Shown: positions 1 through 64,000 of the stretch, piece after piece | How positions within the stretch are numbered: the first letter of the stretch is position 1 | Layout: each line of letters starts with the position of its first letter | Assembly: GCF_003334305.1 (NCBI RefSeq) | Contig: NZ_QOWS01000005.1 | DNA from: Escherichia coli | GTDB lineage: Bacteria > Pseudomonadota > Gammaproteobacteria > Enterobacterales > Enterobacteriaceae | Reading direction: 5' to 3' (one strand) | Length of the DNA stretch: 64,000 bases | Made by a program: the position numbers and the translations under genes | The notes under the pieces: model-generated | The model's database searches: none | Told to the model about the DNA's origin: nothing | What the model saw: only the letters and a program-made list of their open reading frames with translations

Positions 1-12410: not shown

Positions 12411-12845
12411 TTACGGCAGGACTTTCTTAAGCAAATGCTCAAGTGTTGCCACTTCGTCCGCCGTCAGGTTTTTTGTTAATTCTTGGTGCAGGTCCTGGCC
12501 AACTAATTGATGGCATTGTTCACATATTGCCGCGCCGCTGGTGGTAAGTTTTACCAGTACGCCGCGCTTATCATTCGGGTTCGGCAACCTTTCAACCCAG
12601 CCTTTACAGACCAGGCGATCCAGCATACGGGTGAGTGCTCCCAGGTCGACCGACAACACTTTTTTCAGTTCAACCGGAGTAATACACGCCGCGCAGCGGA
12701 TAGAGCAGAGCACCTTAAACTGTGCCGCGGTAATATCCAGCGGAGACAGATACTCGTTAAGCAGACGATCTTTCTTCTGATTAACCATATGGATTAAGCG
12801 ACCCAATGGAATAATTTCATTGAACAGATCGCTGGTACTTTTCAC
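12411..12845 (-). CDS. marR: MarR repressor (144 aa, GTG start)
   Basis: Translation [33 protein letters not shown]... matches MarR. Confidence 0.95.
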
Positions 12846-12850
12846 ATTAG

Positions 12851-12898
12851 TTGCCCTGGCAAGTAATTAGTTGCAGGGGATAATATTGCCCAGGCAAG
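12851..12898 (-). promoter_or_regulatory. marO: two MarR operator palindromes (site II 12851-12862, site I 12887-12898) with the -10 TATTAT (12880-12885) between them
   Basis: Minus-strand reading TTGACT-17 bp-TATTAT with the -35 at 12903-12908 (just outside this span); palindromes TTGCCAGGGCAA and TTGCCTGGGCAA seen directly. Confidence 0.8.
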
Positions 12899-12919
12899 TA
12901 TAAGTCAAATAAATGAATT

Positions 12920-12944
12920 GACCGATGCCACGTTTTGCTAAATC
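12920..12944 (-). promoter_or_regulatory. marbox (MarA/SoxS/Rob binding site) upstream of the marRAB promoter
   Basis: Minus-strand reading GATTTAGCAAAACGTGGCATCGGTC matches the mar marbox sequence as I recall it. Confidence 0.7.
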
Positions 12945-13056
12945 GGTTCAAGTTTTGGTCAATGCGATGCAAGGTTAGCTAAAGAGTGACACTTTATCCT
13001 TGTTTACCCCTTATACTTTTCGCTGATAACCCAGATACACAGGATAACAACCACCA

Positions 13057-13722
13057 ATGTTAGATTTGTTTAAAGCAATTGGCCTGGGGCTGGTGGTGTT
13101 ACTGCCGTTAGCTAACCCATTAACAACTGTCGCGTTATTTCTTGGCCTGGCAGGCAACATGAACAGTGCCGAACGTAATCGTCAGTCGTTGATGGCCTCG
13201 GTGTACGTATTTGCCATCATGATGGTGGCGTATTACGCCGGGCAACTGGTGATGGATACATTTGGCATTTCGATTCCCGGTCTGCGAATTGCAGGCGGCT
13301 TAATCGTCGCGTTTATCGGTTTTCGGATGCTCTTTCCGCAACAGAAAGCGATTGATTCACCGGAGGCGAAAAGCAAGTCGGAAGAGCTGGAAGATGAACC
13401 CAGTGCCAATATTGCCTTTGTGCCGCTAGCAATGCCAAGTACCGCTGGTCCGGGAACCATAGCGATGATTATTAGCTCGGCGTCCACAGTGCGTCAGAGT
13501 TCAACCTTCGCTGATTGGGTACTGATGGTTGCGCCGCCGCTGATCTTTTTCCTGGTGGCGGTTATTTTGTGGGGAAGCCTACGCAGCTCCGGCGCAATTA
13601 TGCGGCTGGTGGGCAAGGGTGGCATTGAAGCGATCTCCCGTCTGATGGGATTCCTGCTGGTATGTATGGGTGTGCAGTTTATTATTAACGGCATCCTGGA
13701 AATCATTAAAACGTACCATTAA
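13057..13722 (+). CDS. marC: MarC-family inner-membrane protein (221 aa)
   Basis: Divergent from marR; multi-TM protein of the expected length. Confidence 0.9.
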
Positions 13723-13746
13723 AAAAGGCCCGAATGGGCCTTTCAA

Positions 13747-14937
13747 CTATTGCGTCTGTTCTTCGAGTGTCACTGGCCAGCGGCGAAATATAATGATTGA
13801 CCAAATTAACGCGGCAAAAGCAGGCACCGCGCCCACATAACCAATCATCGACATTGACCAGTGCAAACTCACCTGATTACCTACCAACGCACCCGCCCCG
13901 ATTCCAATATTAAATATGCCGGAGAATAGCGCCATCGCGACGTCGGTAGCATCTGGTGCCAGCGCCAGCACTTTAACCTGCATACCAAGCCCGATGATCA
14001 TCATCGCGATCCCCCAGAAAATACTCAGCACCCCGAGGTGTATTTCACTGTTCGCCGCAGGTAACAGCAATGCCAGGCACACCAGCAACAGCGCAATCGC
14101 CGTACTCACCAACGCAGACGCATACTGATTACCCAGTTTACCGAAAATCACGCTGCCAATAATGCCCGCACCACCGAGTAATAACAGTAATGCCGTGGCA
14201 AAGTTGGCGCTGAATCCCGCAATGTTTTGTACAAAAGGCTCGATATAGCTGTATGCCGTGTAATGGGCGGTGACAACCACCACAGTTAACAAATAAATGC
14301 TCATCAATGCCGGGCGGCGGAACAATAGCGGGAGGCTTTTCAATGAACCGGAATGCTCACTGGGCAGTAAGGGAAGTAACTTAATCAGGCACAAAAGGGT
14401 GATAAGCGCCCCAATACCAATCGCGAAGAAGGTCATTCGCCAACCGAAATACTGGCCCACAATGCGCCCGAGAGGTAAACCTAAGACCATCGCCAGTGCT
14501 GTACCGGTGGCAATTAAACTCAATGCCTGTGCTCGCTTCCCGGCCGGAGCCATACGGATCGCCAGAGACGCCGTAATCGACCAGAAAATCGCATGTGCAA
14601 AAGCCACACCAATGCGACTGATCACCAGAACGGTAAAGCTCCACGACAAAAACGACAGTACGTGGCTGGCAATAAACACCACAAACAGGCAGATCAGTAA
14701 TTTGCGCCGTTCAACCTGACTGGTCATTAACATAAAAGGCAATGACATTAGCGCTACTACCCATGCGTAAATGGTCAACATGATGCCGACCTGAGCGGTT
14801 TGCATGTGAAAACTTTGCGCAATGTCAGAGAGCAGGCCAACAGGGACAAATTCGGTGGTGTTGAAGATGAAGGCGGCGACTGCCAGCGTAACGACCCGTA
14901 GCCACGCCACTTTGCGGGAAACAGTGTTTGTTGTCAT
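13747..14937 (-). CDS. sotB: MFS sugar efflux transporter SotB/YdeA (396 aa)
   Basis: 12-TM MFS protein; position adjacent to marC. Confidence 0.85.
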
Positions 14938-15086
14938 AACAGATTATCGGGTGAGTTGCGAAAAAGTGATGAAATGATCTTAAAACGGTTAATGATGTGA
15001 ATACAATGCATTTGTGATCTGGATCGCGTTTTCCGTTTCTCTGACGCTGATTCTTTCACGCGTCAGAGAGTCGGTAACATCACGGT

Positions 15087-16202
15087 TTAATGACGTTCAG
15101 GGAGGTCTGGCGTTTTGGAGGTTGCGGGTATAGGTGGTCTGACAGGGGAGCGAGGCCTGTTTTTCACCAGGTCTTCGTGAGTAACTTTTGGCGGCGTTTC
15201 ATTTTTTACAAAAAGTTTGAGGGTCCTGCGCGCCATATGTTTGATAATTTTATCATCACTTAATGATGCTGGCATCAACACGTCATTCAAATCACTTTCA
15301 TTGGGATTCATAAATTGGTGATAGTGCAATAACATATTGGCGAAAAATAAAAACAAGTCCTGAAAATGAGGAGATTCTTGTTCTGCTAAAAGGGATAAAA
15401 AGCAGATGCAGACTTCGGGTAGTACATGTTTGTTAGAACCTAATGAATCCATCAGGCTTTGCAATAAATCCTCTTTTAATTCGCTGTCCGTTATGTCGAG
15501 AATGGCGGTGTTCAAGTTAGGATCTTTATTGACGAACCATCTGTGAACCTCAGAGTTATTCCATAATCGGGGGAGTATGACAAAATTACCGCGAGAGATA
15601 AAATTCAGGACAAGCAAATCAAACTGGCGTAAGTAATCTGCAGCGGTATGGTGATCCGGAGGCAGGGGTTCAATATGTGGTGTATGCGCTCTTTTGATGG
15701 GAGCGCCAGGGTTGATCATCGGAAATTGTTCAATAAAATCATTCAGAAACAGAAAGGGCACACGCTCGACGCCGGTCTGAAATACGCGCCCCATAGTGAC
15801 AGGCTTTGGGTTGGGAGCGCAAAAAATATTAATTTCTCCATCATGGCGAAAATTATCTAAATAAATAGGGCTTAAATTTATTACTACCTGAAATTCAATA
15901 TTTTCTTTGTGTCTTCCATTCTTGACGGGATAAGTGAGTTTAAACTGAACCTTTTCATTGTATAGCGTGTCGTTACCCCGGAAAGAAGTCCTCTGAATAT
16001 ATGATAAGTTATCAAGGTTATTAAATATCTTTTTTGTGGCTGAGTTGATGTTTAAAGACGTGCGCCACTCTTCATCACATATTATGGTACTGAGTGCATC
16101 AATAAAATCCTTTAAAACTTCTTTTACCTGAGGTGCAATATTACGAGCGGGAAAATCATCAGGAAGAGATATATAATTGCTGATGCTTACTGGCGTAACC
16201 AT
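15087..16202 (-). CDS. yneK: Uncharacterised protein YneK (371 aa)
   Basis: Long AT-rich ORF with no recognisable catalytic motif; position between sotB and yneJ. Confidence 0.75.
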   Translation of the reverse strand: MVTPVSISNYISLPDDFPARNIAPQVKEVLKDFIDALSTIICDEEWRTSLNINSATKKIFNNLDNLSYIQRTSFRGNDTLYNEKVQFKLTYPVKNGRHKENIEFQVVINLSPIYLDNFRHDGEINIFCAPNPKPVTMGRVFQTGVERVPFLFLNDFIEQFPMINPGAPIKRAHTPHIEPLPPDHHTAADYLRQFDLLVLNFISRGNFVILPRLWNNSEVHRWFVNKDPNLNTAILDITDSELKEDLLQSLMDSLGSNKHVLPEVCICFLSLLAEQESPHFQDLFLFFANMLLHYHQFMNPNESDLNDVLMPASLSDDKIIKHMARRTLKLFVKNETPPKVTHEDLVKNRPRSPVRPPIPATSKTPDLPERH

Positions 16203-16279
16203 ATTTGCCCCATATAGTCATAAGTCATCGGAACATCACTATATAGGGCATTTGAGCTGCAAGAACTATCAAAAATAGC

Positions 16280-17161
16280 TCATTGGTAACCCTGTTTTGC
16301 CGAGTCAGGCACATCCAGTAGTTGAATAAATGCCTCAAGCGGACGCGTTTTCGCACCACGACGCCAGACCAGCCAGGTTGTTAACCAACGCCATTGCTCA
16401 GCTAACGGCCACGCTTCAACCTGGTGATGCCCCGGCATACTTTCCAGCATAGAGCGTGGAATAAGCGCAATGCCTGCTCCTGCGACCACACAGGCCAACA
16501 TCCCGTGATACGACTCCATCTCGTGAATAGTTCCCGGAGCGGCACCGTCAGCATGAAACCAGCTCTCGAAGTGGCGACGATACGAACAATTGGCGCGGAA
16601 GGCATAAATGTTACTGCCGTTAACCTGACTGGCGCGGATTACTGGCGCATGACCTTGTGGCGTGACGATCATCAGCTCCTCGCGGTATACCGGTATCCCG
16701 TCAATGGCAGTATGGTTAATGGGCCCATCAATAAATGCCGCATTCAGTTTTCCCTCCAGCACTCCTTCCAGCATAGTGCCGGAAGGGCCGGTGGAAAGTG
16801 AAAACTGAATTTTGGGATAACGATGGTTGAATTCCGCCAGCGTGGCCGGAATGCGCACTGCTGCGGTGCTTTCCAGCGAACCAAGAGAAAATAAACCTTG
16901 CGGCTCATCGCCAGCGACAACGCTCCGCGCTTCATCCACTAACGCGAGAATTTGTTGGCTATAGCGTAAAAAGTTATGCCCGGCAGGAGAGAGACGTAAA
17001 CGCTGATTCTCGCGAATAAACAGATCTACCCCCAGTTCTGTTTCCAGCTGGCGTAGACGGGTAGTGAGATTCGACGGCACGCGATGCACTATTGCTGCTG
17101 CCTGGGTTATGCTGCCAGCTTCGGCAACCGCGTTGAACATCTCCAGTTGTGTCAGATCCAT
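16280..17161 (-). CDS. yneJ: LysR-family transcriptional regulator YneJ (293 aa)
   Basis: N-terminal LysR HTH ([23 protein letters not shown]); divergent from sad. Confidence 0.9.
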
Positions 17162-17261
17162 AATATTCTCGATTCGTGAATAAGTGGCTTAATATTATTC
17201 ATTTTAAAGCAAGAGTAAATCTGCGTATCTTCATACCATGACTCATAAAGGAGATACCCCG

Positions 17262-18650
17262 ATGACCATTACTCCGGCAACTCATGCAATTTCAATAAAT
17301 CCTGCCACGGGTGAACAACTTTCTGTGCTGCCGTGGGCTGGCGCTAACGATATCGAAAACGCACTTCAGCTGGCGGCAGCAGGCTTTCGCGACTGGCGCG
17401 AGACAAATATAGATTATCGTGCTGAAAAACTGCGTGGTATCGGTAAGGCTCTGCGCGCCCGTAGCGAAGAAATGGCGCAAATGATCACCCGTGAAATGGG
17501 CAAACCAATCAATCAGGCGCGCGCTGAAGTGGCGAAATCGGCGAATTTGTGTGACTGGTATGCAGAACATGGTCCGGCAATGCTGAAGGCGGAACCTACG
17601 CTGGTGGAAAATCAGCAGGCAGTTATTGAGTATCGACCGTTGGGGACGATTCTGGCGATTATGCCGTGGAACTTTCCGTTATGGCAGGTGATGCGTGGCG
17701 CGGTTCCCATCATTCTTGCAGGTAACGGCTACTTACTTAAACATGCGCCGAATGTGATGGGCTGTGCTCAGCTCATTGCCCAGGTGTTTAAAGATGCGGG
17801 AATCCCGCAAGGCGTATATGGCTGGCTGAATGCCGACAACGACGGTGTCAGTCAAATGATTAAAGATTCGCGCATTGCTGCTGTCACGGTGACCGGAAGT
17901 GTTCGTGCGGGAGCGGCTATTGGCGCACAGGCTGGAGCGGCACTGAAAAAATGCGTACTGGAACTGGGCGGTTCGGATCCATTTATTGTGCTTAACGATG
18001 CCGATCTGGAACTGGCGGTTAAAGCGGCGGTAGCCGGACGTTATCAGAATACCGGACAGGTTTGTGCAGCGGCAAAACGCTTTATTATCGAAGAGGGAAT
18101 TGCTTCTGCATTTACCGAACGTTTTGTGGCAGCTGCGGCAGCCTTGAAAATGGGCGATCCCCGTGATGAAGAGAACGCTCTCGGACCAATGGCTCGTTTT
18201 GATTTACGTGATGAGCTGCATCATCAGGTGGAGAAAACCCTGGCGCAGGGTGCGCGTTTGTTACTGGGCGGGGAAAAGATGGCTGGGGCAGGTAACTACT
18301 ATCCGCCAACGGTTCTGGCGAATGTTACCCCAGAAATGACCGCGTTTCGGGAAGAAATGTTTGGCCCTGTTGCGGCAATCACCGTTGCGAAAGATGCAGA
18401 ACATGCGCTGGAACTGGCTAATGATAGTGAGTTCGGCCTTTCAGCGACCATTTTTACCACCGACGAAACACAGGCCAGACAGATGGCGGCACGTCTGGAA
18501 TGCGGTGGGGTGTTTATCAATGGTTATTGTGCCAGCGACGCGCGAGTGGCCTTTGGTGGCGTGAAAAAGAGTGGCTTTGGTCGTGAGCTTTCCCATTTCG
18601 GCTTACACGAATTCTGTAATATCCAGACGGTGTGGAAAGACCGGATCTGA
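17262..18650 (+). CDS. sad: NAD-dependent succinate-semialdehyde dehydrogenase Sad/YneI (462 aa)
   Basis: Aldehyde dehydrogenase motifs (ELGGSDP, catalytic Cys in QVCAAAKR); AAGGAG RBS 8 nt upstream of ATG at 17262. Confidence 0.9.
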
Positions 18651-18677
18651 CGCGACATATTCAGCTCTGATATACTC

Positions 18678-18697
18678 GCAGGTCTTTTCAGACCTGC
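18678..18697 (+). other. Intercistronic hairpin between sad and glsB (8-bp stem, tttc loop, no T-run)
   Basis: gcaggtct-tttc-agacctgc perfect inverted repeat. Confidence 0.4.
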
Positions 18698-18713
18698 GGT
18701 CCAGGAGTAGAAA

Positions 18714-19640
18714 GTGGCAGTCGCCATGGATAATGCAATTTTAGAAAACATCTTGCGGCAAGTGCGGCCGCTCATTGGTCAGGGTAAAGTCGCGGATTAT
18801 ATTCCGGCGCTGGCTACAGTAGACGGTTCCCGATTGGGCATTGCTATCTGTACCGTTGACGGACAGCTTTTTCAGGCCGGAGACGCGCAAGAACGTTTTT
18901 CCATTCAGTCTATTTCCAAAGTGCTGAGTCTCGTTGTCGCCATGCGTCATTACTCCGAAGAGGAAATCTGGCAACGCGTCGGCAAAGATCCGTCTGGATC
19001 ACCGTTCAATTCTTTAGTGCAACTGGAAATGGAGCAGGGTATTCCGCGTAATCCGTTTATTAATGCTGGTGCGCTGGTGGTTTGCGATATGTTGCAAGGG
19101 CGATTAAGCGCACCACGGCAACGTATGCTGGAAGTCGTGCGCGGCTTAAGCGGTGTGTCTGATATTTCATACAATACGGTGGTAGCGCGTTCCGAATTTG
19201 AACATTCCGCGCGAAATGCGGCTATCGCCTGGCTGATGAAGTCGTTTGGCAATTTCCATCATGATGTGACAACCGTTCTGCAAAACTACTTTCATTACTG
19301 CGCTCTGAAAATGAGCTGTGTAGAGCTGGCCCGGACGTTTGTCTTTCTGGCTAATCAGGGGAAAGCTATTCATATTGATGAACCTGTGGTGACGCCAATG
19401 CAGGCGCGGCAAATTAACGCGCTGATGGCGACCAGTGGTATGTACCAGAACGCGGGGGAGTTTGCCTGGCGGGTGGGGCTACCGGCGAAATCTGGCGTTG
19501 GTGGCGGTATTGTGGCGATTGTTCCGCATGAAATGGCCATCGCTGTCTGGAGTCCGGAACTGGATGATGCAGGTAACTCGCTTGCGGGTATTGCCGTCCT
19601 TGAACAATTGACGAAACAGTTAGGGCGTTCGGTTTATTAA
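18714..19640 (+). CDS. glsB: Glutaminase 2 (GlsB/YneH), 308 aa
   Basis: Serine-dependent glutaminase motifs ([16 protein letters not shown]). Confidence 0.9.
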
Positions 19641-19999
19641 TGCAGTCTCTCGATCCACTCTTCGCGCGTTTATCCCGTTCAAAATTTCGCTCTCGCTTTC
19701 GTCTGGGCATGAAAGAGCGTCAGTATTGCCTGGAGAAAGGCGCGCCAGTCATCGAACAACATGCGGCGGATTTTGTCGCTAAACGTCTTGCTCCGGCATT
19801 ACCGGCTAATGACGGTAAGCAAACCCCCATGCGCGGGCATCCGGTGTTTATCGCTCAGCACGCCACCGCGACCTGCTGTCGCGGTTGTCTGGCTAAGTGG
19901 CATAACATTCCGCAGGGTGTTTCGTTAAGCGAAGAACAACAACGTTATATCGTGGCGGTAATCTATCACTGGCTGGTTGTACAGATGAATCAGCCATGA
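19640..19999 (+). CDS. yneG: DUF4186-family protein YneG (119 aa)
   Basis: ATG overlaps the glsB stop (translational coupling); Cys-rich small protein. Confidence 0.8.
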   Translation: MQSLDPLFARLSRSKFRSRFRLGMKERQYCLEKGAPVIEQHAADFVAKRLAPALPANDGKQTPMRGHPVFIAQHATATCCRGCLAKWHNIPQGVSLSEEQQRYIVAVIYHWLVVQMNQP

Positions 20000-20137
20000 G
20001 AATTGCGGAAAACGATAAAATAGCATTCCCAGGGTACCTTTATTTGCCGCCGCTGTTAGCGAACATGCTATCCTTTATGAGAATTTACTTATTACGTTGA
20101 GATAATTGCCACCCGCAATTGTATGGACAGATAATTA

Positions 20138-21556
20138 ATGCATGTACACCCCATTTCAACTTTCCGTTTGTTCCAGGAAGGTCATCTGCTACGTAATAGC
20201 ATCGCTATTTTTGCGCTAACCACGCTGTTCTATTTTATTGGTGCAGAGTTACGGCTGGTTCACGAACTTTCTCTTTTCTGGCCGCTGAATGGCGTAATGG
20301 CGGGGGTGTTTGCCCGCTATGTCTGGCTTAATCGACTGCATTACTATGCGATCAGTTATGTGGCGATGCTGGTTTATGATGCCATAACCACCGAATGGGG
20401 ACTGGTTTCACTGGTTATCAATTTCTCCAATATGATGTTTATTGTTACCGTCGCCTTACTGGTCGTGCGGGATAAGCGTCTGGGGAAAAATAAGTATGAG
20501 CCAGTAAGTGCCTTACGGCTATTTAATTACTGTCTCATTGCCGCATTATTATGCGCTATTGTCGGGGCGATTGGTTCGGTCAGTATTGATAGTCTGGATT
20601 TCTGGCCTTTGCTTGCGGACTGGTTCAGTGAGCAATTCTCAACGGGCGTTTTGATCGTGCCTTGTATGCTGACGTTGGCTATTCCTGGAGTGCTGCCGCG
20701 CTTTAAAGCAGAACAGATGATGCCCGCCATCGCGCTTATTGTGTCGGTTATTGCCTCGGTAGTCATTGGCGGAGCGGGGAGTCTGGCGTTCCCGCTGCCT
20801 GCATTAATCTGGTGTGCAGTGCGCTATACGCCGCAGGTAACATGTCTGTTGACCTTTGTCACCGGTGCGGTGGAAATCGTACTGGTGGCAAATTCGGTGA
20901 TTGATATCTCGGTCGGTTCGCCGTTCTCCATTCCGGAAATGTTCTCCGCACGTCTCGGTATTGCCACGATGGCGATATGCCCAATTATGGTTTCTTTTAG
21001 CGTGGCAGCGATCAATTCGCTAATGAAGCAAGTTGCGCTGCGAGCCGACTTTGATTTTCTGACTCAGGTTTACTCACGGTCCGGTCTTTATGAGGCGCTG
21101 AAAAGTCCATCGCTGAAACAGACACAACATCTGACGGTCATGCTGCTTGATATTGACTATTTCAAAAGCATTAACGATAACTATGGACATGAATGTGGCG
21201 ATAAAGTGTTAAGCGTGTTTGCCCGGCATATTCAGAAGATTGTCGGTGATAAGGGGCTGGTGGCGCGCATGGGCGGCGAAGAATTTGCTGTTGCAGTGCC
21301 GTCGGTGAATCCTGTCGATGGTCTGCTAATGGCGGAAAAAATCCGTAAAGGCGTTGAACTGCAACCATTCACCTGGCAACAAAAAACGCTTTATCTCACG
21401 GTAAGTATTGGCGTCGGTAGTGGTCGCGCATCGTACCGAACGCTGACCGATGATTTTAATAAATTGATGGTCGAAGCCGATACGTGTCTGTATCGCTCGA
21501 AGAAAGATGGGCGCAACCGTACCAGCACTATGCGTTACGGTGAGGAAGTTGTCTGA
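20138..21556 (+). CDS. dgcF: Membrane-anchored diguanylate cyclase DgcF/YneF (472 aa)
   Basis: N-terminal multi-TM domain plus C-terminal GGDEF domain (RMGGEEF). Confidence 0.85.
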   Translation: MHVHPISTFRLFQEGHLLRNSIAIFALTTLFYFIGAELRLVHELSLFWPLNGVMAGVFARYVWLNRLHYYAISYVAMLVYDAITTEWGLVSLVINFSNMMFIVTVALLVVRDKRLGKNKYEPVSALRLFNYCLIAALLCAIVGAIGSVSIDSLDFWPLLADWFSEQFSTGVLIVPCMLTLAIPGVLPRFKAEQMMPAIALIVSVIASVVIGGAGSLAFPLPALIWCAVRYTPQVTCLLTFVTGAVEIVLVANSVIDISVGSPFSIPEMFSARLGIATMAICPIMVSFSVAAINSLMKQVALRADFDFLTQVYSRSGLYEALKSPSLKQTQHLTVMLLDIDYFKSINDNYGHECGDKVLSVFARHIQKIVGDKGLVARMGGEEFAVAVPSVNPVDGLLMAEKIRKGVELQPFTWQQKTLYLTVSIGVGSGRASYRTLTDDFNKLMVEADTCLYRSKKDGRNRTSTMRYGEEVV

Positions 21557-21782
21557 CATCTTTATTCATTCCGCGCGATTTGAATGCAATGTGTTCTACC
21601 ACTTTATGATCCAGGAAAAGGCGTATTTCCTCGATTAAACCATGATCCGCGCCACACTTTTCTCATAAAACTGCTCATTAATCATCAGGAGTTGATCAAA
21701 ACAGGGGTTCGGCGTATTAAAGTTTGCTAACCTGTCGTACCAATTCAAACAGGTTGTATGACTAATCAGAAGGGAACCCATT

Positions 21783-23234
21783 GTGAAAACACTAAATCGT
21801 CGCGATTTTCCCGGTGCACAGTATCCAGAACGTATCATTCAGTTTGGTGAAGGTAACTTCCTGCGCGCCTTTGTTGACTGGCAAATCGATCTCCTGAATG
21901 AGCACACCGATCTGAATTCTGGCGTGGTCGTTGTTCGTCCGATTGAAACTTCATTCCCACCGTCACTGAGCACGCAGGATGGTCTGTACACCACCATTAT
22001 CCGTGGCCTGAATGAGAAGGGGGAAGCGGTCAGCGACGCGCGTCTGATTCGCTCGGTTAATCGTGAAATCAGCGTCTACAGTGAATACGATGAATTCCTG
22101 AAACTGGCTCACAACCCGGAAATGCGCTTTGTTTTCTCTAATACCACCGAAGCGGGTATCAGCTACCATGCGGGCGATAAATTCGATGACGCGCCAGCGG
22201 TAAGTTATCCGGCAAAACTGACCCGTCTGCTGTTCGAACGTTTTAGCCATTTCAACGGTGCGCTGGATAAAGGTTGGATCATCATCCCGTGTGAGTTGAT
22301 CGACTACAATGGCGACGCGTTGCGTGAACTGGTGCTGCGCTATGCGCAAGAGTGGGCACTGCCAGAAGCATTTATTCAATGGCTGGATCAGGCTAACAGC
22401 TTCTGTTCTACGCTGGTGGACCGTATCGTTACCGGTTATCCGCGCGATGAAGTGGCTAAACTGGAAGAAGAGCTGGGTTATCACGATGGTTTTCTCGACA
22501 CCGCTGAACACTTTTACCTGTTTGTGATTCAGGGACCGAAATCCTTAGCGACTGAACTGCGTCTGGACAAATATCCGCTCAACGTGCTGATTGTTGACGA
22601 TATTAAACCGTACAAAGAACGCAAAGTGGCAATCCTCAACGGTGCGCACACCGCGCTGGTGCCGGTGGCGTTCCAGGCAGGGCTGGATACCGTAGGTGAA
22701 GCGATGAACGATGCTGAAATTTGCGCATTCGTTGAAAAAGCTATCTACGAAGAAATTATTCCGGTACTGGATTTGCCTCGTGATGAACTGGAATCTTTCG
22801 CCAGTGCAGTCACCGGGCGTTTCCGTAACCCGTACATTAAGCATCAGCTGCTGTCTATCGCGCTCAACGGTATGACCAAGTTCCGCACTCGCATCCTGCC
22901 GCAGCTGCTGGCAGGGCAGAAGGCAAAAGGCACACTTCCGGCGCGCCTTACTTTCGCATTAGCGGCATTGATTGCCTTCTATCGTGGTGAGCGTAACGGA
23001 GAAACATATCCGGTACAGGACGATGCACACTGGCTGGAACGTTATCAGCAACTCTGGAGCCAGCATCGTGACCGTGTTATCGGTACCCAGGAACTGGTAG
23101 CGATTGTGTTGGCAGAAAAAGACCACTGGGAGCAGGACCTGACGCAAGTGCCTGGTCTGGTCGAGCAGGTTGCTAATGACCTGGATGCGATTCTTGAAAA
23201 AGGGATGCGCGAAGCTGTACGTCCGTTGTGCTAA
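21783..23234 (+). CDS. uxaB: Altronate oxidoreductase UxaB (483 aa, GTG start)
   Basis: Translation [30 protein letters not shown]... matches the mannitol-dehydrogenase-family enzyme UxaB. Confidence 0.95.
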
Positions 23235-23440
23235 TAACACCGTTACTTCTGAACCCGGTTTCGACCGGGTTTCTTATTTCACTATATTAGTTACAACATC
23301 CTATGTGCCTTTATCATTAACAGGTGCCACATGCAGCGCCTGTTAATGTTGTAAGCTTGTAGGTAATTTGTAAGTAGCGTCTTGAGAATGTGATCGTAAT
23401 CACGTTTAATAGGGCGACTTTTCCACGCCTGAAGATAACC

Positions 23441-24355
23441 ATGATTGTTCGTCCACAACAACACTGGCTGCGCCGTATTTTTGTCTGGCACGGCTCAGTA
23501 TTATCCAAGATATCCTCGCGCTTACTACTCAATTTTCTCTTTTCTATCGCTGTTATATTCATGCTGCCCTGGTACACGCATCTGGGCATCAAATTCACCC
23601 TCGCACCGTTCAGCATTCTCGGTGTCGCCATCGCCATTTTTCTTGGTTTTCGTAATAATGCCGGGTACGCCCGTTACGTTGAAGCGCGAAAACTTTGGGG
23701 GCAGTTGATGATTGCCTCACGGTCGTTACTGCGCGAGGTAAAAACGACATTGCCGGATTCGGCAAGTGTAAGGGAGTTTGCCCGGCTGCAAATCGCCTTC
23801 GCCCACTGTTTACGCATGACATTACGCAAACAGCCACAGGCGGAAGTGCTGGCTCATTATCTCAAGACTGAAGATCTTCAGCGTGTACTGGCTTCGAACT
23901 CTCCAGCTAACCGTATCTTGTTAATAATGGGAGAATGGTTGGCGGTTCAGCGCCGCAATGGACAGCTTTCAGATATCCTGTTTATTAGCCTCAACGATCG
24001 GCTTAATGATATTTCAGCGGTTCTGGCAGGCTGTGAGCGCATTGCCTACACGCCAATTCCCTTTGCCTACACCCTGATTTTGCATCGTACCGTTTATCTG
24101 TTTTGTATCATGCTGCCGTTCGCGCTGGTCGTGGACCTGCATTACATGACGCCTTTTATCTCTGTGCTGATTTCCTACACTTTTATTTCGCTGGATTGTC
24201 TGGCGGAAGAACTGGAAGATCCGTTCGGTACTGAAAACAATGATTTACCGCTGGATGCCATCTGCAACGCTATTGAAATTGACCTGTTACAGATGAACGA
24301 TGAAGCAGAAATTCCAGCAAAAATTCTTCCCGATCGTCATTACCAGCTGACGTGA
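23441..24355 (+). CDS. yneE: Bestrophin-like membrane protein YneE (304 aa)
   Basis: Internal ATG gives 304 aa; multi-TM N-terminal region. Confidence 0.8.
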   Translation: MIVRPQQHWLRRIFVWHGSVLSKISSRLLLNFLFSIAVIFMLPWYTHLGIKFTLAPFSILGVAIAIFLGFRNNAGYARYVEARKLWGQLMIASRSLLREVKTTLPDSASVREFARLQIAFAHCLRMTLRKQPQAEVLAHYLKTEDLQRVLASNSPANRILLIMGEWLAVQRRNGQLSDILFISLNDRLNDISAVLAGCERIAYTPIPFAYTLILHRTVYLFCIMLPFALVVDLHYMTPFISVLISYTFISLDCLAEELEDPFGTENNDLPLDAICNAIEIDLLQMNDEAEIPAKILPDRHYQLT

Positions 24356-24358
24356 TAA

Positions 24359-25117
24359 TTACTCCGTACGGCGGGCAACAATAAACAGACGCGGAAATGC
24401 CAGCAGTATCTGTTCGTTCTCTTGCAGTGGATACTGCTCTTCCAGCATCTGATGGTAGCGCGTAAGAAAAAGCTGCTGTTCGCTCTCGGTCAGATCCTGT
24501 AACCACGGACGTAATCCAGTGGCGGTCACCCAATCGATAATCGCCTGGTGCGACGGCATCTGGTGATAGTAGGTGGTTCGCCAGATATCGACCTCACATC
24601 CGGCTTCGCTCAAAATATCGTAGTAAGCATGAACGCCAGCCAACGGCTCACGCCCGCGATCCGGGTAGTTTTGTTCCCAGGCAACTTCGCGCATGAGCAC
24701 ATGGGTCGGCTCCAGCCAGTTATCTGGCATCTGTACTGCCAGCACGCCCTGCGGATTAAGTAAAGAAACCAGATGAGGAAACAATTCGTAGTGGTCGGGC
24801 AGCCATTGCAGTGAGGCATTAGCAAAAATCAGATCGAGTGCCTGTTCCGGTTGCCAGTTGCGGATGTCTGCTTCCACGAACTGGCAGTCTGGCAAAGCAC
24901 TGCGCGCTTCAGCAATCATCGCCGGAGACGAGTCGATGCCTGTTATCCTGGCAGCAGGCCAACGTTGGTTTAGAAGGGCGGTGCTGTTACCTGGGCCACA
25001 GCCAAGATCGGCAACGTATTCGATATTCTCCAGCGGTACTCTGGCAAGCAGCTCCACCGCCGGACGCGATCGTTCAGCGGCAAAGTGCAGATATAAAGAG
25101 GGGTTCCAGTCAGACAT
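24359..25117 (-). CDS. tam: Trans-aconitate 2-methyltransferase Tam (252 aa)
   Basis: SAM-methyltransferase motif ([12 protein letters not shown]); convergent with yneE. Confidence 0.9.
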
Positions 25118-25173
25118 TTATTTACTCCCGTCAGCGCGTTACCCCAATTGTAGATAAAACTGATGAATTCGCC

Positions 25174-25464
25174 TCACGGCATCAACCCATTGAACAGACG
25201 TTTTTTACGCGGCCCGGTCATTAAAGATTCCAGTTTCGCGACACAGGTTTTGTAGTGGGGCGTGGTTTTATGGAATGCCACTGCGTCTTCATCTTTATAG
25301 GCTTCGTAGATATAAAAGCGCGAATTCACTTCCGGGTCCTGTAAGACATCGAAGCGCAAATTGCCTTCTTCCTGTACAGAGCCCAGGTGGTTCTGGCGAA
25401 AAACTTCGATAAACTCGTCAATCTTGTCTTCATGAACGTTAATTTCAACCAGTGTGACGTGCAT
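25174..25464 (-). CDS. lsrG: (4S)-4-hydroxy-5-phosphonooxypentane-2,3-dione isomerase LsrG (96 aa)
   Basis: ABM-monooxygenase-like small protein at the distal end of the lsr operon. Confidence 0.9.
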
Positions 25465-25487
25465 AATTCTTCTCCTTAAATCCGCAG

Positions 25488-26363
25488 TTACTGTTTTTCA
25501 CTCAGATAGAGTTCATATGCCCGATCAGCCGTTTCGTTATGGTGAACCACCGCCTGTACGGCTTTCATCATCGCCACCGGATGGTCAGACTGGAAAATAT
25601 TACGCCCCATATCCACACCAGAAGCGCCCTGATCGATAGCCTGCCAGCACATTTCCAGCGCCTCGCGCTCCGGTAATTTTTTACCGCCAGCAATAACAAT
25701 GGGTACCGGACATCCGGCAACAATCCGTTCAAAACCTTTTTCGACATAATAGGTTTTGATAATTTGCGCCCCCATTTCAGCGGCGATTCGAGTCGCGAGC
25801 GAGAAATAACGCTGATCGCGCACCATATCTTTGCCCACGCCAGTCACGGCCATGGTCGGCATTCCCACTTTCATTCCGGCATCAACCAGCTGAATAATAT
25901 TTTTGATCGACTGATGTTCATATTCGCTGCCGATATAAACCTGCGCCGCCACCGCGCAACTGTTCAGGCGCACGGCATCATCCATCGATAACGCCACGGC
26001 TTCATTACTTAATTCCGCCAGAATAGAGTTCGCACCTGACGCCCGCAGTACCACTGGCTTATTGGTCGCCGGTGGAACTACGCTGCGCAAAATGCCGCGC
26101 GTACACATTAATACATCGGCATGTTCAAACAGCGGGGCGATATTTATATCAATGCGTTCAAGTCCGGTCGTCGGCCCCTGAAAATAACCATGATCAAAGG
26201 CCAGCATCACGGTATTACCCGTTTTCGGATTAAATATCCGCGATAAGCGTGACTGCATTCCCCAATCCAGCGCACCGCAACCTTTCAGGGTAAAAGGGAT
26301 ATTTTGTTGCGGTTGATCGGTACGAAAATCTTTACCATCTTTAATATCGTCTAAATCTGCCAT
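25488..26363 (-). CDS. lsrF: 3-hydroxy-5-phosphonooxypentane-2,4-dione thiolase LsrF (291 aa)
   Basis: Class-I aldolase-like fold; operon position. Confidence 0.9.
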
Positions 26364-26389
26364 AACTTACTCCGGTTAAGTAATGCACA

Positions 26390-27412
26390 TCAGAAATCGT
26401 ATTTGCCGATATTCTCTTTGTTGAATATCACGCGCTCCGGTAACAGTACGATGCCATTACCATCCGCTTCGTAGTCATAGCCCTGAACGCTGTTTGGCGA
26501 GACTTCAACCTGACCTACGCCCTGGATATCCAGCTTGTCGCCCGTTTTCATTGATCCTTTTTTCAATAATGCATCCGCGACATACACTGAAATTTTGCCT
26601 TGCTGAACCACATCCCACAGTCCAAATTCTTTCACCGTACCGCGCTCTACATACGGGCGCATCACATTTGGCGTACTGAATCCGACAATCGCTACTTTGT
26701 CATTTTTCAGGTTTTCTGCGGCTTGTGCGGCAGCGGGCAGGGCATTGGCATCGGGGGCGATAATGGCGTCGAGATCGCTATACGCTTTTAATATTCCTTC
26801 TGCGGTTTGTAATGATTTAGTGGCATCGTTATAGCCAAACTGCGTAGTGACAATTTCCCAGCCAGGATGCTCTTTGGCGATTTTCGCTTTCGCTTCTTTC
26901 ACCCACTGGTTTTGGTCCGTAACGGTGGGGCTTGAGTAGAAAAACGCGACTTTGGCTTTGTCTTTATTCACCTGACGCGCCGCCATATCCACCAACATAC
27001 CTCCCAACTGGGCGGGCGTTCCCTGATTAATGTAGTAAGAGCGGCACTCCGGTTTAGTATCAGAGTCCCAGGTCAGCACTCTCACACCACGTTGCATGGC
27101 GCGTTTCAGTGCCGGACACAAGCCATCAGGCGAAACCGCAGAAACGATAATGGCGTTATAACCTTGATTGACGAAGTTATTAATCAACTGTACCTGACCA
27201 GAAACACTGGGTTCTGTCGGCCCGTCGTAGGTCACATCAACGCTCAGCTCTTCACCCGCTTGTTGTGCGCCGTTGCCACCGCTGGTAAAAAATCCCACGC
27301 CAACCAGTTTGGGAATAAATGCAATACGCTCTGCGGCCTGCACATTCATAGAGATTGCGGCAATGCCAAGAGCGCTAAGTAAGGCGATTTTCTTAAAGCG
27401 ATGAAGTGTCAT
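26390..27412 (-). CDS. lsrB: AI-2 periplasmic binding protein LsrB (340 aa)
   Basis: Signal peptide plus periplasmic sugar-binding-protein fold. Confidence 0.9.
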
Positions 27413-27423
27413 GAAGATATCCT

Positions 27424-28416
27424 TTATGGCAATGGGTTATTGGCCCGACGCGCCAGCCACTCTTTAATTTGCTGGCGATGCAGGCTAACGGAACGACCTA
27501 CGACAACGACGATAAGTAGCGCACCGGAAAGGGCGCTGGACACCTGATTTGGCACTCCTGCCATTTGCAAACCTTGTTGCAAATATCCCACTAATAAAAC
27601 CGCAATGGCGGTGCCGATAATGGAACCGGAACCACCATAAATATTGGCCCCGCCAAGCACCACGGCGGTGATGGCGGGCATCAGAAACGACGCACCGAGA
27701 TCGGAACGTGCTGAACCAAAATACGATACCAGCAGCACAGCGGCGACCGCAGACGCCAGCCCCGTCATGGCATAGAGCGCACATAAGGTGCGGTTAACTG
27801 GAATCGCGCTATAAAGCGCCACGCGCGGGCTTTGCCCAATCAAAAACACATTACGTCCGGCATGGGTTTTATGCAGCCAGAGCCAGAAAACGAGGAGACA
27901 TATCAGGAAGATAATCAGCGGAACGGGGAGTCCCAGCACATCCAGGTTAGCGAAATCTGTAAACGCCATCGGGAATCCACCAATACCTTCGTACCTCGTC
28001 GCTCCGGCCATACCGGAAAGCAGCAGAGCGCTTCCGGCAAACAGATACAGCGTGCCAAGCGTAATCACCAGCGGGTTAACTTTGGTATAGATAATTAATC
28101 CGGCGTTGATCAGCCCGCACAATGCGCCGAGCAGTAAGGTCAGGAGTATCGCCAGCGGCATCGGCACACCACTTTGAAACAGTACGCCCAATGCAATGGC
28201 GCAGAGGCCGATGGTCGAACCAAACGAAATATCGATCCCGCCACTGACAATCACCATCGTCAGCGGTAGGGCGACAATGCCAATGCAGATAAAGTCACTG
28301 GTGCTGAACAGCAACATATTGAGATCTAACATTCGCGGGTTAATTGCACCAAATGCGACAATCTCAATAACGAGCAGTGCGGCAAGAGCCAGTTCCCAAC
28401 CGTAGCGAATACGCAT
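27424..28416 (-). CDS. lsrD: AI-2 ABC transporter permease LsrD (330 aa)
   Basis: Ribose-type ABC permease; overlaps the lsrC stop. Confidence 0.9.
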
Positions 28417-29444
28417 TATGCGGCCTCCCGTTTTTTACCTGACGAAGCGGGTTTAACGGATGGCGGTGGCGTCATAAAGCGGGCATATTTTTGCCGCCGT
28501 AGATTACGTTCCAGCGCACAACGCAGGCGTCCATCAAACACCAGCACCGCCAGCAGCACGAGGCCCGCGATAAAATCGTTCCACCATGCCGGAATGCGCA
28601 ACAGCACCAGTACGCTATCGATCTGCGTCAGGAACCATGCGCCGAGTACCGCACCGATGATCGCACCGGAACCGCCGAGCAAACTAATGCCGCCCAGCAC
28701 GCAGGCTGCAATTGCTTTCATCTCCAGCCCGGTACCGGTCTGGTTGGGGATAAAACCAATCTGCGAAGCAAACACAATTCCCGCCAGTGCCGCCATGCAG
28801 CCGTTCAACGAAAATGCCACAATGCGAATGGCTTCCGTACGAACACCCAGTTGACGAGCGCCCTGTAAATTATCGCCCGTGGCATAAAAACTGCGTCCAA
28901 ACGCCGTCTTTGCCAGCAGCCAGGCCATAAATGCCACCAGAATTATCGTCAACCAACCAATCGCGGAAACGCCAAACAGCAGCGGTGCGGAGAGCTGTTT
29001 CAGTTCGGCGGGTAACCCTTCAATCCATTTACCGCCAGTCCACAGCAACATGATGCCTCTGTACAACCCTAACGTGCCAAGGGTGGCAACAATGGCAGGG
29101 ATCTTTAGCCACGCGACCAGGACACCGTTGAAAAATCCCGCGAGCAAACCAAGCAGTAAAGTCGCGACACAAGCAACAGGTAGTGAATACCCCGCGTTCA
29201 GTAACATCCCCAACAGCACTGCGCACATTCCGGTAATCGAACCCACTGAAACATCAATATTGCGCGTAAGCATTACCAGCGTCGCGCCCATTGCCAGCAG
29301 GATCAGGATTTGCGCGCTGCTATAAACCATGGTCAGCGTTTGCACACTTAAATACTGGCGGTCGAGAAAACCGGGTAATGCAAACAGCAGCACCACCGCC
29401 AGCAGTGCCGTGATTTCACGGTTGTTCTGAATAAACTTCAGCAT
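28416..29444 (-). CDS. lsrC: AI-2 ABC transporter permease LsrC (342 aa)
   Basis: Ribose-type ABC permease; 7-nt overlap with lsrA. Confidence 0.9.
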
Positions 29445-30973
29445 GACACCTCCTGACGCTGACTATCGCCGAAGGCAACGCGCATAATAGTCTCGACATT
29501 AATATCGCGCCCGGTCAGTGCAGAGTGGGCAATTTCGCCCTGATGCATCACATACACGCGATCTGCCATCAGTTCGATCTCTTCCAGATCGGAGGAGATA
29601 AGCAGCACTGCCACATTTTGTGCGGCGATGCTGCGCAACAGCTGGTAGATATCATTACGGGCCGAGACATCCACGCCGCGCGTCGGCTCATCGACAATCA
29701 ATGCTTGCGGCGAAGCTTCCAGGCATTTGGCAATGAGGATTTTTTGCTGGTTGCCACCGGATAATGTCCGTGCAGCTTGTTCCGGTTGGTTAAATTTAAT
29801 ATTCAGCGCCCGACGATAACGTTCCAGGGTGGCATTATCTTTCGCGGTTTTCGCCCAGAATCCACGAAGGTTATGAGTAAGGGCGCAGACGTTCCAGGCA
29901 AGCGAAGCATCGAGATTCAGTCCGGATGACTGGCGATCTTCCGGCAGATAAACCAGACCGCGCAGTAAACGTTCTCCAGTGGATAATTTATTGATCTCTT
30001 TACCATTCAGCATAATGCATCCGCCACGCAAAGTACGCAGACCATAGAGCGTCTCGGCCAGTTCTGTGCGTCCGGCCCCCACCAGCCCAGCCAGGCCCAG
30101 AATTTCTCCGGCATTGAGCGTCATGCTGACATTCCTGAAACCTTCGCCGGTCAGATTTTCCAGTGTCAGCACCGGCGTTCCGGCAGCATGTTGTGGGCGG
30201 TTACCAGGTAACTCCAGCCATAATTTTTGGCTGGCAGAGAGCGATTTTTCCCGTACCACTGGCGTGATGGCCTGAATAATGTCGTCGGTAGACAGTTCGC
30301 TGGTTTTGCCGCTTAAGGCGATGGTTCCGTCGCGCATCACGCTAATTCGATCGGCAATCTGGCGAATTTCCGGCAGCTTATGCGAGATAAAAACAATACC
30401 CACGCCAGTAGCAAGCAGCTCTTGCAAGCGAGTAAACAAGCGTTCGGTTTCCGCAGGGGTAAGCGAGGCGGTAGGTTCATCGAGGATCAGAATCCGCGAG
30501 TCGCGCATTAGCCCGCGGAGGATTTCCACCATTTGGCGATCGGCGACATCCAGCGATCCTGCCAGACTATGCAGATCAAACTGGCAGCCCAGCGCCGCCA
30601 GCAAGTTCTTCATTTTTTGCATGGAGAGCTGTTTTTTTGCCATCCCAAACAGGATGTTTTCTTTTATCGACAGGCTTGGGAAAAGCAGCGGTTCCTGGGG
30701 AACGAGATAAATGCCCAGCTGATGAGCATGAACTGGCGTTAATCTGGCGTAGTTGTTGCCCCCAATCTCCAGCGTACCGCTATCAGCAGGGGTAATACCG
30801 GCAATAATCTTCATTAACGTCGATTTACCGGCACCATTGCCGCCGAGCAGGGCGTGGACCTCCCCCTGATGCAACGTAAAATCGATGCCTTTCAGGACAT
30901 TGACCCCTGAATACTGTTTATAAACCGAGCGGGCGCAAAGTAGCGGTAACGCGCGGGTATCACTCGTTTGCAT
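29438..30973 (-). CDS. lsrA: AI-2 ABC transporter ATP-binding protein LsrA (511 aa)
   Basis: Duplicated ABC ATPase with Walker [10 protein letters not shown] and signature LSGGNQQK. Confidence 0.9.
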
Positions 30974-31004
30974 ATTTCCCCCGTTCAGTTTTGCAGGTGA
31001 GTTT

Positions 31005-31037
31005 TGAACAAATGTATTTCTGCTTTTAATTTGTTCA
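31005..31037. promoter_or_regulatory. 9-bp perfect inverted repeat (tgaacaaat-N15-atttgttca) just upstream of lsrA; candidate LsrR operator
   Basis: Seen directly; lies 32-64 bp upstream of the lsrA start codon. Confidence 0.4.
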
Positions 31038-31137
31038 TAACCTTAGGTGGACATTGCACATATTTCCGACGAATAGATCACAATTTATGCTATTTTGATT
31101 TTCACGGTTGCGTTTGTTCATGCTCGTAGAGTCAAAC

Positions 31138-31153
31138 TGTGGCTGCCATCACA
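31138..31153. promoter_or_regulatory. CRP-like site TGTGG-ctgcca-TCACA in the lsrA/lsrR divergent region
   Basis: Matches TGTGA-N6-TCACA at 9/10 half-site positions; the lsr operon is known to be cAMP-CRP dependent. Confidence 0.5.
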
Positions 31154-31221
31154 GATATAAATGCGCAAGAACTGAACAATTGCATTAAAGATTTAAATAT
31201 GTTCAAAGTGAAGAATGAATT

Positions 31222-32175
31222 ATGACAATCAACGATTCGGCAATTTCAGAACAGGGAATGTGTGAAGAAGAACAGGTCGCGCGGATCGCGTGGTTTTACT
31301 ATCACGACGGGCTGACCCAGAGCGAGATCAGCGATCGTCTCGGCCTGACCCGTTTGAAAGTGTCGCGCTTGCTGGAGAAAGGGCATCAGTCCGGCATTAT
31401 TCGCGTACAGATTAATTCTCGCTTTGAAGGCTGTCTGGAATATGAAACTCAATTACGTCGTCAGTTTTCGCTGCAACATGTCCGGGTGATCCCTGGGCTT
31501 GCGGATGCTGATGTCGGCGGGCGACTGGGGATAGGCGCGGCGCATATGTTGATGAGTTTACTTCAACCACAACAGATGCTGGCGATTGGTTTTGGCGAGG
31601 CAACCATGAATACGCTGCAACGCTTAAGTGGTTTTATTTCGTCACAGCAAATTCGCCTGGTCACGCTCTCCGGTGGCGTCGGTTCTTATATGACGGGTAT
31701 CGGGCAGCTTAACGCGGCGTGCAGTGTGAATATTATTCCGGCTCCGTTGCGGGCATCCTCCGCTGACATTGCCCGTACGCTAAAAAATGAAAATTGCGTC
31801 AAAGATGTTCTGTTAGCCGCGCAAGCAGCCGATGTGGCGATTGTCGGCATTGGGGCCGTCAGTCAACAGGACGACGCGACGATCATTCGCTCCGGTTATA
31901 TCAGCCAGGGCGAACAGTTAATGATTGGTCGAAAAGGGGCGGTTGGCGACATTTTAGGCTACTTTTTTGATGCAAAAGGTGACGTTGTCACGGATATTAA
32001 AATACATAACGAACTGATTGGCTTACCTTTAAGCTCGCTGAAGACCATACCCGTCCGGGTTGGCGTGGCAGGGGGAGAAAATAAAGCCGAAGCAATTGCC
32101 GCTGCAATGAAAGGCGGTTATATCAACGCACTGGTTACCGATCAGGACACAGCAGCGGCGATTTTACGTAGTTAA
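31222..32175 (+). CDS. lsrR: lsr operon repressor LsrR (317 aa, SorC/DeoR family)
   Basis: N-terminal HTH then sugar-phosphate-binding domain; divergent from lsrA. Confidence 0.9.
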
Positions 32176-32253
32176 ATTTGCATGACCTTATTACCGGGAA
32201 TGATGGAGAACGTATAGAGGAACAGACAGAACGCATAAGCCGAGGATAATCTA

Positions 32254-33846
32254 ATGGCTCGACTCTTTACCCCTTCAGAATCAAAGTATTACCTGATGGC
32301 GCTGGATGCAGGTACCGGAAGTATTCGGGCTGTGATATTCGACCTGGAAGGCAATCAAATAGCAGTGGGACAGGCGGAGTGGCGGCACCTGGCAGTACCG
32401 GACGTTCCTGGTTCTATGGAATTTGATCTCAACAAAAACTGGCAACTGGCGTGTGAGTGTATGCGCCAGGCGCTGCACAACGCCGGCATAGCCCCGGAGT
32501 ATATCGCTGCCGTTTCGGCATGTTCGATGCGTGAAGGCATTGTTTTATATAATAATGAAGGAGCCCCGATCTGGGCCTGCGCCAATGTGGATGCCAGAGC
32601 GGCACGCGAAGTTAGCGAACTTAAAGAACTGCACAACAATACCTTTGAAAACGAAGTTTATCGCGCGACCGGACAAACACTGGCTTTAAGTGCCATCCCC
32701 AGATTACTTTGGCTGGCGCACCATCGTTCCGATATTTACCGTCAGGCATCAACCATCACCATGATCAGCGACTGGCTGGCCTATATGCTCAGCGGCGAAC
32801 TGGCGGTGGATCCCTCTAACGCTGGCACCACGGGACTTCTTGATCTAACCACCCGTGACTGGAAACCTGCATTGCTGGATATGGCTGGCCTGCGTGCCGA
32901 TATTCTTTCTCCTGTCAAAGAAACCGGCACATTGCTGGGCGTGGTAAGTTCACAAGCGGCGGAACTCTGCGGTCTGAAGGCGGGCACTCCGGTGGTCGTT
33001 GGAGGAGGCGACGTGCAGCTTGGTTGCCTTGGGTTAGGCGTTGTGCGTCCGGCACAAACCGCGGTTCTTGGCGGCACATTCTGGCAGCAAGTTGTAAATT
33101 TAGCCGCGCCGGTGACAGACCCAGAAATGAACGTGCGCGTTAATCCTCATGTTATTCCTGGCATGGTACAAGCTGAATCTATAAGCTTTTTTACCGGACT
33201 CACCATGCGCTGGTTCCGCGATGCTTTCTGTGCCGAAGAAAAACTGATTGCCGAACGTTTAGGCATCGACACCTATACGCTGCTGGAAGAGATGGCCAGT
33301 CGGGTGCCGCCTGGGTCGTGGGGCGTAATGCCGATCTTCTCCGACAGAATGCGCTTTAAAACCTGGTATCACGCTGCGCCTTCCTTTATTAACTTGTCCA
33401 TTGAGCCGGATAAATGTAACAAAGCGACATTGTTCCGTGCGCTGGAAGAAAATGCGGCGATTGTATCAGCGTGTAACTTGCAGCAAATTGCTGATTTCTC
33501 GAATATTCATCCTTCATCGTTAGTCTTTGCAGGCGGAGGTTCAAAAGGGAAATTATGGAGTCAAATTCTCGCTGATGTCTCGGGATTACCCGTCAATATT
33601 CCGGTGGTCAAAGAAGCCACTGCATTAGGATGTGCCATTGCAGCTGGCGTCGGTGCCGGAATTTTTTCATCAATGGCAGAAACCGGAGAACGCCTGGTTC
33701 GCTGGGAACGGACGCACACACCAGACCCGGAAAAGCATGAACTTTATCAGGATTCACGCGATAAGTGGCAGGCAGTTTATCAGGATCAGCTGGGGCTGGT
33801 TGATCATGGACTGACGACGTCGTTATGGAAAGCGCCTGGGTTATAG
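32254..33846 (+). CDS. lsrK: Autoinducer-2 kinase LsrK (530 aa, FGGY kinase family)
   Basis: FGGY carbohydrate kinase motifs ([15 protein letters not shown]). Confidence 0.9.
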
Positions 33847-33855
33847 TTTCATTGA

Positions 33856-33890
33856 CAGCCACATCATGATGACCGTGGCTGTTAGTTTTT
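33856..33890 (+). terminator. Intrinsic terminator after lsrK
   Basis: Stem cagccac / gtggctg followed by ttagttttt. Confidence 0.5.
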
Positions 33891-34376
33891 GAGTATAGTT
33901 ATTCTTATTTCCCTTCTTTTAGAGCTGGCTTGTTAAAAGCCAGCTTGCAGATTCATCGTTCCATCACCAGTACTATATTCAAGGGAAAATTGCTATTTTT
34001 CTTAAAGCATTAAGCACAACCCTTATTTTATAGCGAATATTCCTAAAGACACTAATGGATGCAAAAGGGGTTTAATAAACTTCGATTTTTAGCAATTAGT
34101 GCTATTCTTTGTTAAATATGATGATGATAATTTTCCTATTGAAAGAAACAGTTTTCTTATTAATCAACAATAACTCATAGTTCATTTTTAAATAAAATAA
34201 GAACTATGCATTTTTTAATCTATCAATTCGAAAGTATTAGCAAATTAGCCAAATTGACACCTTCCCACCTCCAACTAACACTCAATACAGACCTCTGACA
34301 ATTTAATAAGTTTCATTTTTAATGTCTGACGACTCATCTCTTTCGTGGCTGTATTGTTTGTATATGGAGCGTTTAT

Positions 34377-37300
34377 ATGAATAGAATCTATCGCGTGATA
34401 TGGAATTGCACTCTACAGGTATTTCAGGCCTGCTCGGAATTAACTCGCAGGGCAGGTAAAACATCGACGGTTAATTTGCGTAAATCCTCTGGACTGACAA
34501 CGAAATTCAGTAGATTGACGCTGGGTGTTTTGCTGGCACTAAGCGGTTCAGCGTCTGGTGCAAGTCTGGAAGTTGATAATGATCAGATTACCAATATTGA
34601 TACTGATGTTGCTTATGATGCCTACCTGGTTGGCTGGTATGGCACTGGAGTGCTTAATATTTTGGCTGGCGGTAATGCCTCCTTAACCACTATTACTACC
34701 AGCGTCATTGGCGCTAATGAGGACTCAGAGGGCACCGTTAATGTTTTGGGTGGCACCTGGCGATTGTATGATAGCGGAAATAATGCAAGGCCTTTAAATG
34801 TGGGTCAATCCGGAACGGGGACGCTGAATATTAAACAGAAAGGTCACGTTGATGGAGGCTATTTAAGACTAGGTTCCTCGACAGGAGGCGTCGGGACGGT
34901 CAATGTTGAGGGAGAGGACTCTGTTCTGACGACCGAATTATTCGAAATAGGGAGTTACGGTACGGGATCATTAAATATTACGGATAAGGGTTACGTCACG
35001 AGTTCAATAGTCGCCATTTTAGGCTATCAGGCGGGCAGTAATGGCCAGGTTGTCGTTGAAAAGGGCGGTGAGTGGCTAATAAAAAATAACGATTCCTCAA
35101 TTGAATTTCAAATTGGTAATCAAGGAACTGGGGAAGCGACTATTCGCGAGGGTGGACTGATTACGGCTGAAAACACGATTATCGGTGGCAATGCTACCGG
35201 TATCGGAACCCTGAATGTGCAGGATCAAGACTCTGTCATCACGGTACGCAGACTCTATAATGGATATTTCGGTAATGGCACACTCAATATTTCCAATAAT
35301 GGACTAATTAATAACAAAGAATATTCATTAGTGGGCGTTCAGGACGGTTCCCACGGTGTCGTCAACGTGACCGATAAAGGGCATTGGAATTTCCTCGGAA
35401 CGGGCGAAGCTTTCCGCTATATCTATATCGGTGATGCTGGCGACGGTGAACTTAATGTCTCGCGTGAAGGTAAAGTAGATTCGGGAATTATCACTGCGGG
35501 GATGAAAGAAACAGGCACAGGCAACATTACTGTTAAGGATAAGAACTCCGTTATCACTAATCTCGGAACTAATCTTGGTTATGACGGCCACGGCGAAATG
35601 AATATCAGTAATGAAGGGCTTGTTGTCAGCAACGGAGGAAGCTCACTCGGTTATGGAGAAACCGGCGTCGGGAATGTCAGCATCACCACGGGGGGGATGT
35701 GGGAGGTCAATAAGAATGTCTATACCACCATTGGTGTTGCGGGCGTCGGAAACCTCAATATTAGCGATGGCGGTAAGTTCGTATCGCAAAATATTACTTT
35801 TTTGGGCGATAAAGCAAGCGGTATCGGCACACTGAACCTGATGGATGCGACATCATCGTTCGATACTGTGGGTATCAATGTCGGTAATTTTGGTAGCGGT
35901 ATCGTAAATGTCAGTAATGGTGCCACCCTTAATTCAACGGGCTATGGATTTATCGGAGGAAATGCCTCCGGTAAGGGGATAGTTAATATTTCAACGGACA
36001 GTCTCTGGAATTTAAAGACATCATCTACTAACGCACAATTGCTACAGGTCGGTGTATTAGGCAAGGGTGAACTGAATATTACCACCGGAGGTATAGTTAA
36101 AGCGCGTGATACACAGATAGCTCTCAATGACAAAAGTAAGGGCGACGTGAGGGTGGATGGGCAGAACTCTCTTCTTGAAACATTCAATATGTACGTAGGG
36201 ACATCTGGTACGGGTACGTTAACCCTGACGAATAGCGGCACGCTGAATGTCGAAGGTGGAGAAGTTTACTTAGGTGTTTTTGAACCTGCTGTAGGAACGC
36301 TAAACATTGGTGCAGCTCACGGTGAGGCGGCGGCAGATGCCGGGTATATAACCAACGCGACGAAAGTAGAGTTTGGTTCTGGCGAAGGTGTTTTTGTCTT
36401 TAATCATACTAATAACAGTGATGCCGGCTACCAGGTCGATATGCTGATTACAGGTGACGATAAAGACGGAAAAGTGATCCATGATGCAGGCCATACGGTG
36501 TTCAATGCAGGGAATACTTATAGCGGTAAAACGCTGGTCAATGACGGCCTCCTGACCATTGCGTCTCATACGGCAGATGGGGTAACGGGCATGGGTTCGA
36601 GTGAAGTCACCATTGCAAGCCCCGGTACGCTCGACATTCTCGCATCAACGAACAGTGCAGGAGATTACACGCTGACCAATGCGCTCAAAGGCGATGGCTT
36701 GATGCGAGTGCAGCTGTCATCCTACGACAAGATGTTTGGCTTTACCCATGCAACAGGGACTGAATTCGCCGGTGTTGCCCAACTGAAAGACAGTACCTTC
36801 ACTCTGGAACGCGACAACACCGCTGCGCTTACTCACGCGATGTTGCAGTCTGACAGTGAAAATACCACATCGGTAAAAGTGGGAGAGCAATCCATTGGTG
36901 GACTGGCCATGAATGGCGGTACGCTCATTTTCGATACGGATATTCCTGCTGCGACGCTTGCAGAGGGATATATCAGCGTCGATACGCTGGTTGTCGGCGC
37001 GGGTGACTACACCTGGAAAGGCCGTAACTATCAGGTAAACGGGACGGGCGACGTGCTTATCGACGTGCCTAAACCGTGGAATGATCCCATGGCGAATAAC
37101 CCTCTGACGACGCTCAATTTGCTGGAACACGACGATAGCCATGTCGGCGTTCAACTGGTGAAGGCGCAAACGGTTATTGGGTCGGGTGGCTCATTAACGT
37201 TACGTGATTTACAGGGCGACGAGGTGGAAGCGGACAAAACGTTACACATTGCGCAAAACGGAACGGTGGTCGCCGAGGGTGATTATGGATTCCGCCTCAC

Positions 37301-46874: not shown

Positions 46875-46887
46875 GGAACAATAGATT

Positions 46888-47418
46888 ATGAAATACAATA
46901 ACGTTATTTTCCTCGGTTTATGTCTGGGGTTAACCACCTATTCTGCTTTATCCGCAGATAGCGTTATTAAAATTAGCGGGCGCGTCCTCGATTATGGCTG
47001 CACAGTCTCATCGGATTCGCTTAATTTTACCGTAGATCTCCAAAAAAACAGTGCCAGACAATTTCCAACGACCGGTAGCACAAGTCCAGCCGTCCCTTTT
47101 CAGATTACGTTAAGTGAATGCAGCAAAGGGACAACGGGGGTTCGGGTTGCATTTAACGGTATTGAGGATGCAGAAAATAATACTCTGTTGAAACTGGATG
47201 AGGGAAGCAATACGGCCTCCGGTTTAGGTATAGAAATACTGGACGGAAATATGCGTCCGGTGAAACTGAATGACCTTCATGCCGGGATGCAGTGGATCCC
47301 ACTGGTACCAGAACAGAACAATATTTTGCCTTACTCCGCTCGTCTGAAGTCAACTCAGAAGTCCGTCAATCCGGGACTGGTGAGGGCTTCGGCAACCTTT
47401 ACCCTTGAATTTCAATAA
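46888..47418 (+). CDS. ydeS: Fimbrial minor subunit (FimF-like, 176 aa)
   Basis: Signal peptide, pilin fold, conserved Cys pair. Confidence 0.8.
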   Translation: MKYNNVIFLGLCLGLTTYSALSADSVIKISGRVLDYGCTVSSDSLNFTVDLQKNSARQFPTTGSTSPAVPFQITLSECSKGTTGVRVAFNGIEDAENNTLLKLDEGSNTASGLGIEILDGNMRPVKLNDLHAGMQWIPLVPEQNNILPYSARLKSTQKSVNPGLVRASATFTLEFQ

Positions 47419-47430
47419 TCAGAGTCAGAT

Positions 47431-47934
47431 ATGAAAAGACTTCACAAGAGGTTCCTGTTAGCTACGTTTTGCGCGTTATTCACAGCAACTCTCCAGGCCG
47501 CCGATGTCACTATCACTGTTAATGGTCGGGTAGTCGCTAAACCCTGCACTATTCAAACCAAAGAAGCTAACGTTAATCTCGGGGATCTTTATACGCGCAA
47601 TCTGCAACAACCTGGTTCTGCATCTGGCTGGCACAATATTACTTTGTCATTAACCGATTGTCCGGTTGAAACAAGTGCAGTGACGGCAATCGTGACAGGT
47701 TCAACTGACAATACGGGTTATTACAAAAATGAAGGTACTGCCGAAAATATTCAGATAGAGCTGAGGGATGACCAGGATGCGACGTTAAAAAATGGCGATA
47801 GCAAAACGGTTATTGTTGATGAGATCACTCGTAATGCACAGTTTCCACTTAAGGCAAGAGCTATCACGGTGAATGGAAACGCAAGCCAGGGAACGATCGA
47901 GGCGCTAATCAATGTGATCTACACCTGGCAATAA
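47431..47934 (+). CDS. ydeR: Fimbrial minor subunit (FimG-like, 167 aa)
   Basis: Signal peptide, pilin fold, conserved Cys pair. Confidence 0.8.
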   Translation: MKRLHKRFLLATFCALFTATLQAADVTITVNGRVVAKPCTIQTKEANVNLGDLYTRNLQQPGSASGWHNITLSLTDCPVETSAVTAIVTGSTDNTGYYKNEGTAENIQIELRDDQDATLKNGDSKTVIVDEITRNAQFPLKARAITVNGNASQGTIEALINVIYTWQ

Positions 47935-47993
47935 CGTCGATTCGATTTTCTTAGCCTTCTTTTTAAATCAATTTTTTAACCTTAGGATATATC

Positions 47994-48908
47994 ATGGGTA
48001 AAACAATCAGTATAAAGGTCCTGTTCGGTATTTATCTTCTATTAATGGCAGGTAAAGTTTTTGCCTTCAGTTGTAATGTCGATGGCGGGTCAAGTATTGG
48101 AGCTGGTACAACCTCTGTTTATGTTAATCTCGACCCTGTAATACAGCCGGGCCAGAATCTGGTTGTAGACTTGTCTCAGCATATAAGTTGCTGGAATGAT
48201 TACGGCGGCTGGTACGACACTGATCATATAAACCTGGTACAAGGCTCAGCTTTCGCAGGCTCTCTACAGTCATATAAAGGATCGCTGTACTGGAATAATG
48301 TGACCTACCCCTTCCCGTTGACGACAAATACCAACGTATTGGATATTGGTGATAAGACACCGATGCCATTACCGTTAAAACTCTATATTACCCCAGTCGG
48401 GGCGGCCGGTGGAGTTGTCATAAAAGCCGGGGAAGTTATTGCCCGTATTCATATGTATAAAATTGCAACATTAGGAAGCGGAAATCCGCGTAATTTTACG
48501 TGGAATATTATTTCAAATAACAGTGTTGTTATGCCAACAGGCGGCTGCACTGTTGATAGTCGTAATGTCACCGTGGATCTCCCGGACTTTCCTGGAAGCG
48601 CAGAAATACCCCTTGGCGTATATTGCTCAAGCGAACAAAAGCTCTCATTTTATCTTTCGGGTGCCACCACTGACAGTGCCCGACAAGTGTTTGCTAACAC
48701 AGCACCTGATGCAACAAAAGCATCGGGAGTGGGTGTCTCTCTGATGCGTAATGGAAAAATACTGGCTACGGGAGAAAATGTCTCCCTGGGAACAGTAAAT
48801 AAAAGCAAAGTACCTCTGGGTTTAAGCGCAACCTATGGACAAACAGGAAACAAGGTTTCAGCCGGAACCGTCCAGTCAGTCATTGGTGTCACTTTTATCT
48901 ATGAATAA
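47994..48908 (+). CDS. ydeQ: Two-domain FimH-like tip adhesin (304 aa)
   Basis: Signal peptide, N-terminal lectin-like domain with Cys pair, C-terminal pilin domain; last gene of the operon. Confidence 0.8.
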
Positions 48909-48980
48909 TTGTGATTTTGATCTTAGTCTATGCGCTCCATTCACGAAAATTGCGCGGATAATTATTTTGTAAAGGCTATT

Positions 48981-48998
48981 ATCCTACACCTGTAAGAA
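48981..48998 (+). promoter_or_regulatory. EvgA box (ATCCTACA-CC-TGTAAGAA) upstream of ydeP
   Basis: Matches the 18-bp EvgA consensus TTCYTACA-NN-TGTARGAA at 15/16 positions. Confidence 0.7.
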
Positions 48999-49241
48999 AA
49001 TCCGCGCACAATTGAAGCCAGAGTCTTATTTTTTATATTGAAAAATATGTTAATTTAAACACTATGAGAGATGATGCTTAACTTATCGTATTTAATCTAT
49101 TGTTTAACGATAATAGATTAAAAATAGAAAGAGAGTAGTCCCCTACTCTTATATATCCATGTTGGCGATAATCCCTTTGTATATACTGTGCATCATCGCT
49201 ATTACAAATCCTAATAATTCATTTCCACACAGGATAAGTAG

Positions 49242-51521
49242 ATGAAGAAAAAAATTGAATCCTACCAGGGTGCTGCCGGTGGTTGGGGTGCTGTTAAATC
49301 CGTAGCGAATGCAGTACGTAAGCAGATGGATATACGCCAGGATGTTATTGCCATGTTTGACATGAATAAGCCAGAGGGCTTTGACTGTCCGGGTTGTGCA
49401 TGGCCAGATCCTAAGCACAGTGCGTCATTCGACATTTGTGAAAACGGCGCAAAAGCAATCGCCTGGGAAGTCACGGATAAGCAGGTAAATGCCTCTTTCT
49501 TTGCTGAGAATACGGTTCAATCATTACTTACCTGGGGAGATCACGAGCTTGAGGCTGCGGGACGTCTCACTCAGCCTTTGAAATATGATGCTGTCAGCGA
49601 CTGTTACAAGCCATTAAGCTGGCAACAAGCTTTCGACGAAATTGGCGCACGCCTTCAAAGCTATAGTGATCCCAATCAGGTTGAATTCTATACTTCGGGC
49701 CGCACTTCCAATGAAGCTGCCTTTCTTTATCAGCTTTTTGCCCGTGAATACGGGAGTAATAACTTTCCCGACTGCTCCAACATGTGCCATGAACCGACCA
49801 GTGTGGGTTTGGCAGCGAGTATCGGTGTGGGTAAAGGGACTGTGTTGCTGGAAGACTTTGAGAAGTGCGATTTAGTCATTTGCATTGGGCATAACCCTGG
49901 TACAAACCACCCCCGCATGCTGACTTCGTTGCGCGCTTTAGTGAAACGGGGAGCGAAAATGATCGCCATCAATCCTCTACAGGAACGTGGCCTGGAGCGA
50001 TTTACCGCACCGCAAAACCCGTTTGAAATGCTGACGAACTCTGAGACTCAGTTGGCTAGTGCCTACTATAACGTGCGCATTGGTGGCGATATGGCGTTGC
50101 TCAAGGGGATGATGCGCCTGTTAATTGAGCGCGATGATGCTGCAAGTGCCGCAGGTCGGCCCTCATTGCTGGATGACGAATTTATTCAAACGCATACCGT
50201 CGGCTTTGACGAGCTACGCCGTGACGTTCTCAATTCCGAGTGGAAAGATATCGAACGTATTTCTGGATTAAGTCAGACTCAAATCGCCGAACTGGCTGAT
50301 GCATATGCCGCTGCCGAACGAACCATTATCTGTTACGGAATGGGGATCACTCAGCACGAACATGGTACCCAGAATGTACAGCAACTGGTCAATCTGCTGT
50401 TGATGAAAGGTAACATTGGCAAGCCTGGTGCGGGTATCTGCCCACTACGTGGCCACTCTAATGTACAGGGCGACCGAACCGTCGGTATCACCGAGAAACC
50501 GTCTGCAGAGTTTCTGGCTCGCCTGGGTGAGCGCTATGGCTTCACACCACCTCAAGCACCTGGACATGCTGCAATTGCCAGCATGCAAGCAATATGTACA
50601 GGGCAGGCTCGAGCATTGATCTGCATGGGGGGCAACTTTGCACTGGCAATGCCAGATCGGGAAGCGAGCGCTGTACCGTTAACGCAATTAGATCTGGCGG
50701 TACACGTAGCCACTAAGCTTAACCGCTCTCATCTGCTGACCGCACGGCATAGCTATATTCTGCCGGTTCTGGGGCGTAGCGAGATTGATATGCAAAAAAG
50801 CGGTGCGCAGGCGGTAACCGTTGAGGATTCAATGTCGATGATTCATGCCTCGCGTGGCGTGTTAAAACCCGCCGGTGTAATGCTGAAATCAGAGTGTGCT
50901 GTGGTCGCGGGAATCGCCCAGGCAACACTACCCCAGAGCGTGGTAGCCTGGGAGTATCTGGTGGAAGATTATGATCGCATTCGCAATGACATTGAAGCTG
51001 TGCTGCCAGAGTTCGCCGACTATAACCAGCGCATCCGTCATCCCGGTGGTTTTCACCTGATAAATGCAGCTGCTGAAAGGCGCTGGATGACGCCGTCAGG
51101 TAAGGCTAATTTCATTACCAGCAAAGGGCTGTTAGAAGATCCCTCTTCAGCGTTTAACAGTAAGCTGGTCATGGCGACAGTACGCAGCCACGATCAGTAC
51201 AACACGACGATTTATGGTATGGATGATCGCTATCGAGGGGTATTCGGTCAACGAGATGTGGTCTTTATGAGTGCTAAACAAGCTAAAATTTGCCGTGTAA
51301 AAAACGGCGAAAGAGTTAATCTTATTGCGCTTACGCCAGACGGTAAGCGCAGCTCACGCCGCATGGATAGATTAAAAGTGGTCATTTACCCTATGGCTGA
51401 CCGCTCACTGGTGACCTATTTTCCAGAATCGAATCACATGCTAACTCTTGATAACCACGATCCATTAAGTGGCATTCCTGGTTATAAAAGTATTCCGGTT
51501 GAATTAGAACCATCAAATTAA
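49242..51521 (+). CDS. ydeP: Molybdopterin-dependent oxidoreductase YdeP (acid-resistance protein, 759 aa)
   Basis: Formate-dehydrogenase-like molybdopterin enzyme fold with N-terminal Cys cluster; downstream of an EvgA box. Confidence 0.9.
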
Positions 51522-51534
51522 TTCGCCTCCTCAT

Positions 51535-51572
51535 TTCTTCTGCTGTCATCCGCACAGCAGAAGAATTTCTCA
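51535..51572 (+). terminator. Strong intrinsic terminator after ydeP (12-bp perfect stem + T-run)
   Basis: ttcttctgctgt-catccgc-acagcagaagaa followed by tttct. Confidence 0.7.
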
Positions 51573-51639
51573 TTGACTATTATCGCGCAATTTGCTCACA
51601 TTGATTAAATTAAACCACACACTATAAGATATAAACCTC

Positions 51640-51657
51640 TGCCTACAGCTGTAAGAA
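51640..51657 (+). promoter_or_regulatory. EvgA box (TGCCTACA-GC-TGTAAGAA) upstream of safA-ydeO
   Basis: Matches the EvgA consensus at 15/16 positions; 112 bp upstream of safA. Confidence 0.7.
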
Positions 51658-51768
51658 ACTCCGCTCAGTACTGAAGTGCCAGTCCTATTTCCTCTTTTCT
51701 CCAGCCTGTTATATTAAGCATACTGATTAACGATTTTTAACGTTATCCGCTAAATAAACATATTTGAA

Positions 51769-51966
51769 ATGCATGCGACCACAGTGAAAAACAAAATCAC
51801 GCAAAGAGACAACTATAAAGAAATCATGTCTGTAATTGTGGTTGTCTTATTACTGACCCTTACGTTGATAGCCATTTTTTCGGCAATTGATCAGCTGGGT
51901 ATTTCAGAAATGGGTCGCATTGCAAGAGATCTTACACATTTCATTATCAATAGTTTGCAAGACTGA
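51769..51966 (+). CDS. safA: Two-component connector SafA (65 aa membrane protein)
   Basis: 65-aa single-TM protein immediately upstream of ydeO. Confidence 0.8.
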   Translation: MHATTVKNKITQRDNYKEIMSVIVVVLLLTLTLIAIFSAIDQLGISEMGRIARDLTHFIINSLQD

Positions 51967-52040
51967 AAATAAACAGCAAATTATAAATATGAAATGTTAA
52001 AAAAGTATCGATAAAAACTTTATTGTTTTAAGGAGATAAA

Positions 52041-52802
52041 ATGTCGCTCGTTTGTTCTGTTATATTTATTCATCATGCCTTCAACGCTAACATTTTAGAT
52101 AAAGATTACGCCTTCTCTGACGGCGAGATCCTGATGGTAGATAACGCTGTTCGTACGCATTTTGAACCTTATGAGCGGCATTTTAAAGAGATCGGATTTA
52201 CTGAAAATACCATTAAAAAATATCTACAATGCACTAACATCCAGACAGTGACGGTGCCTGTTCCTGCGAAGTTTTTACGTGCTTCAAATGTACCGACTGG
52301 ATTGCTTAATGAAATGATTGCTTATCTCAACTCGGAAGAACGCAATCATCATAATTTTTCAGAACTTTTGCTTTTTTCTTGCCTGTCTATTTTTGCCGCA
52401 TGCAAAGGTTTCATTACACTATTAACTAACGGTGTGCTATCCGTTTCCGGAAAAGTGAGAAATATTGTCAACATGAAGCTGGCGCACCCATGGAAGCTGA
52501 AAGATATTTGTGACTGCCTGTACATCAGTGAAAGCCTGTTGAAGAAAAAACTAAAGCAAGAGCAAACGACATTCTCACAGATTCTATTAGATGCCAGAAT
52601 GCAGCACGCAAAAAATTTGATACGCGTAGAAGGTTCAGTCAATAAAATTGCCGAACAATGTGGTTATGCCAGTACATCTTATTTTATTTATGCGTTCCGC
52701 AAACATTTCGGCAACAGTCCGAAGAGAGTTTCTAAGGAGTACCGTTGTCAAAGTCACACGGGTATGAATACGGGCAACACGATGAGTGCTTTAGCTATTT
52801 GA
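52041..52802 (+). CDS. ydeO: AraC-family acid-resistance regulator YdeO (253 aa)
   Basis: C-terminal AraC HTH (GYASTSYFIYAFRKHFGNSPKR). Confidence 0.9.
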   Translation: MSLVCSVIFIHHAFNANILDKDYAFSDGEILMVDNAVRTHFEPYERHFKEIGFTENTIKKYLQCTNIQTVTVPVPAKFLRASNVPTGLLNEMIAYLNSEERNHHNFSELLLFSCLSIFAACKGFITLLTNGVLSVSGKVRNIVNMKLAHPWKLKDICDCLYISESLLKKKLKQEQTTFSQILLDARMQHAKNLIRVEGSVNKIAEQCGYASTSYFIYAFRKHFGNSPKRVSKEYRCQSHTGMNTGNTMSALAI

Positions 52803-52850
52803 TTATTTGCTAACGAGTAGTCAACCACGCACGCTACGTAAGAATTATAT

Positions 52851-52883
52851 GGGGCAGCCATTCCCTGCCCCGCGTTGTTTTTA
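52851..52883 (+). terminator. Intrinsic terminator after ydeO
   Basis: ggggcag-ccattcc-ctgcccc followed by gcgttgttttta. Confidence 0.6.
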
Positions 52884-53203
52884 GGCGATATATTTATTGA
52901 AATAAATAAGTGACATCCATCACATATTTATGCACTTGCATAACCTGTTGCATGATTATTTATGATCTCAATTCGGCATTTTGTCAGTAAAATGCAATAA
53001 TTTATTAAATATCAATAAATTAGTTGTTTATCGGCGAGAAATTACTTAATAGAACAGAAAGTAATGTCAACGCTTTATGGACTGTTATTTCCCTTTTTTT
53101 AGCTAAATCTGCTATCTCTTTATGTGACTAACTTCACTTACATCCACTTATTTCTCTTCGTAAAATTACTTCGGAATTAAGTACAATAAGAAGAGGAACA
53201 TTT

Positions 53204-54886
53204 ATGAAGTCTGCATTAAAGAAAAGTGTCGTAAGTACCTCGATATCTTTGATACTGGCATCTGGTATGGCTGCATTTGCTGCTCATGCGGCAGATGATG
53301 TAAAGCTGAAAGCAACCAAAACAAACGTTGCTTTCTCAGACTTTACGCCGACTGAATACAGTACCAAAGGAAAGCCAAATATTATCGTACTAACCATGGA
53401 TGATCTTGGTTATGGACAACTTCCTTTTGATAAGGGATCTTTTGACCCAAAAACAATGGAAAATCGTGAAGTTGTCGATACCTACAAAATAGGGATAGAT
53501 AAAGCCATTGAAGCTGCACAAAAATCAACGCCGACGCTCCTTTCATTAATGGATGAAGGCGTACGGTTTACTAACGGCTATGTGGCACACGGTGTTTCCG
53601 GCCCCTCCCGTGCCGCAATAATGACCGGTCGAGCTCCCGCCCGCTTTGGTGTCTATTCCAATACAGATGCTCAGGATGGTATTCCGCTAACAGAAACTTT
53701 CTTGCCTGAATTATTCCAGAATCATGGTTATTACACTGCAGCAGTAGGTAAATGGCACTTGTCAAAAATCAGTAATGTGCCGGTACCGGAAGATAAACAA
53801 ACGCGTGACTATCATGACAACTTCACCACATTTTCTGCGGAAGAATGGCAACCTCAAAACCGTGGCTTTGATTACTTTATGGGATTCCACGCTGCAGGAA
53901 CGGCATATTACAACTCCCCTTCACTGTTCAAAAATCGTGAACGTGTCCCCGCAAAAGGTTATATCAGCGATCAGTTAACCGATGAGGCAATTGGCGTTGT
54001 TGATCGTGCCAAAACACTTGACCAGCCTTTTATGCTTTACCTGGCTTATAATGCTCCGCACCTGCCAAATGATAATCCTGCACCGGATCAATATCAGAAG
54101 CAATTTAATACCGGTAGTCAAACAGCAGATAACTACTACGCTTCCGTTTATTCTGTTGATCAGGGTGTAAAACGCATTCTCGAACAACTGAAGAAAAACG
54201 GACAGTATGACAATACAATTATTCTCTTTACCTCCGATAATGGTGCGGTTATCGATGGTCCTCTGCCGCTGAACGGGGCGCAAAAAGGCTATAAGAGTCA
54301 GACCTATCCTGGCGGTACTCACACCCCAATGTTTATGTGGTGGAAAGGAAAACTTCAACCCGGTAATTATGACAAGCTGATTTCCGCAATGGATTTCTAC
54401 CCGACAGCTCTTGATGCAGCCGATATCAGCATTCCAAAAGACCTTAAGCTGGATGGCGTTTCCTTGCTGCCCTGGTTGCAAGATAAGAAACAAGGCGAGC
54501 CACATAAAAATCTGACCTGGATAACCTCTTATTCTCACTGGTTTGACGAGGAAAATATTCCATTCTGGGATAATTACCACAAATTTGTTCGCCATCAGTC
54601 AGACGATTACCCGCATAACCCCAACACTGAGGACTTAAGCCAATTCTCTTATACGGTGAGAAATAACGATTATTCGCTTGTCTATACAGTAGAAAACAAT
54701 CAGTTAGGTCTCTACAAACTGACGGATCTACAGCAAAAAGATAACCTTGCCGCCGCCAATCCGCAGGTCGTTAAAGAGATGCAAGGCGTGGTAAGAGAGT
54801 TTATCGACAGCAGCCAGCCACCGCTTAGCGAGGTAAATCAGGAGAAGTTTAACAATATCAAGAAAGCACTAAGCGAAGCGAAATAA
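53204..54886 (+). CDS. ydeN: Periplasmic sulfatase YdeN (560 aa)
   Basis: Signal peptide; sulfatase active-site region with Ser in place of Cys (HGVSGPSRAAIMTGR), implying the Ser-type, maturase-dependent class. Confidence 0.9.
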   Translation: MKSALKKSVVSTSISLILASGMAAFAAHAADDVKLKATKTNVAFSDFTPTEYSTKGKPNIIVLTMDDLGYGQLPFDKGSFDPKTMENREVVDTYKIGIDKAIEAAQKSTPTLLSLMDEGVRFTNGYVAHGVSGPSRAAIMTGRAPARFGVYSNTDAQDGIPLTETFLPELFQNHGYYTAAVGKWHLSKISNVPVPEDKQTRDYHDNFTTFSAEEWQPQNRGFDYFMGFHAAGTAYYNSPSLFKNRERVPAKGYISDQLTDEAIGVVDRAKTLDQPFMLYLAYNAPHLPNDNPAPDQYQKQFNTGSQTADNYYASVYSVDQGVKRILEQLKKNGQYDNTIILFTSDNGAVIDGPLPLNGAQKGYKSQTYPGGTHTPMFMWWKGKLQPGNYDKLISAMDFYPTALDAADISIPKDLKLDGVSLLPWLQDKKQGEPHKNLTWITSYSHWFDEENIPFWDNYHKFVRHQSDDYPHNPNTEDLSQFSYTVRNNDYSLVYTVENNQLGLYKLTDLQQKDNLAAANPQVVKEMQGVVREFIDSSQPPLSEVNQEKFNNIKKALSEAK

Positions 54887-54937
54887 CTAAACCTTCATGC
54901 GGCGGAATTTTCCGCCGCCTTATTGAGCGAGATAGCG

Positions 54938-56095
54938 ATGCACGTTACAGCCAAGCCCTCCAGTTTTCAATGTAATCTCAAATGTGATTACTGTTTTTAC
55001 CTTGAAAAAGAGTCGCAGTTTACTCATGAAAAATGGATGGATGACAGCACTCTGAAAGAGTTCATCAAACAATATATCGCAGCGTCTGGCAATCTGGTCT
55101 ATTTTACCTGGCAAGGCGGTGAACCCACTCTGGCTGGCCTGGATTTTTTCCGTAAAGTTATTCACTATCAACAACGCTATGCAGGCCAAAAACGTATTTT
55201 TAATGCATTACAAACGAATGGCATTTTATTGAATAATGAATGGTGTGCCTTTCTCAAAGAACATGAATTTCTGGTTGGTATCTCGATCGATGGCCCCCAG
55301 GAGTTACATGACCGTTACAGACGCAGTAATTCAGGTAACGGTACTTTTGCAAAAGTGATAGCAGCCATCGAGCGTCTGAAATCATATCAAGTAGAGTTTA
55401 ATACGTTAACCGTCATTAATAACGTTAATGTCCATTACCCTCTTGAGGTTTATCATTTTTTAAAATCTATCGGCAGTAAACATATGCAATTTATCGAATT
55501 GCTAGAAACCGGGACGCCGAATATTGATTTCAGTGGTCATAGTGAGAACACATTCCGTATCATTGATTTTTCTGTGCCTCCCACGGCTTATGGCAAGTTT
55601 ATGTCAACCATTTTTATGCAATGGGTTAAAAACGATGTGGGTGAAATTTTCATCCGTCAGTTTGAAAGCTTTGTCAGCCGTTTTTTGGGGAATGGGCATA
55701 CCAGTTGTATTTTCCAGGAGTCCTGCAAGGATAATCTGGTTGTTGAAAGTAATGGAGATATTTATGAATGCGACCATTTTGTCTATCCACAGTACAAAAT
55801 TGGAAACATTAATAAATCTGAACTCAAAACGATGAACAGTGTACAACTGACAGCGCAAAAAAAACGGATTTCAGCGAAATGTCTGAAATGTGCATATAAA
55901 CCTATCTGCAATGGCGGTTGTCCTAAGCATCGTATTACTAAAGTAAACAATGAGACTGTTTCTTATTTTTGCGAAGGTTATAAAATCCTTTTTTCAACCA
56001 TGGTACCTTATATGAACGCCATGGTGGAGTTAGCTAAGAACAGAGTACCGCTTTACCACATTATGGATGTTGCAAAACAAATGGAGAATAATTAA
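54938..56095 (+). CDS. ydeM: Anaerobic sulfatase-maturating radical-SAM enzyme YdeM (385 aa)
   Basis: Radical-SAM CxxxCxxC motif ([10 protein letters not shown]) plus C-terminal SPASM-type Cys clusters. Confidence 0.9.
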
Positions 56096-56146
56096 TAACG
56101 CTCTCTTAGCTCCAGTCTTAGCCTGCTTCTTATGACCTTAACAAGG

Positions 56147-56178
56147 CACCCGACATAAATTCCTGTCGGGTGTTTCGT
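56147..56178 (+). terminator. Intrinsic terminator after ydeM
   Basis: 9-bp perfect stem cacccgaca / tgtcgggtg followed by tttcgtc. Confidence 0.6.
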
Positions 56179-56383
56179 CATCATCATCTTCCCTTGCGAA
56201 AATCCTGGCTTACGTGGTATGCATCAGGGCATTAGCAATATCCTTGATTATCAATAGCATAACTATAACCACTGAAAATGAAATATTCCTTTATATTTCA
56301 TATTGTTAAATGATACTTAAATAAATTTCATCAGTAAATCATTGCCATAGATAATCATTGGATGGCACAATCAATTTTCGCTA

Positions 56384-58069
56384 ATGATAACCATTCCCAT
56401 TACGTTTTGTATGTTGATAGCAAAGTATCTCTGTCTGTTGAAGCCCTTTTGGCTGCGTAAGAATAATAAAACTTCAGTGCTGTTAATCATTATTATCCTC
56501 GCCATGATCCTTGGCGTGGTTAAAATTCAGGTCTGGTTAAACGACTGGAATAATGATTTTTTCAATGCGCTAAGCCAGAAAGAAACCGATAAGCTTTGGC
56601 AGCTTGTCCTTTGGTTCCCTGCCCTGCTGGGGATCTTTGTATTAATATCCGTGAACAAAACATGGTTAATTAAACTGCTGACTATTCGCTGGCGCGAATG
56701 GTTAACAGATTACTACCTTAATCGCTGGTTTGCAGATAAAAACTACTACTTCACGCAGATCTACGGCGAGCATAAAAATACAGATAACCCTGACCAACGT
56801 ATCGCTGAAGACATTCTCTTACTAATCAGCAAAACGCTCAGTCTTTCATTTGGCTTCATCCAGTCACTTAGCATGCTGATCACCTTTACCGTTATTCTTT
56901 GGCAAAGCGCGGGTACGCTCTCATTCACTGTTGGTGGAACAGAATGGAATATCCAGGGGTATATGGTCTATACCGTTGTGCTCATTGTGATCGGTGGAAC
57001 TTTATTTACCCATAAGGTTGGTAAGCGTATTCGTCCGCTTAATGTGGAAAAACAACGTAGCGAAGCGACATTTCGAACTAATCTTGTGCAGCATAATAAG
57101 CAGGCAGAACTGATTGCGCTAAGCAATGCTGAGTCTCTACAACGCCAGGAGTTGAGCGACAATTTTCATACCATTAAAGAGAACTGGCATCGTTTAATGA
57201 ATCGTCAGCGGTGGCTTGATTACTGGCAAAATATTTATTCGCGCTCGCTTAGCGTTCTTCCCTACTTTCTGTTATTGCCGCAGTTTATTAGCGGGCAGAT
57301 CAATCTGGGCGGACTGATGAAATCGCGCCAGGCATTTATGCTAGTATCGAACAATTTAAGCTGGTTTATTTATAAATATGATGAACTTGCTGAACTGGCT
57401 GCGGTTATCGATCGCTTGTATGAGTTCCATCAACTCACTGAACAGCGCCCTACGAATAAGCCTAAAAATTGCCAACATGCGGTACAAGTGGCTAATGCGA
57501 GTATTCGTACGCCTGATAATAAGATCATATTAGAGAACTTGAACTTTCATGTTTCGCCAGGCAAATGGCTATTACTGAAAGGCTACTCTGGTGCGGGAAA
57601 AACCACACTGCTTAAAACATTATCCCACTGCTGGCCGTGGTTTAAAGGTGATATTTTTTCTCCTGCTGACAGTTGGTATGTGTCACAAACACCGTTAATC
57701 AAAACCGGCTTACTGAAAGAGATTATTTGTAAAGCACTTCCCCTGCCCGTAGACGATAAATCGTTGAGCGAAGTACTGCATCAGGTTGGTCTGGGGAAAT
57801 TGGCTGCGCGTATTCATGACCACGATCGCTGGGGAGATATTCTTTCCAGCGGCGAAAAACAACGTATCGCCCTGGCACGATTAATTTTACGACGTCCGAA
57901 ATGGATATTTCTTGACGAAACTACCTCTCATCTTGAGGAACAAGAGGCTATACGCTTACTGCGTTTAGTGCGTGAAAAACTACCCACAAGCGGCGTCATT
58001 ATGGTTACACATCAACCCGGTGTCTGGAACCTGGCTGATGATATTTGTGACATTAGCACGGTTTTATAA
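56384..58069 (+). CDS. yddA: Fused ABC transporter permease/ATPase YddA (561 aa)
   Basis: N-terminal TM domain and C-terminal ABC ATPase (Walker A GYSGAGKTT, signature LSSGEKQR). Confidence 0.9.
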   Translation: MITIPITFCMLIAKYLCLLKPFWLRKNNKTSVLLIIIILAMILGVVKIQVWLNDWNNDFFNALSQKETDKLWQLVLWFPALLGIFVLISVNKTWLIKLLTIRWREWLTDYYLNRWFADKNYYFTQIYGEHKNTDNPDQRIAEDILLLISKTLSLSFGFIQSLSMLITFTVILWQSAGTLSFTVGGTEWNIQGYMVYTVVLIVIGGTLFTHKVGKRIRPLNVEKQRSEATFRTNLVQHNKQAELIALSNAESLQRQELSDNFHTIKENWHRLMNRQRWLDYWQNIYSRSLSVLPYFLLLPQFISGQINLGGLMKSRQAFMLVSNNLSWFIYKYDELAELAAVIDRLYEFHQLTEQRPTNKPKNCQHAVQVANASIRTPDNKIILENLNFHVSPGKWLLLKGYSGAGKTTLLKTLSHCWPWFKGDIFSPADSWYVSQTPLIKTGLLKEIICKALPLPVDDKSLSEVLHQVGLGKLAARIHDHDRWGDILSSGEKQRIALARLILRRPKWIFLDETTSHLEEQEAIRLLRLVREKLPTSGVIMVTHQPGVWNLADDICDISTVL

Positions 58070-58106
58070 CAACAATAAAAGCCCTGCTGTACGGAGATAT
58101 AAATAA

Positions 58107-64000: not shown

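Follow-up and report, generated by a model that had tools for sequence, protein, structure and literature searches.

Comparative analysis of the yneK locus identified yneK, on the strength of its substitution pattern, as a genuine functional coding gene whose frame is kept by purifying selection, and revealed that it lies within ~1.29 kb of foreign, AT-rich DNA, a compact single-gene block gained ahead of the divergence of E. coli from E. albertii. The gene is also dispensable and has been destroyed repeatedly. In the window, which is the whole stretch of 64,000 nucleotides of E. coli DNA that was analysed, the ORF list gives yneK as a frame of 371 codons plus stop with an ATG start at 15087–16202 on the minus strand. 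This coding sequence is corroborated by its dN/dS, by a gap-free alignment and by the NCBIfam equivalog NF033404, "putative protein YneK", which it matches at 805.5 bits with residues 1–371 on model positions 1–371 (curated cutoff, 40 bits). UniProt P76150 (b1527) is the same gene and belongs to the same NF033404 family; the allele in the window has 97.8% DNA identity to that of K-12, and in K-12 MG1655 yneK is flanked by the same genes. Directly upstream and co-directional lies ptrR (yneJ; 16280–17161, minus strand), which encodes a 293-aa LysR regulator (PMC9068703), while the co-directional gene directly downstream is sotB (ydeA; 13747–14937, minus strand), which encodes a 396-aa MFS sugar exporter. 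RefSeq gives identical and near-identical E. coli chromosomes the names ydeA, yneK and ptrR for these three genes, and the position that goes with NF033404 membership, between ptrR and ydeA, was found here and also in E. albertii. The original prediction of a 371-aa yneK between sotB and yneJ was thus correct in coordinates, name and neighbours, and the gene is an already catalogued K-12 y-gene without a detectable homologue, a known domain or a recognisable fold.

The composition of yneK sets it apart from the genes around it. Its GC content is 0.402, with values of 0.48, 0.33 and 0.40 at the first, second and third codon positions (GC3 0.401), compared with GC and GC3 of 0.512 and 0.59 for sotB, 0.537 and 0.52 for ptrR, 0.527 and 0.49 for sad, and 0.513 and 0.52 for glsB. 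The low GC1 and GC2 reflect a high content of Asn, Ile, Leu, Phe and Pro in the protein. The window contains 38 ORFs of 150 aa or more, and of these yneK is third-lowest in GC and fifth-lowest in GC3, so its GC is clearly below that of its neighbours but not unique, as other AT-rich genes and islets are also present. The predicted AT-richness relative to the flanks therefore holds (GC 0.40 and GC3 0.40 against 0.51–0.54 and 0.49–0.59), and the GC3 comparison that had been suggested as a check distinguishes yneK from its neighbours.

Alignment of the region from both E. coli and E. albertii with the ptrR–sotB gaps of E. fergusonii and Salmonella located the junctions of the AT-rich insert at 15028–16315. 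This block of 1,288 bp has a GC content of 0.408, against 0.50 and 0.52 in its flanks, and comprises the last ~11 codons of ptrR, a 77-nt spacer, yneK and a 3′ hairpin. At the left junction, outgroup homology ends ~11 codons before the ptrR stop codon; it resumes ~60 bp past the yneK stop codon, just beyond a stem-loop of 9–10 bp. The last ~90 bp before sotB (14938–15027), which contain the sotB promoter region, are ancestral and align with both outgroups. Where yneK is lacking, E. fergusonii has a ptrR–sotB gap of only 91 bp and Salmonella enterica one of 115 bp, and in Citrobacter sedlakii the gap holds an unrelated gene of the PhzF family on the opposite strand. The E. albertii order, ptrR–yneK–sotB–marC–marRAB, is the same as in E. 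coli. We rejected E. fergusonii as a close outgroup, as its locus is as distant from that of E. coli as are the Salmonella and Citrobacter loci, and the gain can consequently only be bracketed as later than those splits and earlier than the split of E. coli from E. albertii. Between these two species the dS of yneK is 1.18 and that of its neighbours is 0.5–1.26, which indicates vertical inheritance since their divergence.

Absence from the site in related genera and deviant composition are both features of a horizontally acquired islet, whereas no donor or mobility signature accompanies them. By inspection, the ends of the insert carry no repeats and no mobility genes, with no integrase, IS element or tRNA site. 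Copies of yneK were also absent from phage records, from true plasmids in PLSDB and from IMG/VR. Three full-length PLSDB matches were discarded because the "plasmids" concerned are chromosomes of 4.8–4.9 Mb, and the other three PLSDB records hold only a 34-residue N-terminal remnant of YneK. No Rfam RNA family was found within 14700–17400. An integron cassette was likewise rejected, with no attC core or inverse-core site visible by inspection, and the GTTACC found at both ends of the insert in E. coli was not accepted as a cassette sign, since it is absent in E. albertii. The original prediction of an older horizontal acquisition agrees with an AT-rich block that is missing from this site in E. 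fergusonii and Salmonella and occupies the same site in E. albertii.

Selection on the reading frame is evident at every depth of comparison. In the comparison of E. coli with E. albertii, yneK has a dN/dS of 0.165, compared with 0.005–0.058 for the neighbours; over the major allele, the minor allele and E. albertii the values are 0.10–0.20 (neighbours, 0–0.12), and at the widest they span 0.10–0.29, significantly below neutrality at every depth; yneK thus evolves at three to thirty times the dN/dS of its neighbours but far below 1. Pairs within E. coli differ by 6–19 nonsynonymous and 13–23 synonymous changes, where neutrality predicts a nonsynonymous to synonymous ratio of ~3.7:1 (binomial p 2e-4 to 3e-7). 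E. coli also harbours a minor allele of yneK that is deeply divergent. Across the major allele, the minor allele and E. albertii, which differ at up to 34% of the protein, the 371 codons contain no indels, and amino acid divergence in this gap-free alignment is 32%. It is the combination of a dN/dS well below 1 and the lack of indels that points to a functional coding gene. Across these two species the GC3 of yneK lies at 0.33–0.40.

Despite this constraint, the gene has been lost many times. At least 80% of the query length is kept in 4,234 of the 5,426 complete E. coli genomes, and ~1,190 lack most of the gene. EPEC E2348/69, which belongs to phylogroup B2, has only a remnant of yneK, in which a 5′ stub of 102 nt runs directly into the 3′ end of the gene, and such a stub shows a secondary deletion in B2 rather than primary absence; in some strains a larger deletion has removed yneK together with the start of sotB. 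In O157:H7, a GAA to TAA change creates a stop at codon 263 (E263stop), and exactly this allele occurs in 309 O157-type genomes, while S. sonnei has a truncated YneK of 258 aa that represents 3,818 sequences. The E. albertii type strain carries a nonsense codon near residue 95, whereas other E. albertii strains are intact. Loss of yneK is thus frequent in pathogenic lineages.

Sequence searches returned nothing outside the family itself. YneK has no match in Pfam, even at E ≤ 10, none in PADLOC, and none in NCBIfam beyond its own NF033404; searches of the PDB by sequence and by profile gave best E values of 0.32–0.4, which is noise, and no PHROG match was significant (best E 0.065). A word-indexed search of 5.8 billion clustered proteins gave 22 matches, none from outside Escherichia/Shigella, all of them YneK of E. 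coli, Shigella or E. albertii or its fusions and fragments. Phmmer, run exhaustively against 1.84 billion representative proteins, gave 47 matches, all of them pieces of Escherichia YneK; those with 53–66% identity proved to be frameshifted or error-laden fragments. A peptide-pattern scan of 100,044 species (one genome each) found, beyond E. coli, only E. albertii and one contaminant, a "Caldithrix" MAG whose matching contig is E. coli-like. The phylogenetic distribution, a further check that had been suggested, is accordingly confined to E. coli (including Shigella) and E. albertii.

Structure prediction was less informative. AlphaFold2 with the shallow natural alignment yielded a pLDDT of 45.1 and a pTM of 0.35 for full-length YneK and a pLDDT of 44.0 for residues 132–340. 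At a pLDDT of ~45, the model sketches helices within residues 24–62, a beta-meander at 66–128, an unmodelled stretch at 130–180 and helices within 182–332, with a disordered Pro-rich tail. Foldseek searches with these low-confidence models gave a best E value of 0.034 against the PDB and only YneK entries against AFDB50. Weak Foldseek matches of the N-terminal alpha+beta part to NTF2, cystatin and UEV-like folds were not accepted, with probabilities of 0.5–0.8 and E values above 0.02. The proposed check by structure prediction and Foldseek thus matched only YneK, but at a pLDDT of 44–45 it is uninformative, and with models this poor YneK may yet have a known fold. The earlier view of YneK as an uncharacterised protein, which a confident remote-homology match would have contradicted, is upheld to the extent that sequence, profile and structure searches gave no confident match outside YneK. 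Neither a transmembrane segment nor a signal peptide was found (maximum Kyte–Doolittle mean over 19 residues 1.17; GRAVY −0.32), as had been judged by eye, and NCBIfam and Pfam gave no enzyme, transporter or DNA-binding signature. From these predictions, YneK appears as a soluble protein of 42.8 kDa without signal peptide, membrane segment, detectable relative or known domain.

Conservation within the protein is uneven. Codons 141–216 (15555–15782, minus strand) form the most constrained segment, with a regional dN/dS of 0.08 and three-way invariance of 75–85%, in the pattern FQ.G.ERV.FLFLNDFIEQFPMI..G.PIKR.HTPHIEPL.P.HH.AADYLRQFDL.V.NFISRGNFVI; elsewhere in YneK the dN/dS is 0.16–0.37. The four conserved histidines in HTPHIEPL.P.HH (H173, H176, H184 and H185) are candidate metal ligands, and catalysis in a novel fold could still be possible. 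The least conserved stretch, residues 336–348 (dN/dS 0.37), directly precedes a Pro-rich tail at codons 349–371 (15090–15158, minus strand), in which the blocks RPRSPV and KTP and the C-terminal RH are invariant in the three-way alignment. The tail was rejected as an SH3 ligand, since its PxxPxR motif is lost in E. albertii.

A consensus scan of the 77-nt spacer between ptrR and yneK found neither a sigma-70 promoter nor an intrinsic terminator, and no sigma-54 GG-N10-GC promoter could be seen by eye. The spacer is conserved far above synonymous sites, with a mean column identity of 94% across the major allele, the minor allele, B2 and E. albertii. Folding of 16188–16282 (minus strand) as RNA gives two hairpins (−30.9 kcal/mol, z −3.33). 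In the predicted 5′-UTR hairpin at 16206–16250 (minus strand), the 3′ arm pairs with the GGGG Shine–Dalgarno sequence (16208–16211) nine bases before the ATG. Hairpin pairing is preserved in 98.6% of cells over 7 distinct sequences, among which no compensatory changes were seen in the 5′ hairpins, as the sequences are too conserved to provide covariation support. The hairpin at 16206–16250 is compatible with these data, although the conservation could instead reflect a site that acts at the DNA level. An 8-bp hairpin at 16263–16281 (minus strand) overlaps the ptrR stop codon, and all 8 of its pairs stay unchanged across E. coli and E. albertii, which speaks neither for nor against the structure. 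At the right end of the insert, 18 nt past the yneK stop codon, the 9–10 bp stem-loop at 15038–15069 (minus strand; TCTCTGACGC/GCGTCAGAGA) lacks a U-tract and was not called a terminator by the consensus scan; both E. albertii and the B2 remnant preserve its stem but have a different loop.

Published data bear on the expression of yneK. Control of sad and glsB by yneJ/PtrR, which the original prediction had named, is reported in the literature (PMC9068703). In the same study, yneK was raised in the ptrR deletion by a log2 value of +2.78 (6.9-fold, p 0.032, base mean 14; PMC9068703, Table 5), which could reflect read-through either from the derepressed ptrR promoter or from the deletion/resistance cassette. 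The co-regulation of yneK with yneJ, originally put forward as possible but unsupported, can be upgraded slightly on the basis of this weak rise and of a spacer without promoter or terminator, but the rise may be no more than cassette read-through. An in vitro NtrC gSELEX peak has also been reported in the yneJ–yneK spacer (PMC8743547). The in vitro gSELEX peaks near the spacer for NtrC, RpoH and RpoS are weak. The literature on E. coli yneK, which attributes no function to the gene, otherwise consists only of screens without significant effect or weak associations: the Keio yneK mutant had no significant effect in CAST host-factor validation (PMC12757027), and a Scoary association of yneK with bovine cell adherence was weak and may, according to its authors, reflect linkage (PMC11540155). 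Papers on B. subtilis yneK were set aside as irrelevant to the E. coli gene.

As an explanation of the whole, we consider it reasonably probable that yneK is a lineage-restricted orphan gene, expressed as the tail of the ptrR transcript, whose product is a cytoplasmic binding protein with a benefit in particular niches. Transcription of the gene would be very weak and would come chiefly from the ptrR promoter by read-through, as suggested by the lack of a promoter or terminator in the spacer, and the predicted conserved hairpin that buries the ribosome-binding site would hold translation down. As a cytoplasmic protein, YneK would work through binding to at least one putative partner rather than by catalysis, with residues 141–216 and two invariant blocks of the Pro-rich tail as putative binding surfaces. 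Its benefit would arise only in some niches, probably in commensal gut life, which would explain the loss of the gene in B2, O157:H7 and S. sonnei; it is solely from the identity of the lineages that lost yneK that a niche-specific benefit is proposed. The mechanistic half of this explanation, which covers expression, translation, binding and niche, we infer. The question of yneK is thereby narrowed to a selected gene, not junk, that entered once, is probably the tail of the ptrR transcript and has been discarded repeatedly by pathogens. Added here are the insertion boundaries, the age bracket, the evidence for selection, the recurrent loss, the divergent minor allele and the conserved 5′ structure.

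Two alternatives start from the location and the weak expression of the gene. YneK could be an added member of the PtrR regulon that serves putrescine/GABA/glutamate nitrogen metabolism or modulates PtrR, a reading that its co-directional position 77 nt downstream of ptrR, with neither promoter nor terminator between, would suit, as would its rise in the ptrR deletion (PMC9068703) and the NtrC peak in the spacer (PMC8743547). This is unlikely: the ptrR–sad–glsB cluster is conserved across Enterobacteriaceae without yneK, so that the pathway does not need it, the protein has no enzyme, transporter or DNA-binding signature, the spacer has no sigma-54 promoter by eye, and the published description of the YneJ i-modulon does not mention yneK. 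That yneK is instead functionless xenogeneic DNA, silenced, slowly decaying and just still present, would fit its very low expression (base mean 14, PMC9068703), the frequency of deletion and nonsense alleles, the absence of a significant effect of the Keio mutant in the one targeted test found (PMC12757027) and a composition that is still AT-rich despite long residence (GC3 0.33–0.40). We hold this to be very unlikely, as dN/dS stays at 0.10–0.29, significantly below neutrality at every depth, and falls to 0.08 in the central segment, while an AT-rich frame of 371 codons has remained free of stops and indels after a dS of ~1.2.

The two other alternatives assign YneK a specific role in phage exclusion or in secretion. 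YneK could be a normally silent phage-exclusion or LamB-lowering factor, with the complete lambda resistance of the Keio yneJ strain reflecting polar over-expression of yneK. In its passages on yneJ, the report on that strain describes an absence of lambda plaques and reduced lamB mRNA and includes no complementation, and its authors point out that decades of lambda genetics had never turned up yneJ (PMC2900299); moreover, yneK rises 6.9-fold in the ptrR deletion, and the PtrR regulon paper reports no link of lamB or malT to PtrR (PMC9068703). But sotB would be raised by that polar read-through too, and the sugar exporter it encodes could reduce the inducer of the maltose regulon; a secondary mal mutation in the Keio strain would account for the phenotype just as simply. 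YneK furthermore has no PADLOC match and lies at a fixed chromosomal site, not in a variable defence island, and the reading rests on two papers, not on sequence. It is highly improbable that yneK acts in this way, and just as improbable that YneK founds a new protein family that, when induced, blocks lambda infection by lowering LamB. The Keio yneJ phenotypes of lambda resistance and tetracycline tolerance may nonetheless partly reflect polar effects on yneK or sotB. A "fossil" type III substrate or accessory like IcaR/IcaT, gained with or for ETT2 and decaying with it, is a reading of similar weight to the lambda-blocking one and is itself quite unlikely. The phyletic pattern of yneK does match that described for ETT2, which was gained ahead of the E. 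coli/E. albertii split (PMC4700944) and is absent from B2, with 36.9% GC and widespread attrition (PMC9241512); IcaR and IcaT are AT-rich, weakly expressed, chromosomal and missing from B2; and residues 2–26 of YneK comprise 44% S/T/P/N/Q, tied highest of the 38 window ORFs. This composition test is crude and non-specific, however, as the cytoplasmic protein Sad also scores 44%, and a scan of the entire window for the MxiE box GTATCGTTTTTTTANAG, tolerating up to 3 mismatches, gave 0 matches. In addition, yneK is unlinked to ETT2, the PxxPxR motif of its tail is not conserved in E. albertii, and no paper was found that links it to type III secretion. Purifying selection on yneK persists (K-12, the window strain, LD67-1 and O157), whereas ETT2 is described as degraded in most E. 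coli, and yneK is inactivated in pathogens with an active T3SS, namely O157:H7, EPEC E2348/69, S. sonnei and the E. albertii type strain.

The favoured reading, an orphan gene under selection, can be placed beside known systems. With xenogeneic AT-rich islets of the type silenced by H-NS, yneK shares a GC content ~10 points below the flanks, very low expression and lineage restriction. H-NS silencing of yneK would follow by analogy from its AT-richness and low expression, and a literature search on yneK and H-NS found nothing relevant. What sets yneK apart from many such islets is the lack of a mobility gene, a tRNA site and repeats at its ends, together with a synteny that has been stable since before the two species diverged. 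IcaR and IcaT of Shigella and E. coli (PMC9241512) are, like yneK, chromosomal single-gene acquisitions that are AT-rich (~35% GC, compared with 40% for yneK), barely expressed in E. coli, present in most phylogroups and missing from B2, and they have been described as possible fossil genes. They differ in having an MxiE box, which yneK lacks, together with demonstrated secretion, and in being weakly homologous to a regulator and to a transposase, where YneK has no such homology; for yneK, the stub kept in B2 proves that the loss there was secondary. ETT2 resembles yneK in its inferred time of gain, AT-richness, absence from B2 and mutational attrition (PMC4700944, PMC9241512). It is, however, an island of roughly 30 kb at tRNA-glyU, whereas yneK is an unlinked islet of 1.3 kb on which selection continues in strains such as K-12, while ETT2 is, according to the literature, degraded in most E. 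coli.

Comparison of positions 12411-18650 of the window with the corresponding loci of other genomes (L016, L017 and L005) revealed a second, deeply divergent yneK allele in circulation inside E. coli, which is matched by 19 genomes at at least 99% identity and by 74 more at 95-99%. Its product shares 84% protein identity with that of the window allele (15087-16202, minus strand). Synonymous divergence along the segment is maximal at yneK (0.52) and declines in both directions through the flanking genes, with values of 0.33 for ptrR, 0.21 for sotB, 0.18 for sad, 0.10 for marC and 0.06 for marR. Because it peaks and falls away in this manner, the pattern points to a minor-allele segment, with yneK at its centre, that would be either imported or very old. 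The dN/dS of yneK is still 0.17 for this divergent allele.

The spacer between ptrR and yneK (16203-16281) is conserved far above synonymous sites, and this conservation extends to E. albertii and to a B2 strain in which yneK has been lost. A hairpin predicted in the spacer (z −3.33) would mask the yneK ribosome-binding site, with no supporting covariation in the compared sequences. In the window strain, sad (17238-18650) has a possible start 8 codons upstream that would give 470 aa, versus the 462-aa form annotated elsewhere, and ptrR stops two codons early in strain LD67-1. In a single canine isolate (L002, NZ_CP116948.1), a larger deletion takes out the whole of yneK together with the 5' end of sotB, leaving ptrR adjoined by a sotB pseudogene.

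A MAG that bears the label Caldithrix sp. includes a 31-kb contig (L003, SMXE01000224.1) whose YneK is identical to that of the window (97% to the query alignment). The bin has almost certainly been contaminated with E. coli DNA here. All full-length 'plasmid' copies in PLSDB were traced to three records (H26-H28), which are E. coli chromosomes of 4.8-4.9 Mb recorded as plasmids.

Analysis of the ptrR-sotB gap of Citrobacter sedlakii revealed a PhzF-family gene that is unrelated to yneK and lies on the opposite strand (L012:5867-6655); foreign genes have therefore entered this intergenic site on more than one occasion. When positions 13057-19640 of the window were set against L010, the E. fergusonii proteins encoded here proved as distant from E. 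coli as their Salmonella or Citrobacter counterparts (for example Sad, 0.82 versus 0.81-0.83; SotB, 0.88 versus 0.88-0.89), and the E. albertii proteins of the locus score 0.90-0.99. The region in E. fergusonii may have a history that differs from the remainder of its genome.

Deletion of ptrR (16280-17161, minus strand) has been reported to raise expression of yneK, the gene directly downstream, 6.9-fold (PMC9068703). The Keio mutant of ptrR (yneJ) is described as totally lambda resistant with low lamB mRNA, and the account of yneJ in that paper mentions no complementation of the phenotype (PMC2900299). The lambda resistance of the Keio mutant could stem from polarity on yneK, or on sotB (13747-14937, minus strand), which encodes a sugar exporter, rather than from loss of the regulator.

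Follow-up and report, generated by a model that had tools for sequence, protein, structure and literature searches.

Two adjacent predicted ExuR boxes, rather than a 7-bp inverted repeat, at the uxaB promoter of Escherichia coli

Repression by ExuR and activation by CRP are textbook features of uxaB regulation in E. coli. The control region of the gene was reportedly sequenced in 1986, and sites for its regulators are said to have been predicted in 2000. Control by ExuR and CRP is already known, in other words, and is ordinary gene regulation. Operators recognised by repressors of the GntR/FadR family, to which ExuR belongs, are short dyads of the TnGT-N(0-3)-ACnA type.

We analysed a 64-kb stretch of E. 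coli DNA, referred to below in its entirety as the window, in which a first-pass annotation had drawn attention to a perfect 7-bp inverted repeat, AACCTGT-N13-ACAGGTT, as a candidate ExuR operator. Its description of the DNA was accurate: the repeat can be read directly, it ends 28 bp before the GTG start codon of uxaB (21783 minus 21755 = 28), and GTACCAATT is present within the spacer, at 21737-21745. The gene had also been named correctly, since the 483-aa open reading frame matches NF002969, the NCBIfam model for tagaturonate reductase, at 810 bits and is annotated as uxaB in E. coli by RefSeq. The anatomy of the site, as described below, differs from that proposed. The region from 21729 to 21767 is, on the basis of motif matches and conservation, probably the uxaB operator, and would consist of two adjacent ExuR boxes, the first of which lies over the -10 element and the transcription start. 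The operator is possibly shared with UxuR, the paralogue of ExuR.

Exu-type boxes near uxaB

The uxaC-exuT-exuR loci used for training came from E. coli K-12, Enterobacter, Klebsiella, another enterobacterium, Yersinia, Serratia, Pantoea and Brenneria. When the DNA upstream of uxaC-exuT and of exuR was aligned across 7-8 genera, there were only three invariant islands, in each case surrounded by diverged spacer (Table 1), and all three share a single 18-bp register, AAAkTkGTrTgAyAAnTT. These training sites were named ExuR boxes from their position and conservation. Using 19 distinct sites from uxaC, exuT and exuR, we constructed a weight matrix of 22 columns into which no uxaB sequence entered, and scanned both strands of the whole 64-kb window, i.e., ~128,000 positions. 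Four of the five best matches fell within 227 bp (21543-21769). By way of background, there were 16 matches of at least 10 bits in 465,000 positions of orthologous loci, a rate of ~3e-5 per position, and a control of 66 kb of unrelated K-12 DNA contained three matches of at least 9.6 bits. The top match in that control, at 15.0 bits, was AAAGTTTTGTAATCAGTT, near the dctA-pdeK spacer of E. coli K-12 (9605-9622 of the retrieved locus), which may be either a chance match or an unrecognised ExuR site. Within the window, a match of 11.5 bits at 6763 lies inside a PTS IIB/IIC coding gene and was taken as chance. At the UxuR-type palindromes of uxuA and uxuR the matrix gave no match of at least 8 bits, which argues that it is specific for exu-type boxes.

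Table 1. Features of the dgcF-uxaB region, with the conserved islands from which the matrix was derived. Positions are those of the window unless a gene is named.
Feature	Position	Strand	Details
Far ExuR-like box	21545-21562	+	GAAGTTGTCTGACATCTT; 14.9 bits, rank 2; overlaps dgcF stop codon
Distal ExuR-like box	21588-21605	-	reads AAAGTGGTAGAACACATT; 11.7 bits, rank 3; ~140-150 bp upstream of transcription start
Invariant upstream block	21692-21711	+	TTGATCAAAACAGGGGTTCG; CRP/FNR-type half-site TTGAT near -41.5; overlaps KdgR-like box
Putative extended -10 element	21725-21733	+	TGcTAACCT; hexamer TAACCT at 21728-21733
Inverted repeat	21729-21755		AACCTGT-N13-ACAGGTT; left arm 21729-21735, right arm 21749-21755
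Spacer of inverted repeat	21736-21748		cgtaccaattcaa; 13 nt
ExuR box 1, main operator (predicted)	21729-21746	-	reads GAATTGGTACGACAGGTT; matrix 17.2 bits
uxaB transcription start	21739-21743	+	known to within ~4 nt
ExuR-like box 2, weaker	21750-21767	+	reads CAGGTTGTATGACTAATC, includes TGTATGAC; 10.2 bits, rank 5
uxaB CDS, tagaturonate reductase	21783-23234	+	GTG start, 483 aa
exuT island			AACTTGTCATACAACTT; adjoins CRP-like GTGA-N6-TCACA
uxaC island	-71 to -54 of uxaC		AAATTGGTGTGATAACTT
exuR island	upstream of exuR		AAGTGGTATAACAA

The highest-scoring position in the window, rank 1 of the ~128,000, was a 22-column match on the minus strand at 21727-21748. Its 18-bp core, box 1, corresponds to the left arm of the reported repeat together with the spacer, and GTACCAATT is its most conserved half. 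The E. coli copy scores below the training sites, which range from 22 to 30 bits. To place it in context, uxaB loci were retrieved from 80 Enterobacteriaceae species. In the orthologues box 1 lies on the minus strand at -54 to -56, with a median score of 16.5 bits, and 74 of 81 sequences score 8 bits or more; it is absent in four loci of the Franconibacter/Siccibacter type. In most genera it reads AGATTGGTGTAATAACTT, identical at 16 of 18 positions to the E. coli uxaC box, and its conserved positions include TTGGT, at 21739-21743. Across six diverse E. coli strains the sole change in the proximal boxes is 21738 T>C, which gives motif position 9 the G of the uxaC box in place of A.

Box 2 overlaps the right arm of the repeat and lies in the uxaB 5' untranslated region. 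It has a 9-nt core, TTGTATGAC, in common with the conserved operator box of exuT. Its scores in the orthologues are modest, with a median of 7.3 bits and with 58 of 81 sequences reaching 6 bits or more, and it starts 21 bp after box 1 in 48 sequences and 20 bp after it in eight. The orthologous block, AGGyTGTATGACtAAT, is nearly invariant. In both boxes the conservation of each column correlated with the information content of the matrix (Spearman coefficients 0.54 and 0.69). In box 2, positions that depart from the consensus are also invariant, so that the invariance goes beyond what the ExuR motif needs. Because the matrix score is modest and yet these non-consensus positions do not vary, the pattern suggests an additional or different constraint on box 2, e.g., a role of the 5' untranslated region.

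As a check on its proposal, the first-pass annotation had called for a motif scan, and the answer depended on the motif used. The published UxuR box consensus is AAATTGGTATACCAATTT (PMC8092373). Counting matches to it gave 13/18 at 21588 and 12/18 at 21729 (right half 8/9, left half 4/9), favouring the distal site, whereas the ExuR-type matrix placed the proximal box first. Consensus counting was dropped, as it under-rated the proximal site, favoured the distal one and missed box 2 (9/18, by hand count).

The promoter and its likely regulators

The experimentally determined -10 region of uxaB is printed as AAGTTTG CTAACCT GT.. (Supplementary Table S3, PMC4447067), and an experimentally validated transcription start is given as 1608744 in U00096.2 coordinates (PMC4447067). 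The latter is 40 nt upstream of the start codon, at 21743 of the window, and the -20..+1 string in Table S3 of the same paper ends at 21739/21740. In the 81 sequences T25, G26, T28, A29, A30 and T33 (within 21725-21733) are at least 90% conserved and positions 27, 31 and 32 vary; judged from the alignment, this is the signature of an extended -10 element. A generic sigma-70 and terminator scan of 21500-21850 found nothing, because a promoter with a weak -10 (TAACCT) preceded by TG, and lacking a -35 hexamer, falls outside the rules of the scan. TATTAA or TAAAGT, in combination with TTGATC, had been considered as the promoter; these were dropped, since the published -10 differs and the hexamers are not conserved at a workable spacing. 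There was no mention of uxaB in the supplements of Mendoza-Vargas 2009, and a full-text literature search for operator sequences and start coordinates yielded nothing useful.

Box 1 overlaps both the published -10 hexamer and the transcription start of this hexuronate-catabolism gene, spanning ~-11 to +7, and box 2 spans ~+8 to +28. ExuR is a hexuronate repressor of the GntR/FadR family, and the two 18-bp boxes (AAAkTkGTrTgAyAAnTT) would face each other, with their starts 21 bp apart, or approximately two helical turns. Because box 1 covers the -10 element and the start, occlusion of RNA polymerase is a likely mechanism: a repressor on box 1, the binding of which we infer from the motif, would cover the -10 hexamer and the start and so exclude the polymerase. 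Box 2 could add cooperative binding or a roadblock. Once the repressor had been released by a hexuronate-derived inducer, the CRP/FNR-type site near -41.5 would be needed for transcription from what we propose is a CRP-dependent promoter without a -35 hexamer. Derepression of uxaB has been described both on glucuronate and in a uxuR deletion strain (PMC10016265).

In most genera the homology upstream of uxaB begins exactly at 21692, and the conserved DNA consists of three blocks, i.e., TTGATCAAAACAGGG, ..TAAGTTATTrsACCAAT.. and the box 2 block described above. The candidate CRP/FNR-type site, at 21692-21705, has an invariant, perfect TTGAT half (21692-21696) and a poor second half; its centre (for a site of 14-16 bp) is at 21698.5, corresponding to -41.5 if the start is at 21740. 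CRP and ExuR are the known uxaB regulators listed by Myers et al., who describe at this gene an FNR ChIP-seq peak with a weak motif, the FNR site overlapping the CRP site. The reported centre of the FNR peak maps to ~21713-21737. ChIP signals for sigma-S RNA polymerase and for ArcA have been described at the uxaB promoter (~21640-21790; PMC4447067, PMC3798270), and uxaB expression was not rpoS-dependent by qRT-PCR. At uxaC/exuT there is an FNR ChIP peak with a strong motif (PMC3688515). A CRP-like site, GGTGA-N6-TCACA, abuts the exuT ExuR box in 7/7 aligned genera (~6953-6974 of the retrieved K-12 locus).

The same upstream DNA contains a KdgR-like box, which in the retrieved loci lies at roughly -85 to -70 relative to the uxaB start codon. 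The KdgR pattern, rrAACA-NN-GTTTyA, was taken from the E. coli kdgK, kdgT and kduI promoters, and approximately half of the 81 orthologous sequences fit it exactly at ~-35, e.g., AAAACAGGGTTTCA, which is one spacer base from the KdgR box of E. coli kdgT (AAAACAGCGTTTCA). The E. coli copy at 21697-21713 (AAAACAGGGGTTCG) does not fit, its degenerate right half matching at 4 of 6 positions. These alignments suggest that uxaB may be under KdgR control in those genera in which the box is intact. A match to the pattern at 48847, inside the ydeQ coding gene, was taken as chance.

The protein acting in vivo might mainly be UxuR, or a UxuR-ExuR heterodimer, rather than an ExuR homodimer. We regard this only as a tentative alternative, one that sequence alone does not separate from action by ExuR. 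The gene is derepressed in the uxuR deletion strain (PMC10016265), UxuR and ExuR reportedly bind interchangeably to one another's sites (PMC11806353), and one half of box 1 (TACCAATT) is an exact match to the published UxuR box. Against this, the exu-type matrix, to which the uxaB boxes conform, gives no match of at least 8 bits at uxuA or uxuR, so that the two types of site are distinguishable, and it is ExuR, not UxuR, that is listed as a regulator of uxaB (Myers et al.).

It is unlikely, in our view, that box 1 is the only ExuR site and that conservation at 21751-21766 reflects either another protein or a function of the 5' untranslated region in translation, stability or pairing with small RNAs. 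Such an explanation would account for box 2 being more invariant than box 1 despite its median of 7.3 bits, even where it reads GACTAAT as against GACAAGT, and it would fit the location of box 2, which lies past the transcription start, beside the ribosome-binding site. However, box 2 shares TTGTATGAC with the exuT box, ranks fifth among the matches and is held in a fixed register of 20-21 bp with box 1, and the leader has no match to an Rfam family and an ordinary predicted fold. We favour the reading in which both boxes belong to the operator.

The inverted repeat and the upstream boxes

A 7-bp repeat is by itself statistically unremarkable. When spacers of 0-20 nt are allowed, perfect 7-bp inverted repeats number 205 in the window, against ~95 expected from first-order Markov simulations, and among simulated versions of the 226-bp dgcF-uxaB spacer ~25% have one or more. 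The complementarity of the arms stops at 7 bp. In 77 orthologous sequences the homologous arms are complementary at 7/7 positions in just three, and typically at 2-3 of 7; the commonest pairs are AAGTTAT/TCAGGCT (2 of 7) and AACCTAT/TCAGGTT (5 of 7), and there were no compensatory changes among the 77. The best-conserved bases, ACCAAT, are inside the so-called spacer and not in the arms, and the right arm shows poor conservation at its first two bases. Conservation across the Enterobacteriaceae, which had been suggested as a further check, therefore goes against the repeat and in favour of box 1.

Taken together, the alignments and the matrix indicate that the repeat is no recognition unit of its own but arises from two pseudo-palindromic boxes lying side by side. 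It exists because the half-sites of the boxes resemble AAsTTGT and ACAAsTT. Each box can be read as a 17-mer, the pseudo-palindrome AAsTTGT-N3-ACAAsTT. The outer half of box 1 (AACCTGT) would then complement, by chance, the ACAGGTT that overlaps the start of box 2: the latter opens with AGGTTGT, and when the two bases before it are included the sequence is ACAGGTTGT, in which ACAGGTT occurs. Thus, the place and the regulator originally proposed held up, this being the top match in the window of a matrix built without uxaB, and the identification of the repeat itself with the operator did not, given its unconserved arms.

For the repeat to be the operator, a single repressor dimer would have to reach over the 13-bp spacer and contact both 7-bp arms. 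In E. coli the arms are indeed a perfect complement of each other, and they resemble ExuR half-sites (AACCTGT compared with AACTTGT, and ACAGGTT with ACAAGTT). We nevertheless consider this very improbable, because the left arm changes to AAGTTAT in other sequences while the right arm remains yCAGGyT, without compensation, and because half-sites in the training boxes are ~3 nt apart, as against 13 nt between the arms; the near absence of complementary arms in the orthologues, and the position of the conserved bases, have the same implication. That the repeat forms an RNA hairpin controlling translation or termination in the uxaB leader can be dismissed almost entirely: both arms do pair in the minimum-free-energy fold of 21722-21790, but that fold is energetically unexceptional (z-score -0.94, with 35 of 200 shuffled sequences equalling or exceeding its stability), the left arm precedes the reported start and would not be transcribed from the uxaB promoter, and the arms show neither covariation in the 77 sequences nor a match in Rfam.

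The gene upstream of uxaB is dgcF, encoding a diguanylate cyclase, which ends at 21556 (stop codon TGA, 21554-21556). The window is E. coli chromosomal DNA, the segment 21400-22000 being matched in 5413 of 5426 complete genomes. Two further ExuR-like boxes, the distal and the far box (Table 1), are confined to Escherichia and precede the uxaB start by ~140-190 bp. The distal box scores 17.8 and 22.9 bits in two other Escherichia species in which the surrounding spacer has diverged. In six E. coli strains it contains no variable sites, and the 42 flanking nucleotides hold 17 plus one indel; from this pattern the distal box looks to be under constraint. The far box scores 12.5-15.5 bits in other Escherichia species, where the 6 nt after the dgcF stop codon retain the tail of the motif (CATCTT, CAGGTT or CAAGTT) and the DNA beyond diverges.

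In other genera (Citrobacter, Enterobacter, Klebsiella and others) the gene upstream of uxaB is not dgcF and encodes instead a 175-aa acetyltransferase of the GNAT family. By sensitive blastn and MAFFT, at the nucleotide level, 21606-21680 aligns with the 3' end of the Citrobacter GNAT-family gene, and the distal box corresponds to the codons for ELFYHN in that gene (GAGTTGTTCTACCACAAT); a tblastn search for a remnant of the acetyltransferase in E. coli gave nothing convincing. Judged by the alignment, 21606-21680 looks like a relic left behind when dgcF replaced the GNAT-family gene in Escherichia, and 21588-21605 appears to be derived from the coding sequence of the lost gene. Whether Escherichia has thereby acquired a second, upstream pair of functional ExuR boxes, which would cooperate with the proximal pair to tighten repression, e.g., by looping, is doubtful, and we raise it only as a conjecture. 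If true, it would exemplify, on a small scale, the origin of an operator from the remains of a coding sequence.

Several observations were made on the genes themselves. The dgcF open reading frame is full length here (472 aa, 20138-21556); it has only 315 aa in K-12 MG1655, and strain EC600 carries it as an annotated pseudogene, incomplete at the N terminus. In E. coli K-12 AB1157 (NZ_CP076404.1) only 42 of 601 query bases across the dgcF-uxaB junction match, which suggests a deletion or insertion in the uxaB promoter region of that laboratory strain. In Yersinia enterocolitica (2501-6410 of the retrieved locus) and Pantoea (2501-6416), a uxaB-like gene of 483 aa with mannitol dehydrogenase domains is located between uxaC and uxaA, in one operon. 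A uxaB gene that stands alone, under a promoter and operator of its own, therefore seems characteristic of the Enterobacteriaceae.

Comparison with known operators

The significance of these results is small beyond accurate annotation. They correct the anatomy of the site, in that recognition is predicted to involve two 18-bp boxes, one of which overlies the -10 element and the start, instead of the 7-bp repeat. For genome scans in general, they illustrate that a short inverted repeat close to a promoter can simply result from pseudo-palindromic sites that lie next to each other. The boxes specific to Escherichia, and the KdgR-like box found elsewhere, are minor leads for the hexuronate and pectin regulons.

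With regard to the upstream boxes only, there is an analogy with the auxiliary operators of the lac and gal systems, in that extra copies of the box lie 140-190 bp from the proximal pair. The cases differ in that the distal boxes at uxaB are confined to Escherichia, and for ExuR looping or tetramers would be analogy only. The geometry of the proximal boxes is that of the GntR/FadR family: read as a 17-mer, box 1 is AACCTGT-CGT-ACCAATT, with three central bases, like the exuT box AAGTTGT-ATG-ACAAGTT, and the 13-nt spacer of the reported repeat does not fit this arrangement. The likeness to the UxuR box (PMC8092373) is restricted to one side. The AAATTGGT / ACCAATTT half is common to uxaB box 1, and GTACCAATT matches one half of the UxuR box at 8 of 9 positions, whereas the other half of box 1 matches at 4 of 9 in the even-palindrome register.

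The closest counterparts are the ExuR boxes of exuT, uxaCA and exuR in Enterobacterales, which have the same 18-bp register as the uxaB boxes. The resemblance to exuT extends to a putative CRP/FNR-type site just upstream. The arrangement is different, however: the exuT and uxaC boxes are single, one per promoter and ~180 bp apart, whereas uxaB has two predicted facing boxes ~21 bp apart, and this pair covers the -10 element, the transcription start and the early leader.

Follow-up and report, generated by a model that had tools for sequence, protein, structure and literature searches.

The stretch of Escherichia coli DNA analyzed here (64,000 nucleotides, hereafter the window) contains a 248-bp interval, positions 30974-31221, that is exactly the gap between an ORF at 29438-30973 on the minus strand and an ORF at 31222-32175 on the plus strand. 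The gap is 100% identical to the corresponding DNA of many E. coli chromosomes and was found in 4179 of 5426 complete genomes. In one strain with an identical gap, E. coli E2865, RefSeq has lsrF-lsrB-lsrD-lsrC-lsrA at one flank and lsrR-lsrK at the opposite flank, and the 317-residue product of the plus-strand frame matches the crystallised LsrR protein (PDB 4L5I/4GO1) with an E value of 1e-202. The names lsrA and lsrR, given by the original prediction, are thus upheld both by the annotation of identical DNA and by the match to the LsrR structures. The annotation of E. coli E2865 gives lsrK as frameshifted (7281-8871 of locus L001) and the methyltransferase gene that follows lsrF as partial (61-555), and it lists no lsrG; the lsrK ORF of the window (32254-33846, 530 residues) is intact. 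The genes and the elements considered in the gap are as follows.

29438-30973, minus strand: lsrA, encoding the AI-2 ABC transporter ATPase (511-residue ORF), first gene of lsrACDBF(G).
31005-31037, no strand: op1, a 33-bp palindrome, TGAACAAAT-N15-ATTTGTTCA; candidate LsrR operator, spanning the start region predicted for the lsrA promoter.
31067-31082, minus strand: probable CRPI, TGTGATCTATTCGTCG, with one strong half-site, centre 31074.5; the CRP site nearer lsrA.
31088-31120, no strand: opM, a degenerate middle copy of the palindrome, 83 bp from op1 and 85 bp from op2.
31138-31153, no strand: probable CRPII, TGTGG-CTGCCA-TCACA, centre 31145.5; the CRP site nearer lsrR.
31173-31205, no strand: op2, the second palindrome, TGAACAATTGCATTAAAGATTTAAATATGTTCA; predicted LsrR operator over the lsrR promoter, containing the published p-lsrR-box.
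31222-32175, plus strand: lsrR, encoding a SorC-family repressor (317-residue ORF), with lsrK following at 32254-33846.

The original prediction had singled out two of these elements, a perfect 9-bp inverted repeat with a 15-nt spacer at 31005-31037 and a CRP-like TGTGG-N6-TCACA at 31138-31153, and the DNA reads exactly so in both cases. The left arm of the repeat, TGAACAAAT, occupies 31005-31013 and its exact reverse complement, ATTTGTTCA, occupies 31029-31037, with 15 nt between them; in a repeat search the arms reach 13 nt at 92% (31001-31013 and 31029-31041). When TGAACA-N21-TGTTCA was searched for with at most one mismatch, only two matches were found in 64 kb, against 0.18 expected, and both lie in the lsrA/lsrR gap. 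An operator matrix trained on non-Escherichia operators only gave 33.9 bits for op2 and 32.5 bits for op1, the best score elsewhere in the 64 kb being 4.3. This rarity, together with the conservation of the arms across genera described below, indicates that op1 is more than a chance repeat. It lies in the control region between lsrA and lsrR and its motif is common to op2 and to the orthologous loci; from these features of the sequence we infer that op1 is an LsrR operator. No description of a palindromic LsrR operator was met in the accessible LsrR literature, and a full-text literature search with the literal site sequences gave nothing relevant.

The second palindrome, op2, is 76% identical to op1 over 33 nt and lies 168 bp from it. 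Between the two is opM, of which only the right arm, TTTGTTCA, survives in E. coli, where the operator matrix gives it -4.1 bits and rank 18 of 63,968. In every genus with a gap of the type of about 248 bp, a copy with 1-3 mismatches stands at op1+83, 83-85 bp before op2. It is near-intact, with one mismatch in the twelve outer positions, in Salmonella (TGAATAAATGAATTTTTATATGATAAATGTTCA, positions 2370-2402 of locus L028), Serratia sp. H1w and Edwardsiella, whereas Kluyvera and Superficieibacter have weaker copies with 2 mismatches and Citrobacter has copies with 2-3; the GTTCA of its right arm (31116-31120) is invariant or nearly so in the alignments. Accessible papers on lsr control held no mention of a middle palindrome. 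The earlier picture of the gap is therefore incomplete, having missed op2, the degenerate middle copy and the lsrA-proximal CRP site.

The CRP-like site at 31138-31153 reads TGTGGCTGCCATCACA, a 9/10 match to the CRP core TGTGA-N6-TCACA. Allowing one mismatch, this core has 5 matches in 64 kb versus 2.2 expected, so that the pattern alone is only mildly unusual. The same arithmetic (about 2 one-mismatch matches per 64 kb by chance) is what would favor reading TGTGG-N6-TCACA as a fortuitous resemblance, with CRP acting through the lsrA-proximal site alone. Against this, the half-sites are conserved and the spacer free to vary across ten genera, and it is this conservation, with the placement in a 248-bp gap, that makes the site significant. 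A symmetrised, approximate CRP matrix, built from classical sites, scores 31135-31156 at 11.8 bits, rank 4 of 63,979, in agreement with the CRP assignment. Two CRP boxes, CRPII and CRPI, lie between the LsrR boxes in PMC5137460, and a 2026 preprint (bioRxiv 10.64898/2026.06.09.730415) reports 0-3 conserved CRP sites in the lsrA/lsrR gap across Enterobacteriaceae, activation by CRP of both lsrACDBFG and lsrR, and a requirement for CRP in lsr expression. We therefore regard the chance reading as highly improbable. A CRP site in the lsr regulatory region is a familiar matter; Wang et al. are said to have first mapped one in 2005.

The second-best CRP-matrix match in the gap is the CRPI region (31064-31085; 4.5 bits, rank 102), which has a single good half-site, and the GATCAC of that half is invariant in 14 aligned sequences. 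CRPI is 6 bp from TGTGCAAT, a sequence that PMC5137460 describes as "very close to CRPI", and the legend to Figure 2 of that paper gives the order p-lsrR-boxes, CRPII, CRPI, p-lsrA-boxes. This order and this closeness fit a reading in which 31138-31153 is probably its CRPII and 31067-31082 its CRPI. The CRP-like site of the original prediction would most likely serve lsrR rather than the lsrA promoter. The strong half of CRPI also contains a GATC (Dam methylation) at 31076-31079, which is the sole GATC in the gap and invariant in the aligned genera; its invariance may simply reflect the CRP consensus.

Conservation was assessed with a single LsrR scan of species-representative genomes, which yielded 25 loci, all with a divergent lsrA, from Escherichia, Citrobacter, Kluyvera, Superficieibacter, a Serratia sp., Izhakiella, Edwardsiella, Mangrovibacter and Buttiauxella; copies from Salmonella, Klebsiella and Enterobacter were taken from a plasmid collection. 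The gap varies little in length, measuring 248-251 bp in most genera, and conservation is concentrated in discrete blocks of the alignments. Counted over ten genera, the invariant columns are distributed as follows.

op1 arms: 16/18 columns.
op1 spacer: 2/15 columns.
op2 arms: 16/18 columns.
CRPII, TGTGG and TCACA halves: 7/10 columns.
CRPII spacer: 0/6 columns.
GATCACA of CRPI, 31076-31082: 6/7 columns.
Whole gap: 31% of columns.

Each of the 25 related loci carries the palindrome at the corresponding position, with none elsewhere in its approximately 7 kb, and the copies from Salmonella, Klebsiella and Enterobacter have it as well. The sole indel among the gaps of the long type falls between opM and CRPII, which means that the spacings from CRPI to op1 and from CRPII to op2 are fixed. 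A shorter type of gap was found in Klebsiella, Enterobacter and Buttiauxella (L029 2249-2448, L030 2302-2497 and L022 2802-2997); here op1 is perfect and the op2 counterpart is CGAACA-N21-AGTTCA, weakened at its outermost bases, at 163-167 bp, or at 285 bp in Buttiauxella sp. A111. No middle copy was found in the short gaps examined from Klebsiella, Enterobacter and Buttiauxella. The weakened lsrR-side operator and the lack of a middle element suggest that the lsr switch has a second architecture, represented by the short gap. Upstream of a Sinorhizobium meliloti homologue (44% identity), no TGAACA-N17..27-TGTTCA was found at up to 2 mismatches, and the motif is accordingly traced within the Enterobacterales only.

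LsrR belongs to the SorC/DeoR subfamily, and the palindromes resemble the operator of a related repressor, Bacillus subtilis DeoR. That operator, ATTGAACAAAATTTCAATTACCAATTTACATATGTTCAA, has two half-operators, on which two dimers bind as a tetramer (PMC11229326). The left arm of op1 and the right arm of op2 recur in it as the outer arms TTGAACAAA and ATATGTTCAA, in the same inverted orientation; both systems have an A/T-rich interior with weaker inner half-sites, and in both the repressor is a dimer-of-dimers tetramer. In the LsrR operators the inner half-sites are weakly conserved (G10, T13, T14). The DNA-binding domains align as well (LsrR 21-69 with DeoR 16-64), with the motif R-x-x-V-S-R-L-L common to both, and both arginines of the motif match the DeoR base contacts R34/R39 (PMC11229326), assuming a 5-residue numbering offset in chain 8R7Y. 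The two systems differ in that TGAACA and TGTTCA are separated by 24 bp for DeoR and by 21 bp for LsrR, in that DeoR uses one operator overlapping the -35 whereas the divergent lsr region has two or three, 83-85 bp apart, and in the effector, which is deoxyribose-5-phosphate for DeoR and phospho-AI-2 for LsrR. By analogy, this likeness supports the view that each 33-bp palindrome would be a full operator for one LsrR tetramer.

We also compared the palindromes with the LsrR boxes described for the E. coli lsr region, which is the same locus with identical sequence and whose order of LsrR box, CRPII, CRPI and LsrR box is reproduced here. The p-lsrR-box is placed at -237 to -197 from the lsrA start codon and consists of AACAAT and AAGATTTAA, parted by TAATGCA at -214 to -208 (PMC5137460); it is reported to be required for LsrR binding (PMC5137460, PMC8487509). 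These coordinates map to 31170-31210, and the parts of the box fall inside op2 (AACAAT at 31175-31180, TAATGCA at 31181-31187 and AAGATTTAA at 31188-31196). On the lsrA side, the published element is the following.

30984-31005, minus strand: p-lsrA-box motifs, AAAACT (31005 to 31000) and AAAACTGAA (30992 to 30984) (PMC8487509).

Here the published motif adjoins the conserved palindrome rather than equalling op1: it shares 1 nt with op1, or 5 nt with the extended arm, and is not inside 31005-31037. The general reading of the original prediction, an LsrR operator with a CRP site, is in keeping with the published map, while its placement of LsrR on the inverted repeat lies outside the published lsrA-side coordinates, and these do not confirm the assignment of op1, since the box only adjoins the repeat. 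The accessible papers give A/T-rich "boxes", without the TGAACA-N21-TGTTCA palindrome or a middle element. The lsrA-side motifs are quoted by the group that reportedly made the original LsrR footprints (Xue et al., 2009).

It could thus be argued that the p-lsrA-box is the real LsrR site at the lsrA promoter and that the inverted repeat binds another factor or is a structural relic. According to PMC8487509, LsrR needs the boxes AAAACT and AAAACTGAA to bind the lsrA promoter, and they map right beside the repeat. However, they lie in the least conserved part of the gap, with 1/6 and 1/9 invariant columns respectively, versus 16/18 for the arms of the inverted repeat. Moreover, the repeat has a paralogue in op2, the palindrome that carries the validated p-lsrR-box, and it agrees with the operator bound by DeoR, a related repressor. 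A substitution of AAAACT would, in addition, remove the initial base of TGAACA together with the adjacent extended arm, so the published mutant is compatible with op1 as the site. On this evidence we consider it unlikely that the box, rather than op1, is where LsrR binds.

A different kind of explanation is that the inverted repeat works at the RNA level, as a hairpin in the lsrA leader that influences mRNA stability, translation or attenuation, and not as a DNA operator. The minus-strand RNA does fold to a hairpin of 9+4 bp at -9.3 kcal/mol (z = -2.6), and only 3 of 200 shuffled sequences fold as well. Nevertheless, the loop of 15 nt is long and A/U-rich, the hairpin has no T-run or terminator-like site in the scan of 30900-31300, and an Rfam search gave no match for it at E values up to 1. 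The same palindrome recurs near lsrR and mid-gap, at other positions and orientations for which no common RNA role is evident; because both arms are invariant, the hairpin has no compensatory change; and if transcription starts near 31033, as proposed below, its 5′ arm would be truncated. An RNA role for the repeat thus seems very doubtful.

Candidate promoter elements were placed from geometry and conservation, and are listed here with the site of published mutations discussed at the end.

31040-31045, minus strand: predicted lsrA -10, TAAGGT (31045 to 31040); its first, second and sixth bases (T, A, T) do not vary among genera.
31053-31060, minus strand: TGTGCAAT, site of published promoter-up mutations and proposed CytR site (PMC5137460).
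31175-31180, plus strand: predicted lsrR -10, AACAAT, inside op2.

With the lsrA -10 at TAAGGT, transcription would start near 31033, CRPI would be centred at about -41.5 and op1 would cover about -4 to +28. With the lsrR -10 at AACAAT, the start would be near 31187, with CRPII at about -41.5 and op2 at about -14 to +19. AACAAT is invariant across genera, but as part of the left arm of op2. Both promoter positions, and with them the -41.5 geometry of the CRP sites, are predictions from the sequence; no transcription starts for lsrA or lsrR were met in the literature. A scan of 30900-31300 for sigma-70 and terminator patterns returned no sites; the missing sigma-70 match is expected for activator-dependent promoters, yet it lends no support. 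An alternative lsrA -10, ACAAAT in the right arm of op1, was rejected, because CRPI would then lie at about -51.5, not one of the standard positions for activation. The predicted arrangement resembles that of class II CRP promoters such as galP1, in which CRP is at -41.5: the lsr promoters have a TGTGA-N6-TCACA-like site just upstream of a weak -10 and no recognisable -35, and their expression is reported to be CRP-dependent. It differs from them in that the -41.5 position in lsr is itself predicted and in that CRPI has a single good half-site.

Taken together, these observations lead us to read the gap, with a probability of roughly three in four, as a divergent control region for AI-2 uptake in which op1 and op2 are LsrR operators, CRPI and CRPII are class II activator sites and opM lies between them. 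In this model the two TGAACA-N21-TGTTCA palindromes would serve as operators of LsrR, a repressor of the SorC/DeoR type, and one tetramer (two dimers) would probably occupy each of them, as on the B. subtilis DeoR operator, a stoichiometry drawn from that analogy. As op1 and op2 lie over the predicted promoter start regions, bound LsrR would exclude RNA polymerase, and phospho-AI-2 would release LsrR from the operators. cAMP-CRP would act from CRPII on lsrR and from CRPI on lsrA, in each case centred about 41.5 bp upstream of the predicted start. Positioned between the CRP sites, about 8 helical turns from each outer operator, opM may aid cooperative assembly or looping. A more far-reaching version of the model is that three helically phased 33-bp palindromes of the DeoR type (op1, a decaying opM and op2), bracketing both CRP sites, are the true LsrR operators, that LsrR tetramers form a cooperative or looped complex over both promoters, and that the published lsrA-side box is mis-assigned; we offer this version tentatively, and think it less probable than not by a clear distance. 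The three-palindrome architecture was not met in accessible papers and may exist in curated regulon databases or primary papers.

Both elements singled out by the original prediction are genuine, conserved sites of regulation in a well-known system, for which control of both promoters by LsrR and CRP is established in the literature, and the outcome is a refined view of that regulation and no new system. The newer part, a palindromic DeoR-like operator model with a phased middle site, is a minor refinement that is absent from the accessible papers. The lsr switch governs uptake of the AI-2 quorum signal, and synthetic biology makes wide use of it. From a correct operator map, which includes TGAACA-N21-TGTTCA palindromes, two CRP sites and a phased middle site, one can see what bases may be altered for tuning while control by LsrR and CRP is kept, and such a map would explain the poor transfer of the published "box" motifs to other promoters.

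Two further observations were made. The promoter-up mutations TGTGCAAT to TGTACAAT and TGTGCAAT to TGTGTAAT were attributed to a CytR site (PMC5137460). Both turn TGCAAT (31058 to 31053) into a better -10, either TACAAT or TGTAAT, each a 5/6 match to TATAAT, and a -35-like GTGATC (31081 to 31076) lies exactly 17 bp upstream of TGCAAT. Judged from the sequence, the better -10 in both mutants and the -35-like hexamer at 17 bp would make creation or improvement of a promoter a simpler explanation than lost CytR binding. Finally, the best CRP-matrix match in the whole window is ATTTGTGATCTGGATCGCGTTT at 15010-15031 (18.0 bits). It lies between the minus-strand ORFs 13747-14937 and 15087-16202, whose counterparts in E. 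coli E2865 are ydeA, for an L-arabinose MFS transporter, and yneK, and so is just upstream of ydeA; further strong matches are at 52906-52927 and 23386-23407.

Follow-up and report, generated by a model that had tools for sequence, protein, structure and literature searches.

The AT-rich spacer between lsrK and an autotransporter gene in Escherichia coli: a previously described region, probably an H-NS-silenced adhesin promoter

The stretch of Escherichia coli chromosome analysed here, 64,000 nt long and called the window, carries lsrR (31222-32175) and lsrK (32254-33846, the stop being at 33846), both on the + strand. They are followed on the same strand by an intact gene (34377-39797) for an autotransporter of the ECSE_1600 family, 1806 aa long, which corresponds to yneO/ydeK/ydeU in K-12 (PMC2608844). 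hipBA lies 3′ of the autotransporter gene. Our subject is the 530-bp spacer that extends from the lsrK stop (33846) to the autotransporter ATG (34377). A Shine-Dalgarno sequence, GGAG, and the ATG can be read from the sequence at 34366-34379 (+ strand), and the nucleotides just ahead of the ATG (34365-34376) show no variation among the 51 variants described below. At its N-terminus the protein has an extended signal peptide.

The spacer is real, ordinary and previously described. The AT-rich gap is the already known lsrK–yneO (ydeK) spacer of E. coli, and it appears in three earlier catalogues: the list of promoter islands, RNA polymerase SELEX and MarA ChIP-seq. Of 5426 complete E. coli genomes, 4225 contain it, and its alignment with the spacers of K-12 MG1655, ETEC H10407 and O157 is free of gaps. 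Compared with the K-12 spacer, which is equally long, there are 5 differences in 530 positions; the identity with H10407 is 99.2%. The spacer carries no annotation in any of the genomes among the matches listed, and in the MG1655 RefSeq record no feature, including no RNA, is annotated in it. The autotransporter gene is intact here, as in SE11, and frameshifted in K-12, O157:H7, ETEC H10407 and several other strains; the K-12 orthologue is the pseudogene yneO, formerly ydeK/ydeU. Decay of the gene is thus recurrent, while the regulatory region 5′ of it stays conserved. It should be noted that the published data on H-NS, hns-stpA and SELEX used below were obtained in K-12, which carries the gene as a pseudogene, and those on MarA in H10407, in which it is frameshifted, the spacers being 99% identical.

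A first-pass annotation made from the sequence had described 33891-34376 as an AT-rich, ORF-free leader of about 490 bp, and had proposed a calculation of AT content to check it. The description is borne out by that calculation. The 486 bp have 30.9% GC compared with 46.5% in the whole window; among the windows of this length in the 64 kb, they belong to the 0.06% with the lowest GC, and 200-bp windows in the spacer go down to 25.5% GC. A/T tracts of at least 4 number 14 in the spacer (mean 6.3) and TpA steps number 50 (vs. 31), and by either count the spacer ranks among the top 2% of 530-bp tiles. The spacer thereby combines AT-richness, A-tracts and TpA steps, the base composition of an H-NS-silenced xenogeneic promoter. 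The longest ORF entirely within it has 30 aa; a 53-aa ORF on the minus strand runs across the autotransporter ATG and is intact in only 40 of the 51 variants. Other stretches of the window at or below 34% GC (42061-42597, 51561-52247, 52751-53387 and 63121-63857) may also be H-NS-type regions.

Natural variation was followed in 51 distinct collinear sequences, obtained from reference strains together with 74 metagenome contigs that matched a degenerate pattern on the first codons of the autotransporter gene. Diversity (pi) of the spacer is 0.037, compared with 0.030 at third codon positions of lsrK and 0.064 at those of the autotransporter gene. Since this is like the flanking third positions, the spacer drifts on average. 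Along its length, pi is 0.004 in the lsrK terminator, 0.063 in the distal island (33946-34085), 0.10-0.11 in 34047-34086, 0.011-0.016 in the marbox with the next 20 bp, and 0.015-0.028 in the last 175 bp. Taken as a whole, the spacer is close to neutral in its diversity, with conserved stretches at the terminator, the marbox block and the core promoter. Four runs of 20-25 bp are invariant: 33987-34006 (20 bp), 34100-34121 (22 bp, abutting the marbox on its promoter-proximal side), 34187-34210 (24 bp) and 34277-34301 (25 bp, covering the -35 discussed below). By our own estimate, about 0.4 such runs would be expected at the variable fraction of third positions.

These numbers bear on the view that most of the spacer, the lsrK terminator and its final ~130 bp excepted, is neutral filler that arrived with the acquired gene, and that H-NS and MarA bind it passively and with no selected function. 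The average diversity and the still higher diversity of the distal part would suit this view. Insertion of an IS1 and of an IS5-ended MITE without apparent cost in some strains, and the frequent loss of the downstream gene to pseudogenes, would suit it as well. We nevertheless consider it unlikely, given the excess of invariant runs over expectation and the marbox block, whose diversity is 5-7 times below that of its neighbours and whose common variant is a proven MarA site. We prefer to read the spacer as a regulatory region, and the following paragraphs take up its parts.

Immediately after lsrK comes an intrinsic terminator (33851-33890, + strand), in which a 12-bp stem (33851-33862 with 33875-33886) encloses a 12-nt loop and is followed by a T run. 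That the leader begins after a terminator of lsrK was claimed earlier, and the terminator is real: the RNA fold of 33840-33960 has a free energy of -37.6 kcal/mol (z = -5.2), and 49 of the 51 variants are identical in the element. The automatic terminator scan missed it because of the 12-nt loop. A second hairpin, with arms AGCTGGCTT and AAGCCAGCT, occupies 33923-33945 and has a perfect 9-bp stem (33923-33931 with 33937-33945). The first-pass annotation had placed a second small hairpin at 33923-33943; the hairpin exists, but its true end lies 2 nt further. It has no T run on either strand, and its inverted repeat occurs once in the window. Most variants retain only a GC core of 5-7 bp, and among the 51 variants every change in the stem is one-sided, with zero compensatory changes.

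It had also been suggested that the region could hide a small RNA or a long structured 5′ UTR, and a covariance search across related genomes had been proposed. A contig scan with the autotransporter N-terminus gave only two E. coli-like contigs and no cross-species comparators; the covariation test therefore rests on the within-species diversity from the metagenome scan. RNAalifold on the 51 variants in 120-nt windows gave zero compensatory pairs, except for 1-2 in three windows that hold 5-6 broken pairs. In 100-nt folding windows on both strands, only 33851-33950, which contains the two hairpins, is strongly structured (z = -6.4). Folding elsewhere is at best marginal (z = -2.9), between 34126 and 34375. 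From 34201 up to the ATG, sense-strand z-scores do not fall below zero, which means less structure than in shuffled sequences. In an 8-bp inverted repeat (34176-34183 with 34201-34208), variation is confined to the left arm, and this unequal conservation indicates that it is not a conserved palindrome. An Rfam search of the spacer at a permissive E ≤ 10 returned only eukaryotic snoRNA and lncRNA noise, far below gathering scores, and the automatic scan found no terminator-like element 3′ of 33950.

In sum, a small RNA gene or a structured cis-regulatory RNA was considered and rejected: neither a covariance-model match, nor compensatory structure, nor a start and terminator of its own was found in the spacer. 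The unusual length of the spacer (530 bp), its conserved blocks of 20-25 bp and the marginal folding signal of 34126-34375 (either strand) are what such an RNA could be credited with. Set against the folding, Rfam and covariation results, a K-12 start-site list with no entry in the spacer (Kim et al. 2012), the MG1655 RefSeq record with no RNA, and an overall diversity equal to that of synonymous sites, they leave a small RNA or structured leader extremely improbable, and the idea is largely refuted.

The AT-rich core of the spacer is better described by work on promoter islands and H-NS. In K-12, the interval 1596197-1596541, listed as ydeK(-)/lsrK(-), is one of 78 'promoter islands' (Panyukov & Ozoline 2013, PMC3661553). 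It is scored as H-NS-bound in every compiled ChIP-chip study (Grainger, Kahramanoglou and Oshima), and the adjoining gene is scored as foreign by one predictor (PMC3661553). As a class, promoter islands bind RNA polymerase and make almost no long RNA (PMC3661553). When the MG1655 (U00096.2) coordinates are carried over through the gap-free K-12 alignment (NC_000913.3, with an offset of +1976 that the lsrR coordinates confirm), the island falls on 33946-34290, where GC is 25-34%. Listing as an island calls for at least 300 bp of extreme PlatProm start-point density, and the present spacer inherits the listing by orthology with the K-12 island. It is the same locus as island 1596197_345 of Shavkunov, Panyukov and Ozoline, with which it shares AT-richness, H-NS binding, a foreign-scored neighbour and the lack of a recorded start; the difference is that the downstream autotransporter is a pseudogene in K-12 and an intact gene of 1806 aa here. 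By a simple consensus count, which is not PlatProm, the spacer has 9 promoter-like hexamer pairs compared with 4.3 ± 2.9 per tile, in the top 9% only, so that the enrichment of promoter-like sites is moderate for an island. Two other genes, ycgV and yfaL, we take to encode autotransporters. Islands beside both are in the same promoter-island table (PMC3661553). The locus is absent from the further promoter-island papers that were searched.

That the region is silenced, and not only bound, is indicated by expression data. In the comparison of wild type with hns-stpA, b1510 (ydeK) has a logFC of -3.33 (P = 9e-30), i.e., it is derepressed about 10-fold (Srinivasan et al. 2015, PMC4288151 supplement), whereas lsrK has a logFC of +1.5 (PMC4288151). 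As lsrK moves the opposite way, the derepression of ydeK is not read-through from lsrK, and silencing hits the autotransporter's own transcription. The yneO<lsrK spacer is also marked HNS in the RpoD SELEX table (Shimada et al. 2014, PMC3946193). The first-pass annotation had compared the leader with typical H-NS-silenced promoters of adhesin genes, and had named H-NS ChIP data as a means of checking it. The published K-12 data agree with the comparison: to the HNS flag and the change in b1510 can be added the ChIP-chip island, scored as bound in all the studies compiled (PMC3661553).

The likeness to other AT-rich adhesin promoters under xenogeneic silencing by H-NS/StpA covers low GC, A-tracts, TpA steps and the ~10-fold derepression of ydeK in hns-stpA. 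Two features set the spacer apart. It has no strong match to the high-affinity H-NS motif of Lang (TCGATAAATT), which is not enriched in the spacer and is represented there by only two overlapping matches with 2 mismatches, and its counter-silencer, MarA, is only a candidate. The spacer is otherwise a textbook case of xenogeneic silencing, and as a discovery it carries little weight.

Adhesin genes can also be controlled by phase variation, as are agn43 (Ag43, through Dam/OxyR) and the genes under the fimS switch. A phase-variable promoter, Dam/OxyR-dependent or invertible, was considered and rejected. The spacer contains zero GATC sites and only short, imperfect inverted repeats, no long flanking ones being found, and no recombinase gene is among the annotated neighbours (lsrK, hipBA). 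With neither GATC sites nor long inverted repeats, the spacer gives no indication of Ag43- or fim-type phase variation. The likeness to agn43 and fimS is limited to being a control region 5′ of an E. coli surface adhesin gene; their GATC cluster, invertible repeats and recombinase features were not found in the spacer.

Which promoter is silenced can be narrowed down further. A strict consensus scan finds no sigma-70 pair in the spacer, in keeping with the earlier statement that no -35/-10 pair could be called confidently. RpoD genomic SELEX, on the other hand, places a 'constitutive promoter', CTGACA-17-TTTAAT, in the yneO<lsrK spacer (Shimada et al. 2014, PMC3946193). As a predicted sigma-70 promoter of the autotransporter gene, this pair lies at 34295-34323 (+ strand); it occurs once in the window and implies a TSS near 34330 and a leader of ~46 nt. 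The -35 is invariant. In the -10, position 2 is not an A, and the terminal T is replaced by a C in 5 of the 51 variants. Because of this loss, the assignment, which was made from sequence inside a low-resolution peak, is plausible rather than secure. An RpoS SELEX peak also lies within the yneO/lsrK spacer (PMC5493296). In K-12, the adjacent TSSs are at 1592595 and 1599272, none being in the spacer (Kim et al. 2012). Start-site mapping had been proposed to see if there is a simple promoter immediately upstream of the ATG; the wild-type K-12 list does not show one. The working promoter is most likely the weak CTGACA-17-TTTAAT pair, ~80 bp 5′ of the ATG, with a short, unstructured leader. Just 5′ of this core promoter, 34255-34300 is C-rich and G-poor on the + strand; if transcribed from upstream, it would resemble a Rho-loading site.

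We thus consider it quite probable that the spacer is the regulatory region of a horizontally acquired autotransporter adhesin gene, in which a promoter island covered by H-NS/StpA silences a weak proximal sigma-70 promoter, a strong terminator having stopped lsrK transcription beforehand. The sequence of events could be as follows. Within the first 100 bp, the strong and conserved intrinsic terminator would end lsrK transcription, the second hairpin coming after it. In the next ~350 bp, which are very AT-rich and have A-tracts, TpA steps and scattered promoter-like hexamers, H-NS (with StpA) would nucleate and spread. RNA polymerase could bind the island and would yield almost no full-length transcript, leaving the gene silent in ordinary culture.

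One element of the spacer may work against silencing. The marbox consensus has the form GCAYnnWnnRYYAAA. In the marRAB geometry, a class I marbox lies backward at about -62, and a class II marbox lies forward and overlaps the -35. The degenerate consensus has its sole match in the 64 kb at 34088-34102, on the minus strand. This marbox (MarA/SoxS/Rob-type), GCACTAATTGCTAAA, is backward relative to the autotransporter gene, 275-289 bp 5′ of the ATG. It is an exact 15-mer match to the site gcactaattgctaaa, reported for a MarA ChIP-seq peak 5′ of ETEC1580/yneO in ETEC H10407 (Sharma et al. 2017, PMC5684230), and its offset is identical in the H10407 spacer. A fragment with the ETEC1580/yneO site bound purified MarA at the lowest concentration tested, 0.3 µM (PMC5684230). 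The element is therefore both a consensus match and a MarA-bound sequence. The first-pass annotation, which listed the hairpin and the AT-rich leader, had missed this published site (PMC5684230). Diversity in the marbox (pi 0.016) contrasts with the 0.10-0.11 just 5′ of it, and its commonest variant, GCATTAATTGCTAAA, is the grxA/ybjC MarA site, which is also strongly bound by MarA (PMC5684230). The low diversity, together with a common variant that is another proven MarA site, suggests that the marbox is under selection. The mar locus itself is ~21 kb from this marbox, the marRAB operator marbox, CCACGTTTTGCTAAA, being at 12928-12942 (+ strand).

Through the conserved, high-affinity MarA box ~280 bp 5′ of the ATG, an activator or counter-silencer induced by stress would be likely to gain access to the region. 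The output of MarA at the spacer could be counter-silencing, activation of a distal promoter, or nothing; the literature searched contains no report of an effect of MarA, SoxS or Rob on yneO transcription. Promoters of the mar/sox/rob group (class I, as in marRAB) have in common with the spacer a consensus marbox, its backward orientation and MarA binding at 0.3 µM. They differ in the spacing of -35 and -10 from the marbox, usually -62 or -42, the only promoter assigned here being ~235 bp away. With its centre ~235 bp 5′ of the implied TSS, the marbox lies at too great a distance to activate that promoter in the classical class I or II manner.

MarA (or SoxS/Rob) might instead drive a distal promoter by the marbox. 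The mRNA would then have an AT-rich, unstructured leader of ~170-250 nt, in which the C-rich 34255-34300 could load Rho as a second layer of silencing. Binding of the marbox in vivo and in vitro (PMC5684230), its conservation with the adjacent invariant 22 bp, and an orientation that reads like the class I marbox of marRAB are consistent with such a promoter. A GC skew of -0.36 across 34100-34299 and a -10-like TAAAAT in the invariant 34187-34210 can be added to these. However, when candidate hexamers were read against the marRAB geometry, no -35/-10 pair was found on either strand at class I (~-62) or class II (-42) spacing from the marbox. This, the K-12 list with no TSS in the spacer (Kim et al. 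2012) and the silence of the searched literature on MarA and yneO transcription leave a distal promoter only a small chance.

Silencing of the proximal promoter, which we favour, could also be lifted by MarA without classical activation. In such a scheme the MarA box and the invariant blocks 3′ of it would form a stress-inducible counter-silencing module: induction of mar by salicylate or antibiotics would open the island and switch on the adhesin, possibly through a distal promoter and a long leader with a leaderless 30-aa uORF. We regard this scheme as speculative and rather doubtful. If MarA does turn on an intact adhesin, non-B2 E. coli, commensal as well as pathogenic, would have a link between antibiotic or salicylate stress and surface adhesion.

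The uORF in question, MHFLIYQFESISKLAKLTPSHLQLTLNTDL, is at 34206-34298 on the + strand; it is a weak lead and unlikely to be a gene. The frame stays intact in 49 of the 51 variants, and its SNVs divide into 8 synonymous and 7 non-synonymous, a synonymous fraction above that of every other frame in the spacer (background 0.27; nominal p = 0.028). With ~34 independent frame-windows, however, this p value is about what the best would reach by chance and is not significant. No Shine-Dalgarno sequence precedes the ORF, and a collection of 15 billion proteins has no match to it. The small ORFs of the spacer were accordingly rejected as genes, none being convincing and the best (34206-34298) failing correction for multiple testing. 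The invariant 24 bp (34187-34210) include TAAAAT, 8 nt 5′ of the ATG of the ORF, an arrangement that could give a leaderless start. That the ORF is a translated small protein or uORF, possibly leaderless from a TAAAAT -10 at 34193-34198, would accord with its intactness, its top rank among the frames and the invariant block that spans both the -10-like hexamer and the ATG. We hold it to be very unlikely, in view of the multiple tests, the missing Shine-Dalgarno sequence, its absence from the protein collection and the MG1655 annotation, and the lack of a recorded TSS.

Finally, the spacer has been altered by insertions and deletions in several strains. In strain 24AR0357, a 113-bp element after 34236-34240 looks like an IS5-derived MITE: its terminal inverted repeats (GGAAGGTGCGAATAAGT...ACTTATTCGCACCTTCC) are of IS5 type, and the target duplication is TTAG. 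Strain G3/10 has an IS1 in the spacer, with a 9-bp duplication of 34055-34063. Strain L37 also has an IS1 there, and has lost most of the spacer and the 5′ end of the autotransporter gene. The AT-rich spacer looks like a hot spot for insertions. In one metagenome contig, a deletion joins a sequence that by eye is putatively internal to lsrA to 33946, so that lsrR, lsrK and the terminator are gone; the breakpoint (33945/33946) coincides exactly with the end of the second hairpin. The two E. coli-like contigs of the scan with the autotransporter N-terminus carry fragments of the autotransporter gene with 90-98% identity; one belongs to a MAG assigned to Candidatus Nanosynbacter and the other to an assembly of Marinomonas sp. 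SBI8L, and both are almost certainly E. coli contamination.

Follow-up and report, generated by a model that had tools for sequence, protein, structure and literature searches.

The window analysed here is a 64,000-nucleotide stretch of Escherichia coli DNA (contig NZ_QOWS01000005.1). Between lsrK and hipB, the ORF listing contains a single forward-strand ORF that begins with ATG and encodes 1806 amino acids; no other ORF of that size is nearby. An ORF of 5.4 kb cannot have arisen by chance. The protein matched the NCBIfam model for ECSE_1600 family autotransporters (NF011422) from residue 1 to residue 1806 of 1806 and scored 4188.7 bits, where the cut-off is 2335. The intact, uninterrupted ORF reported in a preliminary description of this DNA is thus confirmed. 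Coordinates of the gene, its domains and its surroundings are listed in Table 1.

Table 1. Features of the autotransporter locus, numbered from the first nucleotide of the window.
Feature	Position	Strand	Details
lsrR	31222-32175		neighbour, upstream side
lsrK	32254-33846		neighbour, upstream side
lsrK-autotransporter intergenic region	33847..34376	+	AT-rich, 33% G+C in 34000-34499
Autotransporter CDS, 1806 codons, uninterrupted	34377..39797	+	ECSE_1600 family, type Va by architecture; orthologue of K-12 pseudogene yneO (ydeK+ydeU)
Extended signal peptide region (ESPR), aa 1-47	34377..34517	+	Pfam PF13018, E=1.2e-14
Passenger domain, aa about 62-1331	34560..38369	+	TIGR04393 and TIGR02601 repeats, PATR, AlphaFold2
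G7 run (Gly-Gly codons 438-440 region)	35690..35696	+	allele-specific; K-12 has a G7 instead at gene nt 774
Tract 1, G8 (GTG GGG GGG GAA, V1277-G-G-E1280), in frame	38207..38214	+	+1/-1 frameshifts recur at this site across E. coli
Tract 2, G7 (CCT GGG GGG GCA), in frame	38331..38337	+	G8 in K-12, its only frame-breaking lesion
Autochaperone / pertactin-like junction, aa 1332-1452	38370..38732	+	Pfam AC_1, Pertactin
Outer-membrane β-barrel translocator, aa 1525-1784	38949..39728	+	Pfam PF03797, E=3.5e-42
hipB (40006-40272), hipA (40272-41594)	40006..41594	+	downstream neighbours; context, outside the autotransporter

The proteins encoded by the flanking genes lsrR, lsrK, hipB and hipA are 98-99.6% identical to those of K-12 (86 of 88 residues for HipB and 432 of 440 for HipA). 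The order lsrK-autotransporter-hipB-hipA is shared by the window, K-12, O157, LSC52 and N273, and the autotransporter gene also adjoins hipBA on the contig of a divergent orthologue. The preliminary description took the adjacent hipBA module and lsr operon to be unchanged. These flanks are conserved, but the wider neighbourhood differs; 3.3 kb of fimbrial genes, located just past hipA in the window, are deleted in K-12.

A GGAG Shine-Dalgarno sequence is located at positions 34366-34369 and the promoter presumably lies within the intergenic region. Our consensus scan found no σ70-like site upstream of the ATG, a scan for promoters and terminators returned no more sites than were found in shuffled sequence, and an Rfam scan of positions 33000-42500 identified no family. 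From the AT content of the region, we infer that H-NS may silence the gene. With AT-rich DNA upstream and no consensus σ70 promoter, the gene may not be expressed under laboratory conditions.

The encoded protein has the extended signal peptide, long passenger and C-terminal barrel attributed to it previously; Pfam recognised the ESPR and the autotransporter β-domain, and the passenger is filled with repeats. A hydrophobic core (residues 46-60) follows the ESPR and, as judged by eye, a putative signal peptidase site is probably situated near residues 60-62 (ASGA/S). Some database names call the protein a lipoprotein. The label appears spurious; by eye, the mature N-terminus has no lipobox. Repeats of the TIGR04393 (T5SS/PEP-CTERM-type) model occur in nine stretches of the passenger, alongside TIGR02601 repeats and PATR repeats recognised by Pfam. 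Profile scans detected no catalytic domain in the passenger. The junction contains an AC_1 autochaperone (residues 1332-1438, E=3.9e-26) and a Pertactin match (residues 1335-1452, E=1.8e-10), and resembles the IcsA autochaperone structures 3ml3 and 5ke1. TIGR01414 spans residues 1346-1806 (406.6 bits), and the barrel with its linker extends to residue 1806.

The AlphaFold2 model of residues 62-1261 is all β; pLDDT exceeds 90 across the first ~660 residues, and the model is poor in the central passenger (residues ~850-1020). The top PDB fold matches of the modelled passenger were Ag43 and TibA (4kh3, 7koh, 7kob and 4q1q; probability 1.00). The passenger is thus modelled as a long right-handed β-helix or β-solenoid. 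Pfam, TIGR01414 and AlphaFold2 together identify an ESPR signal peptide, a C-terminal barrel on the same chain, and a β-helical passenger with an autochaperone. By its architecture, the protein is a classical type Va autotransporter, and surface display is predicted.

The locus is well represented in sequence databases. In E. coli genomes, PGAP names the matching gene 'ECSE_1600 family autotransporter', and the locus bears this annotation in 5341 of the 5426 genomes with any match. The family takes its name from the locus tag ECSE_1600. In the SE11 genome paper of 2008, the 1806-residue gene was listed as uninterrupted in SE11 and HS and as broken in MG1655, E24377A and O157 Sakai, whereas phylogroup B2 lacked it (PMC2608844). 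Hence, the gene and the family name were already on record, as were the intact copies of many strains and the disrupted copy of K-12, and the contrast between an intact copy and K-12 had been published (PMC2608844). Nor is an intact copy rare, as had been implied; the identical 1806-residue protein is encoded on at least 1000 public contigs. We found no experimental characterisation of yneO, ydeK, ydeU or ECSE_1600 in the searchable literature. Other mentions of the locus are incidental, and concern IS2 insertions in long-term cultures and a large indel in a chemostat.

In K-12, the gene had been described as only fragments, a pseudogene remnant. There is a pseudogene at the same locus, but the K-12 gene is whole. 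MG1655 yneO (b4696) is 5,422 bp long, compared with 5,421 bp in the window, and occupies the same place between lsrK and hipB. Over 5.4 kb, the two sequences are 98.9% identical and differ by 60 substitutions and one indel. Alignment to K-12, put forward in the preliminary description for mapping lesions, thus revealed one frame-breaking lesion, an extra G at tract 2 (G8 rather than G7). The K-12 frame shifts at codon ~1320 and meets a stop at codon 1326, ahead of the autochaperone and barrel. The annotated genes ydeK (b1510, 1325 aa) and ydeU (b1509) are the reading-frame halves that flank the frameshift. Because the 1325-residue product would lack both the autochaperone and the barrel, it could not, from its predicted domain content, cross the outer membrane. 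Removing the extra G from the K-12 gene restores 1806 codons, with 12 amino acid differences from the window protein. K-12 yneO is therefore one base short of a complete 1806-residue surface protein. It should be trivial to repair for experiments on function, and large cultures are expected to contain rare revertants.

Of complete E. coli genomes, about 73% carry the gene, with query coverage of at least 80% in 3953 genomes, and the clusters of 1806-residue proteins have 18,868 and 5,726 members. Our genome search found phylogroup B2 strains to be without the gene, in agreement with the SE11 study (PMC2608844). Outside phylogroup B2, few E. coli autotransporters are as large and as widespread. 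In 9 of 13 sampled complete genomes, the gene was pseudogenised by independent lesions. These differ by lineage and include poly-G slippage, an 8-bp duplication, IS5 and deletions. Pseudogenisation at this frequency points to weak or niche-specific selection for the gene. For the O157 lineage, we considered a loss of one G from tract 1, as seen in strain Z1615. This was rejected because tract 1 is G8 in EDL933; the lesion, located in EDL933, is an 8-bp duplication at gene nucleotide 3983, and the G7 of Z1615 is secondary. The protein clusters also contain many in-frame shorter variants of 1440-1714 residues. There are no DNA direct repeats within the gene, so recombination between long repeats is not the source of these variants.

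The recurrent lesions could mean that the ORF is a neutral relic with no current function, decaying species-wide, and that its frame survives here only because no lesion has yet struck this lineage. The 9 of 13 broken copies, the B2 strains without the gene and the failure to find a promoter consensus upstream are all in keeping with such a history. However, at the level of codon substitutions, intact alleles are shown to be under purifying selection; dN/dS was 0.085 between the window allele and the repaired K-12 allele, which differ by 60 substitutions. Every orthologue at 84-87% identity has a length of exactly 1806 residues; identity is 93-95% in the barrel and 75-79% in the N-terminal passenger. 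A neutral ORF of 5.4 kb would not last through such divergence, and exactly 1806 codons are kept in orthologues at only 84% nucleotide identity. Furthermore, the in-frame G8 is by far the most frequent state of tract 1. We therefore regard a neutral relic as very unlikely. It is exceedingly improbable that the gene is truly frameshifted and that a homopolymer miscall has mimicked an intact frame. Runs of G7 and G8 are error-prone in long-read assemblies, and some complete genomes have suspicious double aberrations. Conversely, at least 1000 independent contigs encode exactly this 1806-residue translation, the 6-kb region has a 100% identical counterpart in another complete genome (strain A7), and an error would need to restore the frame exactly.

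The feature is, very probably, an intact allele of a chromosomal ECSE_1600-family autotransporter, the yneO of K-12, and a putative adhesin. A role in adhesion or aggregation is a reasonable inference from homology, fold and purifying selection. By the established type Va pathway, the ESPR-type signal peptide would direct export through Sec, and the C-terminal ~280 residues would be assembled as a β-barrel in the outer membrane via BAM. The passenger would then be threaded outward, C-terminus first, with the autochaperone (residues ~1332-1450) nucleating its folding. The product would be a surface-retained β-helix of more than 1200 residues with no enzymatic domain, most likely serving adhesion, aggregation or biofilm formation.

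Three G or C runs of at least 7 bases occur in the 64-kb window and all are inside the autotransporter gene. Tract 1 varies in length among complete genomes and draft assemblies, and its length sets the frame. By exact match, complete genomes had G8 in 2656 cases, G7 in 374 and G9 in 437; counts made at an identity of at least 99% contain as many as 81 (tract 1) or 6 (tract 2) matches that are 100% identical but partial, and exact counts are slightly lower. In draft WGS assemblies, G9 was found at tract 1 on at least two haplotypes. Every +1 and -1 product predicted for two allele backgrounds is present in public assemblies. Thus, a truncated product of 1289 residues occurs on at least 1000 and on 155 contigs, and one of 1302 residues on 716 and on 61 contigs, numbers that are inflated by clonal structure.

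These observations, and the position of the K-12 lesion in a G run, would suit a contingency locus, in which slipped-strand events at poly-G runs reversibly switch an adhesin ON, as in the window, or OFF, as in K-12. There is precedent in Bordetella pertussis, where the autotransporter genes bapC and tcfA have phase-variable coding G8-G11 runs, changes in run length shift the frame, and mixed alleles (G9-G12) are found within single colonies (PMC1891110). The likeness lies in coding poly-G runs that alter the frame of an autotransporter gene. The runs described here have fewer bases (G7-G8), lack conservation between alleles and seem stable within a clone. Our literature search for poly-G or slipped-strand phase variation in E. 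coli autotransporters gave only papers on other genera.

Several results count against such switching, and we consider it unlikely. Some E. coli alleles, including those of LSC52 and RM9872, have an interruption in tract 1 (GGGTGGTG), and an orthologue with 84% identity lacks any G run of at least 7. Run length is fairly constant within clones, as expected for the ordinary rate of homopolymer slippage. O157/O55-type genomes, in which the 8-bp duplication has already killed the gene, had about 283 G8 and at most 26 G7 at tract 1, and K-12 derivatives had 383-389 G8 and about 5 G9 at tract 2; in both sets, sequencing error and real change are inseparable. Two aberrant runs occur in each of CREC-532, EC590 and E308, and some off-frame calls are probably long-read errors. 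Many lesions are irreversible (IS5, deletions and the duplication). The 20-23% of off-frame calls at tract 1, taken at face value as evidence for phase variation, are weakened by the clone-level controls, the double-aberrant assemblies and the non-conservation of the run.

The clone-level controls suggest that tract 1 is a hot spot of ordinary slippage, not a fast phase switch. That the poly-G runs, the G8 at 38207-38214 foremost, make the gene a slow, reversible contingency adhesin, with the intact and pseudogene states, yneO included, as its phases, is improbable. If true, this would be the first slipped-strand switch described in an E. coli autotransporter, and the pseudogene states would not be permanent losses. 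Irrespective of mechanism, the G8 run is a hot spot both for real mutation and for sequencing error. The scoring of this gene as present, absent or pseudogenised, by annotation pipelines and in pan-genome studies, hinges largely on the length of that one run.

We compared the protein with known autotransporters. Antigen 43 and TibA share a long three-faced β-helix with the passenger at the level of fold only. Identity is 11-15%, TM-scores on the query are 0.14-0.21 (low since the lengths differ), and the repeats are of another type, TIGR04393/PATR being found here. The AIDA-type repeat of ~19 residues (PF16168) had no match in either Pfam scan of the protein. We know of no Dam/OxyR control region at the present gene, as there is for Antigen 43. 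The translocators of Salmonella MisL and ShdA, and of E. coli YfaL/EhaC, are homologous, with model scores of 467, 210 and 196 bits (MisL, ShdA and YfaL, respectively). The matches are confined to the last 330-500 residues, the passengers differ and the scores are far below the cut-offs of 1297, 2249 and 1459, which places the protein outside these families. The translocator and junction (residues 1345-1806) match the AIDA-I structure 4mee (E=6e-87), from E. coli 2787. Both proteins are classical autotransporters of the AIDA-I type, with a β-helix passenger. However, the AIDA-I model NF033176 scored 338.3 bits, below its cut-off of 1200, and covered residues 1071-1805 only; the present passenger is unrelated in sequence and no glycosyltransferase gene adjoins it. 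The counterpart that agrees in family, length (1806 residues) and architecture is ECSE_1600 of E. coli SE11, of which the present gene is another allele.

The preliminary description proposed an intact 1806-aa type Va autotransporter. The ORF listing and Pfam domains confirm the reading frame, and the ESPR, AC_1 autochaperone and C-terminal beta-domain bear out the assignment to type Va. NCBIfam model NF011422 covers the protein from residues 1 to 1806 (4188.7 bits; cut-off 2335). The gene is flanked by lsrR and lsrK on the 5' side and by hipB and hipA on the 3' side. The 530-bp 5' region is AT-rich (33% G+C at 34000-34499). A promoter scan found no consensus σ70 site in this region, and there was no Rfam match. 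Silencing of the gene by H-NS, which the preliminary description put forward, is plausible.

The same position in K-12 MG1655 is occupied by pseudogene yneO (b4696), as had been claimed. Conversely, K-12 was said to carry only a remnant or fragments. In fact, the whole gene is present (5,422 bp, compared with 5,421 bp in the window) with a single frameshift. The proposed alignment of the two loci was done; it contains 60 substitutions and one indel, a run of G8 in K-12 and G7 in the window at 38331-38337 (tract 2). With one G deleted, the K-12 gene again has 1806 codons, and its product differs from that of the window allele at 12 amino acids. The first K-12 frame ends at codon 1326 and is the old ydeK (1325 aa); the remainder, open in the +1 frame, is the old ydeU. 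Passage of a passenger across the outer membrane needs the barrel. Because the K-12 break lies just N-terminal to the autochaperone and barrel, we infer that the yneO product would be unable to make this crossing.

The substitutions are unevenly spread: 55 of the 60 fall in gene nt 465-2586 (window 34841-36962) and 5 in the final 2.8 kb (36963-39797). In the composition profile, G+C rises from ~46% at 34500-36500 to ~53% at 36500-39500. The gene looks mosaic, or the N-terminal passenger may be diverging or recombining faster. A second K-12 lesion adjoins yneO; 3,278 bp of the window (42370-45647) are missing. The window carries a complete chaperone-usher fimbrial operon (context 42499-48908), of which only yneL', the usher fragment ydeT, ydeS and ydeR remain in K-12.

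Features of the autotransporter gene and fimbrial operon in the window, and lesions of the autotransporter gene in other E. coli (tract 1, G run at 38207-38214; aa, residues of the protein; nt, positions in the gene)
Feature	Position	Strand	Nature or evidence
Autotransporter CDS	34377..39797	+	ATG start, 1806 codons, ORF listing
GGAG ribosome-binding site	7 nt 5' of ORF	+	sequence
Extended Signal Peptide of type V secretion	aa 1-47		Pfam, E=1.2e-14
PATR repeats			Pfam
AC_1 autochaperone	aa 1332-1438		Pfam, E=3.9e-26
Pertactin-like segment			Pfam
Autotransporter beta-domain	aa 1525-1784		Pfam, E=3.5e-42
FimA-like subunit	42499-43110
Fimbrial chaperone	43462-44181
Usher	44223-46874		883 aa
FimF-like and FimG-like subunits, 304-aa ORF	fimbrial operon
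K-12 lesion	tract 2		+1 G
Evo1 lesion	tract 1		+1 G
O157:H7 EDL933 lesion	nt 3983		8-bp tandem duplication
O157:H7 Z1615 lesion	as EDL933; tract 1		same 8-bp tandem duplication; -1 G in tract 1
RM9872 lesion			4-bp insertion, 247-bp deletion
N273 lesion	5' end		IS5
VE-T10 lesion	5' end		truncation
TW01221 lesion	nt 1451		1-bp deletion
E2865 lesion			233-bp deletion

We inspected the state of the gene in 13 complete E. coli genomes. It is intact in four (LSC52, EC21Z-083, KOr024 and IAL7254) and broken in nine, with differing lesions. Many strains have in-frame, shortened versions (~1440-1714 aa) with internal passenger deletions (database matches P0003-P0120); in P0019 the autochaperone is deleted. 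Direct repeats of ≥18 nt are absent from the DNA of the gene, so simple repeat recombination does not account for the in-frame deletions. Some database proteins of 1924-1975 aa (P0052, P0075, P0069), in which the autotransporter is joined to FGGY kinase (LsrK) or HipA domains, are apparently fusion ORFs from deletions at either gene end. In O157:H7 (Z1615 and EDL933) hipB is absent, and an N-terminally truncated hipA lies directly 3' of the frameshifted autotransporter. LSC52 has a truncated hipA, with a TIR-domain gene and then an ISNCY transposase after it. On its hipBA side, too, the locus varies between strains.

All G/C runs of ≥7 bases in the 64-kb window sit inside the gene, at 35690 (G7), 38207 (G8) and 38331 (G7). 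Similarly, four of the six window G runs of ≥6 bases are in the gene (35690-35696, 38207-38214, 38331-38337 and 38409-38414). In each of the four, GGG-GGG specifies Gly-Gly (4 of 34 Gly-Gly pairs). Tract lengths were counted using short exact-match queries against complete genomes. For tract 1, 2656 genomes have G8, 374 have G7 and 437 have G9, where up to 81 per count are possibly partial hits. For tract 2, 1168 genomes have G7, 389 have G8 (K-12 laboratory derivatives), ~5 have G9 and at most 41 have G6.

As a control for long-read errors, we predicted the truncated +1 and -1 slippage products of the window and K-12 alleles and looked up the exact sequences. Every predicted product is present in public sequences. 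The tract 1 G9 product (1289 aa) is on at least 1000 contigs for the K-12 allele and 155 for the window allele, and the G7 product (1302 aa) on 716 and 61, counts that are swollen by over-represented clones and laboratory strains such as DH5alpha and ER1709 (tract 1 G7). Tract 2 products of the window allele are on 5 (G6) and 3 (G8) contigs. In six draft WGS assemblies with the window-allele G9 product, G9 was verified in the DNA; these drafts are 1-13 substitutions apart, with two tract 2 haplotypes. The presence of the products, and the differences between G9 drafts, therefore indicate that slippage at the poly-G runs is real and has occurred at least eight independent times. Evo1 (NZ_CP101915.1, gene 581-6002) has 0 substitutions relative to K-12, yet it combines G9 in tract 1 with G7 in tract 2, the reverse of the K-12 frameshift arrangement. 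Either Evo1 is a natural close relative of K-12 in which the K-12 lesion never arose, or there were two slippage events, or these are assembly errors.

Such runs could act as a contingency switch for reversible phase variation, and the nearest precedents are Bordetella bapC and tcfA (PMC1891110). We consider this unlikely here. The tract 1 run is not conserved, being GGGTGGTG in some E. coli alleles, and G runs of ≥7 are absent altogether from an 84%-identical orthologue. The runs are also fairly stable inside clones. O157/O55-type genomes have ~283 G8 and at most 26 G7, despite an already dead gene where free drift is expected, and K-12 derivatives have 383-389 G8 and ~5 G9 at tract 2. Many lesions in the gene are irreversible. 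The swollen contig counts, and two aberrant runs apiece in three assemblies, which suggest that part of the complete-genome set contains consensus errors, weigh against a switch too. The locus is best read as an adhesin gene under weak or conditional selection, with an ordinary hot spot of homopolymer slippage.

Some match to the 6-kb region was found in 5341 of 5426 complete E. coli genomes, with ≥80% covered in 3953. PGAP names the gene 'ECSE_1600 family autotransporter' in matching E. coli genomes. By exact lookup, the identical protein is on at least 1000 public contigs as 'MULTISPECIES: ECSE_1600 family autotransporter', and the two largest clusters of 1806-aa proteins comprise 18,868 and 5,726 sequences. 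According to the 2008 paper on the SE11 genome, SE11 and HS have an intact ECSE_1600 (1806 aa), the gene is disrupted in MG1655, E24377A and O157 Sakai, and B2 strains CFT073, UTI89 and 536 lack it (PMC2608844). In our complete-genome search, B2 strains such as Nissle 1917 retain just 146 bp of 3' flank. Given the wide annotation and this published pattern, the content of the finding was already on record; the intact form is common and previously described. The preliminary interpretation holds in that the type Va autotransporter is intact and K-12 has a pseudogene in its place, but not in reducing the full-length K-12 gene, which has a single extra G, to a remnant, nor in any implied rarity of the intact form. 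Only the poly-G frameshift hot spot, which explains much of the intact/pseudogene polymorphism, is mildly new.

Between the window allele and the repaired K-12 allele, dS is 0.037 and dN 0.0032 (dN/dS = 0.085; Nei-Gojobori). Orthologues at 84-87% protein identity, including that of 'Enterobacteriaceae bacterium G50', all have a length of exactly 1806 aa; their barrels are 93-95% identical, compared with 75-79% for the N-terminal passenger. This pattern points to a functional surface protein with the exposed tip diverging fastest. In G50 (JALNTX010000006.1; 86% identical) a small Pmp3-family gene and then hipBA lie downstream, and xanthine-dehydrogenase-type genes replace the lsr operon upstream. 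Another AIDA/pertactin-type autotransporter gene lies 4 kb 3' of the G50 orthologue.

NCBIfam and Pfam scans found no catalytic domain in the 1806-aa protein. Taken with the domain and fold matches, this is consistent with the standard type Va route. Export by Sec would be slowed by the ESPR and followed by barrel insertion. The passenger would then be extruded C-to-N, with nucleation by the autochaperone, and a long beta-helix would be displayed at the surface. The protein most probably serves in adhesion, aggregation or biofilm formation; our literature search found no experimental paper on it. An AlphaFold2 model of aa 62-1261, from a 24-sequence alignment, has a mean pLDDT of 78. Short strands at regular intervals make up the whole of the first ~660 residues (pLDDT >90); the model is poor at residues ~850-1020. 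A search of 1.84 billion representatives gave 3445 relatives of the N-terminal passenger at E≤1e-3, and outside the family the nearest share only 30-43% identity with it.

The modelled passenger resembles the fold of Ag43 (4kh3, 7koh, 7ko9, 7kob) and TibA (4q1q), the only significant Foldseek matches in the PDB. The junction aligns with the IcsA autochaperone, and the last 460 residues match the structure of the AIDA-I translocator (E=6e-87). In profile searches, likeness to AIDA-I, MisL, ShdA and YfaL/EhaC is confined to the C-terminal translocator, with scores far under the model cut-offs.

Follow-up and report, generated by a model that had tools for sequence, protein, structure and literature searches.

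The window analysed here, a stretch of 64,000 nucleotides from an Escherichia coli contig (NZ_QOWS01000005.1), encodes an autotransporter with an array of degenerate repeats. This array very probably represents the N-terminal (distal) 560 residues of a type Va passenger, built from 22 structural rungs whose copy number is fixed in E. coli. It is a member of the curated NCBIfam repeat family TIGR04393 (rpt_T5SS_PEPC, the T5SS/PEP-CTERM-associated repeat). The array is real but ordinary, and the system to which it belongs is already known.

An intact ECSE_1600 family autotransporter

What kind of gene carries the array? The complete coding sequence (34377..39797, 1806 aa; this and all features below lie on the + strand) is an intact copy of the already catalogued E. 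coli ECSE_1600 family autotransporter. NCBIfam model NF011422 is matched over positions 1-1806 of 1806 with 4188.7 bits (cut-off 2335), the orthologue in strain A7 (WP_001349923.1) is 100% identical to the window protein, and RefSeq gives the identical A7 locus the same family name. The gene has lsrK upstream and hipB (hipBA) downstream, and its product shows the classical type Va layout of signal peptide, passenger, autochaperone and C-terminal β-barrel in a single polypeptide. An extended signal peptide region (ESPR) occupies aa 1-47 (34377..34517; Pfam PF13018, E 1.5e-14). The C-terminal part of the passenger contains a PATR autotransporter β-strand repeat at aa 1253-1281 (38133..38219; PF12951, E 4.2e-05; TIGR02601, 27 bits), which is another repeat type than the N-terminal array, followed by an AC_1/pertactin-like autochaperone at aa 1332-1438 (38370..38690; PF18883, E 2.8e-26; PF03212, E 1.3e-10). 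The outer-membrane translocator barrel lies at aa 1525-1784 (38949..39728; PF03797, E 2.3e-42; TIGR01414, 406.6 bits; AIDA-I barrel 4mee, E 5.9e-87). In a sequence search of the PDB the IcsA autochaperone structures 3ml3 and 5ke1 matched aa 1195-1457; all PDB matches were confined to aa 1195-1806, and no solved structure with sequence similarity to the array was found in this way. A Pfam scan of aa 1-1200 returned the ESPR and sub-threshold PATR hits only, and an Rfam search of 33500-40500 returned no match. A mechanical listing of open reading frames contains opposite-strand frames of 68-99 aa within the array.

Eleven alternating double units

The array spans aa 85-644 (34629..36308) and consists of 11 tandem double units of ~50 residues, or 22 half-units of ~25.5 residues; a repeat profile, TIGR04393 and an AlphaFold2 (AF2) model all provide evidence for it. 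An earlier profile made from the window protein's own units was circular, its 15 best hits included, and the second was therefore built with non-Escherichia sequences only (86 units from 15 homologues). This independent profile detects 11 consecutive double units with a total of 246 bits. In order, they lie at aa 85-128 (34629..34760; 23.4 bits), aa 140-186 (34794..34934; 38.0 bits), aa 190-233 (34944..35075; 37.0 bits), aa 245-289 (35109..35243; 30.2 bits), aa 293-337 (35253..35387; 35.2 bits), aa 349-396 (35421..35564; 29.9 bits), aa 400-444 (35574..35708; 16.7 bits), aa 451-497 (35727..35867; 25.1 bits), aa 501-546 (35877..36014; 27.5 bits) and aa 556-602 (36042..36182; 37.3 bits), with a truncated eleventh unit at aa 605-644 that covers profile positions 1-38 (36189..36308; 18.4 bits). 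An array-terminating motif, VGTLNIGAA...FNHT, lies at aa 639-678 (36291..36410). The consensus of the homologue alignment closes with GTLNIGxAxxxxAxxAGxL...GxGxGxxxFNHT, and inspection of aligned segments by eye shows the motif in most, though not all, of the homologue rows. The first-pass annotation had described an array of about 20 degenerate units at 34650-36300, which is almost exact in its limits and right in its count, and the four peptides quoted there as examples are present, at aa 146, 195, 275 and 456.

Half-units of two flavours take turns along the array. The first (A) approximates L-x-V-G-x-x-G-x-G-x-L-N-I-x-x-G-G-x-V, and the B flavour I-G-x-x-x-G-x-x-G-x-V-N-V-x-G-x-x-S-x-W; the regular expression G.G.[LVIM][NT][ILV] finds 15 matches within aa 89-611. 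Motif anchors are spaced 24-30 residues apart, or 49-57 where one more degenerate unit intervenes, giving a mean period of 25.5 aa (~76 nt). A period of 19-20 residues, or 57-60 nt, had been claimed earlier. Rigid-lag autocorrelation has its best lag at 26 in the protein (BLOSUM62) and at 78 nt in the DNA (z 3.2 each), and gives no signal at the claimed period, neither at protein lags 19-21 (z 0.3, -0.4 and -0.2) nor at 57 or 60 nt of DNA. Probably the length of the motif (16-19 residues) was mistaken for that of the repeat. Because the rigid-lag peaks are weak and the units differ in length (24-30 aa), we relied on profile-based detection of the units instead.

Membership of repeat family TIGR04393

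The window protein scores 180.7 bits against TIGR04393 (cut-off 23) in nine matched stretches; its units are in tandem with a length of ~49 residues, and the host protein is an autotransporter. The repeat is widespread, with 3443 matching cluster representatives at E<=1e-3 and still 1474 when the threshold is tightened to E<=1e-10. Six relatives that we checked have 8-15 matched stretches each, compared with the 11 double units of ECSE_1600, and five of the six also match the autotransporter barrel model. Like these relatives, the window protein carries its ~49-50-residue double units in tandem, N-terminal to an autotransporter barrel, and the relatives have in common the consensus LxVGxxGxGxLxIxxGGxVxxxxxxIGxxxGSxGTVxVxGxGSxW. 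At 17-38 bits per double unit, the copies in ECSE_1600 have degenerated further than in most relatives. N often stands in place of the relatives' T (LNI/VNV as opposed to LTI/VTV), and the GS-x-W found in the relatives is frequently missing. A literature search found no paper on TIGR04393.

A fixed number of repeats

Is the number of repeats variable? Within E. coli it is fixed. From 4174 E. coli genomes, 60 rows were sampled evenly. Of these, 57 had full coverage, and the array region measured 1801±1 nt in 55; the remaining two contain IS insertions. Alignment of orthologues with 76-79% identity needs no gaps, the exact window protein occurs on at least 1000 contigs, and the gene is present in ~80% of complete E. 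coli genomes. The protein cluster to which it belongs has 18,868 members, and 12 of the 15 members listed are 1806 aa long. The first-pass annotation had named an invariant repeat number across strains as evidence against its own suggestion of length variation, and an invariant array length is what the 57 sampled rows show, apart from the two with IS insertions.

Shortened alleles of the gene do exist in public assemblies. Mapping by BLASTP was blurred by the internal repeats, so junctions were mapped by unique 6-mer diagonals, which resolved 74 distinct in-frame deletion junctions among the 120 matches listed, 52 of them with the left end in the array; this homologue listing lacks the 1806-aa form, over-represents deletion alleles and is unusable for a deletion frequency. 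In many of the alleles the signal peptide, the autochaperone and the barrel survive along with some of the array. The set of large in-frame deletions is unusually rich and its junctions show next to no microhomology; it could reflect a real process that repeatedly yields shortened, still exportable adhesin variants by illegitimate recombination, and not neutral decay or assembly noise; we regard this as very unlikely. The deletion variants that we checked each form a cluster with a single member, whereas the 1806-aa form sits in the one with 18,868 members; one deletion allele without junction microhomology was nevertheless seen on 24 contigs.

Could the repeats themselves drive such changes, as in a contingency-type locus whose units recombine or slip, so that the adhesin varies in length between strains or within a population? 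The existence of the large deletions, some of them in complete genomes, speaks for it, and near-identical DNA repeats had been reported as its substrate. We judge it very improbable. The units are anything but near-identical at the DNA level. In-register units share 39% of their nucleotides on average and 60% at most, and no exact direct repeat in the array is longer than 10 nt, the length expected from codon shuffles (10.6). No array was called by Tandem Repeats Finder, and the strongest direct repeats have lengths of 23-47 nt and identities of 70-83%. The unit DNA is thus far too divergent for the units to recombine. The deletions themselves also argue against the repeats as their cause: of five deletion alleles inspected from complete genomes, four lack segments outside the array and the fifth deletion runs from 36078 into the barrel; microhomology at the junctions has a mean of 1.07 nt, compared with 0.77 nt at random positions; and of the nine deletions that both begin and end within the array, none falls within 1.5 aa of the repeat register. 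Together with the invariant length and the gap-free divergent orthologues, these observations favour a fixed structural array.

Predicted structure and relation to other autotransporters

AF2 was run on aa 55-700 with an alignment of 17 sequences. The resulting model (mean pLDDT 90.4, pTM 0.89) is a solenoid made up entirely of β-strands, roughly three short ones to every ~25 residues. One such trio, at model positions 93-99, 103-105 and 108-111, is formed by protein residues 147-153 (TGTLNIK), 157-159 and 162-165. Confidence dips at aa 235-244, 335-344 and 545-554, which are longer-than-average stretches between units. Stacked three-strand rungs of a parallel β-helix are thus supported by the prediction, most likely with one three-stranded rung per half-unit, and the parallel β-helix that had been read from the motif signature agrees with this model and with the β-helical passengers that head its Foldseek list. 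In such a fold the G-x-L-N-I/V segment would be the first strand, with the conserved glycines at the turns, and the array may form a rigid rod ~10 nm long (22 x 4.8 Å). Handedness, the assignment of one rung to each half-unit and rod length are all taken from the DSSP pattern of the AF2 model.

The nearest solved folds in a Foldseek search of the PDB are Ag43 (7koh, 4kh3 and 7ko9) and TibA (4q1q), followed by EspC, Hbp and IgA1 protease. This, the previously stated period of 19-20 residues and an AIDA-I-like C-terminal third (338 bits to AIDA-I model NF033176; barrel 4mee) would suit an array of the AIDA-I/Ag43/TibA repeat, whose passenger rung is ~19 residues, acting as a heptosylation substrate for cell-cell aggregation. 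The window protein does resemble these proteins in having a β-helical passenger of short degenerate repeats, a related barrel and a related autochaperone. Its period of ~25.5 residues with two-rung alternation is unlike theirs. The Foldseek probability is 1.00, but TM-scores are low, 0.3-0.5 for the leading passenger hits and 0.22-0.50 for Ag43 and TibA in particular, as expected from the ~19-aa rungs of these two, and sequence identity in the structural alignment is 13-16%. There is no AIDA-repeat match in Pfam on aa 1-1200, and the NF033176 match falls far below its cut-off of 1200 bits and covers aa 1071-1805 only. The neighbours are lsrK and hipB, with no adjacent glycosyltransferase, and hence no heptosyltransferase of the aah/tibC type that accompanies AIDA-I and TibA. 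Period, Pfam, model score and neighbours together refute membership of the AIDA-I/Ag43/TibA family, and we give this reading very little credence.

The comparison with pertactin and IcsA is of another kind. The rung of pertactin is ~25 residues with three strands, similar to the window array, and the window protein has in common with pertactin/IcsA types the C-terminal part of the passenger, with its AC_1 and pertactin-like segment and its similarity to the IcsA autochaperone; the array itself had no sequence match to such passengers in the PDB search.

Finally, that the periodicity is a by-product of a Gly/Asn/Thr-rich composition, with no true repeat behind it, is a notion to which the weak autocorrelation and an amino-acid identity between units averaging only 24% might lend colour, and it is refuted to the point of negligible probability by 200 shuffles of the same residues that reach at most 6.1 bits against the 246 of the real array, by the perfect tandem order in which the 11 hits abut, by the TIGR04393 score and by the high confidence with which AF2 stacks the units.

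Function and alleles of the locus

By analogy with the autotransporter family, the ESPR signal peptide would direct Sec export, the C-terminal β-barrel would insert in the outer membrane, and the passenger would exit C-terminus first. The autochaperone would then fold first and template the rung-by-rung stacking of the rest, and with this order of folding the array would fold last and end furthest from the cell. There it may act as a scaffold or as the contact face of a putative adhesin. The adhesin role is itself putative, by family resemblance and by a suggestion in the SE11 genome paper (PMC2608844). Literature searches for yneO, ydeK, ydeU and ECSE_1600 returned that paper and incidental mentions, and no experimental paper on secretion of or adhesion by the protein.

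The gene is disrupted in several well-known strains. The K-12 copy, which we take to be yneO (formerly ydeK/ydeU), is frameshifted by +1 nt at aa 1318, and the O157 copy is frameshifted by +8 nt at aa 1328; both lesions are outside the array, and the window allele, unlike these copies, is intact. Since K-12 and O157 carry only pseudogene copies, any function of the gene is dispensable. The SE11 genome paper reports that SE11 and HS have an intact ECSE_1600 locus, that it is disrupted in MG1655, E24377A and O157 Sakai, and that B2 strains lack it (PMC2608844). Between the window allele and SE11 ECSE_1600 there is no difference of substance: both belong to the same family, are 1806 aa long and lie between lsrK and hipB.

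These findings matter little: the repeat period is corrected from 19-20 to ~25.5 aa, within a double unit of ~50 aa whose halves alternate, and the repeat is assigned to a family. Their practical value is in annotation. For want of a Pfam model for this repeat, Pfam-based annotation shows the N-terminal 600 residues as seemingly empty, a gap that NCBIfam fills. For E. coli, the repetition in this passenger is structural and ancient and is no driver of copy-number change; a widespread autotransporter of the species thus has a fixed, not a variable, N-terminal β-helix of a predicted 22 rungs.

The Autotransporter and Its Genomic Setting

What kind of protein carries the repeats? The array lies within a single long open reading frame of 1806 residues (34377-39797, plus strand) with 100% DNA identity to E. 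coli strain A7, in which the RefSeq coding sequence is flanked by lsrK and hipB. The NCBIfam model NF011422 ("ECSE_1600 family autotransporter") matches over positions 1-1806 of 1806 with 4188.7 bits (cut-off 2335); judged by sequence profiles, the protein belongs to NF011422 and its array to TIGR04393. Its domains are arranged as in a classical type Va autotransporter, with every element on the plus strand: an ESPR extended signal peptide (aa 1-47), a long passenger, a PATR repeat (aa 1253-1281), an AC_1/pertactin-like autochaperone (aa 1332-1438), and a beta-barrel (aa 1525-1784). By sequence, solved structures of the AIDA-I barrel (4mee, E 5.9e-87) and the IcsA autochaperone (3ml3, 5ke1) cover aa 1195-1806 only, and none matches the N-terminal array. 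Many database entries in the protein's cluster are named "autotransporter barrel domain-containing lipoprotein"; no lipobox cysteine was seen near the end of the signal peptide (LLALSGSASGAS), and this label looks like a legacy mis-annotation.

The sole literature that we located is the SE11 genome paper (PMC2608844). According to it, SE11 and HS carry an intact ECSE_1600 (1806 aa), MG1655, E24377A, and O157 Sakai a disrupted copy, and B2 strains none; from the pertactin motif, its authors suggest that the protein acts as an adhesin. No published functional study of the protein was found. Downstream of hipBA lies a chaperone-usher fimbrial operon with a fimA-like major subunit, a chaperone, and an usher (42499-46874). 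This places the autotransporter in a small surface-adhesion gene cluster, beside the lsr quorum-sensing operon. No Rfam family matched in 33500-40500, and antisense ORFs in the array reach only 68-99 aa.

The Array Consists of 22 Half-Units of About 25 Residues

The first-pass annotation had described about 20 repeats of 19-20 residues (57-60 nt) at 34650-36300. Its four example peptides are all present in the protein, and its placement and count hold: the array comprises 11 double units, or 22 half-units, at aa 85-644 (34629-36308). The period does not. A regular expression for G.G.[LVIM][NT][ILV] matched 15 times (aa 89-611), with successive anchors 24, 24, 24, 24, 25, 25, 26, 26, 26, 26, 26, 30, and 30 residues apart, or 49-57 where a more degenerate unit intervenes. 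Rigid-lag autocorrelation gave z of 0.3, −0.4, and −0.2 at lags 19-21 and peaked at 26 aa (z 3.2); the DNA peaked at 78 nt (z 3.2), with no signal at 57 or 60 nt. Since unit length varies, rigid autocorrelation is a weak test, and we therefore turned to profiles. One built from the 15 anchored units of the protein itself, and hence circular for those 15, added three further units. An independent profile, built from 86 double units (~50 residues) of 15 non-Escherichia homologues only, found 11 abutting double units over aa 85-644 for a total of 246 bits; in 200 shuffles that preserved composition, no score exceeded 6.1 bits. The half-units average 25.5 residues (~76 nt). The curated NCBIfam model TIGR04393 (T5SS/PEP-CTERM-associated repeat, 49 positions) scored 180.7 bits (cut-off 23).

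Two flavours of half-unit alternate, A (L-x-V-G-x-x-G-x-G-x-L-N-I-x-x-G-G-x-V) and B (I-G-x-x-x-G-x-x-G-x-V-N-V-x-G-x-x-S-x-W), very clearly in relatives and in more degenerate form in the ECSE_1600 array. The array closes with VGTLNIGAA...FNHT (aa 639-678; 36291-36410, plus strand). The homologue alignment consensus ends alike, and by eye the motif is present in most, not all, of the homologue rows printed; it may cap the TIGR04393 array or form a transition from it to the remaining passenger. The array (34500-36500) is ~46% G+C with a strong G>C skew (~0.2), the remainder of the gene (36500-39500) is 53-54%, and the 530-nt upstream intergenic region is ~40%; this contrast could reflect Gly/Asn-rich codon composition or a mosaic origin.

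Predicted Fold

The suggestion that the repeats form a beta-helix is borne out by prediction. An AlphaFold2 model of aa 55-700, from a 17-sequence alignment, has a mean pLDDT of 90.4 and a pTM of 0.89, with pLDDT of at least 90 for 508 of 646 residues; confidence drops at aa 235-244, 335-344, and 545-554, the longer-than-average inter-unit stretches. The model is all-beta, with about three short strands per 25 residues, the first in each unit being the G-x-L-N-I/V segment (for example, model 93-99 = protein 147-153, TGTLNIK). Foldseek against the PDB returned the beta-helical passengers of Ag43 (7koh, E 6e-8; 4kh3, 7kob, 7ko9) and TibA (4q1q), followed by EspC, IgA1 protease, and Hbp; the top eight have probability 1.00, yet TM-scores of 0.22-0.50 and identities of 13-16%. 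Ag43 and TibA rungs are ~19 residues long, and the low TM-scores fit a predicted helix with longer rungs. From the predicted strand pattern we infer that one half-unit would form one rung, giving a rod of ~10 nm.

By analogy, the passenger would work like those of Ag43, TibA, AIDA-I, and pertactin. An AIDA-type 19-residue-repeat protein was rejected on the period test; the AIDA-I family model scores 338 bits (cut-off 1200), confined to aa 1071-1805, and no glycosyltransferase adjoins the gene, its neighbours being lsrK and hipB.

Repeat Number Is Invariant within E. coli

Could the array change length by recombination between near-identical DNA repeats, as the first-pass annotation had proposed? 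Of 5426 complete E. coli genomes, 4364 contain the gene. We drew an even 60-row sample from 4174 matching genomes; in the 57 rows with full coverage (95.4-100% identity), the 1801-nt array region is exactly 1801 nt in 52, 1800 nt in three, and IS-interrupted in two, and none differs by a repeat unit. Orthologues with 79% identity over 720 residues and 76% over 441 align without gaps, the identical protein is present on at least 1000 contigs, and its cluster has 18,868 members, of which 15 are listed and 12 of these have 1806 aa. The units are also too divergent: 18 compared in register share 38.8% nucleotide identity on average and 60% at most, the best direct repeats span 23-47 nt with 70-83% identity, and the longest exact one in the array measures 10 nt (codon-shuffle mean 10.6). 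As a DNA comparison, this similarity is far short of what homologous recombination or slippage would need. Tandem Repeats Finder detected no array in 33500-38500. Its sole match there was a 9-nt intergenic tandem repeat, ATTAGCCAA x2.3 (34236-34255), which precedes the start codon by ~120 nt. Because repeat number is invariant in the strain sample, the very observation named in advance as refuting it, recombinational length variation is refuted.

Altered alleles do exist. The K-12 copy (locus L009) is frameshifted by one extra base at gene position 3954 (38330, aa 1318) and the O157 copy (L010) by an 8-nt insertion at position 3983 (38359, aa 1328), independent lesions less than 30 nt apart, just upstream of the autochaperone and outside the array. 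With the exception of one whose missing segment runs from 36078 to the barrel, the five deletion alleles in complete genomes lack segments downstream of the array. IS insertions (IS3 family, IS1A, IS2) occur in or near the array (34600-36400) in several E. coli lineages (genome hits H49 and H55; whole-gene hits H8 and H14) and leave the gene in two pieces, one with the ESPR and one with the barrel.

A word-indexed search of a large protein collection also returned many shortened forms. Unique 6-mer diagonals in these variants (P0001-P0120) define at least 74 distinct large in-frame internal deletion junctions in public assemblies, a list without the 1806-aa form and hence uninformative on deletion frequency. 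Two forms followed to DNA in Logan contigs are true sequence junctions (overlap 2-5 nt, no N runs), and one contig (L008) carries two separate deletions in one gene copy. In ORFs P0081 and P0111, PF00370 (FGGY kinase, lsrK-type) lies beside the autotransporter N-terminus, as does PF07804 (hipA-type) in P0002; these may be fusions with neighbouring genes. The shortened forms are either artefacts of short-read assembly or illegitimate deletions scattered over a dispensable gene. Repeat-mediated length variation was rejected for them: only nine junctions start and end within the array, none of the nine falls within 1.5 residues of half-unit register (~1 expected by chance), and junction microhomology averages 1.07 nt versus 0.77 nt at random positions, which we read as no greater than random.

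The repeat is thus real, has a structural explanation, and was already catalogued. In the wider family, 3443 cluster representatives match the array at E≤1e-3, of which 1474 reach E≤1e-10. Six relatives that we checked contain 8-15 matched TIGR04393 stretches, five of them also matching the autotransporter barrel model. Over long evolutionary time, repeat number has therefore diverged between distant members of the family, but not within E. coli.

Follow-up and report, generated by a model that had tools for sequence, protein, structure and literature searches.

The ydeNM operon of Escherichia coli: a predicted Ser-type sulfatase and its maturase, with a conserved stem-loop between the two genes

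The ydeNM locus

What is the role of a short GC-rich palindrome lying between two neighbouring genes of Escherichia coli, the first specifying a putative sulfatase and the second the enzyme expected to activate it, and on which sulfate ester might this sulfatase act? Both genes are located on the plus strand of the window (the whole stretch of 64,000 nucleotides that was analyzed), which is 100% identical to E. coli strain A7. The original prediction had placed the pair at 53204-56095 and had named the products YdeN and YdeM; the coordinates are exact, one open reading frame occupying 53204-54886 and a second, downstream of it, ending at 56095, and the names agree with the public annotation (RefSeq, Pfam, NCBIfam).

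53204-54886, plus strand: ydeN (b1498), 560 amino acids, precursor of a predicted periplasmic Ser-type S1 (formylglycine-dependent) sulfatase; open reading frame and RefSeq annotation of A7
54938-56095, plus strand: ydeM (b1497), 385 amino acids, predicted anaerobic sulfatase-maturating enzyme (radical SAM/SPASM); RefSeq annotation of A7

The start of ydeM in the RefSeq annotation of A7 is the ATG at 54938. A TTG at 54923 was considered as an alternative start and rejected, the alignments of the orthologues beginning at Met1, i.e. at ATG 54938; the mapped RNA 3' end described below falls within this TTG extension.

The locus is the E. coli ydeNM operon, already annotated as a sulfatase and activating-enzyme pair. 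Both genes have been annotated in E. coli K-12 for decades, and the logic of a Ser-type sulfatase with an anaerobic sulfatase-maturating enzyme (anSME) is textbook knowledge for the family. The observation as a whole is correct but ordinary, the gene pair being already known, and the result matters little beyond housekeeping; the small additions are a conserved stem-loop, the recognition of the pair as a self-contained module, and a lead to the substrate.

The YdeN sulfatase

The Pfam Sulfatase domain (PF00884) extends over residues 58-408 of YdeN and is matched at model positions 1-301 of 301 (E = 1e-70). The N-terminus (MKSALKK...AAHA, followed by ADD) possesses neither a twin-arginine (RR) motif nor a lipobox, and its pattern recurs in the enterobacterial orthologues.

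53204-53290, plus strand: predicted Sec-type signal peptide, MKSALKKSVVSTSISLILASGMAAFAAHA with ADD after the putative cleavage site; read from the translation
53597-53611, plus strand: codons S132-G-P-S-R136 of the formylglycine motif, Ser being the residue to be modified; conserved without change in all 13 orthologues

The sulfatase motif, V-S132-G-P-S-R136-AAIMTGR, is specified by nucleotides 53594-53629, the Ser codon being TCC at 53597-53599. Serine occupies the modified position, as had been claimed, and does so in all 13 YdeN orthologues as well. An active-site alignment, which the original prediction had named as its own refuting check, was run and did not refute it, revealing every catalytic and metal-binding residue (D66, D67, S132, P134, R136, K183, H185, H286, D345, N346 and K364) to be present and invariant in the same 13 orthologues; the metal-binding and catalytic set of the S1 sulfatases (DD pair, K-x-H, His, D-N and late Lys) is complete. 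YdeN is, judged from its sequence, a full-length S1 sulfatase which its motif assigns to the Ser-type subclass and which carries a predicted Sec signal.

The best relatives of YdeN in the PDB are S1_19 and carrageenan (galactose-4-sulfate) sulfatases (9hh2, 6bia, 6b0j, 6psm and 9fo1; E = 2e-52 to 7e-39). The formylglycine motif, KWH, APH, DNG and the late Lys of the carrageenan sulfatases align with those of YdeN, whereas they are Cys-type enzymes, the S-G-P-S-R of YdeN aligning to C-G-P-S-R in the S1_19 sulfatases 6bia and 9hh3, and YdeN carries approximately 30 additional residues (about 79-108) after DDLGY and before the motif. The substrates of the solved enzymes are marine and are not transferable to a gut bacterium by homology alone. 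PMC10878103 suggests the GlcNAc-6-sulfatase BT4656; this protein (5g2v) matches YdeN at 6e-30, more weakly than do the carrageenan sulfatases. The closest solved relatives would point to 4-O-sulfated galactose or GalNAc as the substrate, and the galactose-4-sulfate sulfatases among them provide a concrete first substrate panel.

The YdeM maturase

YdeM scores 501.3 bits with the NCBIfam model of anaerobic sulfatase maturases (TIGR03942), the cut-off of which is 349.45, and falls below the cut-off of every peptide-maturase model; the anSME model is the only one to pass its own. Pfam recognizes Radical_SAM and SPASM domains, and residues 4-359 align with anSMEcpe (4k36; E = 1e-62).

54971-54994, plus strand: codons C12-x3-C16-x2-C19, motif of the radical-SAM [4Fe-4S] cluster; invariant in 13 of 13 orthologues
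55706-55972, plus strand: SPASM region with the eight Cys of the auxiliary clusters (257, 263, 278, 315, 318, 324, 328 and 345) and Asp279; alignment with anSMEcpe

Both the CxxxCxxC motif and the SPASM cysteine clusters ascribed to YdeM were recovered, as C12-x3-C16-x2-C19 and eight C-terminal Cys. The eight auxiliary Cys align to Cys of anSMEcpe and the Cys-Asp pair to its Cys-Asp pair, so that all 11 (3 + 8) cluster-ligand Cys of the solved enzyme are kept. None of the 13 orthologues differs in the cluster Cys or in D279, whereas C103, which is not a ligand, varies. By score, domains and ligand Cys, YdeM is classified as an anSME-family maturase. The Clostridium perfringens enzyme (anSMEcpe, PDB 4K36-4K39) thus resembles it in the Cx3Cx2C motif, in both auxiliary sets of Cys and in the Cys-Asp pair. 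Reportedly, anSMEcpe has been studied mainly with Cys-type substrates, whereas the presumed substrate of YdeM is Ser-type.

Linkage of ydeN and ydeM

Among the orthologous loci that extend past the 3' end of ydeN, an orthologue of ydeM is found directly 3' of ydeN in 15 of 15, drawn from six orders. Conserved partner genes were sought around these 15 loci and none was found; the neighbours, which are otherwise unrelated, include ThiI, HtpX, NhoA, FeoB, a GH4 glycosidase, a ROK protein and a sugar ABC permease. Since the pair travels as a two-gene unit without conserved neighbours, genomic context will not disclose the substrate, which is in keeping with the earlier remark that it is not evident from context. 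We regard ydeN-ydeM as a self-contained two-gene module.

It might be argued that YdeN and YdeM do not constitute a working enzyme-maturase pair in E. coli, YdeM having another peptide as its target or the locus being a silent remnant. SPASM relatives modify peptide natural products, and YdeM gives scores, all below the cut-off, with the DynA, DarW and DarE models; the title of Benjdia 2007 indicates that deletions of aslB and ydeM still permit sulfatase maturation in E. coli; IS2 interrupts the locus in some strains; and our literature search yielded no paper in which a substrate, sulfatase activity or the formation of formylglycine was reported for YdeN or YdeM. We nevertheless consider this very unlikely, for YdeM exceeds the curated cut-off of the anSME model alone, the genes are adjacent at all 15 loci despite their unrelated neighbours, and no orthologue departs from Ser132, the catalytic residues or the 11 cluster Cys. 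Furthermore, 5382 of 5426 complete E. coli genomes retain the region, and YdeN protein was detected in O157 grown anaerobically.

The intercistronic stem-loop

The gap between ydeN and ydeM measures 51 nt. The perfect 8-bp hairpin that had been reported at 54899-54918, with stem GCGGCGGA/TCCGCCGC and an ATTT loop, is indeed there, and starts 12 nt past the ydeN stop codon.

54899-54918, plus strand: stem-loop GCGGCGGA-AUUU-UCCGCCGC (DNA GCGGCGGA-ATTT-TCCGCCGC), perfect 8-bp stem with a 4-nt loop
54919-54927, plus strand: U-tract CUUAUUGAG, degenerate, within which the RNA 3' end maps (dominant position 54926)
54925-54937, plus strand: ydeM translation-initiation region (GAGCGAGAUAGCG before AUG), read from the sequence

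Seven of the eight pairs are G-C, and the centroid fold has an energy of -16.3 kcal/mol. By itself the hairpin is unremarkable against chance: the window contains 27 perfect 8-bp hairpins (approximately 6 expected at random), this one ranks about 20th among the local 30-nt folds of the plus strand, and the fold of the 66-nt region has a z-score of -1.8. These figures would agree with a chance palindrome, and the flanks (ATGCGGCG...CGCCTTAT), which may resemble parts of the REP consensus, with a REP/BIME copy, in either case without a specific role in the operon. Such an origin is extremely improbable, as the 76-nt hairpin region is single-copy (one place in the median E. coli genome), a search of 52700-56500 with Rfam gave no match up to E = 1, compensatory changes are seen across genera with differing sequences, and an RNA 3' end maps to this position. 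Identity with REP/BIME elements was rejected, dispersed copies being their mark and the region being single-copy.

A GC-rich stem with a T-rich tail is present between the two genes in Escherichia, Leminorella, Mixta, Citrobacter, Cedecea, Grimontia and Psychromonas. RNAalifold and pair counts revealed compensatory double changes in seven of the eight stem pairs across 8 sequences. In the stem alignment 92% of the cells are paired, against 42-66% in slid controls, and none of 500 shuffles matched this. The intercistronic stem-loop is conserved by compensatory change, with sequences that differ between gammaproteobacterial genera; because of this covariation and of the mapped RNA 3' end the hairpin is accepted as real. 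Among the E. coli variants sampled, none differs in the stem; the differences are confined to the loop or the 5' flank.

The stem is followed by CTTATTGA (CUUAUUGA as RNA), with 4 T in 8 and CTTATT as its tail. Our terminator consensus scan, which asks for at least 5 T in 8, did not report the hairpin at 54899-54918. The description of the hairpin as "without a T-run" is accurate insofar as the tail lies below the threshold of the scanner, but CTTATT is a degenerate U-tract. The tails of the orthologues read UUUUUG in Leminorella, UUUUUU in Grimontia and UUAAUUUU in Citrobacter, with AUUAUUUU also found; the stem-loops of Leminorella and Grimontia look like canonical terminators.

The mapped RNA 3' end

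Term-seq places an RNA 3' end at MG1655 position 1580802, corresponding to window position 54926 and thus 8 nt past the last base of the stem, with R = 1 and an adjusted p = 0 in three of three replicates, and classed as 'Alternative primary in TU' for ydeN (PMC10687069 Suppl. Data 2). A single dataset, that of Dar and Sorek for BW25113 in LB, contains this 3' end, and our literature search met with it in a data table, without discussion of it. The curated Term-seq list of Adams 2021 contains no 3' end near the hairpin, an absence from which nothing can be concluded, expression of ydeN in those media being weak; likewise, no 3' end at the hairpin is found among the rows listed in the tables of the TRS authors themselves, where ydeN is poorly expressed. 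RNA terminated at 54926 would be devoid of the ydeM initiation region, since that region lies downstream of the 3' end. The orthologues show a clearer Shine-Dalgarno sequence at the ydeM start site (GAGG, GGAG and CAGAGAAAA).

In our opinion the best explanation, and a likely one, is that a leaky intrinsic terminator is situated within an operon specifying a sulfatase and its cognate maturase. Transcription would begin upstream of ydeN, where its repression by AraC with arabinose and by GadX has been published. On reaching the GC-rich stem-loop and the weak U-tract CUUAUU, a fraction of the transcripts would end 8 nt past the stem, presumably by termination rather than processing, as mRNA that contains ydeN only and no ribosome-binding site for ydeM; the remainder would read through into ydeM and end in the Rho-dependent region at its 3' end. 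More message would thereby be available for the stoichiometric sulfatase than for the catalytic maturase. From what is known of the family, YdeM may be a cytoplasmic, oxygen-sensitive radical-SAM/SPASM enzyme that oxidises Ser132 of the still-unfolded YdeN to C-alpha-formylglycine, after which YdeN would be exported via Sec to act as a periplasmic sulfate-ester hydrolase.

The same 3' end could arise after transcription if the stem-loop were a barrier to 3'-exonucleases, RNA ending or being cut further downstream (by Rho or an endonuclease) and being trimmed back, with stabilisation of the ydeN segment. Termination and exonuclease trimming up to a hairpin look alike in Term-seq; the U-tract of E. 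coli is poor; the 3' end of ydeM has a documented region of Rho-dependent termination; and the study of Dar and Sorek that provided the 3' end has, by its title, the 3' ends of Rho-dependent transcripts as its subject. We hold such a barrier to be rather unlikely. Canonical U-tracts follow directly after the stem in Leminorella, Grimontia and Citrobacter, and these count against it because a terminator needs a U-tract and a mere barrier does not; a 3' end 8 nt past the stem is, by the textbook rule, at the usual position of intrinsic termination. The expression outcome, ydeN above ydeM, would be the same.

The stem-loop, be it a leaky terminator or a protective element, thus probably gives more ydeN than ydeM message. 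It is conserved and coincides with the Term-seq 3' end, and hence the operon appears to carry a built-in device favouring sulfatase message over maturase message. The proposal that the hairpin modulates expression of the maturase gains support from the compensatory changes and from the location of the ydeN 3' end. Partial terminators and protective stem-loops by which other operons achieve unequal expression of their genes likewise consist of a GC-rich stem-loop in a short gap, with an RNA 3' end and a downstream gene reliant on read-through; the ydeNM stem-loop differs from them in nothing of kind, its U-tract in E. coli being weak.

Transcription of the operon

52873-53203, plus strand: ydeN upstream regulatory region, from the ydeO terminator to the ydeN start
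56054-56173, plus strand: operon 3' end, with a Rho-termination region (about 56054); stem-loop at 56146-56173, then UUUCGUC

Scanning revealed a terminator-like site for ydeO at 52850-52872 and a promoter-like site, CTTACA-18-TAAAAT, at 53137-53166; the promoter scan found no such site in the 51-nt gap between ydeN and ydeM. AraC was bound upstream of ydeN only with arabinose present (PMC3738151). PMC10878103, citing Stringer 2014, states that AraC acts on ydeN directly and that ydeMN is over-expressed in a delta-araC strain; it also states that ydeN and ydeM are co-transcribed and co-derepressed in delta-araC. The ydeN transcript is lowered by GadX binding (PMC4918353), and ydeN mRNA drops in acid. 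The exact AraC and GadX binding sites upstream of ydeN were not located from sequence: the AraC half-site pattern TAGC-N7-TCCATA, with up to two mismatches, gave no match in the upstream region, and over the window it gave 48 matches against 52 expected by chance.

At the distal end of the operon, Adams 2021 (Suppl. file 2) lists a Rho region at MG1655 1579674 (approximately window position 56054), designated 'internal ydeM', with a Rho score of 3.37 and p = 5e-5. This region, the lack of a promoter-like site in the gap and the stated co-transcription favour read-through into ydeM. The fold of 56090-56190 has a z-score of -3.4.

Two further readings, which we judge to be quite unlikely, concern the hairpin and the substrate. 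The stem-loop may be a regulated attenuator, read-through into ydeM being conditional on a factor such as anaerobiosis, substrate or how far the 3' end of ydeN is being translated; an oxygen-sensitive maturase would then be made only when able to work. YdeN may also be a Gal-4-sulfate or GalNAc-4-sulfate sulfatase, in which case E. coli and other gut anaerobes with this mobile module would reach host or dietary sulfated glycans, such access being under AraC and GadX control.

Comparison with AtsA/AtsB

AtsA/AtsB of Klebsiella pneumoniae resembles YdeN/YdeM, according to what is known of the family, in combining a periplasmic S1 sulfatase that has Ser in an S-x-P-x-R motif with a neighbouring anSME-family enzyme. 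With a maturase of the AtsA/AtsB type, formylglycine formation is expected to take place in the cytoplasm and to precede Sec export. In Klebsiella the maturase gene presumably comes first (atsBA), whereas in ydeNM the sulfatase gene precedes and the stem-loop lies before that of the maturase. AtsA is an arylsulfatase tied to sulfur scavenging; the published regulation of ydeN, by AraC, GadX and acid, would rather suggest a carbon-source gene.

The ydeN–ydeM locus

The 3.4-kb region around the gene pair is 100% identical to that of E. coli strain A7, and the same region was found in 5382 of 5426 complete E. coli genomes. Its features are as follows:

53204–54886 (+), ydeN, sulfatase-like hydrolase (ORF and RefSeq annotation)
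54899–54918, intercistronic hairpin, GCGGCGGA-ATTT-TCCGCCGC, 12 nt past the ydeN stop and 19 nt ahead of the ydeM ATG
54938–56095 (+), ydeM, anaerobic sulfatase maturase (ORF and RefSeq annotation)

The ORFs and RefSeq agree exactly with the gene coordinates of the original prediction. The K-12 MG1655 counterparts are b1498 (ydeN) and b1497 (ydeM), with ydeP, safA and ydeO upstream and yneP (antisense), yddA, yddB and pqqL downstream. The small ORF yneP (56061–56181, minus strand) is antisense to ydeM and overlaps its 3' end; it differs from MG1655 by a 2-nt deletion and three substitutions, and the annotation of the identical strain A7 marks it as frameshifted. A canonical terminator-like site (52850–52872, +; TGGGGCAG-N7-CTGCCCCG, then CGTTGTTTTT) lies 3' of ydeO, between this gene and the ydeN promoter region.

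Scanning the genome collection with YdeN gave 16 loci. At all 15 that reach beyond the ydeN 3' end a ydeM orthologue follows directly. Beyond this the loci have nothing in common, being flanked by unrelated genes of housekeeping or varied sugar-related function. The two genes therefore behave as a module on their own, and the substrate is, as had been predicted, not evident from context. The patchy distribution (L003–L016: a few Enterobacterales, Grimontia, Psychromonas, Anaerobiospirillum and Fusobacterium; 54–96% YdeN identity), taken with the unrelated neighbours, suggests horizontal spread of the module, often among gut anaerobes. One further locus (L002, JARKOR010000108.1, from a 'Candidatus Nanosynbacter' MAG) has YdeN 100% and YdeM 99.7% identical to E. 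coli, and is almost certainly E. coli sequence misbinned into a Saccharibacteria MAG. The operon is broken in some isolates: E. coli ETEC1722 (L021, 181–1409) carries IS2 in the ydeN–ydeM spacer just upstream of the hairpin, and strain GDG24A39-1PT (hit H7) carries IS2 within ydeM.

The predicted sulfatase and maturase

YdeN matches the Pfam Sulfatase domain over its entire length (E = 1e-70). None of the NCBIfam equivalogs attains its cut-off, which leaves no basis for a more specific sulfatase name. The proposal that YdeN is a Ser-type sulfatase was open to refutation by an active-site alignment; this was run and the claim stands, the catalytic residues being present. The sequence V-S132-G-P-S-R-AAIMTGR aligns with the C-G-P-S-R of the solved S1 sulfatases 6bia and 9hh3, and the DD pair, K-W-H, A-P-H, D-N-G and a late Lys have their aligned counterparts too. 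Across 13 aligned orthologues (Escherichia, Leminorella, Mixta, Citrobacter, Cedecea, Grimontia, Psychromonas, Anaerobiospirillum and Fusobacterium) eleven active-site positions are invariant, and Ser occupies the modified one throughout. At its N-terminus YdeN carries a Sec-type signal peptide that lacks a twin-arginine motif. Relative to S1_19 structures, YdeN has an extra segment of ~30 residues (~79–108; window ~53438–53527) between the DDLGY metal-binding motif and S-x-P-x-R, where the HMMER alignment is split.

YdeM scores 501 bits against TIGR03942 (anaerobic sulfatase maturase; cut-off 349 bits), and related peptide-maturase models all fall under their own cut-offs. Against the solved Clostridium perfringens anSMEcpe (E = 1e-62), the Cx3Cx2C motif, eight further Cys and a Cys-Asp pair are in register, which agrees with the anaerobic sulfatase-maturating enzyme originally predicted. 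These eleven cysteines are invariant across 13 orthologues; the twelfth, C103, is variable. At the level of sequence the two predicted proteins have every feature expected of the S1 Ser-type sulfatase and anSME families, respectively. From what is known of these families, YdeM would turn Ser132 into formylglycine in the cytoplasm, after which YdeN would be exported by Sec and act as a hydrolase in the periplasm.

The intercistronic hairpin

The hairpin has a centroid fold of -16.3 kcal/mol (66-nt region, z = -1.8). A search of the window for perfect 8-bp hairpins gave 27 hits, this one among them, and it ranks about 20th among the local folds. The three most stable local 30-nt folds (11726–11755, 43152–43181 and 39805–39834, +; -22.6 to -20.8 kcal/mol) are all stronger. 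The terminator scan did not call the hairpin because its tail, CTTATTGA, has only 4 T in 8, and no Rfam family matches the region. A REP-type repeat was rejected, the region being single-copy. Alone, the hairpin is unremarkable; yet two independent lines, structural conservation across genera and a mapped RNA end, show that it is a real feature.

The gap in other genera likewise contains a GC-rich stem, of a different sequence, with a T-rich tail behind it.

Stem-loops in the ydeN–ydeM gap of other taxa
E. albertii: GCGGCAGAG-ATCG-CTCTGCCGC, tail CTTAAT
Leminorella: GGCAGGGGGA-ATAC-TCCTCCTGCC, tail TTTTTG
Mixta: GGATGGCGGG-CGTCT-CCCGCCATC, tail TTATTT
Citrobacter werkmanii: GACGGCAGGG-TAC-CCTTGCCGTC, tail TTAATTTT
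Cedecea: GGCAGGG-AGAT-CCCTGCC, tail GCATTATTTT
Grimontia: GGGCAC-ACCC-GTGCCC, tail TTTTTT

Psychromonas has an AT-rich equivalent, Anaerobiospirillum long gaps with terminator-like hairpins, and Fusobacterium a tight gap (~45 nt) without a hairpin. RNAalifold recovered the stem from an 8-sequence alignment, with both-sided changes in 7 of 8 pairs. By pair counting 92% of cells were paired, versus 42–66% with the partner slid, and 0 of 500 shuffles attained the observed values; this covariation lends support but is no formal test, the sample being small and the sequences related. Sampled E. coli variants differ only in the loop (A/T; TTTT in MG1655) or the 5' flank, never in the stem.

Transcript ends and regulation

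Term-seq data (PMC10687069, Suppl. Data 2) place a minus-strand 3' terminus at MG1655 1580801–1580810, with a dominant position at 1580802 (statistic 1, adjusted p 0, 3/3 replicates) classed as 'Alternative primary in TU' for ydeN. Mapped through the MG1655 sequence, the stem is 1580829–1580810 and the 3' end is the A of CUUAUUGA, 8 nt beyond the stem (window 54926). RNAs with this end stop short of the ydeM ribosome-binding region, which lies immediately downstream, and so cannot express ydeM. The end was found in this one dataset only and is absent from the curated list of Adams 2021, where ydeN is weakly expressed in the media used.

The promoter scan found no promoter-like site in the 51-nt gap and, according to PMC10878103, ydeM is co-transcribed with ydeN and both are over-expressed in a delta-araC strain. 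A Rho-termination region at MG1655 1579674 (~window 56054), 41 nt before the ydeM stop (Adams 2021), indicates that transcripts do cross ydeM. A stem-loop, CACCCGACA-N8-UGUCGGGUG (56146–56173, +; fold z = -3.4), followed by UUUCGUC, lies 50 nt past this stop. Both Rho-dependent termination and a protective hairpin may be at work where the operon ends.

A promoter upstream of ydeN would drive a ydeN–ydeM transcript, a fraction being stopped after ydeN by the stem-loop and its weak U-tract and the remainder running on into ydeM. In the chief competing model the hairpin acts solely as a barrier to 3' exonucleases, once the transcript has been terminated or cleaved at a point farther downstream. 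Term-seq does not discriminate between these readings; the leaky terminator is preferred since several orthologues have canonical U-tracts right behind the stem. Under either, the sulfatase message is predicted to exceed the maturase message, the ratio being inferred. Terminators or protective hairpins inside operons are a well-known class, and the stem-loop is one of its members. Annotation of both genes, with their likely roles, goes back a long time, and a public table already listed the 3' end; what is added here is that this end has been tied to the hairpin and to the covariation seen across genera. The original observation is correct, if ordinary.

Binding of AraC upstream of ydeN requires arabinose (PMC3738151), and AraC represses ydeN (PMC10878103). 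GadX binding reduces the ydeN transcript (PMC4918353), and a ~40-fold lower ydeN mRNA at pH 4.4 has been published. The AraC half-site pattern TAGC-N7-TCCATA has its sole zero-mismatch match in the window at 90–106 (-), total matches being at chance level.

The substrate

The literature search found no substrate assay of YdeN. A mucin substrate has been speculated from 33% similarity to the GlcNAc-6-sulfatase BT4656 (PMC10878103). Because BT4656 (5g2v, 6e-30) is a weaker match in the PDB search than S1_19 and other carrageenan galactose-4-sulfate sulfatases (2e-52 to 7e-39), 4-O-sulfated Gal or GalNAc is the better first guess, as a lead only. The YdeN protein has been detected in O157 grown anaerobically, and ydeN was the sole gene induced by a sulfonated azo dye, being dispensable for its reduction.
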